This document shows, piece after piece, positions 1 to 64,000 of a stretch of DNA of 64,000 nucleotides (position 1 is the stretch's first letter; every line of letters starts with the position of its first letter). The DNA is taken from contig OY760937.1 in assembly GCA_963664225.1 (NCBI GenBank), forward strand, positions 768,001 to 832,000. Direction: 5' to 3'. The notes under the pieces are model-generated. The model saw only the letters and a program-made list of their open reading frames with translations. It was not told the DNA's origin and did no database searches. Source of the DNA: Verrucomicrobiia bacterium (GTDB taxonomy: Bacteria; Verrucomicrobiota; Verrucomicrobiia; Limisphaerales; UBA1319). The position numbers were made by a program, and so were the translations under genes.

Positions 1-1570
1 CGTAGAAGGCCTCTGCGTCATTGGCTTCAGCATGGGCCTTGAGTTTGGGAAGGCCTCGGGCAATCAGGCGCTCGACCTCGATCTGGCGGCGCAAACGCGG
101 GTTGGCGCTGAGTTTGTCCGCTTGTTTTCGTCGCATCCAGACAATGCCCAATAGAATGACCGGGATGACTTGAATGGCCAGAAACCACGATTTGGCGGCC
201 AGGGGTGTTTGAACGAGGACCAAGGCGCCGGGTTTGGTCTTGATATTGACGATGTCCTGAGGTGATCCAGATTTGTCCGAGTCCGCCGCATTGGCATTGG
301 CCACCATGGCAGGTAGGGCTGTGTTTGCAGACGAGCGCACCTGCAAGGGAAACGGACCTTGCCGCAGACTTCGAAAGCTTTTGGTCGCCGGGTCGAAGTA
401 GCTGAAAACGATCTCGGGCAGGGCCTTGATTTCAGGGGATTGGGGGATGGCTGCAAACTCGAATGACTTGCTGCCTTCCACGCCCAAGGTATCGGTTGGC
501 TCAATTTTTATTGAAGGGGGATAGGTTTTAAAGGATTTCCAATTCTCAAAAGAGGCCAGGTTGAGCGAGTCGAGGGAACCCTGGCCGGTGATTTTGATTT
601 TTACGGTGATTGGGTCGCCCACAGCCAGATTCGTCGGGCCTGCGGTTGCGGTCATGGAGAAGGAACCGACAGCGCCGTTGAATTCCGGTGGCACATTCGC
701 GGTTGGCAATGGCAGAACGCGGATCGTGTTGGTTTCGCTGGTCAGGTTGACTTGACGCAATTGGGCGCGCTGCCCGAAAAATCCAAACGGATCGTTGAAG
801 GGATCACCACGGCGCTGTTGCCGGGCCTGCGGAATGACGAGGGTGAGGGGGCATTGCGCCGGACCGAGGGTCAAATCGCCGGTTTTGGTCGGCATGACGG
901 TTGTTTTGAAAACGATCAGGTGATAGGGCTGGTTGCCGACTTGAGTGGAAGTTTGGATCACCTGTGGAGTTTTGCTTAAAACGAAACCGTCCGCCTGCAG
1001 TTGGGGCATTTGCTGGTCCTGGGCATTTAAATAATAGAGCTGAATATCCACAGGCAGCACTTCACCCATGTAGATTTCATTTTTGGGTGTCAGCAATTTT
1101 AAGAACGCCAACTGAGGTCCCGCATTCGTATTCGCCGGGTCCGGGGCTCCCGCCGGCAGCACTTTCAAACGCAGCGGCTTGCTGTCAAATGTCTGGCTCC
1201 CGGAAGTGAATCTGAGCACGGGAATGACATAATCCCCGGCCTGGATGGGAGTGAGAACATAACTGAAGATCACCGTGGATGTGGATTGGCCGTTGACGAA
1301 AGAATACTGGCTGGTTTGACCTCCGTATCTGGCGTTAAGGGCTGGAGGCAGATTTACGCTGGGGGCAGATTTTACATCAATTCCCTCAAACGAGAGAGAC
1401 AGGGTGACGCTTTCGCCCGCAGTCATCGTATCACGATCCAGGGAGGCGGTCAGACCGGGGGCGGCATTCGCGCAGACCACCAGAAACAGCACGGCGCAAG
1501 CCACCACCAGGGCGCGAAGCTTCACAAGCCAGGATTTTTGGAAACCCGGCTGACGGTCTGCAATGCCCAT
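1..1570 (-). CDS. BatD-family protein, 5' part (runs off the left edge)
   Basis: Manual translation from ATG 1570: signal peptide, then TASLDRDTMTAGESVTLSL...RVLPLPTANVPPEFNGAVGSF...VGDPITVKIKITGQG...FSYFDP. No stop in the part I translated; probably absent from the ORF track because it has no stop in the window. Confidence 0.85.
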   Translation of the reverse strand, partial: MGIADRQPGFQKSWLVKLRALVVACAVLFLVVCANAAPGLTASLDRDTMTAGESVTLSLSFEGIDVKSAPSVNLPPALNARYGGQTSQYSFVNGQSTSTVIFSYVLTPIQAGDYVIPVLRFTSGSQTFDSKPLRLKVLPAGAPDPANTNAGPQLAFLKLLTPKNEIYMGEVLPVDIQLYYLNAQDQQMPQLQADGFVLSKTPQVIQTSTQVGNQPYHLIVFKTTVMPTKTGDLTLGPAQCPLTLVIPQARQQRRGDPFNDPFGFFGQRAQLRQVNLTSETNTIRVLPLPTANVPPEFNGAVGSFSMTATAGPTNLAVGDPITVKIKITGQGSLDSLNLASFENWKSFKTYPPSIKIEPTDTLGVEGSKSFEFAAIPQSPEIKALPEIVFSYFDPATKSFRSLRQGPFPLQVRSSANTALPAMVANANAADSDKSGSPQDIVNIKTKPGALVLVQTPLAAKSWFLAIQVIPVILLGIVWMRRKQADKLSANPRLRRQIEVERLIARGLPKLKAHAEANDAEAFY

Positions 1571-1886
1571 GTTGTTTTGGCTTAACATCAACAAGGAGGA
1601 TTTTTGGGTTCCCGGCCTGCATGGTGCAAGCCAGAAATTCTGCGTTGACGGGGGGCTATTAATTATCTGCATTCCGATCTGCTGTTTTGGCGGGGTCAGG
1701 AAAGCGGAAACCGGCTCTGCCACCTGCGTTTGGGCGGCGTCAATTCAGACAGCCGATTTTACGGCCCTTGTCTTGCTCTTCCAGCAAGGATGACTCTTGC
1801 GCCGCAACCTATAGGCTGAATGATTGGAGCCCGTTCCGGGCTGGCTGGACTATACCGAAAGGGGAATGAACCTCTTTTCCAGACAT

Positions 1887-1935
1887 AAAAAAACGAACCA
1901 AACCGTGATTTGAACCCTTTCAAACCACGGTTTGG
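1887..1935 (-). terminator. Intrinsic terminator after the ice-binding protein gene
   Basis: Hairpin CCAAACCGTG(A)TTTGAA-CCCT-TTCAAA(C)CACGGTTTGG followed by a T-run on the minus strand. Confidence 0.7.
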
Positions 1936-1970
1936 CCCGGATGTGATTTCTTAGTTATCGGCTTTTGGCG

Positions 1971-2741
1971 TCAGTCATTGTGATGCCCCGAGACGGTTCC
2001 GCCGGGCTGAGTGACGGCATTCTTCTGTAAGGTTACAGCGGTTTGCGCCAGCGCCCGACCGCTCAGCACTGCGCCGGTGTTCATCGCAACCAATGTTTTG
2101 CACAGAATGATTCCCTTGAAGCTAGCCGTCGTTCCAATGGTCGTTTGGCCGCCGACCTGCCAGAAGACGTTCCTGGCCTGTGCGCCGCCCTTGAGAATAA
2201 TCTGGGCGCCGTTGCCCTCGGTGAGGTTGCCTGCAACCTGGAAGATCCAAACATCATTAGGGCCGCCGGAGAGAGTGACCACAATGGGAATCTGAAGCGA
2301 GCTGCTCCATTTGTAGAGACCCGGAAGGATTGTCATTCCGTTAATATTTCCCGCACCCAGTTCGGTCGCGGTGGGGTTGCTACGCCCGGCGGCGTCGGTG
2401 TAAGCGGTTTGCATGTTGAGGACTGCTGTGGCCAACAAGGCCGGGGCGATGACCGCGCAGGGAGCAGGACCCGCCGCATCGACCGCGTATATTATGCCAG
2501 ACACTTCTGTGCATTTTACAAGGATCGCCGCACCGGTGATAGGGCTGGACCCAATGTTTCCAACAATGGCTGAAGCCGGGACGTCGGTGATTCCGGATTT
2601 CGATAAAATCACGAAATTACCCGCCGATCCGAGTTGGACTGGCGCCGGTCCGCGACCCAGAGTGGCCGCCGTGCCGTAGGAGGGGCTGCAAAGCAGCGCA
2701 GACAGCGCGGCCAACAGAACTAAACTTTTTGTACTTTTCAT
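1971..2741 (-). CDS. Secreted ice-binding-like protein (DUF3494)
   Basis: Signal peptide; motifs FVILSKSGIT, AYTDAAGR, PGLYKW, VWIFQ, ARNVFWQV, GRALAQTAVTL. Confidence 0.9.
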   Translation of the reverse strand: MKSTKSLVLLAALSALLCSPSYGTAATLGRGPAPVQLGSAGNFVILSKSGITDVPASAIVGNIGSSPITGAAILVKCTEVSGIIYAVDAAGPAPCAVIAPALLATAVLNMQTAYTDAAGRSNPTATELGAGNINGMTILPGLYKWSSSLQIPIVVTLSGGPNDVWIFQVAGNLTEGNGAQIILKGGAQARNVFWQVGGQTTIGTTASFKGIILCKTLVAMNTGAVLSGRALAQTAVTLQKNAVTQPGGTVSGHHND

Positions 2742-3119
2742 ATCAACTAACTTTGACTTAGTGCCTTATTGGGGTCACGTCGTCACAATAAGAGCAGCGC
2801 TGGGGCTGTCCATGGGGGGATTCACCCCCTGGCGGCCCCGTCCCAGTGTGGCTGAAAATGGCGATGTGAACGGGTTGCCAGCAGGGGAAGGCCGATGGGT
2901 TTCAATGTGGGAACAGGCTATTTTGTGGGCATTCAGGGGCTGAAACGTGCTTTCAGCCCGTGTCGTGTTTTTGTCCGGTTAACCTTGGACCATTGACCCA
3001 AGCGCAGGGCAAAGTTCTCCTGGAGGAAGGCTGGCGTTTCAAAGCACGGATGGATGACAGGAATCTTCTGGCAACCCCTCCCTCCAGCTCCCTTGTATCT
3101 GATTTTCCATCTATTCTTG

Positions 3120-3325
3120 TTTTGTTTGAAAAGACGGAATAGATGGAACTGTCCTGCCGCCTGCAGGCGGCAGGACAGTGGCGCGAACGAGCTCGCCATT
3201 CCCTGGCATTGGTTTACAGCCAAATGCGTCGGGAGCCAGAGCCGTTCGTGTCTGTGTCCTAAACTCGAACCGTTGCTTGAGCGGCCTACCAAGTCCTGCT
3301 CGTATTTACAAGAAAGAGCCAGAAC
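3120..3325 (+). ncRNA. Putative IS110 bridge RNA (boundaries approximate)
   Basis: 5' hairpin 3149-3178; target loop CCATTCCCT (3196-3204)/GGGAG (3231-3235); donor loop ACCGTTGCT (3269-3277)/TACAAG (3307-3312) matching the circle junction. Confidence 0.75.
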
Positions 3326-3328
3326 ACT

Positions 3329-4255
3329 ATGACCACTATCTACGCTGGCTTGGATATTGCCAAGCTGAGTCTTGATCTCCACCTGGCCGGTCGTTCCCAC
3401 GATCTGCCCAATACCGCCGCCGGTCATCGCCAGCTCGTCGGACTCCTGGCGCAGCATCCGGGCGCTCACGTCATCTGTGAAGCCACGGGCGGCTATGAGC
3501 GTGAGGTGGCTGACGCCCTCCATCATGCCAGCATTCCTGTCAGCATCATCAATCCCGCCCGCGTCCGGCATTTCGCCCGCGCCCAGGGACAACGGGCCAA
3601 AACCGACCGTATTGATGCCGCTGTCCTCTCCGCCTATGGGCAGGCCTTTGCCCCCAAACCCACGCCGGCGCGTTCCGAGGTGGAGGTGCAGTTGACCGAA
3701 CTGGTTCGTCGCCGCAACCAGGTCCTTGAACTGCTCTTTGCCCAACGCAATCAGGCCGAACGCCTCACGCTGCCCAAGTTGCGCCGCCAGGCCCAGAGCT
3801 TGGTGCATCGTTTGGAGCGGGATGTGCAGGGAATCGAAACCCAACTCAAAGCGCTGCGCCAGAAAACCACAGAATTGGATGAGCGCGCAAAGAAACTCGA
3901 GGCTATTACTGGGGTGGGCACAATTACCGCCTTGGCTGTTTTGGCTGAGCTGCCCGAGCTGGGCACGCTCAATCGGGGGCAGGCCGCCGCCTTGGCCGGA
4001 CTGGCTCCACATCCCCGAGAAAGCGGGCAGTGGCAAGGCCGTCGCTCCATCGGTGGCGGAAGAGCCGCCGTTAGACGTGCCCTCTACATGGCTGCCATGG
4101 TCGCTGCGCGCTGCAATCGCCAACTCAAGGAGTTCTACAAACGACTCCGATCGGCGGGCAAGCCCGCCAAAGTCGCGTTCACCGCCGTCATGCGCAAACT
4201 CATTGTTCTGATGAACCAAATCCTCAAAAATCCACATTTTGAACTCTCAAATTAA
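3329..4255 (+). CDS. IS110-family recombinase/transposase
   Basis: DEDD RuvC-like motifs GLDIAK, EATGGYE, KTDRIDA; C-terminal ESG motif; GRAAVRRALYMAA. Confidence 0.95.
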   Translation: MTTIYAGLDIAKLSLDLHLAGRSHDLPNTAAGHRQLVGLLAQHPGAHVICEATGGYEREVADALHHASIPVSIINPARVRHFARAQGQRAKTDRIDAAVLSAYGQAFAPKPTPARSEVEVQLTELVRRRNQVLELLFAQRNQAERLTLPKLRRQAQSLVHRLERDVQGIETQLKALRQKTTELDERAKKLEAITGVGTITALAVLAELPELGTLNRGQAAALAGLAPHPRESGQWQGRRSIGGGRAAVRRALYMAAMVAARCNRQLKEFYKRLRSAGKPAKVAFTAVMRKLIVLMNQILKNPHFELSN

Positions 4256-4551
4256 ATACCGTTGCTCCCCGCTCGTGCCTCGCAGGGCGGGAGAGAAGAT
4301 ATGCGCCCATTCGGTTCACTCGGTTGGTTGGGGCAATTCTCCAGACGTCGGGCGGGGGCACCCGACACGATCAATGACGAACCCCCGTATATACTTTCAT
4401 GGCGTTTCAAGGGTTTTTCCAGTTTGCCAGAGATTTTTGTCCGGCGCCGCATTGACCCGGGCTGGTACGGAGCCGCGGTGTTGGCGATGGGACTTCGGCC
4501 ATAAGATTCACGCGGCGGCACAATGGCGCCGAGGGTGATGATCGAAATGAC

Positions 4552-6390
4552 TTAATCCTCCCAGCCGATTTTGCGGCCCTTGTTTTGCTCTTCCAGCCAG
4601 GACATGAGGGGTTTGAAATATTCGACCATGGCGCGAGTGGAGAGGTCCTCCCCGGTGGCGTCATGGAGGACTTTACGCCAATCCTGGGTGCCGCCTTTTT
4701 CCATGATGCTCTTCAAGAAAGCGCCGGTTTCCTTGCTGTTGGCGTAGTTGCAGGATTGGGGTGGCTGCTTGAGAATGTTGCGCGCGATGTAATCGTTGAA
4801 TTGGAATTTCAGGACGGTTGCCACGGCATAATTGAAGTAATAAGCGGGGGCATCGTTGATGTGGGTCTTGGTGGCGGCGTCGCAATATTCCTCTCCGCGG
4901 TCCGCGGGCGATTCCACGCCCTGATAATCGCGGACGAATTTCCACCAGCGCGCGTTCCACTTTTCCGGAGGCAGGTTTTTGGCATACACCTCGGCTTCCC
5001 AATGTGTGATGGTGCCGGAACTCCAGAAAATGAAGGGAACGGTGTTGGCCAGGGCGTCGTTGAGGAGAAAGGCGGTTTGGTCCACCTGATAATCCTGGGG
5101 CAGCACGCCGACGGTCTTGAGATAGGGGGCCTGGCCGCAGGCCATGGAAATCAATTCGCCCATGCCTTCGTGAAAACCGGTGTTGGCTCCCAACCGGAGC
5201 AGGGGCGGCACTTCAGGGCGGGAATAGGACATGAAATAATAGGCGTGGCCCAATTCGTGGTGGGCTGTTTCAAACCACTGCCAGTTGGGTTCCACGCTCA
5301 TCAGCGAGCGAATGTCACGATCCAGATCGACGTGCCAGCAGGAGCCGTGGGTGTTCTTTTTGCGTGTGGCGTTGGGAGGGAGGGGATAGAGGTCCGATAA
5401 TTTCCAAAAACTTTCCGGCAGGGAAGGGAAGCCAATGCCGGTGTAAAACTTTTCAGCCGTCTTCATGATCCACTCGGGGGACTTGTCCTTGAGGCGGTCG
5501 TCGAAATTCGCGCCTTCGACCAGGCCAACCCAATTCTGGCTCCAGCGGTTATTCAGCCAATGGGCGGGGATTCGATTGGGCACGGGCTGACCGTATTTTT
5601 TGGCGAGTTCATATTTGACCCAGGTGTGGAGTTGCAGATACAGCGGCTTCAAATCCCGCATGAAATCATCCTGGAGACGCAGCATTTCATCGGTGGACAT
5701 GCCATAGCTGGCGACCTGGAGGGTGAAATAGTCATTGAAACCAAGTTCGCGGGCCACGCCGTTGCGCAGCTTTTGCAGTTCAATGAGGCCGGGTTTGAGG
5801 GCGGGGCCGGATTGTTTGGAGGCTTCCCAGACCGCGCGGCGCCCGGCCAGATTGGTGCTGGAGTTGAGAAGATTGTCGATTTCGTTAGCGGTGATGGGCT
5901 TGCCGTCCAATTTAAAAACGAAGGAATTCAAGGTGGAGGCCTGACGTGTTTCGGCGGCAATGCGTTCGGTGGCAAGGGCCGGATTGGTCATTGGGGCCTC
6001 GGCGGCGTTCAAAAGAACCCGTTCCAGCTCAATCACGGTCATGGGTGTTAAATCCTTGCGATCCTTGAGCAATTCGCGGGCCTCCTCGATGATTTTTGGG
6101 TTTCCCGCAAAGGCGGCGCGTGATTTGCCGGCGGTTTCCGAGGCGGCGTCATGCACCGGGGAGACATCGGTGGCGGCCAGCCATTGCGCCTGGCTCTCCA
6201 CGCGATAAACCGCCTGCCAGGTGGCATTGACCAGACCGAGAAATTCAGAGGCGCGTTCCTGAGGTGTCATGGCATGGGTGGGCGGAATCATGGCAAACAG
6301 CATGGATGAAACCGTTGATATCCAAGCGTATCGGAGGATGTGTTTCACACTCATGGACGCCAACCTAAACCGTTTCTGACGGGAATCCAA
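4552..6390 (-). CDS. M2-family metallopeptidase (ACE-like peptidyl-dipeptidase A); true start probably downstream
   Basis: HHELGH zinc motif, GANTGFHEGMGE, DAATKTHI. Confidence 0.9.
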   Translation of the reverse strand: MDSRQKRFRLASMSVKHILRYAWISTVSSMLFAMIPPTHAMTPQERASEFLGLVNATWQAVYRVESQAQWLAATDVSPVHDAASETAGKSRAAFAGNPKIIEEARELLKDRKDLTPMTVIELERVLLNAAEAPMTNPALATERIAAETRQASTLNSFVFKLDGKPITANEIDNLLNSSTNLAGRRAVWEASKQSGPALKPGLIELQKLRNGVARELGFNDYFTLQVASYGMSTDEMLRLQDDFMRDLKPLYLQLHTWVKYELAKKYGQPVPNRIPAHWLNNRWSQNWVGLVEGANFDDRLKDKSPEWIMKTAEKFYTGIGFPSLPESFWKLSDLYPLPPNATRKKNTHGSCWHVDLDRDIRSLMSVEPNWQWFETAHHELGHAYYFMSYSRPEVPPLLRLGANTGFHEGMGELISMACGQAPYLKTVGVLPQDYQVDQTAFLLNDALANTVPFIFWSSGTITHWEAEVYAKNLPPEKWNARWWKFVRDYQGVESPADRGEEYCDAATKTHINDAPAYYFNYAVATVLKFQFNDYIARNILKQPPQSCNYANSKETGAFLKSIMEKGGTQDWRKVLHDATGEDLSTRAMVEYFKPLMSWLEEQNKGRKIGWED

Positions 6391-6493
6391 GGCTAAACCG
6401 GCAACGGACCCATTCGCGATTTCGAATAAAAAGCGGTTCTAAAAATGTTGCAATAAACGAGGGAGACCCGCAGAATAGGCCCATCTACCTTGT

Positions 6494-6581
6494 GGAGAGG
6501 TGGCAGAGCGGTTGATCGCGCGCGCTTGGAAAGCGCGTTTACAGCAATGTAACGGGGGTTCGAATCCCCCCCTCTCCGCCA
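6494..6581 (+). tRNA. tRNA-Ser(GGA)
   Basis: Acceptor GGAGAGG/CCTCTCC, anticodon arm CGCGC-TTGGAAA-GCGCG, long variable arm, GGTTCGAATCC, CCA. Confidence 0.95.
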
Positions 6582-6626
6582 GTTTGCTTTTTTCGCATTT
6601 TCGCGCTCAGCAAGGCCTCTGTCGGG

Positions 6627-8630
6627 TTATTTTTCAGACTGATTCAACCGAACCGGGCGATACAATAATTGGTCATCCTTCCAGTCAGATTCACGGCTTT
6701 CGGATTGGCGCAGCCAGACGGTTTGTTTCGCCAAACCCCGGTTTGCCAGGGCGTAGAAGGGGATTCCGACCCATGAGCGGTCTTCGCTGATTTTTGCGGT
6801 GATGACTTGAATGCCATTGAGCAAGTCAGGGCGGGATTCGACCTGGAACCGGGGTTTGGCGGGGAGCGTTATTTCGGCCTCGCCATTGTTATCCAGACTC
6901 TCGGTTCCATAAACGAGCGGCCCGCGTTGAATGGCAACGCGACCGCGATTGGCGAGCACTTTTGGATGCGCTTCGATCAATTCCACCGGCATGGGAAATT
7001 CGAATTCAATGCGATCCCCGGATTGCCATTTCCGGTCAATGACCCAATAGCCTTTTTCAAAATCCGGACTTTTCAACGGCTCGCCATTCAAGCTGAGGCT
7101 GGTTGAAGTGGTCCATCCGGGATTGCGAAGAAAGAGTTTGAACGATGTGGCCTGGTCCGGGTGAACCGTGAGTTTGACATGGCCATTCCAAGGGTAATCG
7201 GTTTCCTGAACCAAGCGGACCTGGCGGTCTTTGAGGCGGATTTGTGCGGTGCTGCCCGCGTATAAATTAAGGTAAATGCCCGCGTCCGATTGCGCATAGA
7301 GATATTCAGGCATGCGCAACAAGGTGCGCGAAAGACAAGGCGGGCAACAGACCCAGCAGTTGTCGCGCGCATGATTTTCATCGTGCAGAAGATTGCGGTA
7401 ATAGGTGTTGGTGCCATCGAGAGAAATGCCATGCAGGGCGGTGTTGTATAACACCCGTTCCATCACATCGATGCTGGAGGCTTCGCCATCGATGCGGAAC
7501 ATGCTTTCAGCAAAGTTGATCATTCCACAGGCCGCGCACGATTCGGCATACCCCCCCTGGTTGGGCAGGTCGTAGTCGGGACCGAATCCCTCGTCTTTCT
7601 CCTGAGAGCCGACGCCGCCGGTGACATACATTTTTCGCAGGGTGGCGCTTTGCCAGAGGCGGCGGGCGGCGGCCTGCAATTCCAGATCGCCGGATTCAAG
7701 ACCCGCCTCGGCAACGCCATTTGCGTAAAACAGGGCGCGCACGGCGTGGCCGGTGATTTCATTGACCTTGCGAATGGGCAAATGATCCATGAAATAGATG
7801 CGGGGGGTTTCGCTCGTATAGGCCCAAGGCTTGCCGCGGCGCTCAATCCAATCCCGGGACAGGTCCAGGTAGCGTTTTTCACCGGTCACCCGGTAAAGGC
7901 GCACCAGGGCCAGTTCGAGTTCGGCGTGTCCGCAAACGCCTTCGTGTTTTTCGGTGATAAAATAGCGGTAGATGTGGTCCGCGACGCCCTGGGCCACATG
8001 CAGGAAATTGGTTTTGCCGGTGGACTGATAATGGGCCACAGCCGCTTCAATCAGGTGGCCGGCCACATAGCCGTCATGCTGGCCGTCGAGATTGGCCCAG
8101 GGGATTTTGTTGCGGACGGTGATGAGGGCGTTGCAATAGCCATTGGTCTGTTGCGCGGCGGCCATTGCGGAGATGATGGTGTCGAGATGCCGATCCAGCT
8201 CGGGATTGGACTCCTGCGCGAGGGCATACGCGGCGGTTTCCAGGACCTTGTGCAAATTGGCCTGGTTCCACGGGGTGTCTTCGCCGCGTTTTATCTTTAT
8301 CCAGCCTGCGGCAATTTCGTTGTCCTCAATTTCCTTCTGCACGTATTGCCAGGAATGGGGGATGGTTTTTTCGCGATAAATCTTGAGTTTTGGCGCCCAA
8401 AAGGAATCGGTCACGCGGACGTCAATCTGTGGCACCGGCTGGCGCCGGCCTGCAGTGATCTCAGCGCGTTGGTTGGGAATCCCGGCAGCAGAGACCGTCA
8501 AGGGGCCCATCAAACCCAGACCCAAGAAAAGTGGGGCGAAGCAAAAAATGCTCATAAAGCATCCGCAGAGGATTCCTGACATTCGTTTCATTTTCTCAAT
8601 TGTGTTTGCAGGTGTGGAACGATGCCTCAA
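6627..8630 (-). CDS. GH127 beta-L-arabinofuranosidase-like glycoside hydrolase
   Basis: GHLIEAAVA, GHAELELAL, GHAVRA, YAESCAACG, CCPP motifs. Confidence 0.9.
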   Translation of the reverse strand: MRHRSTPANTIEKMKRMSGILCGCFMSIFCFAPLFLGLGLMGPLTVSAAGIPNQRAEITAGRRQPVPQIDVRVTDSFWAPKLKIYREKTIPHSWQYVQKEIEDNEIAAGWIKIKRGEDTPWNQANLHKVLETAAYALAQESNPELDRHLDTIISAMAAAQQTNGYCNALITVRNKIPWANLDGQHDGYVAGHLIEAAVAHYQSTGKTNFLHVAQGVADHIYRYFITEKHEGVCGHAELELALVRLYRVTGEKRYLDLSRDWIERRGKPWAYTSETPRIYFMDHLPIRKVNEITGHAVRALFYANGVAEAGLESGDLELQAAARRLWQSATLRKMYVTGGVGSQEKDEGFGPDYDLPNQGGYAESCAACGMINFAESMFRIDGEASSIDVMERVLYNTALHGISLDGTNTYYRNLLHDENHARDNCWVCCPPCLSRTLLRMPEYLYAQSDAGIYLNLYAGSTAQIRLKDRQVRLVQETDYPWNGHVKLTVHPDQATSFKLFLRNPGWTTSTSLSLNGEPLKSPDFEKGYWVIDRKWQSGDRIEFEFPMPVELIEAHPKVLANRGRVAIQRGPLVYGTESLDNNGEAEITLPAKPRFQVESRPDLLNGIQVITAKISEDRSWVGIPFYALANRGLAKQTVWLRQSESRESDWKDDQLLYRPVRLNQSEK

Positions 8631-8838
8631 GCCTTATGTCAAGCGGTTGCGTTGTCGAATCAATTCGGCGTTACCGATGGTGAATTCGGGAGGGCGTTTT
8701 GGTGTGGCAGATGAGGGAAAACAAGGTCTGAAAGCGGTTGCTGGCCACAAGAAATATTCTCATTTGCGGTTCTGAATTCACTCTTCCGCATTTCAGGCTT
8801 GCCTTTTCAGGCTGCGGCAGGTTGATTTGAGACACTAT

Positions 8839-9609
8839 ATGAGTTCCGATGTCACCCAAACGGCAGGGTTTTATGACTTTTTAGCCTGGCTTGAAGTCAA
8901 TAAGAAGCGGGTAGTCACCATCATTGCGGTGGTGGCTGTTTTGGCGTTGGCCATTTCTTATGTGATTTATAACAAAAATCAACGGGAAATCGCCGCAGAC
9001 GCCGCTTTGTTAAAGCTCGGAATGCCCCTGACGCAATCCGGCGCCGCGCCCACCGCAACCGCCAAGGACTTTGAAAAGGTGGCGATCGATTTTGCGGGGA
9101 CCGGAGCGGCCGAGCGCGCCACGCTCCAAAGCGCGGGACTTCTCTTCTCCGAGGGCCAGTATTCTGAGGCGCTCAATCAATTTAAGAAATTCCAATCCGT
9201 TTACGGATCCGGTCGAATGGCGGGCATCGCCGCAATCGGAGTTGCCGCCTGTTTGGAGGCTCAAACGAATAAGACGGATGAGGCCGTCACCGCCTACAAA
9301 GACGTGCTGGCACGGTATCCCTCGGAAAGCGTTGCCGGACAAGCCCGGATTGCCCTGGGTCGGATTTATGAGGCCAAAAAGCAGCCGGATGTGGCGCTCA
9401 AGTATTACGACGAAGTTTTGAAGAGCAGCGCGCGCTCCGGCTGGGCCAGCGAGGCGGGCCAGTTTCGCGAAATGCTCCTGGCGAAGAATCCCAATCTGGT
9501 TACCAACACCGTTCCCGCAGCGGTGAAGTTGGCGCCTGAGATGAAAGCAGCTCCCGCACTCACGAATGCCCTGAAGTCGGTCAATGCCGCCACAAACACC
9601 GCGAAGTAA
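8839..9609 (+). CDS. Membrane-anchored TPR protein (YfgM-like)
   Basis: N-terminal TM helix followed by TPR-like helices. Confidence 0.7.
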   Translation: MSSDVTQTAGFYDFLAWLEVNKKRVVTIIAVVAVLALAISYVIYNKNQREIAADAALLKLGMPLTQSGAAPTATAKDFEKVAIDFAGTGAAERATLQSAGLLFSEGQYSEALNQFKKFQSVYGSGRMAGIAAIGVAACLEAQTNKTDEAVTAYKDVLARYPSESVAGQARIALGRIYEAKKQPDVALKYYDEVLKSSARSGWASEAGQFREMLLAKNPNLVTNTVPAAVKLAPEMKAAPALTNALKSVNAATNTAK

Positions 9610-9611
9610 CC

Positions 9612-10901
9612 GTGAAGATTTCGATCATCGGAACCGGTTACGTGGGGTTGGTCACGGGAACGTGCTTTGCCGAACTGGGCCACCAGGTGATTTGCGTCGA
9701 TTGCGACGAGAAGAAGGTTGCGATGCTCCGCGCCGGGGGCATGCCCATTTACGAGCCTGGCCTTGAGGAACTGGTTCAGAAGAATGTGGCGTCGGGGCGG
9801 TTAAGTTTCACGGCGAGCACGAAGGAGGGGGTGGAGCAATCCCAAGCCATTTTCATTGCGGTGCCGACACCGCCGTTGCCCGATGGCGGGGTGGATTTGA
9901 GTTTTGTGGAGGGAGTGGCGCGGGAAATTGCCACGGCCATGACCAGTTACAAGATCGTGGTGGACAAGAGCACCGTTCCGGTAAGAACCGGCGAGAAGGT
10001 GGCCGAGACGATCAAACGCTACTGCAAGAACAAGGTGGAGTTCGATGTGGTCAGCAATCCCGAATTTTTACGCGAGGGTTTCGCCGTCGGCGATTTTCTG
10101 CACCCGGATCGGGTTGTGATTGGCGTGACTTCCCAACGCCCGGTTCAGGCGATGAAGGATATTTACGGCCCCTGCGAGGCGCCGATCATCGTGACGGATA
10201 TCAATTCCGCGGAGTTGATCAAGCACGCGGCCAACTCGTTTCTGGCACTCAAGATTTCGTACATTAACGCGCTCTCCGTGATTTGCGAGCAATCCAAGGC
10301 GAATATTCAAGAGGTGGCCAATGGGATTGGCATGGACGCGCGCATTGGGCGTCAATTTTTGGATGCCTCGCTTGGCTTTGGAGGCAGTTGCTTTCCGAAG
10401 GATTTAAGCGCTTTCATCAAGATCAGCGAGCAGTTGGGTTACAATTTCGCGCTTCTTAAAGAGGTCCAGAACATCAATACCCAGCAAATGGAGCGGTTTG
10501 TCAAAAAGATCACCGACACCTTGTGGGTGGTGAAAGACAAAACGATCGGTGTGCTCGGTCTGGCGTTCAAGCAAAACACGGACGACATCCGCATGTCGCC
10601 CGCCATCGATTTGTGTGAGCGACTGCAGAAGGAAGGCGCGCGCCTGCGTGCTTACGATCCCAAGGCGATGGAGAAGGCCAAGGCGGTGCTGACCGGGGTT
10701 GAGTATGTCAATGACATGAACGCGGTGGCGGATGGCTGCGATGCCCTGGTGATTGCGACCGAGTGGCCTGAGTTTAAGAAGCTGGATCTGGACAGAGCGC
10801 GCAGGAAGATGACGCATCCGATTCTTTTCGACGGCCGCAATCTGTTCGATGCTCCCGAGATGGAGCGGCTTGGCTTCATTTATAAATCGATCGGTCGTTA
10901 A
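9612..10901 (+). CDS. ugd: UDP-glucose 6-dehydrogenase
   Basis: GTGYVGL, SNPEFLREG, GFGGSCFPKD. Confidence 0.93.
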   Translation: MKISIIGTGYVGLVTGTCFAELGHQVICVDCDEKKVAMLRAGGMPIYEPGLEELVQKNVASGRLSFTASTKEGVEQSQAIFIAVPTPPLPDGGVDLSFVEGVAREIATAMTSYKIVVDKSTVPVRTGEKVAETIKRYCKNKVEFDVVSNPEFLREGFAVGDFLHPDRVVIGVTSQRPVQAMKDIYGPCEAPIIVTDINSAELIKHAANSFLALKISYINALSVICEQSKANIQEVANGIGMDARIGRQFLDASLGFGGSCFPKDLSAFIKISEQLGYNFALLKEVQNINTQQMERFVKKITDTLWVVKDKTIGVLGLAFKQNTDDIRMSPAIDLCERLQKEGARLRAYDPKAMEKAKAVLTGVEYVNDMNAVADGCDALVIATEWPEFKKLDLDRARRKMTHPILFDGRNLFDAPEMERLGFIYKSIGR

Positions 10902-10905
10902 CCGG

Positions 10906-11316
10906 ATGAAGCCGGTCGAAGTTTCCGCAGGGCTTGTCTTTCGTGGCGGCAAGCTGCTCATCACCCAACGGCGTCCGGGAGATCATCTGGGCGGATTGTG
11001 GGAATTTCCAGGAGGCAAGCGCGAACCGGGTGAGACTTTCGAGCAATGCCTGATTCGTGAATTGAGAGAGGAATTGGGGATCGACGTGGAGGTTTTGGGA
11101 CATCTGGAATCGGTAACGCACGAATATCCTGAGAAGACGGTACGGCTTGAGTTTTTCCGATGTTCCTGGCTGCGCGATGAACCGCGCGCCCTTGGCTGTC
11201 ATGACTTTGCTTGGGTCGAGGCAGGGGATTTAATGCGGTATGTCTTCCCGCCCGCGGATGCGCGCCTGCTCGATCGACTCATTCAGACGCCGGATTTGTG
11301 GCTCGAAAAGAAATGA
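10906..11316 (+). CDS. mutT: 8-oxo-dGTP diphosphatase (MutT/Nudix)
   Basis: WEFPGGKREPGE...RELREELG Nudix box; FPPAD. Confidence 0.85.
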   Translation: MKPVEVSAGLVFRGGKLLITQRRPGDHLGGLWEFPGGKREPGETFEQCLIRELREELGIDVEVLGHLESVTHEYPEKTVRLEFFRCSWLRDEPRALGCHDFAWVEAGDLMRYVFPPADARLLDRLIQTPDLWLEKK

Positions 11317-11350
11317 AAAACCGTCGTGCATAAGTCATGTTGATTGCACG

Positions 11351-11998
11351 ATGGGAAACATTGATCAGACTTTTGTAGATTTGCTCGCTGAAGTGCGTGC
11401 CTGCAACCGGTGCGCGGATTTTCTTCCCAATCCTCCGAAACCCATTTTGCGCGGTCTGCCGTCGGCGAGATTATTGATTGTGGGACAGGCCCCGGGTCGC
11501 CGGGTTCATGAGACGGGGATTCCCTGGAACGATCCATCCGGGGATCGACTCAGGCGCTGGCTGGGGATGAGTCGCGAGGAGTTTTACGATGAGTCGCGGA
11601 TTGCGATCATCCCGGCGGGGTTGTGTTATCCCGGCACGAAGAACGGAGGCGACCTGCCGCCACGTCCCGAGTGCGCGCCTTTGTGGCATCCCCGATTGCG
11701 CGCTGTTCTTACGCAGATTCAATTGACGCTGTTGATTGGCCGATATGCCCAAGCCTGGTATTTGGGCTGCCTGGCGAAGCCGACGCTTGCGGAGACTGTG
11801 CGGAGTGGCCGGGAGTATGCGCCGGACTTTATTCCATTGCCGCATCCCAGTCCGCGCAATGTCCGCTGGTTTAAAACGCATCCGTGGTTCGATGCGGAAG
11901 TCGTGCCTGAGTTGCGAAAAAGGGTGCGCGCGCTCCTGGACGGACAGATGCCGCAGATGGATGCAGATGGGATTGGGAGAACCGCTAATTGGCACTGA
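11351..11998 (+). CDS. Uracil-DNA glycosylase family protein
   Basis: CNRC, GQAPG, PWNDPSG, LPHPSPRN. Confidence 0.85.
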   Translation: MGNIDQTFVDLLAEVRACNRCADFLPNPPKPILRGLPSARLLIVGQAPGRRVHETGIPWNDPSGDRLRRWLGMSREEFYDESRIAIIPAGLCYPGTKNGGDLPPRPECAPLWHPRLRAVLTQIQLTLLIGRYAQAWYLGCLAKPTLAETVRSGREYAPDFIPLPHPSPRNVRWFKTHPWFDAEVVPELRKRVRALLDGQMPQMDADGIGRTANWH

Positions 11999-12174
11999 TA
12001 AACGGATACGGATGGGAATTCCGAAGTATTTTGTTATGCGAATGATTGGATGGTTTGGGAGGTGGCCGCCGCGCGGGGTGGCTGGGGGGCAGAATTTTAC
12101 ATGGATAGTCAGGATGGACAGGATTTTTGACCACGGATATGACGGATGGCACGGATGGGGAAATTAATTTCGAG
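11944..12174 (+). repeat. Cluster of modular 9-nt-period repeats
   Basis: CGCAGAT, CGCTAAT, CAGGAT and CACGGAT triplet modules, also at 13697-14004, 15285-15535, 33320-33397 and 59805-59867. Confidence 0.75.
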
Positions 12175-12245
12175 ACCGTAAGCAGGAGATTGTTTTACAT
12201 CTTTATTCAACTTTCTGAAGAAATTTGTTGCGCGGCCGGCGGAAT

Positions 12246-13607
12246 TTAGGTGGCGGTTTCGACCGCTTCATCCTGGATGTAGGTTTTTTCCTTGTAGAAC
12301 AGGGCGGCAAAGACAAAGAGGATCGATGTCAAAAGCATGGTGGCTGCAAAGAAGAGGTAATAATTGACGCCCGACAGTTTGCTCGTGCCGTCCGGATTTT
12401 GAATGAGGTAGTTGATGGCGGCGGTAAAGGCGTTTCCCAGAGAAATGGAGAGCAGATAGAAAGACATCATGAAGGACTTCATTTTCTTCGGCGCCTGGGT
12501 GTAGGAGAATTCCAGGCAGGTGATGGAGACCATGATTTCCGCGGCTGTGATGATGGCGTAATCGAGGAATTGCCATCCGATGCTGGGCTGTGCGCCCGAG
12601 GCAATGCGGCTTTCGATCCAGGCGGGGATGACGAAAGTGGGCACGGTTAGGAACAGGCCAATGCCAATTTTTCTGAGCGGAGTCAGTGGAAAGAGGCGGT
12701 TCATGGCAGGATAGATCCAGTACGAAAAAACCGGGATGAAGAGGAGGATCATCAGCGGGTTCAAGGCCTGAATTTGAGAGGGGAGCCAGGTGATGCCCAG
12801 GAAATGGCAGTTCATTTTTTCGGCCTGCAACACCCAGGATGAGCCGGTTTGGTTCCAGAGCGCCCAAAACATGGCCACAAAGACGTAGATGCCGCTCAAT
12901 TTTAGGATGCATTGCAGGCCAGTGCGGCTGAATGCCTCCCGGACGAATGCCATGCCGGTGGGCGGAATACGGACGAAGCGCCGACGGCCCAGCCACATCA
13001 CGACGACCGCGGCGATCATGAAGATTCCCGGAACGCCGAAGGCCGCCCTGGGACCGTAATTAACCAGCAGCCAGGGGGTCAGAAGGGTGGAAAAGAAGGA
13101 TCCAAAGTTGACCGCAAAGTAAAACCAGCCAAATACGCGTGATAACAAATGCTGGTTGGAGGGGCCGAATTGATCGCCCACAAGCGCGGAAACGCATGGT
13201 TTAATGCCGCCCGATCCAATGGCAATCAACGCCAGGCCAACAATCAGTCCGAGCCGGGTTTGATCTGCCGCCAATGTAAGCGACCCAAGACAATACACGA
13301 TGGAAAGGGAGATGATGACAGGGTATTTGCCCCAGAGGGCGTCGGCAAAAATGGCGCCGAAAATAGGCAGGAAATAGACCGCGGAGACGAAGAGGTGGAA
13401 CCACGACTTGGCCTGTTCGGGATGCATGACGGCCAATTGGCCATTGGGGCCGAGCAGGTATTGAGTCATGAACACCGTAAGAATGGTGTTCATTCCATAA
13501 AAACAAAACCGTTCGGCGGCTTCGTTGCCGATGATGAAGGGTATGCCGCCCGGCATGCCTGTGGATGTTGCCGGAGCAGTGCGGTAGTTGAGATTGGGAG
13601 CGGCCAT
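12246..13607 (-). CDS. POT/PTR proton-dependent oligopeptide transporter
   Basis: ExxERFxxYG motif ([10 protein letters not shown]), GSGGIKP, multiple TM helices. Confidence 0.93.
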
Positions 13608-13791
13608 AAGTTCGCGGCTTATATATCACCATGAATGCATTTCAATCAAGCGTATTACCAATCGGGGGCGGGACATGGATGTGGCGAAGAGGAATTAACA
13701 TGGATAGTCAGGATGGACAGGATTGGGAAATGGCGGAGGGGACAACCACAGGCAGGGAGTGGAGAATAACGGGTTATAAACATGGATGGAC

Positions 13792-14004
13792 AGGATAAAC
13801 AGGATGGGGAGTGGATAAGCCAGGGAAATCCGCAGATGCCGTAGAGCGACGCAGATGGGATAGGGAGAACCGCTAATTGGCACTGATAACCGCTAATACG
13901 GATGGGGAGGAAATGGATCATTGACCAGCCAACATCGAACGTGCAATCGGACGGAGAATTTAACCACATAGAACGGGTGGATCACAGAGAAGGAATCGGA
14001 AGAA
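13792..14004 (+). repeat. 213-bp direct repeat, copy 1 (abuts IS3 left end)
   Basis: Matches 15285-15497 with 3 substitutions. Confidence 0.9.
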
Positions 14005-14046
14005 TGGGCTTGCTTCGATAAATCGGACACAGAAGACACATATAGG

Positions 14047-14889
14047 TTATTTGGATATATTTTCAAAGTCAACAGGAGACATGTAATTGAGTGTGCTGTG
14101 TAAACGCTGTCGATTATAGAAGGTCTCGATGTAATCAAAGATGGCCTGTCGGGCCTGGGCTCGGGTCGCAAAGACCCGGCGATAAACCAGTTCTTGTTTA
14201 AGGGTGCTCCAAAAGGATTCCATGGCCGCGTTGTCATAGCAGTTGCCACTGCGGCTCATGCTCGCCAGGGCACCGGAGGTTTCCATCGCCCGGCGATAAT
14301 CCTGACTGGCATACTGGACTCCCCGGTCTGAATGAAAGAGCAATCCGGGTTCGGGTTGCCGCTGAATGCAGGCCATGTTCCAGGCCGACAGGACCAGTTC
14401 GGTGTCAATGTGCTCGCTCATGCCCCAACCCACGATGCGGCGGCTGTAAAGGTCTTCAATGCCAGCGAGATAGAGCCAGCCTTCATCGGTGGCAATGTAG
14501 GTGATGTCCCCGACCCAAGTCTGATTGCGTTGGTCCGGTGGCGCGGCTTGAGCCAGCCGGTTGGGGGCAATGGGCTGATCATGATTGCTGTCGGTGGTTC
14601 GGACCTTGAAACGCTTTTTAGAACGCGCCTGCAGGCCTTCCTGGCGCATTAAACGGGCGATGTGGTTGCGACCATGGCAGTGCCCCTGGTGCTTCAAGGC
14701 GATCTGGATGCGCGGGCTGCCATAGGTTTTGCGGCTGCCATTGAAAATCGTTGTGATGGTCCCTTTCAATACGGCGTCCTGACGGGCACGCAACGAAGGC
14801 TGGATTTGCCGTCGGCACCAATCATAGTAGCCGCTAAAAGACACATCAAAGGCCTCACAGAGCAGGCGGATGGGATGATCGACTTTCAT
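14047..14889 (-). CDS. IS3 transposase OrfB (DDE integrase core)
   Basis: WVGDITY, HSDRGVQY, DNAAMESF. Confidence 0.95.
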   Translation of the reverse strand: MKVDHPIRLLCEAFDVSFSGYYDWCRRQIQPSLRARQDAVLKGTITTIFNGSRKTYGSPRIQIALKHQGHCHGRNHIARLMRQEGLQARSKKRFKVRTTDSNHDQPIAPNRLAQAAPPDQRNQTWVGDITYIATDEGWLYLAGIEDLYSRRIVGWGMSEHIDTELVLSAWNMACIQRQPEPGLLFHSDRGVQYASQDYRRAMETSGALASMSRSGNCYDNAAMESFWSTLKQELVYRRVFATRAQARQAIFDYIETFYNRQRLHSTLNYMSPVDFENISK

Positions 14890-15239
14890 CGCTTCAACCC
14901 GTTGATAGCGTTGCTCTGGGGGTCCGAAAGAATTCCCAACGTTTTTTTTAGAATCTCCCGCTGCTGGCGCACATAGTCCAGTTCGCGCAACAAAGCGGCA
15001 TTGTCGGCCAGCAACTGCTCACGGGTCTTTGTTTCGGCTCCTTCCCCTGTTGGCAGCGGAACATATTTTGCGCGCCAGGCATAGAGTCGCTCCATTTTTA
15101 TCCCCAGTTCAGCCGCCACGGTGGAGGCCGATTTCCCGCTGGATTTCCAGAGGTTCACGGCTTCCTGCTTAAATGCAGAATCATACTTCGGATGAGTCTT
15201 GGAATCGGGAATCACAGATTGCTTCATACGGTTTTTCAT
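14886..15239 (-). CDS. IS3 transposase OrfA (HTH)
   Basis: KYDSAFKQEAV...VAAELGI; A-run near 14942-14949 as candidate -1 frameshift site. Confidence 0.9.
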   Translation of the reverse strand: MKNRMKQSVIPDSKTHPKYDSAFKQEAVNLWKSSGKSASTVAAELGIKMERLYAWRAKYVPLPTGEGAETKTREQLLADNAALLRELDYVRQQREILKKTLGILSDPQSNAINGLKR

Positions 15240-15284
15240 TAAGTTTCGCTCCGCTCCTGTGTCCGTCAAATCGAAGCAACCTCA

Positions 15285-15497
15285 AGGATAAACAGGATGG
15301 GGAGTGGATAAGCCAGGGAAATCCGCAGATGCCGAAGAGCGACGCAGATGGGATAGGGAGAACCGCTAATTGGCACTGATAAACGCTAATACGGATGGGG
15401 AGGAAATGGATCATTGACCAGCCAACATCGAACGTCCAATCGGACGGAGAATTTAACCACATAGAACGGGTGGATCACAGAGAAGGAATCGGAAGAA
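15285..15497 (+). repeat. 213-bp direct repeat, copy 2 (abuts IS3 right end)
   Basis: Matches 13792-14004. Confidence 0.9.
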
Positions 15498-15590
15498 TAA
15501 TCCACATGGATGGGAAGGATGGACAGGATGGGGAAATGGGAAGTATGGATAATTGAGGGGCGGTTTGAAGTGGAAAAAGAGAGCCGTATT

Positions 15591-17027
15591 GGGGCTGTAA
15601 AAATAATTGTGTAAGTGGCCTGAGAGAGATGAAAGGATTAACGACATGGCCATTACCGATGAAGTGCTAAACGAACTGCTTAAGGATTATCAGAAGCCCG
15701 AGGATTTATTGGGCAAGGATGGGATCTTCAAGCAACTGCAGAAGCGGTTGCTGGAGAAGGCGATGAGTGCGGAATTGACGGTGCATTTGGGTTACGACAA
15801 GCATGACCCGGCGGGCCGCAACTCGGGCAACTCGCGCAACGGCACCAGTCCCAAGACCCTCAAGGGAGAGTTTGGTCACCTGGAGCTGGCGACGCCCCGG
15901 GATCGCAATGGAACCTTTGAGCCGCTGATCGTGGCCAAGGGGCAACGCCGGTTCGAGGGATTTGACCAAGCGATCCTCAGTCTGTATTCGCGTGGCATGA
16001 CGACGCGGGAGATTGAAGGGCACCTGTTGGACATATACGGGGTGGAGGTGTCGCCGACTCTGGTCTCGCAAGTGACCGAGGCGGTGTGCGCCGATGTGAA
16101 GGTCTGGCAGGACCGACCATTGGAGGAAGTTTACCCCATTGTCTATTTTGATGCGCTCTGGGGCAAGGTGCGGCAGGACGGTCAGGTGGCCAAGGTGGCG
16201 GTGTATCTGGCGCTGGGGATCACGATGACCGGGCAGAAGGAGGTTCTGGGCATGTGGGCGGCTCACAGTGAGGGGGCCAAGTTTTGGCTGCATGTGCTGA
16301 CGGAGCTTAAAAACCGGGGAGTAAAGGACATCTTTATTGGCTGCGTGGATGGGATTAAAGGCTTCCCTGAAGCGATGGAAACGGTCTTTCCGGCGACCCA
16401 GGTGCAGCTCTGCCTGGTGCACATGGTGCGTAATTCGCTCAGCTACGTGGGATGGAAGGAGCGCAAAGCGGTGGCCGCCGATTTGAAGGCGATTTATCGG
16501 GCGGCGACGGTGGCCCAGGCCGAGCAGGCGCTGGAGGCTTTTGCCCAAAAGTGGGACAAAAAATACCCGTCGATCAGCAAGAGCTGGCGGGCGCACTGGC
16601 CGGAACTGATCACGTTTTTGAAGTATCCTGAAGAGATCCGCAAAGCCATTTATACGACCAATGCGATTGAGTCGGTGAACCGATCGCTATGTAAAATCAC
16701 CAAGAATCGGGGCGTTTTTCCAAACGAGGAATCCCTGCTCAAACTCTATTATCTGGCGCTGGAACGGGCGGCCAAAAAGTGGACCATGCCCATCCACAAT
16801 TGGGGCCAGGCGCTGAACCGATTTGCCATTGAATTTGGGGACCGGATGCCCCAGTTGGCTTGAGCCGCCATGAAAACTGGATACGCAAGCCCATTTAACC
16901 GCAGGGGGCGCGAGCTAAGGCTCAAGGCTCGCCCCCTGCTGGTTCTATCTCGCTGCGAAAACGCAGGGAGTCATAACAACAAAAAACAAAACTAAAAAAT
17001 CACTTACACAGTTTTCTTTACAAAACC
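15591..17027 (+). mobile_element. IS256-family insertion sequence
   Basis: 27-bp imperfect TIRs ending TGTGTAAGTG; 8-bp TSD GCCGTATT at 15583-15590 and 17028-17035. Confidence 0.93.
15646..16863 (+). CDS. IS256 (Mutator-like) transposase
   Basis: PRDRNGTFEP, VYFDA, QLCLVHMVRN, YTTNAIESVN. Confidence 0.95.
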   Translation: MAITDEVLNELLKDYQKPEDLLGKDGIFKQLQKRLLEKAMSAELTVHLGYDKHDPAGRNSGNSRNGTSPKTLKGEFGHLELATPRDRNGTFEPLIVAKGQRRFEGFDQAILSLYSRGMTTREIEGHLLDIYGVEVSPTLVSQVTEAVCADVKVWQDRPLEEVYPIVYFDALWGKVRQDGQVAKVAVYLALGITMTGQKEVLGMWAAHSEGAKFWLHVLTELKNRGVKDIFIGCVDGIKGFPEAMETVFPATQVQLCLVHMVRNSLSYVGWKERKAVAADLKAIYRAATVAQAEQALEAFAQKWDKKYPSISKSWRAHWPELITFLKYPEEIRKAIYTTNAIESVNRSLCKITKNRGVFPNEESLLKLYYLALERAAKKWTMPIHNWGQALNRFAIEFGDRMPQLA

Positions 17028-17104
17028 GCCGTATTGCGAGTTCTGGGTTTATTGCACGGTTTGTGCCCCACGAAACAAGGTGTGCTCCGTGAGGTGCATA
17101 CGGT

Positions 17105-17626
17105 TTATCTGACCATAAACTCAGCAGGGAGATGCCGCCAGATGAACATGAAGCCCGAGGCGAAATCCGAGGGTTTTTCCTGAATCCAACGGGTGATCTG
17201 AGCTGGCATGAACCAATCACCGCGCTCGATCTCCTGCGGATGCAGATGAAACGGTCCTTCGTGGATGGCGTGGTAAACCCTGACGAATTCGCAGCCTGTT
17301 TCGCTGCAGGCGGAGATTTTAAAAAGGAACCTGGGTGTTGCAGGCAGCACGATGCCCAACTCCTCTAATACCTCGCGAAGAGCGCATGCGTCGTATGTTT
17401 CACCGGTATCCAGATGACCGGACGCGGAGGAATCCCAAACCCCGGGAAAAGTGTCCTTCGATTGTGACCTTTTTTGCAGGAAGACCTGTCCCCGCGCATT
17501 TGAGATCAAGACATGGACGGCCCGATGTTTAAGCCCCAGGCGATGGACCTCGGAGCGGGGTTTCTGCCCGATGACCTCGTCGTTCTCGTTGACGACATCA
17601 AATATTTCCGCAGAGCAGTCGTTCAT
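17105..17626 (-). CDS. Nudix hydrolase (Idi/YfcD-like)
   Basis: HRAVHV, LQKRS, SASGH, REVLEELG. Confidence 0.85.
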   Translation of the reverse strand: MNDCSAEIFDVVNENDEVIGQKPRSEVHRLGLKHRAVHVLISNARGQVFLQKRSQSKDTFPGVWDSSASGHLDTGETYDACALREVLEELGIVLPATPRFLFKISACSETGCEFVRVYHAIHEGPFHLHPQEIERGDWFMPAQITRWIQEKPSDFASGFMFIWRHLPAEFMVR

Positions 17627-18450
17627 TTTAGGGACAAAGTTTTTGCAAGTTGCACGAATTGTTCGAGACGAACCGTTTCGGCGCGGGCTTGCAGGGGAAT
17701 CTCCGCCTGTGAAAAAGCGGCGCTTAATTCGGCTTCCGAGGCCATATTCTTGAGCAGTTTAAACATGACCTTGCGCCGCTGGGAAAAACTTTGACGGACT
17801 ATTTTCCCATACATTGGCTCCAGTGCGGGAGGCAGCAACGGGTCCGCGCGGCGTTCCAGGATGACGCAAGCAGAGTCAACGTCCGGTTCCGGAAAGAAAC
17901 ACGATGCGGGAACCTTGAAGGCGCCCAGCGGTTGATAACGCAATTGCACCAGGAGCGATAAGAGGCCGTAATTGGGGTCATCGGCGTGGGCGCGCAGACG
18001 CAGGGCCACTTCCTTCTGCAAGGTGGTCACAATGCGCCGCGGCCCATTGGCATCCATGGCCAGGGAGACAATCAAGCGGGATGCGACGGAGTAGGGGAGA
18101 TTGGACACGAGTTTGTAAGCGGACCAATCGCGCCCGGGTTGCATGAGGTATTCCAAGGCGTCCGCATGAACCAATTCAAAGTTTTTCGAATCCGCAAAGC
18201 GTTTCGCCAGGATTTCGCAGAGGCGACCATCTTTTTCGACGGCCAGCACACGACTGGATTTTTCGATGAGCAGTTCCGTCAATGGTCCCAGGCCGGGACC
18301 GACCTCCAGCACGGGGTCGGATGGCTCCAACGCGGCCGCATCGACAATGCGACGCAACTGGTTGCCATCATGCATGAAATTCTGACCAAGTGATTTGGTC
18401 AGTTGAATCCGGTTTTCGACCAGGATTTGTTTTATGTCGCTCAGTTTCAA
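17623..18450 (-). CDS. rsmA: 16S rRNA m6(2)A dimethyltransferase
   Basis: KSLGQNF, EVGPGLG, NLPY, FFPEPDVDS. Confidence 0.95.
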   Translation of the reverse strand: MKLSDIKQILVENRIQLTKSLGQNFMHDGNQLRRIVDAAALEPSDPVLEVGPGLGPLTELLIEKSSRVLAVEKDGRLCEILAKRFADSKNFELVHADALEYLMQPGRDWSAYKLVSNLPYSVASRLIVSLAMDANGPRRIVTTLQKEVALRLRAHADDPNYGLLSLLVQLRYQPLGAFKVPASCFFPEPDVDSACVILERRADPLLPPALEPMYGKIVRQSFSQRRKVMFKLLKNMASEAELSAAFSQAEIPLQARAETVRLEQFVQLAKTLSLK

Positions 18451-18470
18451 TGGGTGCGCATCAGCGGCTA

Positions 18471-19850
18471 TTAAGTTCGCATTTTAACAGCCAACAGAAG
18501 TCCGAGACACTGCACGCAGTCGCGCAACTGTGCCAGAGAAATTGTCAGGGGGGGTGTGAAGCTGACGATGTTACCGTGTTCGCCTTCTGGAAGCAGCAGA
18601 TAGCCGTGGCGGAGCAAATCCTTGATGATTTTCATGGTCAGCGAGGTGGCGGGCAGGCCATTGGGCATTCGAATTTCCAGCCCTGCCATCAAGCCCAGAC
18701 CGCGCGCTTGGAGATGACCGGGAAAGCCCGGTTCCAGGTGTTTCAGGAGGTCCAACAACGTCAGACCAAGGCGCGCGCTGCGTTCGACCAAGTTGCGATT
18801 GGCGATTTCGGCGATCTGGGCCAGGGCCATGGCGCAGCCCACAGGGTGACCCAGGAAGGTGCTTGTGTGCAGGGCTTCGCCATTGGAAGGAGGCCAGGCG
18901 CGGTCCATGATGTCAGCCCGGCCAACGCAGGCGGAAAGAGGGAAACCGCCTGTGAGGGCTTTGCCCAGGCAAATAAGGTCAGGAATGGTCTGGGCATGCT
19001 CGCAAGCAAACCACCGGCCCGTCCGACCAAAGCCGGTATAAATCTCATCGGCCACGAGCAGCAGGCCGTATTCGTTGCAAATCTCGCGCAATTTTGGAAG
19101 AAACGCAGGAGGGGGAATGTTGATTCCGCCACGGCCTTGAACTGGCTCGACCAGGATGGCTCCAATGGGCTGTTTTCGGAGAATTCGCCGGATGGCCGAT
19201 TCGGTTTGCACAAGGTCGAACTCGTTTTGCGGGAACGGCACAAAATGACCGAATTCACGAATCTGCGAGGCAAACGGGGTTCTGAAATACTCGCGATTTG
19301 TGACATTCAGCGCGCCATAACCCAGACCGTGATAGGCTTTCTCAAAAGCAATGACGCCGGGTTTGCCGGTGGCCAGGAGCGCGGTTTTTAAGGCGGCTTC
19401 GACGGCCTCGAATCCCGAGTTGCAGAAGATGGTTTTGCCGGTGAGCAGTTTGTTTGCGGCATCCTTGTTGAATGAGCTCCAACGTTCAAAGGTGATGCGG
19501 CTTAATTCGCGCGCCAGTTGGGCCTTAAGCGCGTGGGGATGGACATCGCCCATGGCATGCAAAAGAATTTGCATCTGGCGCTGGCCGCTTTTGACCACGC
19601 GGGGATTTGCATGACCGGCGGCAGCCACGCCAAAGGCCGCCGTCATATCGAGGTATTGCGTGCCGTCTTCGTCCCAAACGTGAACGCCCCGCGCCTTTTT
19701 CCAAACCACGGGCCACGAGCCATCCGGATCGATGTGGGTCACGTTGCGCGATTCGTATTGGCGGAGCAAGTCCAGGGTTTTGGACGAGACTTTTTTAAGA
19801 GAGGCCTTCTTCTTTATAGGGAGATGGGATGAGGCAGGGATTCGATGCAT
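18471..19850 (-). CDS. Class III PLP-dependent aminotransferase
   Basis: EPVQGRGG, ADEIYTGFGRTG, LGKALTGG. Confidence 0.9.
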   Translation of the reverse strand: MHRIPASSHLPIKKKASLKKVSSKTLDLLRQYESRNVTHIDPDGSWPVVWKKARGVHVWDEDGTQYLDMTAAFGVAAAGHANPRVVKSGQRQMQILLHAMGDVHPHALKAQLARELSRITFERWSSFNKDAANKLLTGKTIFCNSGFEAVEAALKTALLATGKPGVIAFEKAYHGLGYGALNVTNREYFRTPFASQIREFGHFVPFPQNEFDLVQTESAIRRILRKQPIGAILVEPVQGRGGINIPPPAFLPKLREICNEYGLLLVADEIYTGFGRTGRWFACEHAQTIPDLICLGKALTGGFPLSACVGRADIMDRAWPPSNGEALHTSTFLGHPVGCAMALAQIAEIANRNLVERSARLGLTLLDLLKHLEPGFPGHLQARGLGLMAGLEIRMPNGLPATSLTMKIIKDLLRHGYLLLPEGEHGNIVSFTPPLTISLAQLRDCVQCLGLLLAVKMRT

Positions 19851-19853
19851 GGG

Positions 19854-20621
19854 TCAAACTCCTCGAGCTTCCGAAGGCCAAATAACCTTGTGCATCTGGA
19901 CCTGGAAACGGACAGGCAGGGCGTCCGCGATGATTCGATCAGCCAGTTCACGCTGGGTGATCGGCGTTTGATTTGCTGGCGCGGGTTTGACGACGGACTT
20001 CACACTGGATGGCGGCACTGGATGCGCCCAGGACAGGAGAATGGGGCAAATGTCCAGCAGCCGATGTTCAGCAATGCAGTTTTTGGTCCATTCGTAATCC
20101 TGGCGGGAGGTGATCACAAATTTGACTTCGTCTGTCGAACGGAGCAGGGGAATGTTGTCCCACCGGTTGCGTTCGGATTCACCGCTGCCCGGGCATTTGA
20201 TGTCCATGATCCGATGCACCCTGGGATCCACGGGACCGATGTCCAGCGCGCCGCTGGTTTCCAAGAGCACGGTGTAGTTGCGGTCGCAGAGGTCGCGCAT
20301 TAGCACCAGTGAGTTGGCCTGGAGCAGTGGTTCGCCACCGGTCAATTCGATAAGAGGAAGATTGTGAGGCAATCCGGCAGGGCTGGCCTTCGGGCCCATG
20401 GACACAATTTTATCGAGGATTTCATCCAGTCCCATGGGACGGCCTTCGCCAAAGGCATAGGTGGTGTCACAATAGGAACAGCGCAAATTGCAGGCCGTGA
20501 GGCGAACGAAAATACACGGCAAACCCGCAAAGGTGCTTTCCCCTTGCAGGCTGGCATAGATTTCGTTGACGATCAGTTGATCCGCGCCTGATGCGTTTTT
20601 CGTGTCATCCACCGAGGGCAT
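19854..20621 (-). CDS. queE: 7-carboxy-7-deazaguanine synthase (radical SAM)
   Basis: SLQGE, CNLRCSYCDT, TGGEP, QMHK. Confidence 0.88.
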   Translation of the reverse strand: MPSVDDTKNASGADQLIVNEIYASLQGESTFAGLPCIFVRLTACNLRCSYCDTTYAFGEGRPMGLDEILDKIVSMGPKASPAGLPHNLPLIELTGGEPLLQANSLVLMRDLCDRNYTVLLETSGALDIGPVDPRVHRIMDIKCPGSGESERNRWDNIPLLRSTDEVKFVITSRQDYEWTKNCIAEHRLLDICPILLSWAHPVPPSSVKSVVKPAPANQTPITQRELADRIIADALPVRFQVQMHKVIWPSEARGV

Positions 20622-20624
20622 AAA

Positions 20625-22220
20625 TTATTTCCACAGGTATTTCCATCCGCGTGACTCAATATCGATGTTTTGGCCATTGATCTCAACTGATGCGGAAGAA
20701 TTATTGAAGTTTTCGATCACCCAACTGTGATCGGCAAACAGATAGAGCGAAACGCCATTGGGCGCTTTGAAGGTCGTCTTGAAGGGTTTGAGGAACGGTT
20801 CCCGCAGAGTGGCGAGGTCATCGGCGGATAAGGTGAGCAAGGACTTGGGATCTCCCGAGACTTTCAGGATGTGAACATTGGGCGCATCCAGTGGGATTTG
20901 CGATTCAATGCGTTTGGCAAGACCATCGGTCAGGAGCACGGGTTTCTTTGACGCAATATAGGTTTTAAGCTGGTCGATAAAGTGGGGGTCCTTCAGGGCG
21001 TGAATTGAAAAGAAGGCGGCGGGGGCCTTCGAGGGAAATTCGTGGCAAGGATCGAGAGGCAGACCGAGCATGCCGACAAAATCAAAGACGCGGGCTTCCT
21101 TTTCCGGATGACTATTGGCGGGTTTATAGGCGGCGATGCCGGTCAGTTTGCGTTTGCTGACTTCCCTGGCGACCGTGATCAGTTCTGGAACATTGGCGCG
21201 AAAGGCCACCACATCCTTGGGGCCGGTCTGACTTTGCAGGCCGCCGTAACAGAAGAGGAACGATTCGCGCGCGCCGCCCAGGATCGTTTGCCGGGCTTGT
21301 TCGACATAGGTCTGTTCCGTTGTGCCGAGCCAATCGAACCAGCCGCCGCCGCATTTGGAACCGCCAATGCCACCGAGCCAGCGCATGATGAAGAAGCCCT
21401 CGTATTGGGGGGTGCCGCCCCAGTTCTTATTCGTATAATCGCGGGTCTCGGTGCCAACCCAGATGCGGTCGAAATCCGCCGTTTCACGGACGACCTCGTA
21501 ACCTCGATCCTGGAACTGGTCGTACCATTGCGGGTATTTAATGATGACCTTGCACTTTGGATTTATGGCTTTGGAGGCAGCGAGGACGTTGAGACGGGAG
21601 AGTTGAACCATCAGTTCGCAACGGTAGTCTTCCCAGGTATCCCCGGACACGGGAAAGGATGCGGAACCAATTTTAACGGTCTTCGACAATCGGGCGGCGG
21701 AGCAGTCAGGGCATTTGCAATCGGTAAACCAGAAGTCGTCGATCATGATTTCATCGAAGAGACCGGCGGTGTATTCAAAGATGGATTTGAGGCGGTTTTG
21801 TGTGGGGATATCCGTATAGCAGGAGATCGTATCTTTCGAGGCCGAGGAGGGTTTGCCAACCTGGGTGGTGGTGACACAGCCGGAAACAAGAAAACCTTTT
21901 GCCGTAAAACGATCACGGGCCGCGATCATGGTTTCGCGGGGCGCCTGGTAGCCATCGCGAAAGGTTTCCAGAAAAACATGGGTCACGCCTGTGGCATGGC
22001 ACCAGTCGATGGCCTTATCGATGCCGACGTCGTTCGACAGGCTGTCGCGCATGTCCTGCGCTGTGAACAGCGTGGCAAAGCGATGGATATTGACCTGCTT
22101 CGACGCGAGAGTCCACAGGTCACCGGAGGCATTGGTCGATTCGGCGGGCGCGTTTTGAGGAAAGAGTCCGACGCAAATCAGCATCATGCCACAGAGGAAG
22201 CAATGCAGGTTGTTTAGCAT
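20625..22220 (-). CDS. Secreted hypothetical protein, possible glycoside-hydrolase-like barrel
   Basis: Long ORF, signal peptide, DEIMIDDFWFTDCKCPDC Cys cluster. Confidence 0.6.
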   Translation of the reverse strand: MLNNLHCFLCGMMLICVGLFPQNAPAESTNASGDLWTLASKQVNIHRFATLFTAQDMRDSLSNDVGIDKAIDWCHATGVTHVFLETFRDGYQAPRETMIAARDRFTAKGFLVSGCVTTTQVGKPSSASKDTISCYTDIPTQNRLKSIFEYTAGLFDEIMIDDFWFTDCKCPDCSAARLSKTVKIGSASFPVSGDTWEDYRCELMVQLSRLNVLAASKAINPKCKVIIKYPQWYDQFQDRGYEVVRETADFDRIWVGTETRDYTNKNWGGTPQYEGFFIMRWLGGIGGSKCGGGWFDWLGTTEQTYVEQARQTILGGARESFLFCYGGLQSQTGPKDVVAFRANVPELITVAREVSKRKLTGIAAYKPANSHPEKEARVFDFVGMLGLPLDPCHEFPSKAPAAFFSIHALKDPHFIDQLKTYIASKKPVLLTDGLAKRIESQIPLDAPNVHILKVSGDPKSLLTLSADDLATLREPFLKPFKTTFKAPNGVSLYLFADHSWVIENFNNSSASVEINGQNIDIESRGWKYLWK

Positions 22221-22266
22221 GAATTGAGCATAGCCAATATGGGGTTTCTGCGGCAATATTATACTT

Positions 22267-23250
22267 ATGAAACGCATGGTGGCGATTTTGGCAATGGGAC
22301 TTATTTGCGGGTTTGCTTGCGCGCGATCGGCGGAGCGTGTCTCTGAGCCGACCGTTTACAAGGGGATGAGCGACGCTTCGGGCGCGGTGCCGTTGGGGAA
22401 TCGTTATTTTGCGGTGGCGGACGACGAGAGCAATCCATTGCGGATTTATCGGCGCGATGTGGGAGGCCCGCCGGTCCAGGAAGTCGATTTGTCGGGGTTC
22501 CTGGGATACGATCCCAAGTTGCGCGAAGCCGATTGGGAAGCGGGCACCTTGATGGGGAACCGGGCGTTCTGGATCGGATCGCATGGCGCCAACCGGGAGG
22601 GTAAAAACAAACCGAGCCGACACAGGCTTTTTGCAACCGAACTTCAGATTGACGGGGACAATATCAAGCTGACCCCTGTGGGCCAGCCTTACCAGAGCCT
22701 GTTGTCCGACCTGATTCACGCTCCACAACTTTCCGCGTTCGATTTCGAAAGGGGCGCCGAAAAGCCCCCGAAATCCGAGGGGGCATTGAATATCGAAGGT
22801 CTATGCGCAACGCCGGACAAACAGTTATTGATCGGTTTTCGCAATCCCGTTCCTCAAGGCAAGGCGCTGATTGTGCCGCTGAAAAATTCGGACGAGGTCA
22901 TATTCGGAAAGGCCGCACAACTTGGGGATCCCATCCTGTTGGATTTAGGTGGATTGGGAATACGGGATATCGCGTATTACGACGGCACGTATGTTATCAT
23001 TGGCGGGTCCTACCATGAAGGAGGAGCGTTTAAGTTGTTTTTCTGGAAGGGGCCCGGGCACGAGCCCAAACACATCAAACATCTTTCCTTCAAGGGGCTG
23101 AATCCGGAGGCCATCATCATTTATCCCGACAAGGGATTGAGCGAGATTCAACTACTGAGCGATGACGGGACAAAGACCGTCAATGGCATTGCCGCCAGGG
23201 AGACGCCATTTGTGGATCGGCAGTTTCGCGCCATCTGGGTCAAGCCCTGA
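22267..23250 (+). CDS. DUF3616-like secreted protein
   Basis: VADDE, GSHG, LNIEGL, GFRNP, LDLGGLGIRD. Confidence 0.7.
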   Translation: MKRMVAILAMGLICGFACARSAERVSEPTVYKGMSDASGAVPLGNRYFAVADDESNPLRIYRRDVGGPPVQEVDLSGFLGYDPKLREADWEAGTLMGNRAFWIGSHGANREGKNKPSRHRLFATELQIDGDNIKLTPVGQPYQSLLSDLIHAPQLSAFDFERGAEKPPKSEGALNIEGLCATPDKQLLIGFRNPVPQGKALIVPLKNSDEVIFGKAAQLGDPILLDLGGLGIRDIAYYDGTYVIIGGSYHEGGAFKLFFWKGPGHEPKHIKHLSFKGLNPEAIIIYPDKGLSEIQLLSDDGTKTVNGIAARETPFVDRQFRAIWVKP

Positions 23251-23263
23251 GGTCGCCCGGAGT

Positions 23264-23638
23264 TCAATGTTTTTTTTGCGATATGGAGATGGCCTGCTGG
23301 GTGAGGCGTTTCTGGATGCTTCCGCAAACATGCTCGCACAGTTCGAAAATGGTGGGGTCCGAAATAAAATAATAGACGTTTAAACCGCTTTTTCGGCGGG
23401 AGAGGATTCCGGCCTGGGTCAGTGTGCGCAGATGGCGGGAGACATTGGCCTGCTGGGCGCCGGTATCCGCGATAAGTTCGGAGACGTTGCGTTCCCCATC
23501 TTTAAGGGCGGCAATCAATTTGAGGCGCATGGGCTCACCCAGGACGCGGAAGCGATCGGCGATCAAGGCGAGGGCATCCTGAGACAAAGGGAAGGGTGAC
23601 TTTCCATCGTGGATGGACTTGTTCGAAATCGTTTGCAT
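23264..23638 (-). CDS. ArsR/SmtB-family regulator
   Basis: FRVLGEPMRL, QANVSRHL HTH, C-terminal CEHVC. Confidence 0.9.
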   Translation of the reverse strand: MQTISNKSIHDGKSPFPLSQDALALIADRFRVLGEPMRLKLIAALKDGERNVSELIADTGAQQANVSRHLRTLTQAGILSRRKSGLNVYYFISDPTIFELCEHVCGSIQKRLTQQAISISQKKH

Positions 23639-23645
23639 AATACGT

Positions 23646-23665
23646 ATATGACTATATAGTAATAT
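23646..23665. promoter_or_regulatory. Candidate ArsR operator
   Basis: Near-perfect 20-bp palindrome ATATGACTATATAGTAATAT in the divergent intergenic region. Confidence 0.55.
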
Positions 23666-23743
23666 TAACGCTCAGGGCAGTCTCGTCAAGCGCGGGTGCG
23701 CGGGAGGATGGTGAATCCGGGGTGTTCGCGAAAAATACATACT

Positions 23744-23944
23744 ATGAAATTGGAGAGCGCAATCAGGATTCTGGCCGGGTCGCTGGTTTTGATAAGCCTG
23801 GCACTGGCGCATTGGGTCAGCCCGTATTGGTTGTGGCTGACGGCGTTTGTCGGGTTCAATCTGATTCAGTCGGCCTTTACCGGATTTTGTCCGGCCGAAA
23901 TTATTTTCAAGAAGTTGGGAGTTGGGAAACGGGACAAAAACTGA
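23744..23944 (+). CDS. DUF2892 (YgaP-like) small membrane protein
   Basis: Two TMs, FVGFNLIQSAFTGFCP. Confidence 0.85.
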   Translation: MKLESAIRILAGSLVLISLALAHWVSPYWLWLTAFVGFNLIQSAFTGFCPAEIIFKKLGVGKRDKN

Positions 23945-23967
23945 CGGTCTTGCCCGCAAGGAAAATC

Positions 23968-25002
23968 ATGAATCACAAGGGATATCGGGTATTGGTCATC
24001 TGGTTGTCGATGGCTGTAGTTTGGGTGTCGGGTTGCTCCAAGTCGGATTCACTCTCCTCCGCAACCACCATTGCTCCGATGCGCGTCAAGACAGCGAAGG
24101 CGACTTTGGAACGACGTCAGGCGATTGAGGAAGTGGTGGGAACGGTGCGCCCCAAACTCAGCGCTGTGATATCCGCGAAGATTACAGGAGCCATTGAGCA
24201 GGTGGCCGTGGTTCCCGGACAGGCTGTGAAAACGGGCGAATTACTGATCCAACTCGATGCGCGTGAGGCCCGGTCGCGGGTGGACCAGGCTTCGGCGGTC
24301 CTTGAGCAGACCCGCAACGATATTGGGCGGTTCGATCGCCTGCTTGCCGACAAAGCGGTGACCCAGCAGGAATATGACGTGGTAAAGGCCCGGCAACTTG
24401 TGGCACAGGCCACCATGACCGAAGCGGAAACGATGCTCAGTTATACGCGCATCACCGCGCCATTCGATGGAGTGATCACGCGCAAGCATGCGGATGTGGG
24501 GGATTTATCCGCGCCGGGAAAGACCTTGCTTGAAATGGAAGCACCGGGGGAGTTGCGTTTGGAGGCGGATGTGTCCGAAGCCGCAATGGCGCGTGTCGTT
24601 CAGGGAGAGAAAATGATGGTGAACATACCCGCGGCAACGGCTCAATTGGAGGCTACGGTTTCTGAAATTGCACCTGCCGCAGATGCCGGAAGCCGCACGG
24701 TGCTGGTCAAACTGGACCTTCCAAAGGTCTCAGGCATCCGCAGTGGACAGTTTGGAAGGGTGTTTGTGCCTGTGGCGGATGTGGAGGCACTGCGGGTTCC
24801 AGCGGAGTCCGTGATTCATCGGGGACAACTGGAGATCCTGTTTGTCGTGGCCGATCAGAAGGCTCAAATGCGGCTGGTGAAAACGGGCAAGAAAATCGGG
24901 ACGCAAGTGGAGGTGGTTTCGGGATTGATGCCGGGTGAAACCTATGTGGCGGATGGAGCGGCGGCATTAACGGACGGCCAGGCGGTGGAGGCACAGCCGT
25001 GA
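23968..25002 (+). CDS. RND efflux periplasmic adaptor (lipoprotein)
   Basis: Lipobox-like [19 protein letters not shown]. Confidence 0.9.
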
Positions 25003-28000
25003 CGCAAAAAGAGACACCACGGCTGGGGATTGCCGGGCGAATAGCACATGCCTTTGTCGATTCCAAACTAACGCCGCTGATTATCGCCGCCTCGGTATTG
25101 CTGGGATTGGGAGCCGTTTGGCTGCTGCCCCGCGAGGAGGAACCGCAAATCAAGGTGCCGATGATCGACGTCCTGGTTTCGATGCCTGGCGCGGAGGCCC
25201 GGGAGATTGAGGAGCGCGTGACCCGACCCATGGAAAAACTGCTCTGGGAAATTCCGGGGGTTGAATACATTTATTCCACATCCAGTCCCGGACAGAGCCT
25301 GGTCATTGTGCGATTCCTGGTGGGTGAAGATGTCGAGCGCAGCCTGGTGAAGTTGAACCAAAAGCTGCAGATGAATTTCGACCGTATCCCACACGGTGTT
25401 TCACAGCCTTTAATCAAGCCTCGCACCATCGATGACGTGCCGATATTGAGCCTGACTTTTCATGGAGAGCCATACGATCACCTGATGCTCAGACGCGTGG
25501 TGGCCCAGGTGGACGATGCGCTCAAGCAGGTGCCATTGGTATCCGAAACGACGATCATCGGCGGGGCGCGCAAACAGGTGCGCGTGCAATTGGATCCCGC
25601 CCGGCTGGCTTCACGGAACCTGAGTCCCTCGGGACTCATCCCGATGCTGCAGCAAGCCAATCGGCAGTATGCGTCCGGGCAGTTGACCACCTTGAACAAG
25701 GAGGTCGTGATTGAGACGGGCGGATTCCTGACTTCGGCGGAGGACGCGGGGCATGTGGTCGTGGGAGTGTATCGGGGGAAACCGGTTTATTTAAAGGAAG
25801 TGGCGGATGTGGTGGATGGCGCCGAAGAACCCTCACAGTATGTGTTTTACGGTTGGGGTGCGGCCTCTGGCGGTCTTGCCAGCGAAGAACCGGCTGTCAC
25901 GCTGACGCTGGCCAAAAGGCCGGGTGCCAATGCAACCGATGTTGCGCATCAGGTGTTAAAGAAACTGGACACTTTGAAAGGGCGAATCATTCCCGCATCC
26001 ATCCAAGTCACCGTAACAAGGAACTATGGTGAGACAGCCGCCGAGAAATCGAACGAGCTTTTGCTCCACATGCTGATTGCCGTGGTGGGGGTATCGCTGT
26101 TGATCTTGTTTGTCCTGGGCTGGCGGGAATCTCTGGTTGTGGGGATTGCCATTCCATCGACTCTGGCGCTGGCGTTGCTGGTTTTTTACCTCTACGGATA
26201 TACGCTCAATCGCATCACCCTCTTTGCGCTGATCTTTTCGATCGGCATCCTTGTGGATGATGCCATCGTGGTGATTGAGAATATCGTTCGGCACGCCCGC
26301 CTGCCGCATAATCACGGACGCAGTATGGCGGAGATTGCGGTTGAGGCGGTCAACGAGGTGGGGAATCCAACCATACTGGCAACCTGGGCTGTCATCGCGG
26401 CCATCCTGCCCATGGCCACAGTGGGTGGTTTGATGGGACCGTATATGCGGCCGATCCCGATTGGCGCGAGCGCGGCGATGTTCTTTTCATTGGCCATCGC
26501 ATTTATTGTCACGCCATGGGCCGCAGTGCGGCTGTTAAAGGGATCGCATGTGACGCCGCCGGTAGCGAACAAGGAAACTGCACAAGGGCCTTCGATGGCA
26601 GACAAGCCTTTTGCTCATGAAGAGGATTGGTTTACCCGGCATTATCGTGCGGTGATGGGGCCGTTGCTCTCGCATCGCGGTTGGCGCTGGGGTTTTCTTG
26701 GAGGCATCACCTTGTTATTCATAGGGGCCATGTCGCTGGTCCTCATTGGATGGGTGAAAGTCAAAATGCTGCCATTCGATAACAAGAGCGAATTTCAAAT
26801 CATCTTGAATATGCCCGAGGGTAGCGCGCTGGAACGCACGGCGCAGGCCGCCCGTGAAATCGCGGCGGCCATCCGTAGCGAACCCGAAGTCACCGACTAT
26901 CAGATTTACACCGGTGTGGCGTCGCCTTTTAATTTTAATGGGCTGGTGCGCCATTATTTCATGCGGCGAGGGGCTTATGTGGCGGATATACAAGTGAATC
27001 TGGTCGGCAAAGGCCAGCGCAAGGCGAAGAGTCATCAGATCGCGGTGCGGGTAAGACCGCGTGTCGCGGCCATAGCCGCCAAATACGGGGCGAGGGTGGC
27101 GGTGACTGAAGTGCCACCGGGACCTCCGGTTCTTCAGACACTGGTGGCCGAGGTTTATGGACCCGATGAGGCGTCAAGACTGGATCTCTCAAACAAGGTT
27201 CGGGAAATATTCCAACACACGCCGGGCGTGGTCGATGTGGATTGGTATATGGAGGCTGACCAGCCCAAAGCGCGGTTTGTCATTGATAAGGAAAAGGCGG
27301 CGTTGCATGGCATCAGCGCGGAGACCATCTCGCAAACCTTGAAAATCGCGGTCGAGGGTATTTCCGTGGATCTGGTGCATCAGCCCAGAGAAAAAGAGGA
27401 TGTGGACCTGGTTCTGGAATTGCCGCGTTCCGCCCGAACCACACCGGATGAATTGCTGGCGCTGCGAGTTCGTTCCGGAGACGCCAACGCCCTTACGGAG
27501 CCCGGTTCGGGTGGCGTCGCGCCGCTGGTGCCATTGCGGGAATTGGTGCGTGTCGAAAACACCATCACCGACAAAAGCATTTATCATAAGAACCTGATGC
27601 CCGTGCGGTATGTGATCGGGGATGTCGCCGACGCCATCGAAAGCCCGGTGTATGCCATTTTCAAGATGAACACAGAGTTAAAGAAGCTCAGCTTCAACGA
27701 GGGTGGAAGCACCAATGGCAGGCTGCGTATTTACAACGCGAGCCAGCCGTTCAGCGATATTCAGCCGGGACTCAAATGGGACGGCGAATGGCACATCACG
27801 CTCGAAGTCTTTCGTGATTTGGGCACTGCATTTGCCGCAGTGCTGGTGCTCATTTACATCTTAATGGTGGGGTGGTTTCGCTCATTTCTGACGCCGCTGG
27901 TGGTGATGATGGCCATACCGTTTTCGCTCGTGGGCATCATGCCGGCGCATGGTCTGATGGGCGCCTTTTTTACAGCCACGTCCATGATCGGCTTTATGGC

Positions 28001-28307
28001 CGGGGCTGGAATTGTGGTGCGTAATTCCATCATCCTGGTTGATTTCATCGAACAGCGCATTGCCGAGGGAATGCCCCTGGCCGAGGCGGTGGTCGATGCG
28101 GGCGCGGTTCGATTTCGCCCCATGCTATTAACGGCCATGGCCGTTGTGGTGGGTGCGGCGGTGATTCTCGCGGATCCCATATTTCAAGGACTGGCCATAT
28201 CGCTGATGGCGGGAGAAATCGCGTCACTGTTCATCAGTCGAATGGCGGTGCCGGTGCTTTATTTCATGGCCTACGATAAAAAGCAGCAGCGCAGCGGATC
28301 GGTTTAA
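24999..28307 (+). CDS. RND efflux permease (AcrB/CusA-like)
   Basis: [22 protein letters not shown], 1102 aa. Confidence 0.95.
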
Positions 28308-28338
28308 TGAGAGGCGCGATGGAATGCCATTTGGAATG

Positions 28339-29154
28339 CTATTCCATGCCGCGCGTTTGAATTCTCAGCTTTTTTTCGATCGTGGGACGGTCCACTGCGG
28401 CGAGGGCGTCCAATAAGCGGACTTGAAAAGTCCCGGGAAGCGGTGTGCCTTGGGCGGCCAGTTCGCCCGCGATGCCAAACACACCCAGTGCGGCCGTTGC
28501 AGCGACAAATGCCTCTTTTTCCCTGGCACAAAACGCGGCGGTGATGGCGGAAGCGGAGCAACCGGTGCCTGTGATTCGCCCCATGAGCGCATGGCCGTTT
28601 GCGATCAAAGCGACACGCTGACCGTCCGTGACAAAATCTTCAGGACCGGTCATCGCCACCGTCACTCCATATTTTTTGGCCAGCGATCTGGCGGCGGCGT
28701 GAGCCGTGTCCATTGCGTCCTGGGAATCCACCCCACGCGTGCGGGATGGCTGGTCAGAAAGGGTCAGAATTTCAGAGGCGTTTCCGCGGATTACGGCGGG
28801 CTTGAGTTCCGCGATAAGGCGTTTGGCGGTATCCGTTCGAAAATGGGTCGCACCCGCCCCAACAGGATCCAGAACGATGGGAATCTTGAGCCGATTGGCG
28901 GCCCGGCCCGCCAGCAACATGGCATCGATCCAGGGTGTCGAAAGGGTGCCGATGTTCAGGACCAGGGCCCCGGATAATGCAACCATTTCCTCCACCTCTT
29001 CCGGGGCATGCGCCATTACAGGCGAAGCTCCCAATGCAAGCAGCACATTTGCGGTGAAATTCATCACCACGAAGTTGGTGATATTATGAATCAACGGCGG
29101 ATTGTTGCGAATGGCTTCCAACAGATCCGCCGTTTTTGCGGGCCAATTACTCAA
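28339..29154 (-). CDS. thiM: Hydroxyethylthiazole kinase
   Basis: [30 protein letters not shown]. Confidence 0.95.
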
Positions 29155-29215
29155 GCGGTTTCCTTTGAAAAAAAACTGGACGTAAGTGAAAAAGCTTCTG
29201 GGAGGACCATTGTTG

Positions 29216-29348
29216 AACCCCTCTCCTCATTCCTCTCCCCGTTCGTGCCAATTCAGGTTTTGGGGCGAGGAGGTAGAACGCGCGTTCGGGTCATTCCGTT
29301 GAGTGAGGGCGTTTTCCGGACGCCGGGTGAGGGCACCCGGCCTACAGG
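29216..29348. repeat. REP-like palindromic repeats
   Basis: CCCCTCTCCTCATTCCTCTCCCCGTTCGTGCC and GCCGGGTGAGGGCACCCGGC; relatives at 3075/4267, 4346 and 33452. Confidence 0.6.
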
Positions 29349-29438
29349 GACAAAGCCTCGGACGCAATTTCATGTCGTTTTAAAGTTATATTCGGGTTCC
29401 TGAAGAATTTGTCGTGCGCCCAGAATTAACGTGTTTAA

Positions 29439-30173
29439 TCAATGAGACTTGCGTTTTTGCTCCAGAAGCCAGGTGTAGAGCTTGGGATTATTGTAGGTCT
29501 CCGTCCATGAATCATGACCCGCCTCGGGGTAAACAGTGAACTGCACGTTGCCTCCAGCCTCTTTGATGGCCTTGACCATGCGCTCGGACTGTTCCAAGGG
29601 AACCGTATTGTCCTTGCCGCCGTGGAACACCCAGATGGGGATATCCTTCAATTTGGACGCATCAGCCGGATTGCCACCCCCGCAGATGGGCACCAGGGCT
29701 GCGAAGCGCTCCGGATGAGCGGCCCCCAAGGCCCAGGTTCCATATCCGCCCATGCTCAGTCCGGTGAGATAAATGCGATCCTTGTCCACTTTGTATTTGG
29801 CAACAATATCGTCAAGAAGCGCATTCAGCACTTCAGGGTTCCAGCCGCGGCCCGAACTTTGCGGGGATACGAGGATGAACGGGAAGTCCTTTTTGGTTTC
29901 AACGATCTTGGCGGGACCATGTGCCTTGACTTTCGACAGGTCGTCACCCGATTCGCCGGATCCATGCAGAAAGAGCATCAGCGGCCATTGCTTGTCGGTC
30001 TTGCCATAATCCGTGGGCAGGAAGAGGAGATACTTGATGCGCGCCTTGGACTGGATGTCCTTTTCAAAAAGGTTTTCGCTCTGGCTTTGACCGCGAGCGG
30101 GCAGGGTGGATAGCGCGGTTAAAACGACCGCAACCATCAGAGATCCCAGTATCCGGGAACAGTTTGTTTTCAT
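29439..30173 (-). CDS. Secreted alpha/beta hydrolase (esterase/peptidase-like)
   Basis: LHGSGE, GLSMGG nucleophile, FHGGKD, GHDSW. Confidence 0.85.
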   Translation of the reverse strand: MKTNCSRILGSLMVAVVLTALSTLPARGQSQSENLFEKDIQSKARIKYLLFLPTDYGKTDKQWPLMLFLHGSGESGDDLSKVKAHGPAKIVETKKDFPFILVSPQSSGRGWNPEVLNALLDDIVAKYKVDKDRIYLTGLSMGGYGTWALGAAHPERFAALVPICGGGNPADASKLKDIPIWVFHGGKDNTVPLEQSERMVKAIKEAGGNVQFTVYPEAGHDSWTETYNNPKLYTWLLEQKRKSH

Positions 30174-30202
30174 AGGGCGTTATTTTTTAGAGGCCAGTTT
30201 GT

Positions 30203-33148
30203 TTAGTGACGAGCGCCAACACGAACACGTATGACGGAAAAAGGCGGCAATTCAAGCGAGAAATGATCGTCTGATACATCAATGCTCGAATCCACCGGCC
30301 TTATCCTGTCGGGTGCCTTGCTGGAATTGGCGGCCCACGGAGCCTCGGCGGCGAGGGTGGTCATGTCGGCCTTGTCAGCGGCCTTGAAATCCCTGAGGGC
30401 GATATCCAGATGCATGGGACGATCTGAACCCCGATGCACGATGGACAACAACAGGCTGCCATCGGGTGCCAGAGTGGCCAGGGCGTCCACCGCGCCGTAT
30501 GTGGAACCCGTGGAAGCATTCTTTAACTCCGGCAGGACCATGGGTGCGGCGATCATCGGCGCTTTGATTTCCACGCTCACCGGGGTGGTTTCCGCGAAAG
30601 CCGCAAAGGTCGATTGCGCGAAATAACAGGGATTGGCATAAACCCGCTCCTGTTCCTTGCGCAGACCACCGCCGTGATTCACGGTGGCCGAGTGGGTGAT
30701 CATGTTTACAAAAGGAGCCAGTCTCACCGCCGCATGGTATAAGAGAATATCATAAAGCGCCTCCCCATGAGTCGCCGGAGTCACCAGGTTTTCGCGCGTC
30801 AGGCGCACCGGAAGATTTTTGTCCGATGCAGACTCCAGGTGTGCGAACATTTGCAATTCCGTGACGGCGAGATGGGGTTGTTTGACGCCGCCGCGCAGCA
30901 TGTCCTGCCGGAGCGCGGCCCATTTTGTTTCGAGCACTTCGGGGACGGCCATGAAGTCCCGATACACGTCCATGGGATCGGTTGCGGAGGAGACATTGCC
31001 GCCGATCAGCGGGTGATCTGTAATGGTTGCGATCTCGTTGGCAGCGCCCGCAATCAGGGTATCGTTCCAATTCTTACCCCAGAAAACGGGTGCTCCGCAT
31101 GCATAGAGTTGGATGGAGGAATCGGCTGCGAGAAGGACGGGTGCAAATTGATGGTATCGGTCCACGTAGCCCGACGCGGTCGTCCAATGAATCTGCCAGC
31201 GGCCCCAGAGTTCATTGCCCACTTCCCAGTGTTTGACATGGTAGGGTTCGGGATGGCCATTGGCGGCGCGCAGGGCGCCCATTGGCGAGTTGGTTGGGCC
31301 ATTGCAATACTCGACCCAACGGGCTGCTTCCTCTGGCGAGCCGTCACCGGCATTGACGCAGATCATGGGTTCGCATCCGATCTCGCGGCAAAACGCGATG
31401 AATTCGTCGGTTCCAAAAGTATTGGGTTCGACACCGCCCCAGGCGTAATTGGGTCGTGTGGGGCGCTTTTCGAGAGGGCCGACGGCATCCTGCCAATGAT
31501 AGCCGCTGACGAAATTGCCACCGGGCCATCGCAAAAGAGGGAGTTTGGAATCGCGCAGAAACCGCACCCCATCCGGGTCCGCTCCATGCACATGGTCGGC
31601 GGGGCGGAGAAAAATCCGGCTGACCACCCACTGGCCTGGAGAATCTGCGGTGATGGATAAACGATGCAAGGCGTCGGCCGATTCATCCATTCCCAGTTCG
31701 AGTTTTCCGTGGAACCATTGCCATTGAGCGTTCAGGCCTTTAATGGAAGCGGAGGCTCCGGGACGGTCTGAGCCTTTCTGATTCAAGGTTAAGGTCAGTG
31801 AGGCCACATTGGGAGACCGCGCAAAGATATCAAACTCGTATTGACGCGTACGGTGTAACGGCATGTAAAACCATTGTGCGATCCCTTGTCCTGAAGCTTT
31901 GCATTCGATGCGCTGGGCGCGGCCCGCGTTGGGGCCGGCATCGGGACTCACTTGGACGGCGTCGCGGGGGCCCTCCCGCACCCACCAGCAGGCGAGGCCA
32001 TCGTCGCGTCCCTCGCCCAGGCGATCGAGATCGGCATCAGGCCAACCCATGCGTTGGGCCTGCTGCCGCAATTCGCGCTTGATTTGGCCGCCATCAAACA
32101 GAAAAGTGCCGACCCCATCGGGGGACGGCTGTCCCGACCAGAAGGGAAAGTCGGCCAGGGTTGGATTACGGAGAATCTGGGCATCCATGCCGTTGTAGAT
32201 GTTATTGCCCAGATGCTCGCAAAACTTGCCGGTGATGAATTTGGGAATGGTGTTGGTTGAGCGTTGCTGAGTGTTGACCACCAGCGAGGCATTGGTTTGG
32301 GAATCGGAGGGGCTGACCTTGCGCAGGCTGGTGTTTTGATCCGTTGGATTGTCGGCCTCAGAACCTTCGTATCCCCCGGCTACGTCGTAAACCCTGACGT
32401 AATCCACATAACAATAATCCGGCAATGCCGCCTTCTTGATATCGCCGCCCCAGGGGCCGATTTCCTCGGTGAGTTTGAGATATTCGGGCACCTGGGAAAC
32501 GCCGCCGGCTGCGGACCGCCACACTTCTTTTCCATCGACGTAAAAAACATATTCCGTCGGGGTCCAATTCAGGGAATAGGTGTGAAAGCCTTCGAGCAAT
32601 TCCGGCATTTTCGTTTTTGAACCCGCGCTCTTATGTTCCTTGCCGTAACCATCCCAATGGAGGTTGTAAGTGATCGTGCCGTCGCGCCAGGGCACCTCGA
32701 CGATGTCGATTTCCGTGCCATCCCGACCTTCATTTCCGACGGTGTTAACCCCTCCGCACATGAGCCAGAATGCGGGCCAATGCCCGGGTTGTTTGGGCAA
32801 TTTTATTCGAGCCACCCAGTATCCAAAGCGATGTTCGAATTTGCCGAGGGTTCTGATCGCCCCGCTGGAATAGCGATCGCCATTTTTGCTGGTGCGCAGG
32901 ACACAGAGGCCATGGCCGTCAAGGTAACTGTCCGCCTTGAGCCACCAGGCATCCCGGCGTGGTGAGTCTCCGATGGCCTCCCATTTATTCGTGTCGAGGG
33001 TGGTTCCCTCGAATTCGTCGCTCCAGGCCAGTTTCCATTCCTTGCCCTGGGAGAGCGGGGGCAAATAATCGGTGGATGAATCGATTGCCTGGGCTGCCGG
33101 TGCGGTCAGCAAGGCTCCAAGGAGCAAGGTAAATAATATCGGGCGCAT
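30203..33148 (-). CDS. GH16 + GH51 alpha-L-arabinofuranosidase fusion
   Basis: GH16 WPAFW/EIDIVE; GH51 RWPGGNF, FGTDEF, WEVGNE. Confidence 0.85.
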   Translation of the reverse strand: MRPILFTLLLGALLTAPAAQAIDSSTDYLPPLSQGKEWKLAWSDEFEGTTLDTNKWEAIGDSPRRDAWWLKADSYLDGHGLCVLRTSKNGDRYSSGAIRTLGKFEHRFGYWVARIKLPKQPGHWPAFWLMCGGVNTVGNEGRDGTEIDIVEVPWRDGTITYNLHWDGYGKEHKSAGSKTKMPELLEGFHTYSLNWTPTEYVFYVDGKEVWRSAAGGVSQVPEYLKLTEEIGPWGGDIKKAALPDYCYVDYVRVYDVAGGYEGSEADNPTDQNTSLRKVSPSDSQTNASLVVNTQQRSTNTIPKFITGKFCEHLGNNIYNGMDAQILRNPTLADFPFWSGQPSPDGVGTFLFDGGQIKRELRQQAQRMGWPDADLDRLGEGRDDGLACWWVREGPRDAVQVSPDAGPNAGRAQRIECKASGQGIAQWFYMPLHRTRQYEFDIFARSPNVASLTLTLNQKGSDRPGASASIKGLNAQWQWFHGKLELGMDESADALHRLSITADSPGQWVVSRIFLRPADHVHGADPDGVRFLRDSKLPLLRWPGGNFVSGYHWQDAVGPLEKRPTRPNYAWGGVEPNTFGTDEFIAFCREIGCEPMICVNAGDGSPEEAARWVEYCNGPTNSPMGALRAANGHPEPYHVKHWEVGNELWGRWQIHWTTASGYVDRYHQFAPVLLAADSSIQLYACGAPVFWGKNWNDTLIAGAANEIATITDHPLIGGNVSSATDPMDVYRDFMAVPEVLETKWAALRQDMLRGGVKQPHLAVTELQMFAHLESASDKNLPVRLTRENLVTPATHGEALYDILLYHAAVRLAPFVNMITHSATVNHGGGLRKEQERVYANPCYFAQSTFAAFAETTPVSVEIKAPMIAAPMVLPELKNASTGSTYGAVDALATLAPDGSLLLSIVHRGSDRPMHLDIALRDFKAADKADMTTLAAEAPWAANSSKAPDRIRPVDSSIDVSDDHFSLELPPFSVIRVRVGARH

Positions 33149-33451
33149 GGTCGATTTCGTCCAGGGGACATGCCTTGGGACCCAGCATCGTTGAGTTGGG
33201 ACTTGGGGCGGCCTGGATTCAATGATTGAAGTATTACGCCGGTTAAAGAGGTGATGCAAAAATATTCGTCAGGGAGTGTAATCGAGTAGTGCATGACAAG
33301 ACGTCTGGCGAAGAGAATTCTACATGGATATTCAGGATGGACAGGATTTTTAACCACGGAAATGACGGATGGCACGGATAGGGAAATTATTTCCGAGATG
33401 GTATTAAAGGCGGTCGTTCAGAGCGCCGATGGATGGGAAAAGTTTCTGGCT

Positions 33452-33500
33452 GCCCCTCCCACCAGCTCCCTCCCCGCTCGTGCCTCGCAGGGCGGGAGAG
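33452..33500 (+). repeat. REP-like repeat = empty IS110 target
   Basis: CCAGCTCCCTCCCCGCTCGTGCCTCGCAGGGCGGGAGAG equals the joined IS110 flanks. Confidence 0.85.
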
Positions 33501-33643
33501 TGAAATGGCGCGCTCGGATTATTCGGTTGAGTGTGGCCGGTCTCCCCATGCACTTTCGTGGCGTGTAATCAGGTTTTCGAAGATTGGGGCGATGCGCAAT
33601 TTCGATTGTAGGATGATTTTGTCTGGGGCTTACTAGGGCACTC

Positions 33644-34039
33644 ATGGAAGCAATGATTAATTCGCTTTGGTTCAATGGCAATTTTCTGGGGATCGAATGG
33701 AGTGTGTGGAAGATGGTCGGGTGGGCCGGAAACCTGACGTTTTTCTCGCGCTTCATCGTGCAATGGTATGCCACGGAAAAGTCCAAACAGGTGGTTGTGC
33801 CGGTGGCCTTTTGGTGGCTGAGCCTGGGAGGCACGCTGCTGCTGTTTTCATACGCGCTTTTTTATGAGCGGGATTCCGTCTTTATATTTGCGTATGCGTT
33901 TAATTGGATTCCCTATGTGCGCAATCTGATGATTCATAATCGACACATTGCAGCGCAGCATCACTGCACCGTTTGCGGAACGAAATCGTCGGGCAAGGCA
34001 AAATACTGCGCCGAATGCGGCCATCTGTTATCGGAATAA
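33644..34039 (+). CDS. Lipid A biosynthesis N-terminal (LAB_N) protein with zinc ribbon
   Basis: FFSRFIVQW...VPVAFWWLSL; CxxC...CxxC. Confidence 0.8.
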   Translation: MEAMINSLWFNGNFLGIEWSVWKMVGWAGNLTFFSRFIVQWYATEKSKQVVVPVAFWWLSLGGTLLLFSYALFYERDSVFIFAYAFNWIPYVRNLMIHNRHIAAQHHCTVCGTKSSGKAKYCAECGHLLSE

Positions 34040-34138
34040 ATTCGGGGGGAAGCTGGGGGAAAACGGAATAAGAAACCCCGAATCCGGGTTCGGATTCGGG
34101 GAGAATGAGATCCAAGGACCGCCTTTAAGAATTGCGTG

Positions 34139-34561
34139 TTATTTGGCGACGGGAGCTTTGGGCGGCATGACAACGCCGGGATTGTTGGTCCAATATTTGG
34201 CCAGGATCACGTTGAAGTCCGGGTTTGCCTTGCCGAAAGCTTTGAGTTTTTCCAGGAAGTCGTTCATCTTGGGAGCGCCGCGGAGCTCGTATTCCTCGAC
34301 CATGGAGTTCATTTCAACCGCCTGTTTGCGCAAGGTCGCGAGCTGCTTCCAGAGGTAAACGTTGACGCTGATATTCAATACCGTGACCATGGCCAATGTG
34401 ACGAATAATTGATATCCAAGAGACCGGTAGCCTTGCTCCAGATTCTTGATGGCAGAGGCTAGATCGGTCTGGTTCGTTTGGTTCTGCTGGCTTTGCTGGC
34501 CCGGCTGGTTCGATTGGTTCTGCGCGGCGTTTTGAGCTGGGGCTGGAGATTCGAAATTCAT
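34139..34561 (-). CDS. Hypothetical single-TM protein
   Basis: Q/N-rich N-terminus, one TM, helical tail. Confidence 0.65.
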   Translation of the reverse strand: MNFESPAPAQNAAQNQSNQPGQQSQQNQTNQTDLASAIKNLEQGYRSLGYQLFVTLAMVTVLNISVNVYLWKQLATLRKQAVEMNSMVEEYELRGAPKMNDFLEKLKAFGKANPDFNVILAKYWTNNPGVVMPPKAPVAK

Positions 34562-34562
34562 A

Positions 34563-34844
34563 TTAGCGCTTTCCTGTGGGTTGGGCGGGTGCGGCTGTGT
34601 GTGTGGGCTTGAGTCCAATGCTTTGAAGCACGGGTTCGACAGCGGGGTTTCGCTTTGAATACTCCAAGGTATCGTTGACCAGAGAATTAAAGACATTCAA
34701 TTCGCGGTTCATGGCAGCCCGCTGGACCTGCAATGTTTGCAGGGTGCGTATGGACTGCACGTAATTATAAGTCATTAGCGCGGTGAATGCCGCGTTAACA
34801 AAGAGAACCGCCAATAGCAGGCTGGTTATCGGATTGCTTTTCAT
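34563..34844 (-). CDS. Hypothetical single-TM protein
   Basis: N-terminal TM; 1-bp spacing to next gene. Confidence 0.65.
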   Translation of the reverse strand: MKSNPITSLLLAVLFVNAAFTALMTYNYVQSIRTLQTLQVQRAAMNRELNVFNSLVNDTLEYSKRNPAVEPVLQSIGLKPTHTAAPAQPTGKR

Positions 34845-34900
34845 CAGGAAGCGAACCCTAACGGCTGGAGGAAATTTGTCGAGTTGGATGTTTCCGGGAC

Positions 34901-35644
34901 CTAATTCCGGGTTTTTAAGGCTCTCGCGGCGTTGGGACTTTCCGAGAGGATGATGGCGGGTGGGTGGAAGAGGAATCGGGCATAGCCGTATGCAATGAAT
35001 TCGCTCAGGACGTCACGGACGCCCGCGCTGCGGAGGTACCAATTGTCCCCATTATAATCCTCTGAATCTTTCGAGAGAATGCCCACTTTTATTTGCGGGC
35101 CGAGGGCCTTTTCAAACAGCAACCGGGTTCTGCGCGCGTGCGCTCCGCCGGATATTATGTTGATGGAGGCAGTTTGCGGCCGGTTTTTTTGAAGCCATTG
35201 TTTTAATGCGAGTCCGCTTTGGTAGGTGCGGTCCGTCATCACCTGATAACCTGGGGCGGCAAAAACGACGTTCTCAGGAAGGCCCATTTTCTTAAGACTC
35301 CGCGCGGCAATCTCGGCAAAGGTCTTGTATTCCAACAAGTAAGAGCCGTGGTCCACCGGCACGCCGACGGTAACGACGCATTGGTATCTGTTTTGATGGA
35401 ATTCCTGGATGCTTTGTTTCAAGACATCGTCGGACGCCCAGCCTTCGACGACGAGAACGTCGCTTGGGACGGGGGCGCGCAGGGCCAGAAAACCGTGGAG
35501 GTGCGAAAAGCAAAACCAACCGAAAAGCAGGAGCGTCGAAAAGATGAGTGCGCAGCCAGGTCCGGTGGGGACCCAAAGGGTGCGCTGGTGAAATAGCTTA
35601 AGTTTCATGGCAAACTGCAACGCGGCGCATACGACTTGCCGCAA
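34901..35644 (-). CDS. YdcF/DUF218 (ElyC-like) protein
   Basis: TM then LVVEGW, HARRTRLLF, SEFIA. Confidence 0.7.
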   Translation of the reverse strand: MRQVVCAALQFAMKLKLFHQRTLWVPTGPGCALIFSTLLLFGWFCFSHLHGFLALRAPVPSDVLVVEGWASDDVLKQSIQEFHQNRYQCVVTVGVPVDHGSYLLEYKTFAEIAARSLKKMGLPENVVFAAPGYQVMTDRTYQSGLALKQWLQKNRPQTASINIISGGAHARRTRLLFEKALGPQIKVGILSKDSEDYNGDNWYLRSAGVRDVLSEFIAYGYARFLFHPPAIILSESPNAARALKTRN

Positions 35645-35711
35645 TTAAGATTGCGCCGGTGACTGGGTTGAATGTCCGGAAAACCATTTGGTCATGCCAG
35701 CTTTATTTAAA

Positions 35712-35873
35712 CCCGAAGTCGGAAATAGGAACGGCCCATCTGACGCAATCATTCGGCCATCCATGGTTTGAAACCGGCTGTGGAGTATTGATTTGATACA
35801 CCCTCGCCGATTGCAAATCATGGCTGCCTCAAAGCATTGCATCATCCAAGCCCTTCTTATTTCGGATTTCGGG
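35712..35873. mobile_element. 162-bp palindromic MITE with IS1380-like TIRs, copy 1
   Basis: TIRs CCCGAAGTCGGAAATAG / TTATTTCGGATTTCGGG; 5-bp TSD TTAAA (35707-35711; 35874+37850-37853, split by intron). Confidence 0.88.
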
Positions 35874-35874
35874 T

Positions 35875-37849
35875 GTGCGCCAGTGAAATTGGTAGCCTCG
35901 TGGGTGAAAGTCCCGCCGGTCGAATTAGACGGTTCACGACCGAAATGCAGCGTCCGGGACGAGGCCGTGAGGCCGAACCACAAGCGGGACGCTGAAAGAA
36001 CTGTCGGGTCGTAACGAAAGTAAACCTCATCAAATGAGCTCCGAAACCGAAATAACCGGTAAGCCGAGCCGCTACCCGAACGGCGAAGGCAGAAACGCGG
36101 CGTCATCAAATCGTCAAATGGGCGCTGTTGATTCCGGCGGAGTCAGCGAGGGCGACACGACAGGAAGGGAAACCAAGGTAAGCTGGGAGATCTCTGGAGG
36201 CGGGGCGATAAAGCCTCAACCGCCGGTGCAAGGAGGAACACCCTCCGAGGCCGCACGGGCAGCCAGAGAAGTCGGAGTCTTCCATAGTAGCGAAGAAGCT
36301 GGGGCGACCAAAACCCCGGCGGAGCCAAGGGAAGGCACTTGGATCGAAGCGAATCAAAACAGCGAGGGACAGGGAGATGGCCTTGAGGGAGTGGAAACAC
36401 TTTTTCAACGGATAACAACCCCGATAAAAGTTCAAAAGCTGCAGCGAGCGCTATATTGCAAAGCCAAGGCTGAGCCGAAGTATCGGTTTTACAGCCTCTA
36501 CGGAGAACTGCTGCGGAAGGACGTGCTGGAAACGGCAATGGCCTCCGTGGCGCACAACAATGGCGCGGCTGGGATCGACGGGCAGACATGCGACGTCTAT
36601 CTTGCCAGCGACGAAGCCTGGGACCAATGGCGGAACCAACTGCTGGAGGAGTTACGCACGAAGAAGTATCGGCCAAGCCCGGTGAAGCGTGTGTATATAC
36701 CAAAAGGAGACGGGAAGCTGCGACCCCTGGGCATCCCGACAGTGAAAGACCGGGTGGTGCAGACAGCGGTGGTGATTGTATTGCTGCCGATTCTGGAAGC
36801 CGATAGTCATCCGAACAGTTACGCCTATCATCCCAAACGCAATGCCCACCAAGCAATGGAGGCGATCAAGAAGGCTACGCTGACAGGACGCGTCGAAGTT
36901 ATAGACGCGGACTTAAGCGGGTATTTTGACAGCATTCCCCACAGGCGTTTGTTGCGCATAGTGGCCAAGCGGGTCAGCGATGGAACAATTCTCAAGCTGA
37001 TCGCAGGATGGCTGCGCGCGCCCGTGAATGAACCGCAAAGCGACACAGGGAAAGGCGGGACAAAGGGGGGGCAAGGTCAGAATCGACGGGGGACTCCGCA
37101 AGGCGGGGTTGTATCGCCGATTTTAGCCAATGCATACCTCAACCAGTTGGATTGGGAAGTCAACGAACGCTGCGAACTCAAACCCGTGATGGTGAGATAC
37201 GCGGATGATTTCGTGATACTCGGACAGCCGGGGCAGGGACGGGAACTGATGGAACGACTGGAACGATGGCTGAAGCAACGCGAGTTAGTGCTCAACGAGA
37301 AGAAGACCCGCTTGGTGGACCTCCGCCAGGATGGCATCAAATTCTTGGGATTCGCGCTAACAATGCGACAGGGGAAGGGGAAATGGAAATATCCGCATGT
37401 GGAACCCCATCCCAAGAGCCAGAAGAAGTTTCGAGACGGGATTCGGGAGAAACTCAACCGAAGCACGCTATGGCGTGATATCGGAGAGGTGATTCCCGAG
37501 CTCAACAAGAAACTCAAAGGTTGGAAGGGTTACTTTCACTACGGGAACAGCACCAAGGTGATGGGCCAGATGAACGAATACGTCAGCAGCAAGTTACAAC
37601 GATGGTTGTGGCGCAAACACGGATGTAGTCGGGCGCAATGGTCCACATACCCCAAGGAGGATCTCTATGAGCGTTATGGTTTATACCAAATGCCGGAATA
37701 TGCGGCATGGAAACGATGACGTCGAAGCGATGCAACGTATGATCCCCGGAGAGCCGGATGCGGGAAAACCGCCTGTCCGGTTCGATGAGGGGCGAAATGC
37801 GACGGTCATTGGCCACGGCCATTCAATCCGTCCATTTCGCCTACTCTAC
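35875..37849 (+). mobile_element. Group II intron, copy 1
   Basis: 5' GTGCG, domain V GAGCCGGATGCGGGAAAACCGCCTGTCCGGTTC (37751-37783), 3' CTACTCTAC; ends confirmed by the second copy. Confidence 0.95.
36391..37719 (+). CDS. ltrA: Group II intron reverse transcriptase/maturase, no En domain (frame open from 36034; start uncertain)
   Basis: RPLGIPTVKDRVVQ, GTPQGG, RYADD, domain X GWKGYF. Confidence 0.93.
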   Translation: METLFQRITTPIKVQKLQRALYCKAKAEPKYRFYSLYGELLRKDVLETAMASVAHNNGAAGIDGQTCDVYLASDEAWDQWRNQLLEELRTKKYRPSPVKRVYIPKGDGKLRPLGIPTVKDRVVQTAVVIVLLPILEADSHPNSYAYHPKRNAHQAMEAIKKATLTGRVEVIDADLSGYFDSIPHRRLLRIVAKRVSDGTILKLIAGWLRAPVNEPQSDTGKGGTKGGQGQNRRGTPQGGVVSPILANAYLNQLDWEVNERCELKPVMVRYADDFVILGQPGQGRELMERLERWLKQRELVLNEKKTRLVDLRQDGIKFLGFALTMRQGKGKWKYPHVEPHPKSQKKFRDGIREKLNRSTLWRDIGEVIPELNKKLKGWKGYFHYGNSTKVMGQMNEYVSSKLQRWLWRKHGCSRAQWSTYPKEDLYERYGLYQMPEYAAWKR

Positions 37850-37887
37850 TAAAAACGTTTTGCGGTGCATGGCTGTTCATTCGTAGG

Positions 37888-39111
37888 ATGCCCGGAATGT
37901 CGGGTCGCAATAACACAGAATTGACCTATTTGTATGAGCGGTGGCGGGCGGTAACGGCCGGAATCATTGAGACGGCCGGGGCTACTTTTCTATTGTTGAT
38001 CGCGGTGAAGTGGTTCAAGGCGGAAGCGTTTTCGAAGGGATTGGTGGCTGGGGGCGGCAGCATCGGTTTGCTGTTGACGCCGTGGCTTGTGGTTTTTGTG
38101 GCGCGATCGGGTTTGCCGGCGGCCCGGGTTGCCGGTCACCTGTCGATGCTCGGGGGGCTGGTTTTGCTGGTCATGGCGGTTGCGCCTTCATTGCCGGTGT
38201 TTGTCATGGGGAGCGTTCTTTCAATGGCGACAGCGGCGATGGCTGTGCCGCTGATGACCCAGATTTATCAGGAGAATTACCCGTCGGCGATTCGCGGGCG
38301 GTTGTTTTCGCGCACCATCATGATCCGGATTGCGGCTGCGGCACTGTTTAGCGATCTGGCCGGACGGTTCCTATCGGGAGGGCGGCTGCACTTATTCCAG
38401 TGGCTGCTGGTTTTTTTCGCCTGCGCTTTTATCTTCGCGGCGTTTTGTCTGTATCGCTGCCCGTCGCGTCCGCTGACTGTGGCGGGGGGCACACATCTTT
38501 TGCGGGCGTGGAGTTGTCTGCGGGAGGATCGGGTGTTTTTCAGGACTTTGATTTGCTGGATGCTGATGGGTTTTGCCAATTTGATGATGTTTCCGATGCG
38601 TGTGGAATACCTGGCGAATCCCAAATATGGGTTGGCTTTGAGCATCGCGATGATCGCCCTTTACACGGGTGTCATTCCCAATCTGGCCCGTCTCGTCCTG
38701 AGCCCGGTGTGGGGCTGGCTGTTCGACCACATGAATTTTTTCATGCTGCGGGTGGTTCTGAATATGGGGTTCGCACTGGGGATTTTGACGTTCTTCATGA
38801 GCACGAGCGCCACGGGGCTGGTGTTGGGGGCACTGGTGTTTGGGATTTCGAACGCGGGAGGGGATGTGGCCTGGAATCTATGGGTGACGAAGTTTGCGCC
38901 GCCGGATCGGGTGGCCGATTATATGTCGGTACACACTTTTTTTACGGGTGTTCGAGGCATGCTGGCGCCGCTGGTCGCTTTCCATTTGTTAAATGGGATG
39001 ACCATGGGGCAGTTGGGAATTCTGAGCACGGGGTTGATTGTAGCGGCTTCGATGATGCTGCTGCCGGAAATCCGGTTAAGCATTGCTCAAAAGCTTCATG
39101 CGAGGGGTTGA
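37888..39111 (+). CDS. MFS transporter
   Basis: About 12 hydrophobic segments, 407 aa. Confidence 0.8.
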   Translation: MPGMSGRNNTELTYLYERWRAVTAGIIETAGATFLLLIAVKWFKAEAFSKGLVAGGGSIGLLLTPWLVVFVARSGLPAARVAGHLSMLGGLVLLVMAVAPSLPVFVMGSVLSMATAAMAVPLMTQIYQENYPSAIRGRLFSRTIMIRIAAAALFSDLAGRFLSGGRLHLFQWLLVFFACAFIFAAFCLYRCPSRPLTVAGGTHLLRAWSCLREDRVFFRTLICWMLMGFANLMMFPMRVEYLANPKYGLALSIAMIALYTGVIPNLARLVLSPVWGWLFDHMNFFMLRVVLNMGFALGILTFFMSTSATGLVLGALVFGISNAGGDVAWNLWVTKFAPPDRVADYMSVHTFFTGVRGMLAPLVAFHLLNGMTMGQLGILSTGLIVAASMMLLPEIRLSIAQKLHARG

Positions 39112-39156
39112 TTGCGGGGAGCTTCTGCGTTGTCGTGCTGCCGGCTCTTGAAGCGA

Positions 39157-40692
39157 TTATGGTTTGGCTCGTGGCGGTTGGCCGGATTTTCCTGGCGGAA
39201 TGACACGGTTGCTCCGGGATAAGATGAAATTTACGGTGGAAACCGTCCCACGTTTGATCGACACCATGGTTGCGGATTCCATTCTGTTCCATGCGGTCAC
39301 TTTGAGCTGGTAATCCCCAGGGGGCAGATTGACCGCGCCAAAGAATCCCGTGGCATCGCTTTCCAGCATTTTCGTAACCGGACCAGTCAGGGTGACCGCC
39401 GCGCGATCCAATCCGGATTTTAGGAATCCATCCACCACGAAGCCTTTAAGGTGGCCGTTCCGGGGCATTTCCTTCCACGGCATGGCGGGGATGGAGGCGT
39501 CCGTTTCAAATAAAGGCCCGCCTTTGATTTCGCCATCCGCCGGTAAGGTTTGGGATTGGGTCATGGATGTCAGATAATCATTGAGACCACCATTGGCGGA
39601 CATGGCCGCGTAGGAATAGCAGCCAAACCCGTCGAGCCGGTTTCCAAGGCTATTGGTTCCATGGACACCTTGAAGTTGGACCAGATTATTGGATGGCGAG
39701 TTCAAGTAGAACCCCAAGCCAATCACGGCTTGATGGTCGTAACGGTGATCGACGATGAAATTCTGCCATCGGGCGATATCGTTACCGTTGGTTTGCTGGC
39801 GAAAATAGGCCATGGGAATGTTGATGTCCAGGATGCCTTCCTGCATCCATGCGCGCCAATCCTGCAAGACTGATGAGAAGGGGCGGGATTGAGGCCATTG
39901 ATCGTCTTTTTCAATGGATGGCAGCCCGGTGAAAGTTGCGGCCGATATTTTGAGTTTTGGTTTGATGGCCATTGAGGAGAGGTAAATTTTGCGGACCAGA
40001 TCGGTGACCTGATTTCTTCGAAATTGGAGCCATAGGAGATCGTTGGTGGCGGGCAGGCCGGCACGGCCATGCTGCACGTTAAACCGTTTGACGGACAACG
40101 GGTTGTAGCCCCAGTCATTTCCAGGATAGCGGATATGGTCGAGATGGAGGCCGTCGATGTCGTAACGGGACACCAAATCCATGGCTACATTGAAGAGGTG
40201 CCGCTGCACTCCGGGATGGCCAGGGTCAAATTGGCAGGCGTCCTCGCAGGCCTCGCTTCCCTGACGGTTGCGGGTCAGCCATTCGGGATGTCTTGAGAAC
40301 GGGTGATTGGGTTGTGTTGGTTTGGTGTTTGTTAAATTCCAAACCGGGTACATGACGGTCCAGGCGTGAATTTCCAATCGCGGGATGCCGGAATGCGCCT
40401 GGGAGATGATTTCAGCCAATGGATCGAAATCTGGAGGCAGATCGTCGGCCTGGGGTTCAAGGCGGCTTTGATAATAGGCATCGCCGCGCTTGCGGACTTG
40501 GATGAAGAGGGTGTTGAAGTGAGCGGCGCGGGCGTCCTGAAGGAGTTGCGTTATCTGGGCGGAAGATTTGAAGCCCGGGTGGAAGGCATCGACCCAAAGA
40601 GCGCGGACTTCGGCGGTTTGTGCCGCCAAATCGAGTTGAAAAAGGACAAGCGCAGGAAACAGCAGAATAAGGATTTTATGTTTGGTCCACAT
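39157..40692 (-). CDS. GHL10 (YddW/DUF187-like) glycosyl hydrolase with C-terminal beta-sandwich
   Basis: EVRALWV, QVRKRGDAYY, DGLHLDHIRYP, QDWRAW. Confidence 0.85.
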   Translation of the reverse strand: MWTKHKILILLFPALVLFQLDLAAQTAEVRALWVDAFHPGFKSSAQITQLLQDARAAHFNTLFIQVRKRGDAYYQSRLEPQADDLPPDFDPLAEIISQAHSGIPRLEIHAWTVMYPVWNLTNTKPTQPNHPFSRHPEWLTRNRQGSEACEDACQFDPGHPGVQRHLFNVAMDLVSRYDIDGLHLDHIRYPGNDWGYNPLSVKRFNVQHGRAGLPATNDLLWLQFRRNQVTDLVRKIYLSSMAIKPKLKISAATFTGLPSIEKDDQWPQSRPFSSVLQDWRAWMQEGILDINIPMAYFRQQTNGNDIARWQNFIVDHRYDHQAVIGLGFYLNSPSNNLVQLQGVHGTNSLGNRLDGFGCYSYAAMSANGGLNDYLTSMTQSQTLPADGEIKGGPLFETDASIPAMPWKEMPRNGHLKGFVVDGFLKSGLDRAAVTLTGPVTKMLESDATGFFGAVNLPPGDYQLKVTAWNRMESATMVSIKRGTVSTVNFILSRSNRVIPPGKSGQPPRAKP

Positions 40693-40829
40693 GAGGCCGG
40701 TCAGGATTGCTGAAGTTTATTGTTTGCGGCACAGCAAGCAAGACTTCCATGTGTTTTTTCTTTTAGTTCGGCCCGGTTGTATTTAGACTTCATAAACATT
40801 CAGAACTGTCGATATATAGCTAATACGTT

Positions 40830-43800
40830 ATGGATTTGGGCGTTAACAATTATCAAAATATGCGGAATGCACGAGGCGCAAGCCAGCCAGATCTGGAAGG
40901 TAAAAGGCTTGATGCCTTGCGCCAGTACCAGATTTTGGACACCGCTCCAGAGGTGGATTTTGATGATTTAACACGATTGGCCGCAGTATGTTGCAATACG
41001 CCAATCGCCTGTATCTCTTTTGTCGATGAGAAGCGGATTTGGTTTAAAGCCAGGGTGGGGATCGATTGTGTGGAGATGCCGCGGGAAGCCTCGCCATGCG
41101 GTCAATTGAACGAGGACTCGGATGTTTCCTGCATAGAAGATCTTGCGCTGGATCCTCGGTTTTCACAGCATCCCATGGTTTTAAGAGGGGCGCGGTTGCG
41201 CTTCCATGCGAGTATGCCGCTCATTTCATTTGATGGGTATGTGCTGGGTTCGCTGTGCGTGATGGACGACAAACCGAACCAGCTATCAGAGGCCCAACGA
41301 GTTGCATTGCGCATTTTGGCTCGGCAGGTATGCACGCAGTTGGAGTTGCGCAAGCACCAGAATCAATACCTGCAGGCGCGGAGCGACCAATATCAGGCCG
41401 AGAAGGCGCTAAAAGACGCAAACGCTTTCTATTACTCTCTTGTGGAAGGGCTTCCACAGAACATTTTTCGCAAGGACGTTCACGGTCGCTTCACTTTTGC
41501 CAATCAGCGGTTCTGCCAGAATCGGGGCCGGACCCTGGAGGAGATCAAAGGGAAGACGGATTTCGATTTTTTTCCGTCTGAACTGGCCCAAAAATATCAG
41601 CGGGACGATCAACGGATTCTGAGCACGGGTCAGATTCTGGATACGGTGGAGGCGCATCAGAACCCCGATGGGGGTAAAATATATGTTCATGTGGTCAAGA
41701 CCCCCATCACCAATCTGGAGGGGCAGGTCATCGGCATTCAGGGGATTTTCTGGGATGTGACCGCCCGGAAAAAGATCGAAGAGGAGCTGGCCTACGAACG
41801 CGATTTGCTGCGGATGCTTCTGGAGAACATTCCCGATCATATTTATTTCAAGGACTCGCAGTCGCGGTTTATGAAGGTGAGCCGCGGACTGGCCACCTTG
41901 TTCCACTTAAAGACCACGGATGAGGTGATCGGGAAGAGCGATTTCGACTTTTTCACGGAGGATCATGCGCGTGCGGCCTACGAGGATGAGCAAAGGATCA
42001 TGCGCACGGGCCAGCCGGTCATTGCCAAACCGGAGAAGGAGACCTGGCCTGACGGGCGTGAGACGTGGGCGCTGACGACCAAGATGCCGCTTCGCAATAA
42101 GGATGGAGCGATCATAGGAACGTTCGGGATTTCAAAAGACATTACGGCGCTGGAAAAGGCGCAATCCGAATTGCAGGTGGCGCGGGATGCGGCGTTGGAA
42201 TCGACACGGCTGAAGTCTGAGTTCCTGGCGAACATGAGCCATGAAATCCGCACGCCAATGAATGCGATCATTGGGATGACGGGGTTGCTTTTGGAGGACG
42301 AGCTATCGGTCGAGCAGAGGGATTTCGTGGAAACCATACGGGCCAGCGCGGATGCGCTCCTGACCATCATCAACGATATTTTGGATTTTTCCAAGATCGA
42401 GGCTGGAAAAATGGCGTTGGAAACCGTGGGTTTTGACCTGGTGGAGCTGCTGGAAGGCACTGCGGAACTGGTCGTGGCCAAAGCCCACGGCAAGGGGATT
42501 GAATTGGTGTCGTGGATCCGACAGGACGTTCCCTCCCGTCTATTTGGCGATCCGGGTCGATTAAGGCAAATCCTGGCCAACCTGTTGAGCAATGCCGTGA
42601 AATTCACGGATCAAGGCGAAGTGGTGATGCAGGTCGAGAAGGAAAGCGAAACGGAGACGCAAGTTCAATTGCGATTCTCAGTCCGGGATACGGGGATTGG
42701 CATCCCGCCTCAAGTTCAGGAAATGATTTTTCAATCCTTCACGCAGGCGGATGGATCGACCACCCGCAAATACGGAGGCACGGGCCTGGGGCTGGCGATT
42801 TCCAGGCAATTGGTGGAAATCATGCATGGCCGCATTGGCGTGGATAGCGAGCCGGGCAAGGGGTCCTGTTTTTGGTTTGTGATTACTTTGGAGAAACAGC
42901 CTGTGGACGCCCAGGCGCTGGCGGCGCTGCGCAAGGAAAACCTTGTGGGGCTTCGGGTTCTCATCGTGGATGACAACGCCACGAACCGGCAATTATTGGA
43001 GTATCAGTTGGGCTTGTTTCGAATGGTTACGGCGCAGGTAGCCAGCGGGTTTGAAGCGCTGGAGGCGATGCGCAAGGCCGCGACGGCCGGGCATCCCTTT
43101 TCGCTGGTGATTCTGGATCATCAAATGCCCGAAATGGACGGTGTCATGCTGGCCCGCATCATCAAGGGCGATCCCGCGATTGCCCAGACGCGGCTGGTGA
43201 TGCTGACTTCGTTGGGGCACAGGCTGGAACCGGCCCAGATCAAGGAGCTGGCGTTGTCGGCTTATCTGATCAAACCGGTCAAGCAGTCACGCCTGGGCGA
43301 TTGTCTGGCGCAGGTCATGGGCATGGCCGTTGAGCCCGGGGTGGAGTTGATGGCAGCCGCTCCCAATGAAAAGAGGTCCGAACGGATCCAGAATTTTCGC
43401 ATACTCGTGGCCGAGGATAATCCGGTGAATCAAAAGGTGATATTGCGCCAGCTAAAGAAGCTCGGCTGCACGGCAGAGGCCGTGGGCAATGGATTCGAGG
43501 TGGTCGAGGCCTTGAATCGGATCCCCTATGATTTGATTTTGATGGATTGTCAGATGCCTGAAATGGACGGTTACGAAGCCTCCCGCAGGATTCGCGAGAG
43601 GGAAGCGGGTCAAGGCGATGCCCAACCAGGCGCGCCCTGTCATATCATTGCCCTGACGGCCAACGCCCTGGCGGGGGATCGGGAGAAATGTCTGGATGCC
43701 GGGATGGATGATTACATCATCAAGCCGGTTCATCTCAGCGAACTGCAGGCGGCTCTGGAGCGCGCGGCGACGGCGGCATGCGCCGTTCGTCCACAGCAAT

Positions 43801-44186
43801 CGTCCTCCCGGCGGCTCTCCATGGAGGCATGGCGCGATCTGGGTATTGCGGACTCCCTGGAAGCGGTGGCAGAATTATTGGAGCTTTTCCGCAAGGATGG
43901 AACCATGAGAGTGGAACAACTGCTGGCGGCTGCGGACGGGAACAACACCGCCCAATGGTTGTCAGCGGCTCACAGCCTCAAGGGAAGCAGCAGTAATCTG
44001 GGGGCGCGAAACCTTTCCGCGCTGTGCGCCGATGCGGAAAAGGCGGCACGCGAGGATAATGCGGCTCTCATGAAATCCCTGGGCCAGCAAATCAAAGAGG
44101 AATTTAAACAGGTGGTTGCGGCGGTCGAACAAAAGAAGAACGAAATGGAGATCGATGGCAACAGCGGGCGACCTCATTCGTTATGA
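40830..44186 (+). CDS. Hybrid histidine kinase GAF-PAS-PAS-HisKA-HATPase-REC-REC-HPt
   Basis: [21 protein letters not shown], two receivers, AHSLKGSS. Confidence 0.93.
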
Positions 44187-46723
44187 CCCTGAAAACCCCG
44201 CCCATGCTTAACCAAACCGCGCAAATACTGCTGGTGGACGATGCCACCGAGCTGCATTTTTTTCTTTCCGCCAGCCTCCGCGAGGATCCGGTGCAGATTA
44301 CGTCCGTACAGGACGGGTTGGCTGGTCTGGAAAACGCCCGCGCCAAAAAATACGATTTGATTCTTTTGGATTTGAACCTTCCCGGATTGAATGGTTTTGA
44401 GGTTCTCGAAAAACTCAAGGCTGACAATCTCACGCGGCATGTTCCGGTGATCGTTTTGACCGGTTGGGACGACCTGATGGACAAGGTGCGATGTTTTGAA
44501 ATGGGGGCCACGGATTATGTGACCAAGCCATTCGAGGTGGCTGAACTCCGCGCGCGAGTGCGCGCCGCCCTGCGGGCCAAGTTTCTTCAGGACCAGCTTT
44601 CCCTGGCCCATCAGGAATTGATCACGGCCCGCATGGCGTCAGAGGCTGCGGAGGCGAGCACACGCGCCAAGTCGGAATTTCTGGCCAATATGAGCCATGA
44701 GATTCGCACACCAATGAATGGCGTGATTGCCCTGACCGGACTCATGCTGCAAACGGAACTGACACCCGAGCAGCGGGATTTGGCGGACACGATCCGGTCA
44801 AGCGGGGACGCGCTTCTGAATATTTTGGACGGCATCCTGGATTTTTCGAAGGTCGAGTCGGGCAAACTGGAGCTGGAAAACAGTCCATTCGATTTGCGGG
44901 CCTGCATGGAAGGGGCTTTGGATGTCATGGCCAGCAAGGCGGGAGAGAAGAATCTGGACCTTGCCTGCCTGGTGGCCGAAGGCACACCCACGACGGTCAG
45001 CGGGGATGTGACGCGGTTAAGACAGATTCTCGTTAATCTGGTGAGTAATGCGATCAAGTTCACCCATGCGGGAGAAATCTCCATCCAGGTTCAGTTGGCT
45101 GAATTGGCTGAATTGGATCAACTGGCCGCCGGGGAGGCTGCAGGTTCGGGAGCTTCGAATTGGAATTCCACCAATGGCGGGGGCGGACCGCTTCGGCTGC
45201 ATTTTTGTGTGCGCGACACGGGTATTGGCATTCCTCCGGAGAAACAGGATCGGTTGTTCAAGTCGTTCAGCCAGGTGGATGCCTCGACCACACGAAAATT
45301 CGGAGGCACCGGCTTGGGCCTGGCCATCAGCAAGCGGCTGGCCGAATTGATGGGGGGAGAGATCTGGGTCGAAAGCGCCCCAGGCCATGGTTCGGCTTTC
45401 CATTTTACGATCCAAGTCTCCGCGGTGTCGGCGCATAGTCCGATCGTTTCCGCCCATGTGAAGGATAAACTGGCGGGGGTGCGCCTGTTGGTTGTGGACG
45501 ATAGTCCCAGCGTGCGGCGCGGCATGGCGCAATGCTGCCGTCCATGGGGGGTGTCGGTGCTTGAAGCGGAAAGCGCCGTTCAAGCGCTGGCCACGTTCGG
45601 TGAATCGCCCTGCGATCTGGTGGCCGTCGATGTCGGTCTGTCCGATATGAATTTTACGGACTTGATTTCCGAGATTAAAGGGGGCGCTTCCAACCCGGTT
45701 CATTTTTTGTTGCTGCAACCCGTGGGGCATTTGCCACAAACCCAGAAGGCCGGCAACCCGGCGCAGTGGATTTCGACCGCCAAGCCGGTCAAGGCTTCGT
45801 CGCTGCAGTCGGCGATTCTCAGAGCGCTGGATGGCGGCCCGGCCGAAGCCAAACCGATTATTCCCGCGATTTCGAGGAAGGCTGTCCTGGCGGAGCGCCT
45901 GCCGATGCGGTTGCTGGTGGTCGATGACAACCTGATCAACCAAAAGGTCATGTTGAGCCTCCTGCAGCGAATGGGCTACAAAAGCGCGGTTGCCAACAAC
46001 GGCCTGGAGGCGGTGGAGGCGGTGGAGGCGCAAGATTACGAACTTCTGTTCATGGACGTGCAGATGTCAAAGCTCGATGGGATTGAAGCCACCCGACGCA
46101 TTCGCGCGCTGGAACGGGAGCGGAAGGCCGCCAATAAGAAAATCCGGCCGGCGGTCATCATTGCCCTGACCGCGCGCGCCATGGCAGGGGACCGTGAGAA
46201 TTGCCTGGCTGCAGGGATGGACGATTTCCTGACCAAACCCATCCGGGCCGAGGCGTTGGAAAAGGCATTGGAGCATTGGGGGAACACTCTTCATTCGTCC
46301 GGTGAAGGAGAACGATTGGCGCCAAAGCAGGCTGCCATTGTTCCCATGCCGCGACCTGGACCCGCCAACAAGCCGCCGATGTCACCTCCTGTGGATATGG
46401 AGCGATTGCTGGATTTTTCGAATGGAGATTCCAATAAATTGCGCGAGCTGGTCCAGCTGTACCTGACCCAAATGGAGGACCGTCTGGGAAAGATCAACCA
46501 GGCCCTCCAGGTTTCCGACGCGAATGCAACGCAGCATCTGGCTCATGGCAGCGCGGGCGCGAGCTCCACATGCGGCATGGGAACCATCGCCAGTATTTTT
46601 GCGGCGATGGAAAGGTTGTGCATGGCACAGAAGGTAGATGAAGCCAGGGAGCTTTATGAGCCGTTGAAGCTGGAATTGATCCGCATAAGGAATTTTCTGG
46701 ATAATTATCTTCGAAATCATTAG
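44183..46723 (+). CDS. Hybrid histidine kinase REC-HisKA-HATPase-REC-REC-HPt
   Basis: N-terminal receiver, H-box, AHGSAGAS. Confidence 0.92.
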
Positions 46724-46746
46724 AATTGCGATATTATTAATAATTT

Positions 46747-48057
46747 ATGATGAAAATCCTCATCATCGAAGACGATCCGATCATTGCCAATATTTACCGA
46801 ACCCGGCTGGAGAAGGAAGGATTCCAGGTAGAGATCGCCGCCGACGGGCAGACCGGCTTTTATCGTATTCACGAAAGTCATCCCGACGCGTTGCTGTTGG
46901 ATTTGATGCTGCCGAAGATCGATGGCCTTCAAATACTGCGCAAGATACGCGCCCAAAAGGCCTTTGCAAATCTGCCGGTGATCGTGTTTACCAACGCCTA
47001 TGTGCCCAATATGATCCATGAGGCGAACAAGGCGGGGGCTAATGTGGTATTCAACAAGGCCGCGCTGACTCCACGGCAAATTATCGACGCGCTTAATTCG
47101 ACCCTGTTCCCCAATGCCCCAGTTAACCAGCCCACCGGGCCAGTGACTGCGCCTGCCGCGCCTGTGACTGAGTCTGCCGCGCCCGTGACTGGGCCTGTGG
47201 AGCCAACTGGGCAGATCGATACGGCTCATCCATATTCGAATTCCGGTCATGAAATGCAGGCTGAGGCGAAGAAGCCGTCCTCCTCGGAGCTTGACGCGGC
47301 CTTTCAGAAGGATTTGCTTGGCAGTTTTATCCAGTCGGCGCCGAATACTCTGTCGGCATTGCGAAAACTGCTGCACGAATTTTTGCGCTCGCCCACGGAT
47401 CAGGCCCGGTTGGAGCAGCTCATGGAGATGTATCGGAAGGTCCACTCGATAACAGGCAACGCTGCGGTGGTTGGACTGGATAATATCGCCCAAATGTGTT
47501 CCGCCTTCGAGGCGCTCTTGAAGGAATTGAGCGAAAAGCCCAAGAATATCAGCCCATCGTGCATGCGGACCATCGCGCATGCGGTCGATTTCCTTGGGGT
47601 TCTTTTTGAACGGGGCACAGGTCCATCGGTTTTGGGCCATCCGCCGGTTGAAATTCTGGTGGTTGATGACGAGGTTATTTCGAGGCGCGCGATCATCTAC
47701 GCGCTGGACAAGGCACAACTGAAGTCTGAAGGCCTTGAAGATCCGATGGCCGCCTACAAACTTTTAGGCGAAAAGCGCTTTGATCTGATCATTCTGGATG
47801 TTGACATGCCGGGCATGAATGGTTTTGAGCTATGCACCAAGCTGCGCTCTCTGCCCCTGAGCCAAAGCACGCCGGTTATTTTCGTCACCAGCATGACGGA
47901 TTTTGAAAGCCGGGCCCGCTCGAGTCTGAGCGGTGGCAATGATTTGATCGCCAAGCCATTTTTCTTTATCGAGCTGACTGTCAAGGCTTTCATCTACGTC
48001 CTTAAAGGGCGTATTGCCCCGCCACAAAAGCAGGTCGGCAGCGCGATGGCATTCTGA
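46747..48057 (+). CDS. Response regulator REC-HPt-REC
   Basis: LLDLMLP; KVHSITGNA; ILDVDMP. Confidence 0.88.
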   Translation: MMKILIIEDDPIIANIYRTRLEKEGFQVEIAADGQTGFYRIHESHPDALLLDLMLPKIDGLQILRKIRAQKAFANLPVIVFTNAYVPNMIHEANKAGANVVFNKAALTPRQIIDALNSTLFPNAPVNQPTGPVTAPAAPVTESAAPVTGPVEPTGQIDTAHPYSNSGHEMQAEAKKPSSSELDAAFQKDLLGSFIQSAPNTLSALRKLLHEFLRSPTDQARLEQLMEMYRKVHSITGNAAVVGLDNIAQMCSAFEALLKELSEKPKNISPSCMRTIAHAVDFLGVLFERGTGPSVLGHPPVEILVVDDEVISRRAIIYALDKAQLKSEGLEDPMAAYKLLGEKRFDLIILDVDMPGMNGFELCTKLRSLPLSQSTPVIFVTSMTDFESRARSSLSGGNDLIAKPFFFIELTVKAFIYVLKGRIAPPQKQVGSAMAF

Positions 48058-48105
48058 TTGCAACGATTTAAACCAGGTCCAGCCGCAAATGTCAGCTTAT
48101 AATTC

Positions 48106-50991
48106 GTGAAAGAATCTCCTGCATTTAATCCAACAATACCGTCTGAACGCCATTGGGTGCCCGAGGCTCGCATGGCGACCCATGCCGAAATTACCGAAGC
48201 GCTAAATGCCATCGTTCGCGGCCACTGCCGCAAGGCATTGACGGCATTGTGCCTGTTTTTCGCAGTCCTCGCGGTGGTGGAATCCTTCCTGGCCGGCCTT
48301 ATTCTGCCACACCCGCCGTTCTTGAACCAGGCACAGCCGGTGACTCCCACCATTTCATTGGCGGCGCTTACCGCCGGCGTCTTGTTGGTGATGCGCGTTC
48401 TTTTCAGCCTGCACCCGATCTCCGGCCGGCTGGCGCATCCGTTTGGGGGATTTATCGCGGGTTTGGTTCTCATCAACTGCTCGATGAGTTTTTATTTGAC
48501 GGCGGATCCCAAACAGACCATCACGCTCATGCTTCTGATAATCGGGGCGGGGTGTTTCTTCCTGTCAGTGCCGTGGTTGTTGGCGGTGGAGGTCTGCACG
48601 CTTGGAACATGGAGTTATTTTGTTTATAATGCGGCCTCTCCCAATGAATGGCTGCAATTTGGCATAGGGCTGGTGATTGCGTCGTTGTTTTCATTTTTCA
48701 TTCACGGCGTGCGGCTCAGCACCTATCGGGAGCAGCAGATCATGGCCATTGAAAAGCGTTCACGGCACGATGCCCTGTCCGAGGCGGTGCAAAAAGCGCA
48801 GCGCAGCGAAGAACGGTTCAAACGGTTGTCCTCCGCATCGTCGGAAGGGGTGGCGGTTCATCAGCGCGGGATGATCGTGGACACGAATGACACGCTGGCG
48901 GCCATGTTCGGCTATGCGGCCCCGGAATTGACCGGGCGCAGCCTGCTCGAGCTTTTCGACAGGGGATCCTGCGCGATGATTTCGGAAAGCCTGATCCTTG
49001 GAAATTACAAGACTTTCGAGGCGATGGGCGTTCGCAAGAACGGGACTCAATTTCCAATTGAATTGCTGAACAAGACGGTGACCGCGGAAGATGGCTCGTT
49101 GTTGATCAGTGCGAGCTTTCGGGATGTTTCGGAGCGCAAGGCCGCGGAGGAAATGCTGCGGATGGAGAAGAAGCTGCTTGAGGATCAGTATAAGCGACAG
49201 GCGGCCATCGCCGGCATCGAATTATCCGTGGGCCGGGCTGATGAACTGACACATTTGCTGCAAAGAATTGTGGAGGCGGCCGCCACATTGCTTCCGGCCA
49301 CGGAGGGAGCCTGCATCGTGCTGCACGACACCAAGGCGGGCGGGCACAGCGTGGCGGCGAGCACGCTGCAGGGGTTGGAGACCAATGCCGCACTGCCTTC
49401 GAGCGTTTCCCAGGCGGGTTCGGTGATTCACTGGATTTTTGAGAATAAGGAATCGCTTTTCATTCCCAATGTTGCCAACGATCCGCTCAACATCCAAAGG
49501 ATTTTTCCCAACCGCAATATTCATGCCTATTCCGCGATTCCAATCATCAGTGACGCGAAAGTTTTGGGCGTGTTTTTTATTCTGGACAGGCACAGCCGCA
49601 AGCATAAACCCGAGGACTATGATTTTATCAACACGCTGGTCAGCCGGGCCGGCTCGGGGATTCTGCAGCTGCAATTGTTTGAACGATTGATGGGGGCCAA
49701 TCAGCTTCTGGAGCGGCAGAGCGCGACGTTAAAGAAGAATCTGGCCGAATTGGCCATAGCCAAGGAGTCGGCCGAGGCGGCGAAATTGGTGTTGGAGAAG
49801 CAACGGCTTGAATTGCAGAAGAAGAATGCCGAGCTGTTGCATGCAAAAGATGCGGCGGACAGCGCCAACAAGACAAAGTCCGAATTTCTGGCCAACGTAA
49901 GTCATGAGTTGCGCACGCCCATGAATGGGATCATGGGCATGGCGAATCTGCTGTTATTAAGCGATTTGAATCTGGAGCAGCGCGATTTTGTCGAGACCTT
50001 GAATACGAGCGCGGAAGGTCTTCTCTCGATCATCGACAATATTCTCGATTATTCGAAGATGGATTCGGGCAAAATGGCGCTGGAGGTTGTCGATTTCGAT
50101 GTCCGGGATGCGATTGAGGAGGCGGTCAATGATTTCGCCGAGGCGGCGCACGCCAAGGGCCTCGATCTCATATGTTATATTCCGCATGATTTGCCATCCT
50201 CAGTTCGGGGTGACTCTGGAAGACTTCTTCAAGTGGTTGGCAACCTTGTTGGCAACGCGATCAAATTCACCGAAAAGGGGGAGGTCATGGTTGGCGTGTC
50301 TCACGAAAGCGACAGCGACAAGGAGGTGACGATTCGTGTTTCAGTTCGTGACACGGGGATGGGTGTTTCGCCCCAGGTTTTGCCGAAGTTGTTTGCACCG
50401 TTCAGCCAGGGGGATGGATCGAATTCGCGCACGCATGGCGGGACGGGACTCGGATTGGCGATCGCCAAGGAGTTGGTTGAAATGATGCATGGTCGGATTG
50501 GCGTGGAAAGCACACTGGGCCAGGGTGCGGATTTTTGGTTTACGGTTTTGCTAGAGAAAGGGAATGAAGGCAGACGCCTGGCGCCTCCAAGGCACCTTGT
50601 CGAAACGAAGCCCAGGATGCTGATCATCGAGGACAGCGCGACTCAGCGCCTGGTTCTGGAGCGGCAGATGGCTCCCTGCAATCTGGTTCTCGAGAGTGTG
50701 GCGAGCGGCGAGGCGGGGATCAATCATTGCCAGCATGCGGCGGTTTCCGGGGAGCCGTTCACTTTGGCGCTGGTGGAGCAGCAGATGGCGGGAATGTCGG
50801 GATTGGAATTTGCGCGGGCATTGAAAGCCGACAAGATGTTGAGGCGCACCCGGGTCATTTTGCTAACGCGCGTGGGCAAGTCCACCAGTCCCGCAGAACT
50901 AAAAGAGGCCGGAGTCACCGCGTCCATCGACAAGCCGGTCAGGCTGGGGCATCTCTGGGACTGTGTGGCGACCGTGGCGATGGCGCATTGA
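48106..50991 (+). CDS. Membrane hybrid histidine kinase TM-PAS-GAF-HisKA-HATPase-REC
   Basis: N-terminal TMs, [15 protein letters not shown]-terminal receiver. Confidence 0.9.
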
Positions 50992-51067
50992 GCCGCGGGC
51001 TTTTAGCTCATGGCTTGTCTGGAATTTGGGTTTTACATTTTGTGCGGATGTTGCCTATAATGCCGAC

Positions 51068-51472
51068 ATGCCTGAAATTGCAGCCTATGTGAAGCGCGGT
51101 GGATCAGCGGTAACACCGCGTGTTGTTTCCACGATCATGCGTCAAATTCCGATGTGGAAAGCTGAATTTACACAGATAAAGTCCCCGGCGCATCCCCATC
51201 TGATCGATCAGCTCGAATTTCTGGCCAACGCGGTGGAGGACTTTGTCGAAGGGTCGGACAAGGATTTGACGTACACGTCGTTTGTGGAGGCGGTATTCGC
51301 GTTGACCTACGCGCACCGGAAGGTCGATATCATTCCTGATTTTGTGCTCAAGCTGGGTCACGCGGACGATTCAAGCATCGTGAGGGCGGCCTTGATTCAG
51401 AATGAGCGGGCATTTGCCCAGTATGCGGCAAGGCACAACATTAATTGGTCGAAGATCACAAGCGAGGCCTGA
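51068..51472 (+). CDS. DUF1232/YkvA-like protein
   Basis: ALTY...DIIPDF...GHADD. Confidence 0.7.
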   Translation: MPEIAAYVKRGGSAVTPRVVSTIMRQIPMWKAEFTQIKSPAHPHLIDQLEFLANAVEDFVEGSDKDLTYTSFVEAVFALTYAHRKVDIIPDFVLKLGHADDSSIVRAALIQNERAFAQYAARHNINWSKITSEA

Positions 51473-51523
51473 AGAGGCCCAAAGCGGATGTGGTTGATGT
51501 TTCGCTGAGGCCAGGAACTCGAA

Positions 51524-52489
51524 TCACGATCTGGCTGGCATGGCGGAATTCAATCGCTGGCCGGGAGCAAGATGGTTTCCAGTCATGAATTGGGCGCAGG
51601 TCATCCGGCGTTTTCCTTCGCGCTGGATGACGGTGAGTTTCAGGGCATCCTGCCCGCAGGCGACGACGATCCCCGAGGCATCCGCCGATATGATCTCGCC
51701 CGGGCTTCGGGGGACTGCTTCCACGGGCACGGCCTCCCAGATTTTAAGCATGGCGGGCGTGGGACTCTCGATGTAGCTGTAGGCCCCAGGCCAGGGCGCG
51801 AAGGCGCGAATCCTGTTCCACAACTGACGCGCGGGGAGGTTCCAATCGATCAATCCATCCTGTTTGGTTATTTTTCTGGCATAACTCGCCTGATCCTGCG
51901 GTTGCGGGCGCGGTTGAATCCGGCCTGAGAGGTATTGGGGAATGGTCTCAAGCAGGAGGCGGGATCCCATTTGGGCGAGACGGTCATGAAGGGTTTGCGC
52001 GTTGTCGGAATCCAGGATGGCGGTTTTCTCCATGGTTAGAATATCCCCGGTATCCAGGCCTGCATCGACGCGCATGATGGTGACGCCGGTTTCTGAATCT
52101 TCGTTGAGGATGGCCCATTGAATGGGGGCCGCGCCGCGGTGTTTGGGCAGCAAAGAGGCGTGAACGTTGAGGCAGCCCCAGCGTGGCAGGTCCAGCAGGG
52201 ATTGGGGGAGAATCTGCCCGTAAGCGGCAACCACGATCAAATCCGGTTTTTTGGAAGCGATGGTTTGCAGGGCTTCATCACGGCGCACTTTTTCGGGTTG
52301 GAAGACCTCCAGACCCAGTTCCAGGGCCGTTGATTTGACCGGCGGCGGGCACAGTTTTAGATCCCTACCCTGAGGGCGGTCTGGCTGGGTGACAACCTGA
52401 ACGACCTGGTAATGGCCATCGGCAGCAAGGGCTTTAAGGCTGGGGCAGGCCAGTTCGGCCGTGCCCATAAAAGTCACTTGAATGCTCAT
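51524..52489 (-). CDS. fmt: Methionyl-tRNA formyltransferase
   Basis: FMGT, TQPDRP, NVHASLLP, GAAPIQ. Confidence 0.95.
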   Translation of the reverse strand: MSIQVTFMGTAELACPSLKALAADGHYQVVQVVTQPDRPQGRDLKLCPPPVKSTALELGLEVFQPEKVRRDEALQTIASKKPDLIVVAAYGQILPQSLLDLPRWGCLNVHASLLPKHRGAAPIQWAILNEDSETGVTIMRVDAGLDTGDILTMEKTAILDSDNAQTLHDRLAQMGSRLLLETIPQYLSGRIQPRPQPQDQASYARKITKQDGLIDWNLPARQLWNRIRAFAPWPGAYSYIESPTPAMLKIWEAVPVEAVPRSPGEIISADASGIVVACGQDALKLTVIQREGKRRMTCAQFMTGNHLAPGQRLNSAMPARS

Positions 52490-52525
52490 GGACTTGGATA
52501 AGGGTTCAATGCAAGACGGGGGATT

Positions 52526-53107
52526 TTAGAGCTTATTCACAATCGATAAAATGTCCTGGAGCACTTTTGCGGGGGCCTGCATGGCATCGATACGATGGAC
52601 AAGATTTTCCCCATAGAAGTCGAGCAGCGGCTTGGTGTCCTTTTCATAGATATCCAGACGCTGCAGGATGACTTCGTAGTTGGCATCGTCGAGCCGGTTT
52701 TCTTTCAAAGCGCGGCGTTGCAGGCGTGAAATTAATTTGGTCCGGTCGGGGCAAGTGAGATAGAACACAGCCTGAACGTCAAGAACCCCGACCAGCATTT
52801 GGGCCTGGGCGACGTTGCGCGGGATGCCGTCCAGCACGACAATGTCGCGCTCGGGGATGAACTGGCCTCCTTTGGTCCGGGATTCGATGAATTGCTGCCA
52901 AAGTCGAATGGTGTATTCATCTGGAACCAATTCGCCACGGCTGGAAAAATCCAAAAAAGTCCGCCCCAAATCGCTTTCAACCGTCAGATTGCGGAAGACA
53001 TCCCCGCAGGCACAATGGAAGAAACTGGGAACGGTTCCCAAAACCTTGCCTTGAGTGCCTTTTCCCGCTCCGGGAGCGCCGAATAGTAAAATGGCTCGCA
53101 GTTTCAT
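52526..53107 (-). CDS. adk: Adenylate/nucleoside monophosphate kinase
   Basis: GAPGAGKGTQ, GELVPD, LDGIPR. Confidence 0.8.
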   Translation of the reverse strand: MKLRAILLFGAPGAGKGTQGKVLGTVPSFFHCACGDVFRNLTVESDLGRTFLDFSSRGELVPDEYTIRLWQQFIESRTKGGQFIPERDIVVLDGIPRNVAQAQMLVGVLDVQAVFYLTCPDRTKLISRLQRRALKENRLDDANYEVILQRLDIYEKDTKPLLDFYGENLVHRIDAMQAPAKVLQDILSIVNKL

Positions 53108-53238
53108 CGCCTTTAACCTTTGCCGGACGACACCGTATAAACGCGGTCCCCTGGAGCCTTGCCCATCGCGGTGGCCCTGGTTGATGCCCGTGCATGAAAC
53201 CGCCGAATCTGTTTGGGCCGTCTGGCGGCCTCACTATA

Positions 53239-54255
53239 TCACTTGGCGTCCTTGTGGCGCAACTGGACTTGTGTGATTTCAGAAAATGAAATGCCCACAT
53301 CGGCATTACCGCCGCGGGCCAGTTGGATATGAACCTCGTTGCCGGTGATGCGTGTAAAGCGACGCGCCTGATACTCGTCCTTGACTGTTTTAATCACGAT
53401 GACCATTTCTTTTTCCGCATCGCCAAGAACCATACGAAAATATCCCGGGAATTTGGTCTCGAAAAACCGGCGGTCGAAGTTGGCATCGTTGCGCGTGTAG
53501 GTTGCAGGCTGCAACGCGGTTGGGGCGGCCTTGCCGCCTTTATTCATGCTCAGAGCGCCACTGCCACCGGGAGGCGGGGGCGCGCCATGCTCCGCGGAAG
53601 TCTCGGCGCTGGGTCGGGCCGGCTCGCCTGAAGCGCCATAGTCATGCAGCGATGGCAGGGATAGAAAAATCAAGGGGCCAACGACGGGCAGCAACGCGGA
53701 TACGCCGCAGACCAGGGGAACGGGACGGCCCCGGAAAAGGGCCACTTCATAAGCTGCGAACAGGTTGGCCAGGCAAAGCAGAGCCAGTATCGCCATGGTC
53801 ACGGGGGCGGTGACGATATCCATGAAATTGCCCTTAGCCGGCGGCAGTTCGATTCTCTCGACCGGCTTGGGGGTGAACGCTTTTTTGACAGGCGCCTTTT
53901 TCGGCTTTAAATCCAAGGGGACATCCAGGAACGGCTCTGCAAATTTCTGGGCCTGGGGATATTTAATCAACTGCTGGAGGGTTTCCTGAGTGAACTTGGT
54001 CCAGGAAACGCGGTCTGAGAATCCGCCGATGTTCAACCGGACCACCAGGCCGTCTTCATTGGCGGAGGCAATTTCTCCTTTGAGAATGTCGCCCGTGGTC
54101 ATGACAAATTCATTTGTAGAGGCATTTGTGGACGCACTTATGGGGGGATTCGCGGGTGTATTTGTGGTGTCCTGGGCGGTAGCATTCCACGCGTTGGGGC
54201 CGACCATTCCTCCCAACAAGCAAACCCAAACAATAATTATGTATGTGCGGAACAT
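53239..54255 (-). CDS. Hypothetical membrane protein
   Basis: Signal peptide, central TM pair. Confidence 0.7.
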   Translation of the reverse strand: MFRTYIIIVWVCLLGGMVGPNAWNATAQDTTNTPANPPISASTNASTNEFVMTTGDILKGEIASANEDGLVVRLNIGGFSDRVSWTKFTQETLQQLIKYPQAQKFAEPFLDVPLDLKPKKAPVKKAFTPKPVERIELPPAKGNFMDIVTAPVTMAILALLCLANLFAAYEVALFRGRPVPLVCGVSALLPVVGPLIFLSLPSLHDYGASGEPARPSAETSAEHGAPPPPGGSGALSMNKGGKAAPTALQPATYTRNDANFDRRFFETKFPGYFRMVLGDAEKEMVIVIKTVKDEYQARRFTRITGNEVHIQLARGGNADVGISFSEITQVQLRHKDAK

Positions 54256-54333
54256 GATGGGACACTCTTTAGCAAAGCGTTTGGGCCAGAGAAAGCAAAA
54301 TCCGAGGGCATTTCGCCGGGGCCGATCCCGGGA

Positions 54334-54945
54334 TCAAATGGTTAATTGAACTGATTTTTCCTGAAGCTGGGATTCCCACCGGGCCAGAAAGCTCAGCGTC
54401 CTGTAAATTTGTTCCAAACGGTCCAATGACAGGGCTTGCGGGCGGGCAGGGGAAGGGGCTTCATCCCAAACGCGGCTAAGTTCTTTTAATTCGTTTTCCA
54501 AGCCGCTGGAAACCCCGTTTAATTTCTTCCGCAGCACCGATATTTGATCGGCCCAATCGAGGCCCTTTTCAAAGAGTTGCACTTTGAGCAAGGGGGAGGT
54601 GACTTGTTTGCGCTCAGTCAAAAAAAGGTCGAGTTGTTTGCATAGCTGCGCGACTTCCATGAAGTATTCCATCGTGCCGGGGGGAATGCGCTGGATGTCG
54701 CGGAGGGGCGCGCCGGATTCGAGCATGATCAGATGGAGAAGGCGCTCCTTTGTGTTGCTCAAGCACTGATAGGCTGCGTTGAGTTCGGCATACCTGGCAT
54801 TGGCCGACTGTCTGGCCTCCGCCCCCTGTTGGTGAACCCGGTCGGGATGGCATTGGGTCGATAGGGAGAGAAATTTATTCTTCAGCCCTTCGGGAGCGAT
54901 CCAAGGCCGACGTGTTTCACCCAAAAGCGCGAAGTAGTCTGTCAT
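54334..54945 (-). CDS. hscB: HscB-like J-domain co-chaperone
   Basis: DYFALLG, HPD, LNAAYQCL; adjacent to iscA. Confidence 0.75.
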   Translation of the reverse strand: MTDYFALLGETRRPWIAPEGLKNKFLSLSTQCHPDRVHQQGAEARQSANARYAELNAAYQCLSNTKERLLHLIMLESGAPLRDIQRIPPGTMEYFMEVAQLCKQLDLFLTERKQVTSPLLKVQLFEKGLDWADQISVLRKKLNGVSSGLENELKELSRVWDEAPSPARPQALSLDRLEQIYRTLSFLARWESQLQEKSVQLTI

Positions 54946-54947
54946 GG

Positions 54948-55337
54948 TCAGGCGCTAAAGCTTTCGCCGCAGGAGCAGGTATTTGTGGCGTTGGGATTGT
55001 TGACCTTAAAACCGCCGCCCATCAAGGCGTCCACAAAATCGAGTTCCGATCCGGTCACATAGAGGGCGCTTTTGGGGTCCACCACGACTTTGACTCCGCG
55101 CGCAACGACCAGAAAATCCCGGTCTGCGGGGCCATCCTGAAGGTCCATTTTGTATTGCAACCCTGAGCACCCGCCTCCCACCACTGCGATCCGCAATACG
55201 CCGTTGGGACGACCTTGTTTTTGAAGCAAGGCCAGGATTTTCTCCGCGGCAGCCGGAGAAATGCGTATTAAACGCTCATCACCAGTGCGATAGTTCGGGG
55301 CCGGGTTGCCCCCGTTTTGTGCTGTGTCCGGTGTCAT
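54948..55337 (-). CDS. iscA: Fe-S cluster assembly accessory protein (IscA/HesB)
   Basis: GGGCSG, CSCGESF. Confidence 0.88.
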   Translation of the reverse strand: MTPDTAQNGGNPAPNYRTGDERLIRISPAAAEKILALLQKQGRPNGVLRIAVVGGGCSGLQYKMDLQDGPADRDFLVVARGVKVVVDPKSALYVTGSELDFVDALMGGGFKVNNPNATNTCSCGESFSA

Positions 55338-55373
55338 CGGAATGTTTGAACCTATTATTGCTGAAGAACCTGG

Positions 55374-56837
55374 TTAACGCGCCTGAACCGGTTTGCTGCC
55401 GTTGGGTTTGGGCATGAACATGTCCTCCGAGGTCAGACCGCACTCGCGGATCATTTGAAAGCAATAATCCAGGCGTCCAATATCATTGTCCCCGTTATTG
55501 GTGCCAAACGAAAATTTGGCGCCGGCTTTTTTGGCCATTTTGATGAAGGCCGGGCTGGGCAGTTTGTAGCGGGCGTTGATTTCAATGGCCACTCCGTGGT
55601 TAACCGCAGCGTCGATGACTTTGCTCATGCGCTCCGGGGTCCACAAAGCGTCATATTCTGCGGCGATTTCATCGGGCAAGAACGTGGGATTGACGTAAAT
55701 GTCGATGGGTTCGTTGCTCAGAATGCCGACCGCGCGTTTGACCAGCATTTCCATGAATTCCTGTTTGTCTCCGACTTCCACTTCGTCCTTGATCCACAGG
55801 CGCATCCTCCTTCCCTTGTCATTGGAGAAGGTCATGGAGTCGGTGAACACGTAGTCAAATTTGGCGATCGCTTCCTTCGAGAACATTTTGACCCATTCAC
55901 GGCCTTCGGCCTGCATTCCGATAAAGACGGGTTGACCGCGCATTTTTGCGAGGAAGTCGTCGATGCCAGCGTCATTGGTAATGGAGAAGCCGACGCCGCA
56001 ATTCATGGCGACTCCGTAGAAAATGCCGGACTTATGGGATTGCGCCAGTGCCTGATCCATTGTCAGGCCGCCTTTAAGATGGGCGTGAAAATTGACCAAT
56101 GGGAAATTGTCGTGGCTTAATTGAATGACCTGTTTGTAATAATCATCCACGACAGGAGTTTCATCGGTGCCAGATTCTGCGGTGTCGGGCAGTGCGCGAA
56201 CCCGCAGGTTCTTAAAGAGGGCCTTGCTGTTTTGATCATGGCATTGAAGGGCGAAGGTGCCGTGGGATAAGCGCTTTGCTGGGCTGGTCGCGTCAGCGGC
56301 CTCCACGTAATCGACTACCAGAATATCATTAAGACGGACCTGCACACGGTGTCCCGTCACCTTGATATTCATGTTGAACCATTCATCATCCCGCACGATG
56401 GATTTATAGGTATTGCGAATTCCGTAAAGGCTCCCGGTCTTTTTAAATTCGTAATAATTCCCTTGTTTGGGCTGGGTGTTGTTGATTTGAACTTCAAAGC
56501 CCGCCCTGGGCCATCCGGCGTTGTCGAATGCGGTGTGGAAATAAATGCCGGAGTTGGCCCCAGCATGGGTCATGACATCCGCGCTGAATTCAAAATTCTT
56601 AAAGTCCGCAGCGCCATCCTTGCCCATATAAAAGAGATGGGCGCGATCTCCATCCGCGGCAATGCAGCCATCGGACACTTTAAACGAAGACTGGCGCTCG
56701 CCAGCCTTCCATCCGTCGAGACTTTTTCCATCGAACAACGGCGTCCAAACTGGCTCGGCGCCAGCCGTTTCCGCCTGGGCAACGCAAAGGATTGTGCAAC
56801 ACAAACCTGCCGCAACCATCAATAGACGTTTCAACAT
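55374..56837 (-). CDS. DUF1080 + PHP-like domain secreted protein
   Basis: LFDGKSLDGW, NSGIYFH, LQCHD; C-terminal HAHL, AIEIN, FSFGTN. Confidence 0.75.
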   Translation of the reverse strand: MLKRLLMVAAGLCCTILCVAQAETAGAEPVWTPLFDGKSLDGWKAGERQSSFKVSDGCIAADGDRAHLFYMGKDGAADFKNFEFSADVMTHAGANSGIYFHTAFDNAGWPRAGFEVQINNTQPKQGNYYEFKKTGSLYGIRNTYKSIVRDDEWFNMNIKVTGHRVQVRLNDILVVDYVEAADATSPAKRLSHGTFALQCHDQNSKALFKNLRVRALPDTAESGTDETPVVDDYYKQVIQLSHDNFPLVNFHAHLKGGLTMDQALAQSHKSGIFYGVAMNCGVGFSITNDAGIDDFLAKMRGQPVFIGMQAEGREWVKMFSKEAIAKFDYVFTDSMTFSNDKGRRMRLWIKDEVEVGDKQEFMEMLVKRAVGILSNEPIDIYVNPTFLPDEIAAEYDALWTPERMSKVIDAAVNHGVAIEINARYKLPSPAFIKMAKKAGAKFSFGTNNGDNDIGRLDYCFQMIRECGLTSEDMFMPKPNGSKPVQAR

Positions 56838-57052
56838 AAATTATTTTGCGTTCAGAATTTCTGAATGAGCTTCAAATACGCTTTCATGGATGGACTACGG
56901 TGGCAAGCGCGGAATTCGAAGCGCCGCGAATGACGATGGATGAGAGTGTCAAACGAAATGGAGGTCCCCCTGAAATGAACAAAAAAAGTATAATCCGTCG
57001 TTTTTTCGCGTGACAATAAAAACAGGTCACTTATATTTGGCCTCCCTTTAGC

Positions 57053-57127
57053 GACCCTATGGTCTAGCGGTTAGGACACCACCCTTTCACGGTGGTAGCT
57101 CGGGTTCGATTCCCGATAGGGTCGCCA
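57053..57127 (+). tRNA. tRNA-Glu(TTC)
   Basis: GACCCTA/TAGGGTC, CCACC-CTTTCAC-GGTGG, GGTTCGATT, CCA. Confidence 0.95.
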
Positions 57128-57469
57128 TTTTTGCTCTGAGTCGATCAGTTAAAACTTCATAAGCGGCATGGAGCCATTCTTAGAAAACCAGTCGTAAAGG
57201 CAATTCCCGCAATTCATTATGAGGCTCTTCGGGGTTGACTGGGGTTTTAGCCGGGAAGATTTGGAACAAAGGAGGGGACCAAAAGAATGTGCGCGGAGTA
57301 TTGCCTTTAAGCCCGGTTCTGGCACAATAGCTTTTGAACGGAAGACTGATCGACGGCCAATCAAGTCCTGGGTTTGGTCAAAATTACCGGCTTGAGGCTT
57401 CAGCACTGAGTTCGAGTGCGCGAGGTGGTTTGAGGGGCGCGGGAGGATTGGTCTGGCCGGATTGTTTGA

Positions 57470-57546
57470 GCGCTCGTAGCTCAGTTGGATAGAGCAACGG
57501 ATTTCTAATCCGTTGGTCGTGGGTTCGAATCCCGCCGGGCGCACCA
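57470..57546 (+). tRNA. tRNA-Arg(TCT)
   Basis: GCGCTCG/CGGGCGC, ACGGA-TTTCTAA-TCCGT, GGTTCGAAT, CCA. Confidence 0.95.
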
Positions 57547-57604
57547 ACTTTTGGAAACTTCAAAAACTTCTGCCAGAAAATACTCGAGTCAGGTGTTAAC
57601 GAAG

Positions 57605-58120
57605 CTAGGGCAGCGCTTTGGCGGCGCTTAGGGAGGGCGGGGGTTCTGACGCGTGGTGACCAAAAAGTCGTTTTCTATTATGGAACAGGTAATAGCAAAT
57701 GAACATGTTGATCACGAGGATGCAGCCCACGATGATTGTAAACGCATGACTGAGGTTGAAGACTTCGATGGGGATGAAGAATGCGGATTCTCCGATTGCG
57801 AGCCAGCCAGCCCAACTGATGCGCAAGAGCAAGCCTGTTCCCTCGATTAAAGAGAACAGGCTGTAAATAAAAGTTCCCACCGCCACCCAATAGACATTGG
57901 TGGGCGTGACCTGGGCGAGTTTTGCCGCCAGGTGGCTGAAGAAAACGCTTTCAGGGTCCAAGTGAACGGCGCGAAGCGTCTGGTCCAGAGCGGCATGCAA
58001 GTCTTCGCCGGCCAGGCAATAAATGCCAATGGCCAGCGATAACAGCAGCAGGCCTTTGGCCAGTTTGAATGCAATGATGCCGTAAAAACCGGCAAGCCGC
58101 TTTGACGGACTGGACATCAA
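57605..58120 (-). CDS. DUF2127-like membrane protein
   Basis: IIAFKLAKG, IEGTGL, FIPIEV. Confidence 0.75.
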   Translation of the reverse strand: MMSSPSKRLAGFYGIIAFKLAKGLLLLSLAIGIYCLAGEDLHAALDQTLRAVHLDPESVFFSHLAAKLAQVTPTNVYWVAVGTFIYSLFSLIEGTGLLLRISWAGWLAIGESAFFIPIEVFNLSHAFTIIVGCILVINMFICYYLFHNRKRLFGHHASEPPPSLSAAKALP

Positions 58121-59733
58121 CGAATCTTTTCCAACAGCATCGGCACCAGTTCGCTGATTTTGACCCGGGTTTGCTGCATTGAATCACGATCACGCAGGGT
58201 GACGGTGTCCAATAACTCTGGTTTTTCGCCGAGGGTGTCGAAGTCGATGGTGACGCCGAAAGGTGTTCCCGCCTCATCCTGTCGGCGGTAGCGACGGCCA
58301 ATGGCCCCGGCTTCGTCGTAGAAAACGGTCATGTGGGGCCGCAGTAAATCACGGACCTCCATGGCTTTTTTGACAATTTCAGGCCTGTTTTTGAGCAACG
58401 GAAACACGCCCACTTTGATGGGGGCCACGCGGGGATGAAATTTCATCACGACGCGGGTCTCGGATTTGCCTTTGTCGTCGGTGACGGTTTCTTCGTTATA
58501 CGCATGGCAGATCAGAGCGAGGACCAGACGATCGACTCCCGCGCTGGGTTCGATGACGTGCGGCAGGTAGCGGCTCTTGTCTTCTTCATCGAAGTATTCC
58601 ATCGATTTGCCGCTGAATTTCTGGTGCTGCGTGAGATCGAAGTTGCCGCGAGCGGCAATGCCTTCCAATTCCTGGGTGCCAAAGGGGAATTTGTAGAGAA
58701 TATCGACCGTGGCTTTTGCGTAATGGGCGAGTTCCTCTTTTTTCTGCCAATAAAAGTCGAGGCAATCCTGGTCCAGACCGATGCTTGCATACCATTTGAT
58801 GCGCTCATCGACCCAGTATTTGTGCCATTCCGACCAACCCCAATTGGGTTGCGGCTGGCCCGGTGTTACATCGGCTTCCGGGGCGGATTTAACGGCAATC
58901 TCGTCGGGCTTGATAAAGAATTCGAGCTCCATTTGCTCGAATTCACGCGAACGAAATGTGAAATTGCGGGGATTGATTTCGTTGCGGAACGCCTTGCCAA
59001 TCTGGCAGATGCCGAATGGAACCTTTTGACGAGAAACGTCGAGAACGTTCTTGAACTGGGCAAAAATAGCCTGGGCCGTTTCTGGCCGCAAAAAGGCGGT
59101 GTTGTCCGCGCTTTCAACGGGACCCACGAAGGTCTTGAACATGAGGTTAAACGGACGGGCCTCGGTCAGGAGACTGCCGTTTTCCGGGTTGAACCGGGTT
59201 GAATTGACCTCTTCCTCGGTTCGCTCCCCGAGAAGTTCCGGCGCAGTCAGACCCCGACCCAAATAGAATTGTTTGGCGATCTTACGTGCGTGTTCCGGGT
59301 GTTTTCCTGTGGCCACCAATACGGAGTAGGCTTCGGAACTGGCCTTGCCATTGCCTTCGTCTTTTGCGCCTGTAAAATGGTAAATGGTGCCGGATTGCGG
59401 TTCGATCTGGTCGGCGCGAAAGCGTTTTTTGGTGAGCAGGCAATCGACCATGGGATCGCTGAAGGTGGCGGTGTGACCACTGGCCTCCCAGATTTTGGGG
59501 TGCATGATAATGCTGGCGTCCAGACCCACAACGTCATCGCGCTGCTGGGTCATGCTGCGCCACCAACGATCTTTAACGTTGCGTTTTAGTTCGGCGCCGA
59601 GTGGGCCGTAATCCCAAAACCCGTTGATACCGCCGTAAATCTCCGACGATTGAAAAACAAAGCCCCGCCGTTTGCAGAGGGAAACGATTTTCTCCATCTG
59701 CTCATTCACTTTTGGCTCCTGCGCTTCAGACAT
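58117..59733 (-). CDS. glyQS: Glycine--tRNA ligase (alpha2 type)
   Basis: DYGPLG, LRPETAQ, FRNEI, REFEQME, IEPSAG. Confidence 0.95.
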   Translation of the reverse strand: MSEAQEPKVNEQMEKIVSLCKRRGFVFQSSEIYGGINGFWDYGPLGAELKRNVKDRWWRSMTQQRDDVVGLDASIIMHPKIWEASGHTATFSDPMVDCLLTKKRFRADQIEPQSGTIYHFTGAKDEGNGKASSEAYSVLVATGKHPEHARKIAKQFYLGRGLTAPELLGERTEEEVNSTRFNPENGSLLTEARPFNLMFKTFVGPVESADNTAFLRPETAQAIFAQFKNVLDVSRQKVPFGICQIGKAFRNEINPRNFTFRSREFEQMELEFFIKPDEIAVKSAPEADVTPGQPQPNWGWSEWHKYWVDERIKWYASIGLDQDCLDFYWQKKEELAHYAKATVDILYKFPFGTQELEGIAARGNFDLTQHQKFSGKSMEYFDEEDKSRYLPHVIEPSAGVDRLVLALICHAYNEETVTDDKGKSETRVVMKFHPRVAPIKVGVFPLLKNRPEIVKKAMEVRDLLRPHMTVFYDEAGAIGRRYRRQDEAGTPFGVTIDFDTLGEKPELLDTVTLRDRDSMQQTRVKISELVPMLLEKIR

Positions 59734-60086
59734 AAGGGGATAGTTTTAGGGAAGCGACCGTTCATGTCAATAAGACACGGAAAAAATGGGAAGTGAAGGT
59801 TATAAACATGGATGGAAAGGATGGGGAAATGGGGAGAATGGATAAGGGCAGAATGGATAATGGACAACCGGGGTCCCGTCCTAAAATAGGTTGTCACTAA
59901 TGAGACAACAAAACAGTGTTCGAAGGGTGGGGATACGGTACAGTGAGTCGTTTAAAATGGCCGTGGTTCGGGAGCTGGAAGAGGGCGAAATGTCCTTTGA
60001 GCCCGAAATCCGAAATAGGAACGGCCCATCTGACGCAATCATTTGGCCATCCATGGTTTGAAACCGGCTGTGGAGTATTGATTTAA

Positions 60087-61618
60087 CCCGAACTCCGAAG
60101 TTAGGTCGGTTTTTTTAGGGAACCGCTAACCCCTCCGGTCATATTCCGCCCCCTCCGAAAGCTTGCCGGGCTTCCGGTGGCACCAACTTCGGCGACGCGC
60201 TTTTCAACCAGTTCAACGTGGTTTCTATCAACGGCTTGTGTTTAGCCAGTCCACCCCAGGCCGCCGAGAGCCTCACCACCACATCACGCCCCATCGTTCC
60301 CAAGAGGGCTCCCGCCAGAAAAACCGTCGTCCGCAATGTTCCTGGCTGGCGGTATGGCTGGGTTGGAGTGGTCTGATGCTGGTAAAGACTCAGCAGGTTG
60401 AATGTGAAGAGCACCGCCAGAAACGCCGACTCGGTGGCGAAAAACGATTTCAGGCAAAAACCGTTGGCAGCCAGATCATTCTTCAGCTCCTCGATCCGCT
60501 GCTCGATGGTGGCCCTTCCGTTGTAGTCCCTCCACAGTTCCAGCGCGCCTTCACTTCGGTTGGTGACGCACACTCGAAAGGTGTAACCGGGCACATCAAT
60601 GAGCTTGCGACCCAGAGCCTCCTTGTCTTCCCTGATCCGCTCCCGCAGCACCACGAATCGCCGGGCAGTGGACCAGCCAAAGAGTTGGGCTCTAAACTCC
60701 CCCACGGCATGATTTTCATCGATGGCTTTCCAGTTCTGGATTCCCACGCAATGGTATTTGATCGTGGAGGTCATGCGCGCCACCACAATGTAGGTTAATT
60801 TGCGCATTTCCAAAAACGTCACTAACGCCTCATCGAAGAACCCGCTGTCGGCACGCACGCACCGAATCCACGTTCCCTCGGGCAACAGGGCCAATGCCTC
60901 CTGCAAAAACGGCACCACCCCGCGCGCGGCTCCGGTGTTGCCGCTGCGCAACCATCCATGCAGGATAAACGGCGCTTCGGCCAGCACCGCCAGGAGCGGA
61001 TGATGGCTCTTGCGCCCCTTGCGGCGTGGATTGTACCCCTTGGCAGCCCCCTCCTGCGAACCCTCCCGGCAGAACACGGTCGAATCCAGATCCAACGAGA
61101 AGCCTGCCTTGGGGCAGGCCAGCAGATTGAGCAGCCATCGCCAGAGCGGTCGCCAGAACGCTTCGATGTGGCCCTGGCCAAAGTGCAGGAAGAAGTTGCG
61201 GATGGTGTCATCGCCCGGGAAACGTTCCATCCCCAGCATGGCGTGCAGAACATGATCGGCACGCAGCCACTGACAGTGGGCAAAGCGGCGTGCTCCCGCC
61301 ACCACAGATACGATAAAACTGGTCAGCGTATGGGCTAGAGGAATGGCATTAGGTGAAGTGGGCGCGGCAAACGGCAAGCACCGCTGCACCGCCTGCGCAT
61401 AGCCGATCTGACCCAAAAAGGTTATGAATGAAGCCAGACCGCCGAAGGGGGTTATGGCCTTGGGAGTCTCATCCAGATAGAGCTTGGCTTGGCCGAAAAG
61501 AGCGCTAATTTCGACTGGGGTCGTTTTGTGCGAGTCTGAAGCGGGCTTGTTTAGCATCAAACCCTATTGCCTCAGAAGGTTGCGCATTGCGACCTCTTTT
61601 TCTATCTCGGAGTTCGGG
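60087..61618 (-). mobile_element. IS1380-family insertion sequence
   Basis: TIRs start CCCGAACTCCGA; TSD TTTAA (60082-60086; 61619+63595-63598). Confidence 0.9.
60139..61560 (-). CDS. IS1380-family transposase
   Basis: LDLDSTV, GYNP, RADSGF, YNGRATIEQRIEELK. Confidence 0.92.
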   Translation of the reverse strand: MMLNKPASDSHKTTPVEISALFGQAKLYLDETPKAITPFGGLASFITFLGQIGYAQAVQRCLPFAAPTSPNAIPLAHTLTSFIVSVVAGARRFAHCQWLRADHVLHAMLGMERFPGDDTIRNFFLHFGQGHIEAFWRPLWRWLLNLLACPKAGFSLDLDSTVFCREGSQEGAAKGYNPRRKGRKSHHPLLAVLAEAPFILHGWLRSGNTGAARGVVPFLQEALALLPEGTWIRCVRADSGFFDEALVTFLEMRKLTYIVVARMTSTIKYHCVGIQNWKAIDENHAVGEFRAQLFGWSTARRFVVLRERIREDKEALGRKLIDVPGYTFRVCVTNRSEGALELWRDYNGRATIEQRIEELKNDLAANGFCLKSFFATESAFLAVLFTFNLLSLYQHQTTPTQPYRQPGTLRTTVFLAGALLGTMGRDVVVRLSAAWGGLAKHKPLIETTLNWLKSASPKLVPPEARQAFGGGGI

Positions 61619-61619
61619 T

Positions 61620-63594
61620 GTGCGCCAGTGAAATTGGTAGCCTCGTGGGTGAAAGTCCCGCCGGTCGAATTAGACGGTTCACGACCGAAATGCAGCGTCC
61701 GGGACGAGGCCGTGAGGCCGAACCACAAGCGGGACGCTGAAAGAACTGTCGGGTCGTAACGAAAGTAAACCTCATCAAATGAGCTCCGAAACCGAAATAA
61801 CCGGTAAGCCGAGCCGCTACCCGAACGGCGAAGGCAGAAACGCGGCGTCATCAAATCGTCAAATGGGCGCTGTTGATTCCGGCGGAGTCAGCGAGGGCGA
61901 CACGACAGGAAGGGAAACCAAGGTAAGCTGGGAGATCTCTGGAGGCGGGGCGATAAAGCCTCAACCGCCGGTGCAAGGAGGAACACCCTCCGAGGCCGCA
62001 CGGGCAGCCAGAGAAGTCGGAGTCTTCCATAGTAGCGAAGAAGCTGGGGCGACCAAAACCCCGGCGGAGCCAAGGGAAGGCACTTGGATCGAAGCGAATC
62101 AAAACAGCGAGGGACAGGGAGATGGCCTTGAGGGAGTGGAAACACTTTTTCAACGGATAACAACCCCGATAAAAGTTCAAAAGCTGCAGCGAGCGCTATA
62201 TTGCAAAGCCAAGGCTGAGCCGAAGTATCGGTTTTACAGCCTCTACGGAGAACTGCTGCGGAAGGACGTGCTGGAAACGGCAATGGCCTCCGTGGCGCAC
62301 AACAATGGCGCGGCTGGGATCGACGGGCAGACATGCGACGTCTATCTTGCCAGCGACGAAGCCTGGGACCAATGGCGGAACCAACTGCTGGAGGAGTTAC
62401 GCACGAAGAAGTATCGGCCAAGCCCGGTGAAGCGTGTGTATATACCAAAAGGAGACGGGAAGCTGCGACCCCTGGGCATCCCGACAGTGAAAGACCGGGT
62501 GGTGCAGACAGCGGTGGTGATTGTATTGCTGCCGATTCTGGAAGCCGATAGTCATCCGAACAGTTACGCCTATCATCCCAAACGCAATGCCCACCAAGCA
62601 ATGGAGGCGATCAAGAAGGCTACGCTGACAGGACGCGTCGAAGTTATAGACGCGGACTTAAGCGGGTATTTTGACAGCATTCCCCACAGGCGTTTGTTGC
62701 GCATAGTGGCCAAGCGGGTCAGCGATGGAACAATTCTCAAGCTGATCGCAGGATGGCTGCGCGCGCCCGTGAATGAACCGCAAAGCGACACAGGGAAAGG
62801 CGGGACAAAGGGGGGGCAAGGTCAGAATCGACGGGGGACTCCGCAAGGCGGGGTTGTATCGCCGATTTTAGCCAATGCATACCTCAACCAGTTGGATTGG
62901 GAAGTCAACGAACGCTGCGAACTCAAACCCGTGATGGTGAGATACGCGGATGATTTCGTGATACTCGGACAGCCGGGGCAGGGACGGGAACTGATGGAAC
63001 GACTGGAACGATGGCTGAAGCAACGCGAGTTAGTGCTCAACGAGAAGAAGACCCGCTTGGTGGACCTCCGCCAGGATGGCATCAAATTCTTGGGATTCGC
63101 GCTAACAATGCGACAGGGGAAGGGGAAATGGAAATATCCGCATGTGGAACCCCATCCCAAGAGCCAGAAGAAGTTTCGAGACGGGATTCGGGAGAAACTC
63201 AACCGAAGCACGCTATGGCGTGATATCGGAGAGGTGATTCCCGAGCTCAACAAGAAACTCAAAGGTTGGAAGGGTTACTTTCACTACGGGAACAGCACCA
63301 AGGTGATGGGCCAGATGAACGAATACGTCAGCAGCAAGTTACAACGATGGTTGTGGCGCAAACACGGATGTAGTCGGGCGCAATGGTCCACATACCCCAA
63401 GGAGGATCTCTATGAGCGTTATGGTTTATACCAAATGCCGGAATATGCGGCATGGAAACGATGACGTCGAAGCGATGCAACGTATGATCCCCGGAGAGCC
63501 GGATGCGGGAAAACCGCCTGTCCGGTTCGATGAGGGGCGAAATGCGACGGTCATTGGCCACGGCCATTCAATCCGTCCATTTCGCCTACTCTAC
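61620..63594 (+). mobile_element. Group II intron, copy 2
   Basis: Same ends and identical ORF translations as copy 1 (offset 25745). Confidence 0.95.
62136..63464 (+). CDS. ltrA: Group II intron reverse transcriptase/maturase (frame open from 61779)
   Basis: Translation identical to copy 1. Confidence 0.93.
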   Translation: METLFQRITTPIKVQKLQRALYCKAKAEPKYRFYSLYGELLRKDVLETAMASVAHNNGAAGIDGQTCDVYLASDEAWDQWRNQLLEELRTKKYRPSPVKRVYIPKGDGKLRPLGIPTVKDRVVQTAVVIVLLPILEADSHPNSYAYHPKRNAHQAMEAIKKATLTGRVEVIDADLSGYFDSIPHRRLLRIVAKRVSDGTILKLIAGWLRAPVNEPQSDTGKGGTKGGQGQNRRGTPQGGVVSPILANAYLNQLDWEVNERCELKPVMVRYADDFVILGQPGQGRELMERLERWLKQRELVLNEKKTRLVDLRQDGIKFLGFALTMRQGKGKWKYPHVEPHPKSQKKFRDGIREKLNRSTLWRDIGEVIPELNKKLKGWKGYFHYGNSTKVMGQMNEYVSSKLQRWLWRKHGCSRAQWSTYPKEDLYERYGLYQMPEYAAWKR

Positions 63595-64000
63595 TTAATA
63601 CACCTTCGCCGATTGCAAATCATGGCTGTCTCAAAGCATTGCATCGTCTTGACCATTCTTATTTCGGATTTCGGGTTGAGGCGATGCGGCGAAAGTACGG
63701 CATAAAGGGCACGGGCACCGTCCAAAAGTGGGCTCGCAAGTACGGCAGGGGCGATTTAGGAAAGGTCATACGCGTGGAAACACCTAAAGAATTCAATGAA
63801 CGGGATCAAATGAAGAAGCGAATCAAGGCTTTGGAGAAAGCGTTGGCCGATGCGCACATCGATCTGGCGATCGAGCGTGCCACCATCCAAGTGGCCTGCG
63901 AACGGGCGGGGATTAAGGATGTGGCGGAGTTCAAAAAAAAAGTGGCTGGGAAATAGCCCATTGTGCGGTCAGGGGAGGTTCGGCGGATCAGGAGGTGCCG

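Follow-up and report, generated by a model that had tools for sequence, protein, structure and literature searches.

The stretch of DNA analyzed here (the window, 64,000 nucleotides from a Verrucomicrobiia bacterium) contains an insertion sequence of the IS110 group, 1173 bp in length and with an intact open reading frame (ORF). It consists of a 235-nt left end, a 927-nt ORF, and an 11-nt right end, and the 235 nt upstream of the ORF hold no credible gene. The features of the element and of its flanks are collected in Table 1. The ORF product was matched by the profiles PF01548 (residues 8-144, 70.7 bits with a cut-off of 29, E = 1.6e-19) and PF02371 (residues 188-271, 72.8 bits with a cut-off of 21.3, E = 3e-20). 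When solved structures were searched using phmmer, chain 8wt6_A of IS621, the IS110-group element of Escherichia coli whose bridge RNA was described by Durrant et al. 2024 (PMC11208160) and Hiraizumi et al. 2024 (PMC11208158), matched residues 5-301 with E = 1.6e-37, and an ISCro4 structure matched with E = 3.6e-37. A hand count of the printed alignment to IS621 gave about 107 identities in 297 positions, or approximately 36%. The residues listed as essential for IS621 in PMC11208158 (D11, E60, D102, D105, and S241) stand opposite the RuvC-like DEDD residues D9, E51, D93, and D96 and the Tnp-domain serine S232, which is followed by G233, and thus all five catalytic residues are kept. The first-pass annotation of this DNA, made from its letters, had called the recombinase distant and compact. 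The divergence is indeed moderate, but the identity, the E value, and the complete catalytic set argue against any great distance, and the 308-aa protein is shorter than the 326-aa IS621 recombinase by just 18 aa, a minor difference.

Table 1. Coordinates of the element, its predicted bridge RNA, and its target, numbered from the first letter of the window
Feature	Positions	Strand	Remarks
Whole IS110-group element	3094..4266	+	Length includes the right-end copy of the CT core (4265-4266)
Left target half CAGCTCC and core CT (3092-3093)	3085..3093	+	Within a dispersed repeat member
Non-coding left end, 235 nt, encoding the predicted bridge RNA	3094..3328	+	Starts with TGTAT, the right donor half
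5' stem-loop 1	3106..3147	+	Double changes, e.g., columns 25/48: CG in 6 sequences, UA in 3
5' stem-loop 2, perfect 14-bp G+C-rich hairpin	3148..3179	+	Double changes at five pairs (4-5 of 10 sequences)
Target-binding loop (TBL) module	3180..3252	+	Base stem 3180-3195 with 3239-3252
Left target guide CCAUUCC-CU	3196..3204	+	Same sense as left target plus core; 6/9 match in copies A and B
TBL distal hairpin	3206..3227 (approx.)	+	Columns 116-137; compensatory changes in 6 of 9 pairs (10-sequence consensus)
Right target guide GUCGGGAG	3228..3235	+	Core-proximal GGGAG (3231-3235) is the complement of CT-CCC
Donor-binding loop (DBL) module	3264..3318	+	Inner base stem CUC (3264-3266) with GAG (3316-3318); distal hairpin 3279-3301
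Left donor guide ACCGUUG-CU	3269..3277	+	Identical to right end plus core
Right donor guide UACAAG	3307..3312	+	Complement of core plus left-end start (CT-TGTA)
Recombinase gene, 308 aa plus stop	3329..4255	+	PF01548, PF02371; alignment to IS621 chain 8wt6_A
Right end: left donor half ACCGTTG (4258-4264) and core CT (4265-4266)	4256..4266	+
Right target half (CCCCG...)	4267..4303	+	Same dispersed palindromic repeat as the left half

A search of the 5.78-Mb genome to which the window belongs identified five full-length copies of the element (A to E), with identities of 100, 100, 94, 93, and 92%. Each of the five starts with TGTAT directly after a CT and ends in ACCGTTG-CT, and their flanks are unrelated. 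Since all copies share the same ends and have CT on both sides, the element can be delimited as window positions 3094-4266, with the right end ACCGTTG-CT at 4258-4266 followed by CCCCG at 4267-4271. Long terminal inverted repeats are absent, and a 4-bp pair, ATAC/GTAT, alone brackets the circle junction. An intact 308-aa ORF is present in A, B, and D; the ORF of copy C ends at a premature stop (269 aa), and that of copy E has lost 18 bp in frame (302 aa). Copies A and B are 100% identical and lie at different loci. Judged from this identical pair and from the total of five copies, the element is recently active.

The sites occupied by the five copies are of several kinds. Copies A, C, and E each lie within a member of a dispersed repeat, with the family around A differing from that around C and E, and the site of copy B is within a gene and that of copy D is unique. 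When the flanks of the window copy were rejoined, they aligned across the joint with 19 uninterrupted members of the repeat, 18 of which carry CT at the core position and which read TCCA(A/G)CTC(C/T)-CT-CCCCGCTCG around the site. This repeat is palindromic and approximately 55-75 bp long, CCCCTC(C/T)CTCCA(A/G)CTC(C/T)CTCCCCGCTCGTGCCTCGC(A/G)GGGCG(G/A)GAG; one of its members holds the window copy of the element, and the repeat is also present at window 33444-33500 and in 18 other places in the genome. Contigs from all four public runs joined position 3091 to 4265, skipping exactly 1173 bp. These contigs have 41 letters each on their shorter side and carry mismatches, and they probably represent paralogous uninterrupted copies of the repeat rather than a true empty allele. 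Contig depth at 4250-4303 was approximately 20 times that of the flanks, and in run X1 it was 524 at the right target half compared to about 25 further out. Copy B interrupts a 617-aa frame that combines a ThuA domain with a 3-keto-disaccharide hydrolase domain, PF06439 (L001:1068-1499 and L001:2676-4091, minus strand), and splits the latter domain so that profile positions 1-61 lie on one side and 66-187 on the other.

The left end folds far better than shuffled sequence (z = -7.7), with its modules in the order stem-loop 1, stem-loop 2, variable TBL, and conserved DBL. A consensus fold of 10 left ends, drawn from this genome and from Verrucomicrobiota metagenome-assembled genomes, had compensatory changes in 31 of its 70 pairs. 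A covariance model of the two loop modules was then built from 20 sequences, a search of the kind that the first-pass annotation had proposed as a check, and it recovered exactly 10 IS110 left ends from the 5.78-Mb genome (five each from this element and a second family), with no other match there at E values up to 0.01. Across 34 sources the model found 29 left ends, nine of which had not been used in building it; those that it missed (L053, L056, L058, L059, and L061) have partial protein matches. For the 28 distinct sequences, 89.9% of cells were paired compared to 77.8% in shuffles, 20 of 31 pairs changed on both sides compared to 11.6 in shuffles, none of 500 shuffles reached either the observed paired fraction or the observed number of double changes, and partners slid out of register paired in 31-42% of cases, all of these counts having been taken on the model-fitted alignment and hence leaning towards the model.

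The individual helices contributed unequally to this result. The TBL base stem (helix 1) had 10 of its 14 pairs changed on both sides with 95.8% of cells paired, helix 4 of the DBL was 100% paired with one double change, and the distal DBL stem (helix 5) had six of its eight pairs changed on both sides. The outer DBL helices were weak (65-68% paired) and were given no weight. The TBL distal hairpin was scored on the 10-sequence consensus, and its register differs between lineages on the 29-sequence alignment. A search of Rfam 15, which may contain no bridge-RNA family, returned only chance matches to miRNA-like hairpins at E values up to 10. A promoter scan found none on the plus strand near the element. 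A looser scan yielded sigma-70-like candidates with 7-8 of 12 matches, the best one across the circle junction being TTGCTT-17-TATTCT (7/12); we rejected these as evidence as too weak. The sole promoter-like site that the scan found near the element is TTGGCA-17-GATAGT (9/12, window 3363-3335) on the minus strand, facing leftward and outward across the left end, in antisense orientation to the predicted RNA.

Both loops carry a pair of candidate guides, each pair flanking a hairpin, and every string reported in the first-pass annotation was found at the position that it gave. In the DBL, ACCGTTGCTTG (3269-3279) and TACAAG (3307-3312) flank the hairpin at 3279-3301. The sequence ACCGTTGCT (3269-3277) is the same as the right end plus core at 4258-4266 and is present twice in the 64-kb window, as the guide and as the right end, compared to an average of 0.33 occurrences in shuffles. 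Relatives in which an element end has changed have a changed guide as well. The right end of L055 is ACAGTCG-CT and its left donor guide is ACAGUCGCU, that of L057 is ACCATTG-CT and its guide is ACCAUUGC, and in L054, where the left end starts with TATAT, the guide reads GUAAG in place of the CAAG carried by others. In the sequences compared, the predicted donor guides thus covary with the ends of their own elements. The guide bases that would read the core are not always CU, even where the DNA core is always CT (L026-L031, L033, L045, L064, and the second family): the left donor guide ends in CU here, in AU in the closest relatives, in UU in L033, and in CC in the second family, and the left target guide ends in CA in L045 and L064.

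In the TBL, CCATTCCCT (3196-3204) and GGGAG flank the second hairpin, at about 3206-3227. For the target CAGCTCC-CT-CCCCG, the reading of the first-pass annotation was borne out: the right guide is exact, GGGAG against CT-CCC, over 5 nt in copies A and B, and the left guide CCATTCCCT matches the left target plus core, CAGCTCCCT, at six of nine positions. The five copies fall into two sublineages with different target guides, CCAUUCCCU and GUCGGGAG in copies A and B and UUUCCUUCU and GCGAGGAG in copies C, D, and E, the latter with UUUCCUU-CU as the left guide and AGGAG as the right guide. The insertion sites are CAGCTCC-CT-CCCCG for A, GAGTTCC-CT-CCCTG for B, CCTCCTT-CT-CCTGG for both C and E, and TTCCTTC-CT-CCTCC for D, so that a G-to-A change in the right guide accompanies a C-to-T change in the target. 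The left guides also follow the targets of their own sublineage with the exception of copy D, which keeps CT-CCT on the right and has CTTC-CT on the left, with the base adjoining the core mismatched. The differences between the sublineages are concentrated in the target loop, at 14 of its 50 positions; the remainder of the left end differs at 6 of 185 positions and the ORF at 57 of 927.

We ranked all 538,889 CT sites of the genome by their agreement with each guide pair at the ten non-core positions. The real site fell within the best 0.66% for its own guide for copies A and B, the best 0.082% for C and E, and the best 0.48% for D. The real sites are not the top-ranked ones: for the A/B guides, the unoccupied sites include 2 that are perfect and 56 that match at nine of ten positions. 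In the comparison of the genomic insertion sites with the left guide, another check that had been proposed, the sublineages follow their own guides; 2-3 of the 7 non-core left-guide positions are mismatched in all five copies, and copy D departs from the pattern. The target of the C/E-type guide belongs to a second dispersed repeat family with 34 uninterrupted members (copies at G000:C1 around 1738419 and 3173222), of which 18 read CTCCTCCTT-CT-CCTGGGGG and 10 read CTTCTCCTT-CT-CCTGGGGG; these ten would match the C/E left guide at 8/9 positions and are unoccupied. The string AAGGAGGAG on the other strand had raised the possibility that C and E target ribosome-binding sites. This was rejected, as no frame longer than 69 aa lies behind either site and the flanks of both are members of the 34-member repeat family.

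The comparison of guides and targets was extended to relatives of the element. One search gave 9 loci with 58-87% protein identity, and a second covered a sample of 300 additional genomes from the same order. At E values up to 1e-40, 26 of these had a match, and the 7 genomes belonging to the same family had none. The start of the left end was definable for 31 elements and the right flank as well for 27, the four dropped being L042, L045, L051, and L052. Elements with unrecognizable ends or loops (L030, L031, L040, L043, L046, L053, L056, and L058-L061) never entered the count. For the right guide, taken as the complement of core plus right flank, all 27 self pairs had an exact run of at least 5 nt, compared to 102 of 672 non-self pairs, with mean exact runs, core included, of 6.37 and 3.51, respectively. 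For the left guide, taken as left flank plus core, such a run was present in 20 of 27 self pairs compared to 77 of 672 non-self pairs, with means of 5.44 and 3.04, core included. These counts overstate the independent support, since the 27 elements include many kin and 10 that share a genome. The guides themselves differ in most lineages. Clear examples for the right guide are L033, where CT-ACGGG is accompanied by CCCGUAG, L040, where CT-GCGGTT is accompanied by AACCGCAG, and L049, where CT-TCGGAA is accompanied by UUCCGAAG. Across these genomes, the predicted target guides covary with the natural targets, core included, and both pairs of guides, donor and target, are readable in the way that the first-pass annotation had claimed.

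The first-pass annotation had further proposed, from the 6/9 match, that the recombinase tolerates mismatches in the left target. The relatives suggest otherwise. Their left guides mostly have a conserved UU at positions 1-2 that rarely matches the flank, and positions 3-9 usually match, which probably leaves about 5 nt, together with the core, as the effective left guide. For the clade as a whole, a shorter effective left guide combined with a longer right guide is probably the simplest reading of the alignments, and it is preferred over a special tolerance of mismatches. Tolerance of one weak arm would in any case not be new, since recombination with half-matched substrates (the core and one matched arm) is reported for IS621 in a 2026 preprint (10.64898/2026.08.31.748434). 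Two relatives have lost part of the RNA: in L030 (180-403) 11 nt are missing, including the right target guide, and in L046 the whole target-binding module is missing and the donor-binding module is kept.

The second IS110-group family of this genome consists of five near-identical copies (F to J; G000:C1 3487120-3488315 region and L007-L010) with 56% protein identity to the window element. Its left end is 248 nt long and starts with TGTATG, and its right end is ACACCGTTG-CT. All five copies lie in a REP-like repeat, GTAGCGCAGACTTCCAGT-CT-GCCGTTTCGCAGG. The right target guide ACGGCAG pairs with CT-GCCGT exactly in all five copies, and the left guide UUCCAAUCU matches at 8/9 positions in four copies and at 6/9 in one.

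Compared to IS621, the window element has the same two-domain recombinase with DEDD and serine residues, the same CT core, a long left end, and a very short right end. The order of the RNA, from 5' stem-loop to variable target loop to conserved donor loop, is shared, and so is the sense of the guides, as in each loop the 5' guide has top-strand sequence, core included, and the 3' guide is complementary to that strand. Insertion into dispersed repeats is another common trait. According to PMC11208160, the pairing partner is the bottom strand for left guides and the top strand for right guides, core included, the RNA of IS110-group elements is located in the long left end, and the right target guide of some orthologues is longer than that of IS621; all three statements, as worded there, apply to the window element. 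The layout of an IS621 bridge RNA with a CT core, claimed in the first-pass annotation, is accordingly upheld by module order, fold, and the covariation of guides with targets and donors. Differences from IS621, in addition to the protein divergence described above, are a left end of 235 nt with two 5' hairpins as opposed to 191 bp with one 5' stem-loop, a right target guide that pairs over 5-9 nt in this clade (core included) as opposed to 4, and an effective left guide of seemingly about 5 nt plus core as opposed to 7 plus core. The host is a Verrucomicrobiota genome instead of Escherichia coli.

PMC11208158 describes handshake guides, in which the bases at the first two positions 3' of each core-binding AG pair with the opposite substrate at its positions 7 and 6; read by eye, the sequences here follow this rule only partly. 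For the target loop, CC against donor TG fits at one of two positions, the first base after GGGAG being able to pair with donor G7. For the donor loop, CAAG is followed by AA, which agrees with the TT of the C/E targets and disagrees with the CC of the A/B targets. The second IS110-group family has CA against donor TG, a fit at both positions. The element also resembles ISPpu10, an IS110 element of Pseudomonas putida that is described (10.64898/2026.03.19.712850) as inserting in copies of a conserved intergenic repeat able to form a G+C-rich stem-loop. The targets of copy A and of the second family are both palindromic repeats; unlike the ISPpu10 insertions described there, copies B and D lie outside such repeats. 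With the IS1111 group, as presented in PMC11208160, the window element shares the recombinase family and the principle of two guide loops. The element may already figure among the thousands of predicted orthologues in published supplements.

Taken together, the results described above identify window 3094-4266 as an intact, recently active IS110-group insertion sequence with a predicted IS621-type bridge RNA in its left end, a reading to which we assign a probability of about 0.9. The anatomy, the conserved fold, and the covariation of guides with both targets and donors are direct observations; by analogy, the RNA would be transcribed, the circular intermediate formed, and the reaction carried out as in IS621. 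The left end would give rise to a bridge RNA with two 5' hairpins, an internal loop that binds the target, and an internal loop that binds the donor. The donor guides together would read the predicted junction of the excised circle, ACCGTTG-CT-TGTAT. By analogy with IS621, a recombinase tetramer would assemble on two such loops, cut beside the CT core, and exchange strands.

An account in which the left end acts only as DNA, with sub-terminal binding sites for the recombinase followed by a 5' untranslated region, would treat the internal copies of the element ends as repeats recognized by the protein. The repetition of ACCGTTGCT at 3269-3277 and at the right end, which resembles a sub-terminal repeat, and the short inverted repeat ATAC...GTAT around the circle junction agree with such an account. 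It does not, however, predict a variable loop that tracks the flanking host DNA or helices that are kept through compensatory changes, and the protein is a clear relative of IS621, the RNA mechanism of which is solved; we consider it highly improbable. Another account would make this an IS1111-type element, from the same protein superfamily, with its seekRNA positioned after the recombinase gene. IS1111-group elements are described as carrying their seekRNA or bridge RNA in a long right end, with a short left end and sub-terminal inverted repeats of 7-17 bp. The right end here is 11 nt after the stop codon as against 235 nt upstream, and both loops lie upstream. This anatomy refutes the IS1111-type assignment, the chance of which we put at practically nil.

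A bridge RNA could be real without its present left guide having chosen the A and B sites, which might instead be half-match off-targets, sites guided in trans, or choices that predate drift of the guide, and the 6/9 match would then say nothing about tolerance. The match at A and B is limited to TCC-CT-CCC or TTCC-CT-CCC, copy B lies inside the ThuA/PF06439 gene and outside the repeats, better-matching sites are unoccupied, and half-match insertion is reported for IS621 in the preprint cited above (10.64898/2026.08.31.748434). Against this, relatives also show distal left-guide positions unmatched and proximal ones matched, a common pattern that points to a systematically short guide more than to a series of accidents, and the identity of A and B means that no drift has occurred since copying. 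We regard sites chosen independently of the left guide as unlikely, but as far from negligible. A bridge RNA whose target loop was recently retargeted is an interpretation that we put forward tentatively and hold to be less likely than not. According to it, the target loop of the two sublineages has been rewritten as a block (28% divergence compared to about 3% in the rest of the left end) with the donor loop untouched, each version fitting a different dispersed repeat family, which would amount to a recent natural retargeting by guides with an unusually short effective left arm (about 5 nt plus core) and a longer right one. If true, the sublineage pair could reveal the course of guide evolution and the minimum of left-arm pairing with which a bridge recombinase can work.

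The window element is a natural example of the bridge-RNA system described in 2024 and not a new mechanism, and the picture of how IS110 bridge-RNA elements work is unchanged by it. With it, a little-studied phylum gains a well-documented natural element of the bridge-RNA kind. The locus also offers a built-in comparison, with two versions of the target loop whose natural targets are known and a related second family in the same genome, and it is therefore a convenient starting set for asking how many base pairs a bridge recombinase needs in the left and right arms and how guides change in nature. Its most useful feature is this natural pair of differently programmed target loops.

Follow-up and report, generated by a model that had tools for sequence, protein, structure and literature searches.

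Why should two identical group II introns, in one stretch of bacterial DNA, each lie a single base beyond the tip of a transposable element? The stretch, which we call the window, comprises 64,000 nt from a Verrucomicrobiia bacterium (GCA_963664225.1 OY760937.1:768001-832000), and its two 1975-nt introns follow the terminal inverted repeats of related elements, in one case a MITE and in the other an IS1380-family IS (Table 1). A reading made from the sequence alone had proposed that the intron is programmed against transposon ends, and its description of the junctions was accurate: both copies split the 5-bp target duplication after its first base (TTAAA and TTTAA, respectively), leaving copy 1 flanked by T and TAAA, and copy 2 by T and TTAA. 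We think the best explanation, with a probability of about 85%, is an active, endonuclease-less group II intron that homes by RNA-DNA pairing to the junctions at transposon ends.

Both copies match the Rfam models RF02005 (domains D1-D4; 54.9 bits, cut-off 49) and RF00029 (D5-D6; 49.3 bits, cut-off 40). They have the 5´ GUGYG and 3´ AY boundaries of group II introns, copy 1 starting with GTGCG at 35875 and ending in ...CTAC at 37849, and the same boundaries recur in all 19 copies found in the genome and in four relatives from other genomes. The frame of the intron protein is open from 36034, and GTG 36391 is our best guess for an uncertain start codon. The protein matches RVT_1 (1e-34), GIIM (7e-14) and TIGR04416 (357 bits, cut-off 300), and contains a YADD motif. 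RVT_1 and GIIM were the only Pfam domains in the 442 residues, an endonuclease domain (D/En, HNH) was not found there, and the protein stops 25 residues past the end of the GIIM match. Class D (IIB3) was considered and rejected, since the signature LX3AX3PXLF[V/A]HW, in the form given in PMC4615759, is missing from the C-terminus (...RWLWRKHGCSRAQWSTYPKEDLYERYGLYQMPEYAAWKR). The next-nearest intron proteins share 40-52% identity and come from introns assigned to RF02003, a different Rfam family. The layout described below, with an EBS1, an EBS2 and a +1 contact, is probably IIB-like, an assignment that shares the probability given above for the explanation as a whole.

Table 1. Positions of the introns, their host elements and the proposed recognition segments in the window.
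Feature	Position	Strand	Remarks
Left TTAAA target duplication of the MITE	35707-35711		equals T 35874 + TAAA 37850-37853 after intron removal
162-bp MITE	35712-35873		CCCGAA.../...TTCGGG terminal inverted repeats; right end ...TATTTCGGATTTCGGG
First T of the right-hand duplication	35874	+	5´ exon -1; paired to the EBS1 A
Group II intron copy 1	35875-37849	+	1975 nt, GTGCG...CTAC
Proposed EBS2, CCGAAATAA	36047-36055	+	internal loop 36044-36056; complements exon -18..-10
EBS1, ACCCGAA	36074-36080	+	9-nt terminal loop 36072-36080; complements exon -7..-1 (TTCGGGT)
Reverse transcriptase/maturase gene in domain IV	36391-37719	+	442 aa if the start is GTG 36391
Domains V and VI	37749-37849	+	AGC triad in GAGCCGG...; D6-consensus CUA near the 3´ end; RF00029
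Rest of the split duplication, TAAA	37850-37853	+	T 37850 = 3´ exon +1
Outer MITE, left part	60002-60086		duplication TTGAG at 59997-60001
TTTAA duplication left of the IS	60082-60086		the IS interrupts the outer MITE here
IS1380-family IS, 1532 bp	60087-61618		right end ...TATCTCGGAGTTCGGG; 5 identical genomic copies
IS1380-family transposase gene, 473 aa	60139-61560	-	NF033539 equivalog 227 bits (cut-off 180); PF13701 2e-27
Group II intron copy 2	61620-63594	+	after T 61619, before TTAA 63595-63598
Outer MITE, right part	63599-63675		end ...CGGATTTCGGG + TTGAG = unoccupied permissive-strand site

The genome, a single contig of 5.78 Mb, contains multiple copies of both host elements. The IS has ends of the form CCCGAAC.../...GTTCGGG and 5-bp duplications in 5/5 copies; the features by which ISfinder recognises the IS1380 family are terminal inverted repeats beginning with CC and a duplication of 4-5 bp. 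The IS in the window interrupts a second MITE (60002-63675). The 162-bp MITEs number 16 simple copies and 3 that carry an inserted IS; besides the MITE next to copy 1, 15 more copies of 162 bp have 5-bp duplications. The two arms of the MITE are 77% complementary over 44 nt, its repeat tip (CCCGAAATCCGA) resembles that of the IS (CCCGAACTCCGA), the TTWAA duplications of the two are alike, and the MITE is probably mobilised by the IS1380-family transposase. A weak sigma-70-like site in the MITE faces the intron (35793-35821), and we attach no weight to it, given that shuffled sequences yield 0.3 such sites.

In every element whose ends could be paired and whose duplications match, the duplication begins with TT, mostly as TTAAA or TTTAA, with one TTTAT and one TTGAG, and a related IS (86% identity) from another genus of the family has TTNAA flanks at 7/8 ends and CTTAA at the remaining one. 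The preference of the transposase for TTWAA thus supplies the T at the last position of the 5´ exon (-1) as well as the T at the first position of the 3´ exon (+1), on both strands, and because the duplications begin with TT, nearly every transposition makes one site per strand. The sequence-only reading had held that a homing site is created whenever an element transposes next to a T. That T is not a chance neighbour, since the element's own duplication begins with TT. The accompanying suggestion, that the intron does not break the transposon, is correct in a structural sense, both the repeat and the transposase gene being intact; the transposon may remain mobile with the intron at its side.

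A genome-wide search identified 19 full-length copies of the intron, 100% identical over 1975 nt. At all 19, the 5´ junction reads ...TCGGA[T/G]TTCGGG-T, followed on the 3´ side by T[A/T]AA. Thirteen copies are at MITE ends and four at IS ends, with left and right ends used in both cases, while the last two are at orphan repeat tips (a tip of 12-15 nt followed by TTAAA) for which no partner repeat was found within 4 kb. Comparison of the 5´ exons, which the sequence-only reading had proposed as a check, therefore places 19/19 copies at a repeat tip, the reverse of the alternative it had named, that most copies lie away from IS1380 or MITE terminal repeats. In the 17 copies at MITE and IS ends, the intron sits one base beyond the repeat, between the first T and the remaining four bases of a 5-bp duplication (TTAAA or TTTAA). 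When the intron was removed in silico, the duplication was exactly restored in 15/16 of the elements for which our script recognised both ends; the script missed copy 1 in the window, where the left repeat differs, and by eye this seventeenth case has TTAAA on both sides. Restoration of the duplication upon excision means that the intron came after each transposition: the transposon was first, and the intron second. No element holds two introns.

The intron always adjoins an element, and some IS1380-family members mobilise adjacent DNA, such that the intron might instead be a passenger that the transposon carried with it as it was copied, as could happen in one-ended transposition of the IS1380 type. 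This scenario is contradicted by the restored duplications and by the 3´ flanks, which differ at every copy and in each case complete the element's own duplication. Moreover, the choice between left and right ends follows chromosomal position rather than element orientation, and a MITE::IS composite that occurs twice has the intron at one IS end in the first copy and at the opposite IS end in the other. The 86%-identical IS has eight empty ends in its genome, in which we found no intron. We consider it extremely improbable that the copies spread as passengers of the transposon.

The identity of the 19 copies suggests that the homing intron is still moving. In four public runs, for which contigs only were available, we found no joints across the intron. 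A search of 30 related genomes, among them one from the same genus that is 93% complete, did not recover the intron either, although draft assemblies may have lost repeats.

What in the intron RNA could recognise these junctions? EBS1 (intron positions 200-206) occupies a 9-nt terminal loop on which the Rfam consensus structure and a free-energy fold agree, as the sequence-only reading had supposed when it described ACCCGAA as exposed in a stem-loop and complementary to TTCGGGT. The 7-bp complementarity between EBS1 and IBS1 holds at 19/19 copies. Other genomes yielded four introns that are 77-78% identical in nucleotide sequence; the aligned stretch (36026-36146 and its counterparts) is mostly invariant, and the majority of the columns that do vary are in the EBS1 and EBS2 loops. 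In the 3/3 close relatives for which flanking sequence is available, the EBS1 loop co-varies with the last seven bases of the exon (ACCUGAA with TTCAGGT, UCCUGAA with TTCAGGA, and CCACGGA with TCCGTGG). The introns of these relatives start with GTGCG after T, A or G, and the base at -1 co-varies with the first base of EBS1. The co-variation thus fixes the exon boundary, and with it the offset of one base, and shows that the T at -1 is paired. In more distant RF02005 introns, this loop is complementary to the final 4-5 bases of the exon in 4/4 cases, these being the 4 of 10 loci tried whose intron start was found by our script. The base at +1 is T in all four related lineages for which a 3´ junction is available, and in 17/17 identical 3´ junctions in the genome of one relative, and this invariance fits a conserved third contact.

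The second proposed pairing segment, CCGAAATAA, had been placed correctly, and is complementary to the MITE right end at 9/9 positions and to the other ends at 5-8/9, with a linker of 2 nt. It corresponds to intron positions 173-181. The Rfam consensus places it in an asymmetric internal loop of 13 nt, and when five related introns are compared, this loop is one of the two patches that are hypervariable. In the free-energy fold, part of the segment is taken up by a small hairpin, which the relatives do not conserve. The expectation that EBS segments and terminal repeats would co-vary was borne out for EBS1 in 3/3 relatives, and no such sign was found for EBS2: when domain I in each of three close relatives was searched for segments complementary to that relative's own exons, only EBS1 emerged, and the relatives without EBS2-type pairing from the homologous loop include one whose 16 copies all occupy a single target. 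A 9-mer complement appears anywhere in domain I in 96/2000 dinucleotide shuffles. On the other hand, in a more distant member of the family, UACAC from the same loop pairs with exon positions -10..-6 by our reading. The location in a hypervariable, single-stranded loop, together with this one analogous pairing in a distant relative, makes an EBS2 role credible, and we suggest, less firmly than for EBS1, that the segment contributes to target recognition.

The orientation of the introns divides the chromosome into blocks. Between 0.05 and 0.95 Mb and between 2.99 and 5.61 Mb, the introns are on the plus strand, whereas those at 1.66-2.19 Mb are on the minus strand; by our arithmetic, the probability that six minus copies among 19 on a circle are contiguous by chance is 19/27132. 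The dnaA gene is located at 2,990,068-2,991,396. Two other markers, GC skew and the strand preference of long ORFs, reverse sign close to 1.3 Mb and a second time somewhere between about 2.9 and 3.7 Mb; over the interval 1.3-3.7 Mb, the GC skew is near zero, not negative. If replication starts near dnaA, 18/19 introns are in the lagging-strand template; the one ambiguous copy, at 2,986,270 on the plus strand, is 3.8 kb from dnaA. Thus at least 18/19 introns follow a lagging-strand-template bias, for an origin and a terminus that we deduced from these features and that imply very unequal replichores (about 1.7 and 4.1 Mb). The blocks were drawn from the intron orientations first and compared with dnaA and the skew afterwards, and we call the strand that carries introns in each block the permissive strand. 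A similar split is seen in another complete genome, of 2.95 Mb, where eight RF02005 matches are on the plus strand at 0.08-1.26 Mb and on the minus strand at 1.70-2.91 Mb.

This division allowed a census of potential sites. TTCGGGT occurs 602 times in the genome, 148 times with a T at +1 on the permissive strand. Among the permissive sites with at least 6/9 EBS2 matches, 19/28 are occupied, accounting for all 19 introns and leaving nine good sites empty, compared with 0/120 of the sites with five or fewer matches, although a good EBS2 match goes together with being a terminal repeat, and the census cannot separate the two. On the other strand, 0/26 good sites are occupied.

The census also bears on the possibility that EBS1, the +1 contact and protein contacts with the distal exon, including WAA at +2..+4, suffice for targeting, such that the match of CCGAAATAA is fortuitous or dispensable. 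By our reading, permissive sites without WAA at +2..+4 are empty in 3/3 cases, as against 5/24 of those with WAA, and some occupied sites match at only 6-7/9 EBS2 positions, both of which favor this possibility, as does the lack of EBS2-type pairing in the close relatives. RmInt2 likewise tolerates poor EBS2 pairing and uses protein contacts (PMC4615759). A fortuitous match, however, would have had to fall, at 9/9 positions, precisely in the internal loop that the family consensus leaves single-stranded and that is hypervariable, from which the distant member also pairs UACAC with its own exon. We therefore regard a dispensable EBS2 as unlikely, and retain two-segment pairing as the preferred reading.

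Recognition could also depend on shape. Class C (IIC) introns insert after terminators or attC hairpins; they have a short EBS1 and no EBS2, and read a stem-loop. The intron described here shares with them an intergenic location, the lack of an endonuclease and a position at the 3´ foot of an inverted repeat. By analogy, the protein might read the foot of the MITE hairpin in single-stranded DNA, with pairing providing only fine-tuning. Consistent with this, 13/19 sites are at the outer foot of the 162-bp MITE, whose arms could form such a hairpin, and among the relatives a 77%-identical intron has 16/16 5´ junctions at the end of a palindromic module of about 76 nt composed of CCACGGAT-type 9-mers, and another RF02005 intron resides in ATCCGTG-type repeats. 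Nevertheless, 4/19 sites are at IS ends, where the repeats are 1.5 kb apart, and the two orphan tips bring to 6/19 the sites without a hairpin partner. EBS1 pairs over its full 7 bp and co-varies, and the AGC of D5 and the EBS2-type loop in the domain I model are unlike class C. The long EBS1, the EBS2-type loop and the 6/19 sites without a hairpin partner rule against membership of class C, and shape-directed targeting seems to us quite improbable as the main determinant.

A third RF02005 intron is found in a repeated coding motif, and the range of repeats occupied by the relatives suggests that the lineage retargets to whatever is multicopy. It is possible that the lineage also prefers the outer foot of inverted repeats. 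A tblastn search of the flanks of three relatives (L020, L022, L023) with the transposase from the window gave one match at E = 3.6, and nothing meaningful.

In the model that we favor, homing directed by RNA-DNA pairing, the excised intron RNA and its protein would reverse-splice into DNA at a site read mainly by base pairing. EBS1 would pair with TTCGGG, the last six bases of the repeat, and with the first T of the target duplication; EBS2 would pair with up to nine bases deeper in the repeat, past the 2-nt linker; and a third contact would read the second T of the duplication, at +1. Insertion of an IS1380-family element or MITE at TTWAA would provide one such site per end, on opposite strands. 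Given the lack of an endonuclease, we propose that insertion is completed only in the lagging-strand template, where a nascent DNA end at the replication fork could prime reverse transcription. With the two ends of each element on opposite strands, such a strand restriction would allow at most one intron per element, at the replication-downstream end.

The sequence-only reading had left open whether this exact system has been described. The principle is in print for RmInt2 of S. meliloti GR4, which lies within, and has been shown experimentally to home into, both inverted repeats of ISRm17 (PMC4615759). The authors noted that two repeats double the number of targets and guarantee one on the lagging-strand template, and described a 2-nt linker and tolerated EBS2 mismatches (PMC4615759; PMC5894124). 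The similarities are extensive: both are endonuclease-less reverse transcriptase/maturase introns, multicopy in one genome, that target both inverted repeats of an IS, one of which is always on the lagging template, and they have in common a 2-nt linker separating IBS2 from IBS1, tolerance of EBS2 mismatches and a U-A type +1 pairing. RmInt2 is placed within the repeats in PMC4615759, whereas the intron in the window inserts one base outside, in the target duplication, and leaves the repeat whole. It also differs in lacking the class D C-terminal motif, in belonging to RF02005, in having an IS1380-family host together with MITEs, and in its 19 copies compared with 7 for RmInt2.

The class D intron RmInt1, as cited in PMC4615759, is likewise endonuclease-less, colonizes a multicopy IS, ISRm2011-2, and has a lagging-template bias; unlike the intron in the window, it inserts in the body of the IS and blocks its spread, by the account of PMC5894124. 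In open-access PMC papers and bioRxiv, we found no report of an intron site just outside a transposon repeat. Homing to transposon ends is thus already known, and the twist documented here, a junction site that leaves the element structurally intact, is a modest finding, a small step beyond RmInt2 and ISRm17.

The 19 copies nonetheless document, with unusual completeness for a natural case, how a group II intron that lacks an endonuclease has chosen its targets (19/28 sites occupied on one strand versus 0/26 on the other), and the resulting target rule, from -18 to +4, is ready for use in a lineage so far unused for gene targeting. The target is assembled from a transposon end and the transposon's preferred insertion sequence. 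More tentatively, and at somewhat less than even odds, we suggest that the intron is obliged to follow one family of transposons, its site being absent both from the transposon itself and from untouched target DNA and existing only in the junction made by transposition, the repeat tip plus the TT of TTWAA. Cutting outside the repeat would spare the transposon, which would go on making sites, while the direction of replication would allot one intron to each element, and the RF02005-type lineage may specialize in the outer foot of inverted-repeat elements. Reported cases of introns in IS elements, in contrast, interrupt the IS. If the transposon stays mobile, the intron would be a retroelement that relies on a second mobile element and yet does not disable it.

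Not every copy of the main intron, the 1975-nt RF02005-type element, lies beside a complete MITE, the 162-bp element with TTCGGG-tipped terminal repeats. We found two copies at orphan repeat tips of 12 and 15 nt, each followed by TTAAA and lacking a partner repeat. One of these tips breaks into another repeat family, sister copies of which run on differently. The orphan tips may be what is left of MITEs since deleted, or else look-alike sites.

The MITEs are themselves targets, their centre, TTTAATAC, being a recurrent insertion spot for IS elements. In two MITEs the centre holds the IS1380-family element, giving an identical 1699-bp composite with differing outer duplications, and in a third the same spot is occupied by a different IS of 1.86 kb, present in 6 copies.

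Locations of the features discussed (G000, the source genome; L-numbers, fetched loci)
Feature	Location	Locus or remark
Main intron at orphan tip	G000 2,063,462 (-)	L012
Main intron at orphan tip	G000 3,974,269 (+)	L005
Insertion at MITE centre	window 60082-60086	
Insertion at MITE centre	G000 ~264,640	
Insertion at MITE centre	G000 2.98 Mb	
GGATGG / CACGGAT-like intergenic repeats	window 12082-12180, 13686-13815, 15492-15539, 33305-33403, 59785-59841	
Second RF02005-type family	G000 from 1,676,532 on	L168:1458-3234; outside window
D5-D6 match	936-1010	L051
RF02003-type domain I match	1041-1180	L051
Strong RF02005 match	2889-3117	L051

The frame of the intron protein is open for 119 codons (window 36034-36390) 5´ of the first RT-like residues, and this open stretch runs through intron domains I-III. 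No ATG lies in frame close to the RT start of the protein; the neighbouring one, at 36377, is out of frame.

A second RF02005-type family of ~1.97 kb is also present in the source genome, in 4 copies of 99-100% identity, whose common sequence starts ...GGAAAGCGCC as against GTGCG in the main intron. Their orientations depart from the strand rule that the main intron follows (+ at 0.05-0.95 and 2.99-5.61 Mb, - at 1.66-2.19 Mb). The chromosome as a whole carries a net excess of G on the + strand, and dnaA lies at 2.99 Mb, whereas both GC skew and the ORF strand bias have a switch point near 1.3 Mb, so that the replichores would measure roughly 1.7 and 4.1 Mb.

Intergenic repeats in the window (families D2 and D5) are composed of 8-9-mers resembling GGATGG or CACGGAT. 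Related introns in two other genomes home to similar palindromic modules, of the CCACGGAT type. In another genome, G041, several RF02005-type copies are grouped at 2-6 kb spacing. A script found 9 junctions there among 10 fetched loci (L199-L207), and at 8 of them the RF02005-type intron is preceded by a recurrent coding-like motif, ...TACGAYAAYAAYGGNA| or ...TTCGACAACATAGGCA|.

Finally, because D5-D6, RF02003-type and RF02005 matches succeed one another within the single locus L051, its stretch 936-3117 suggests tandem or nested introns from two families.
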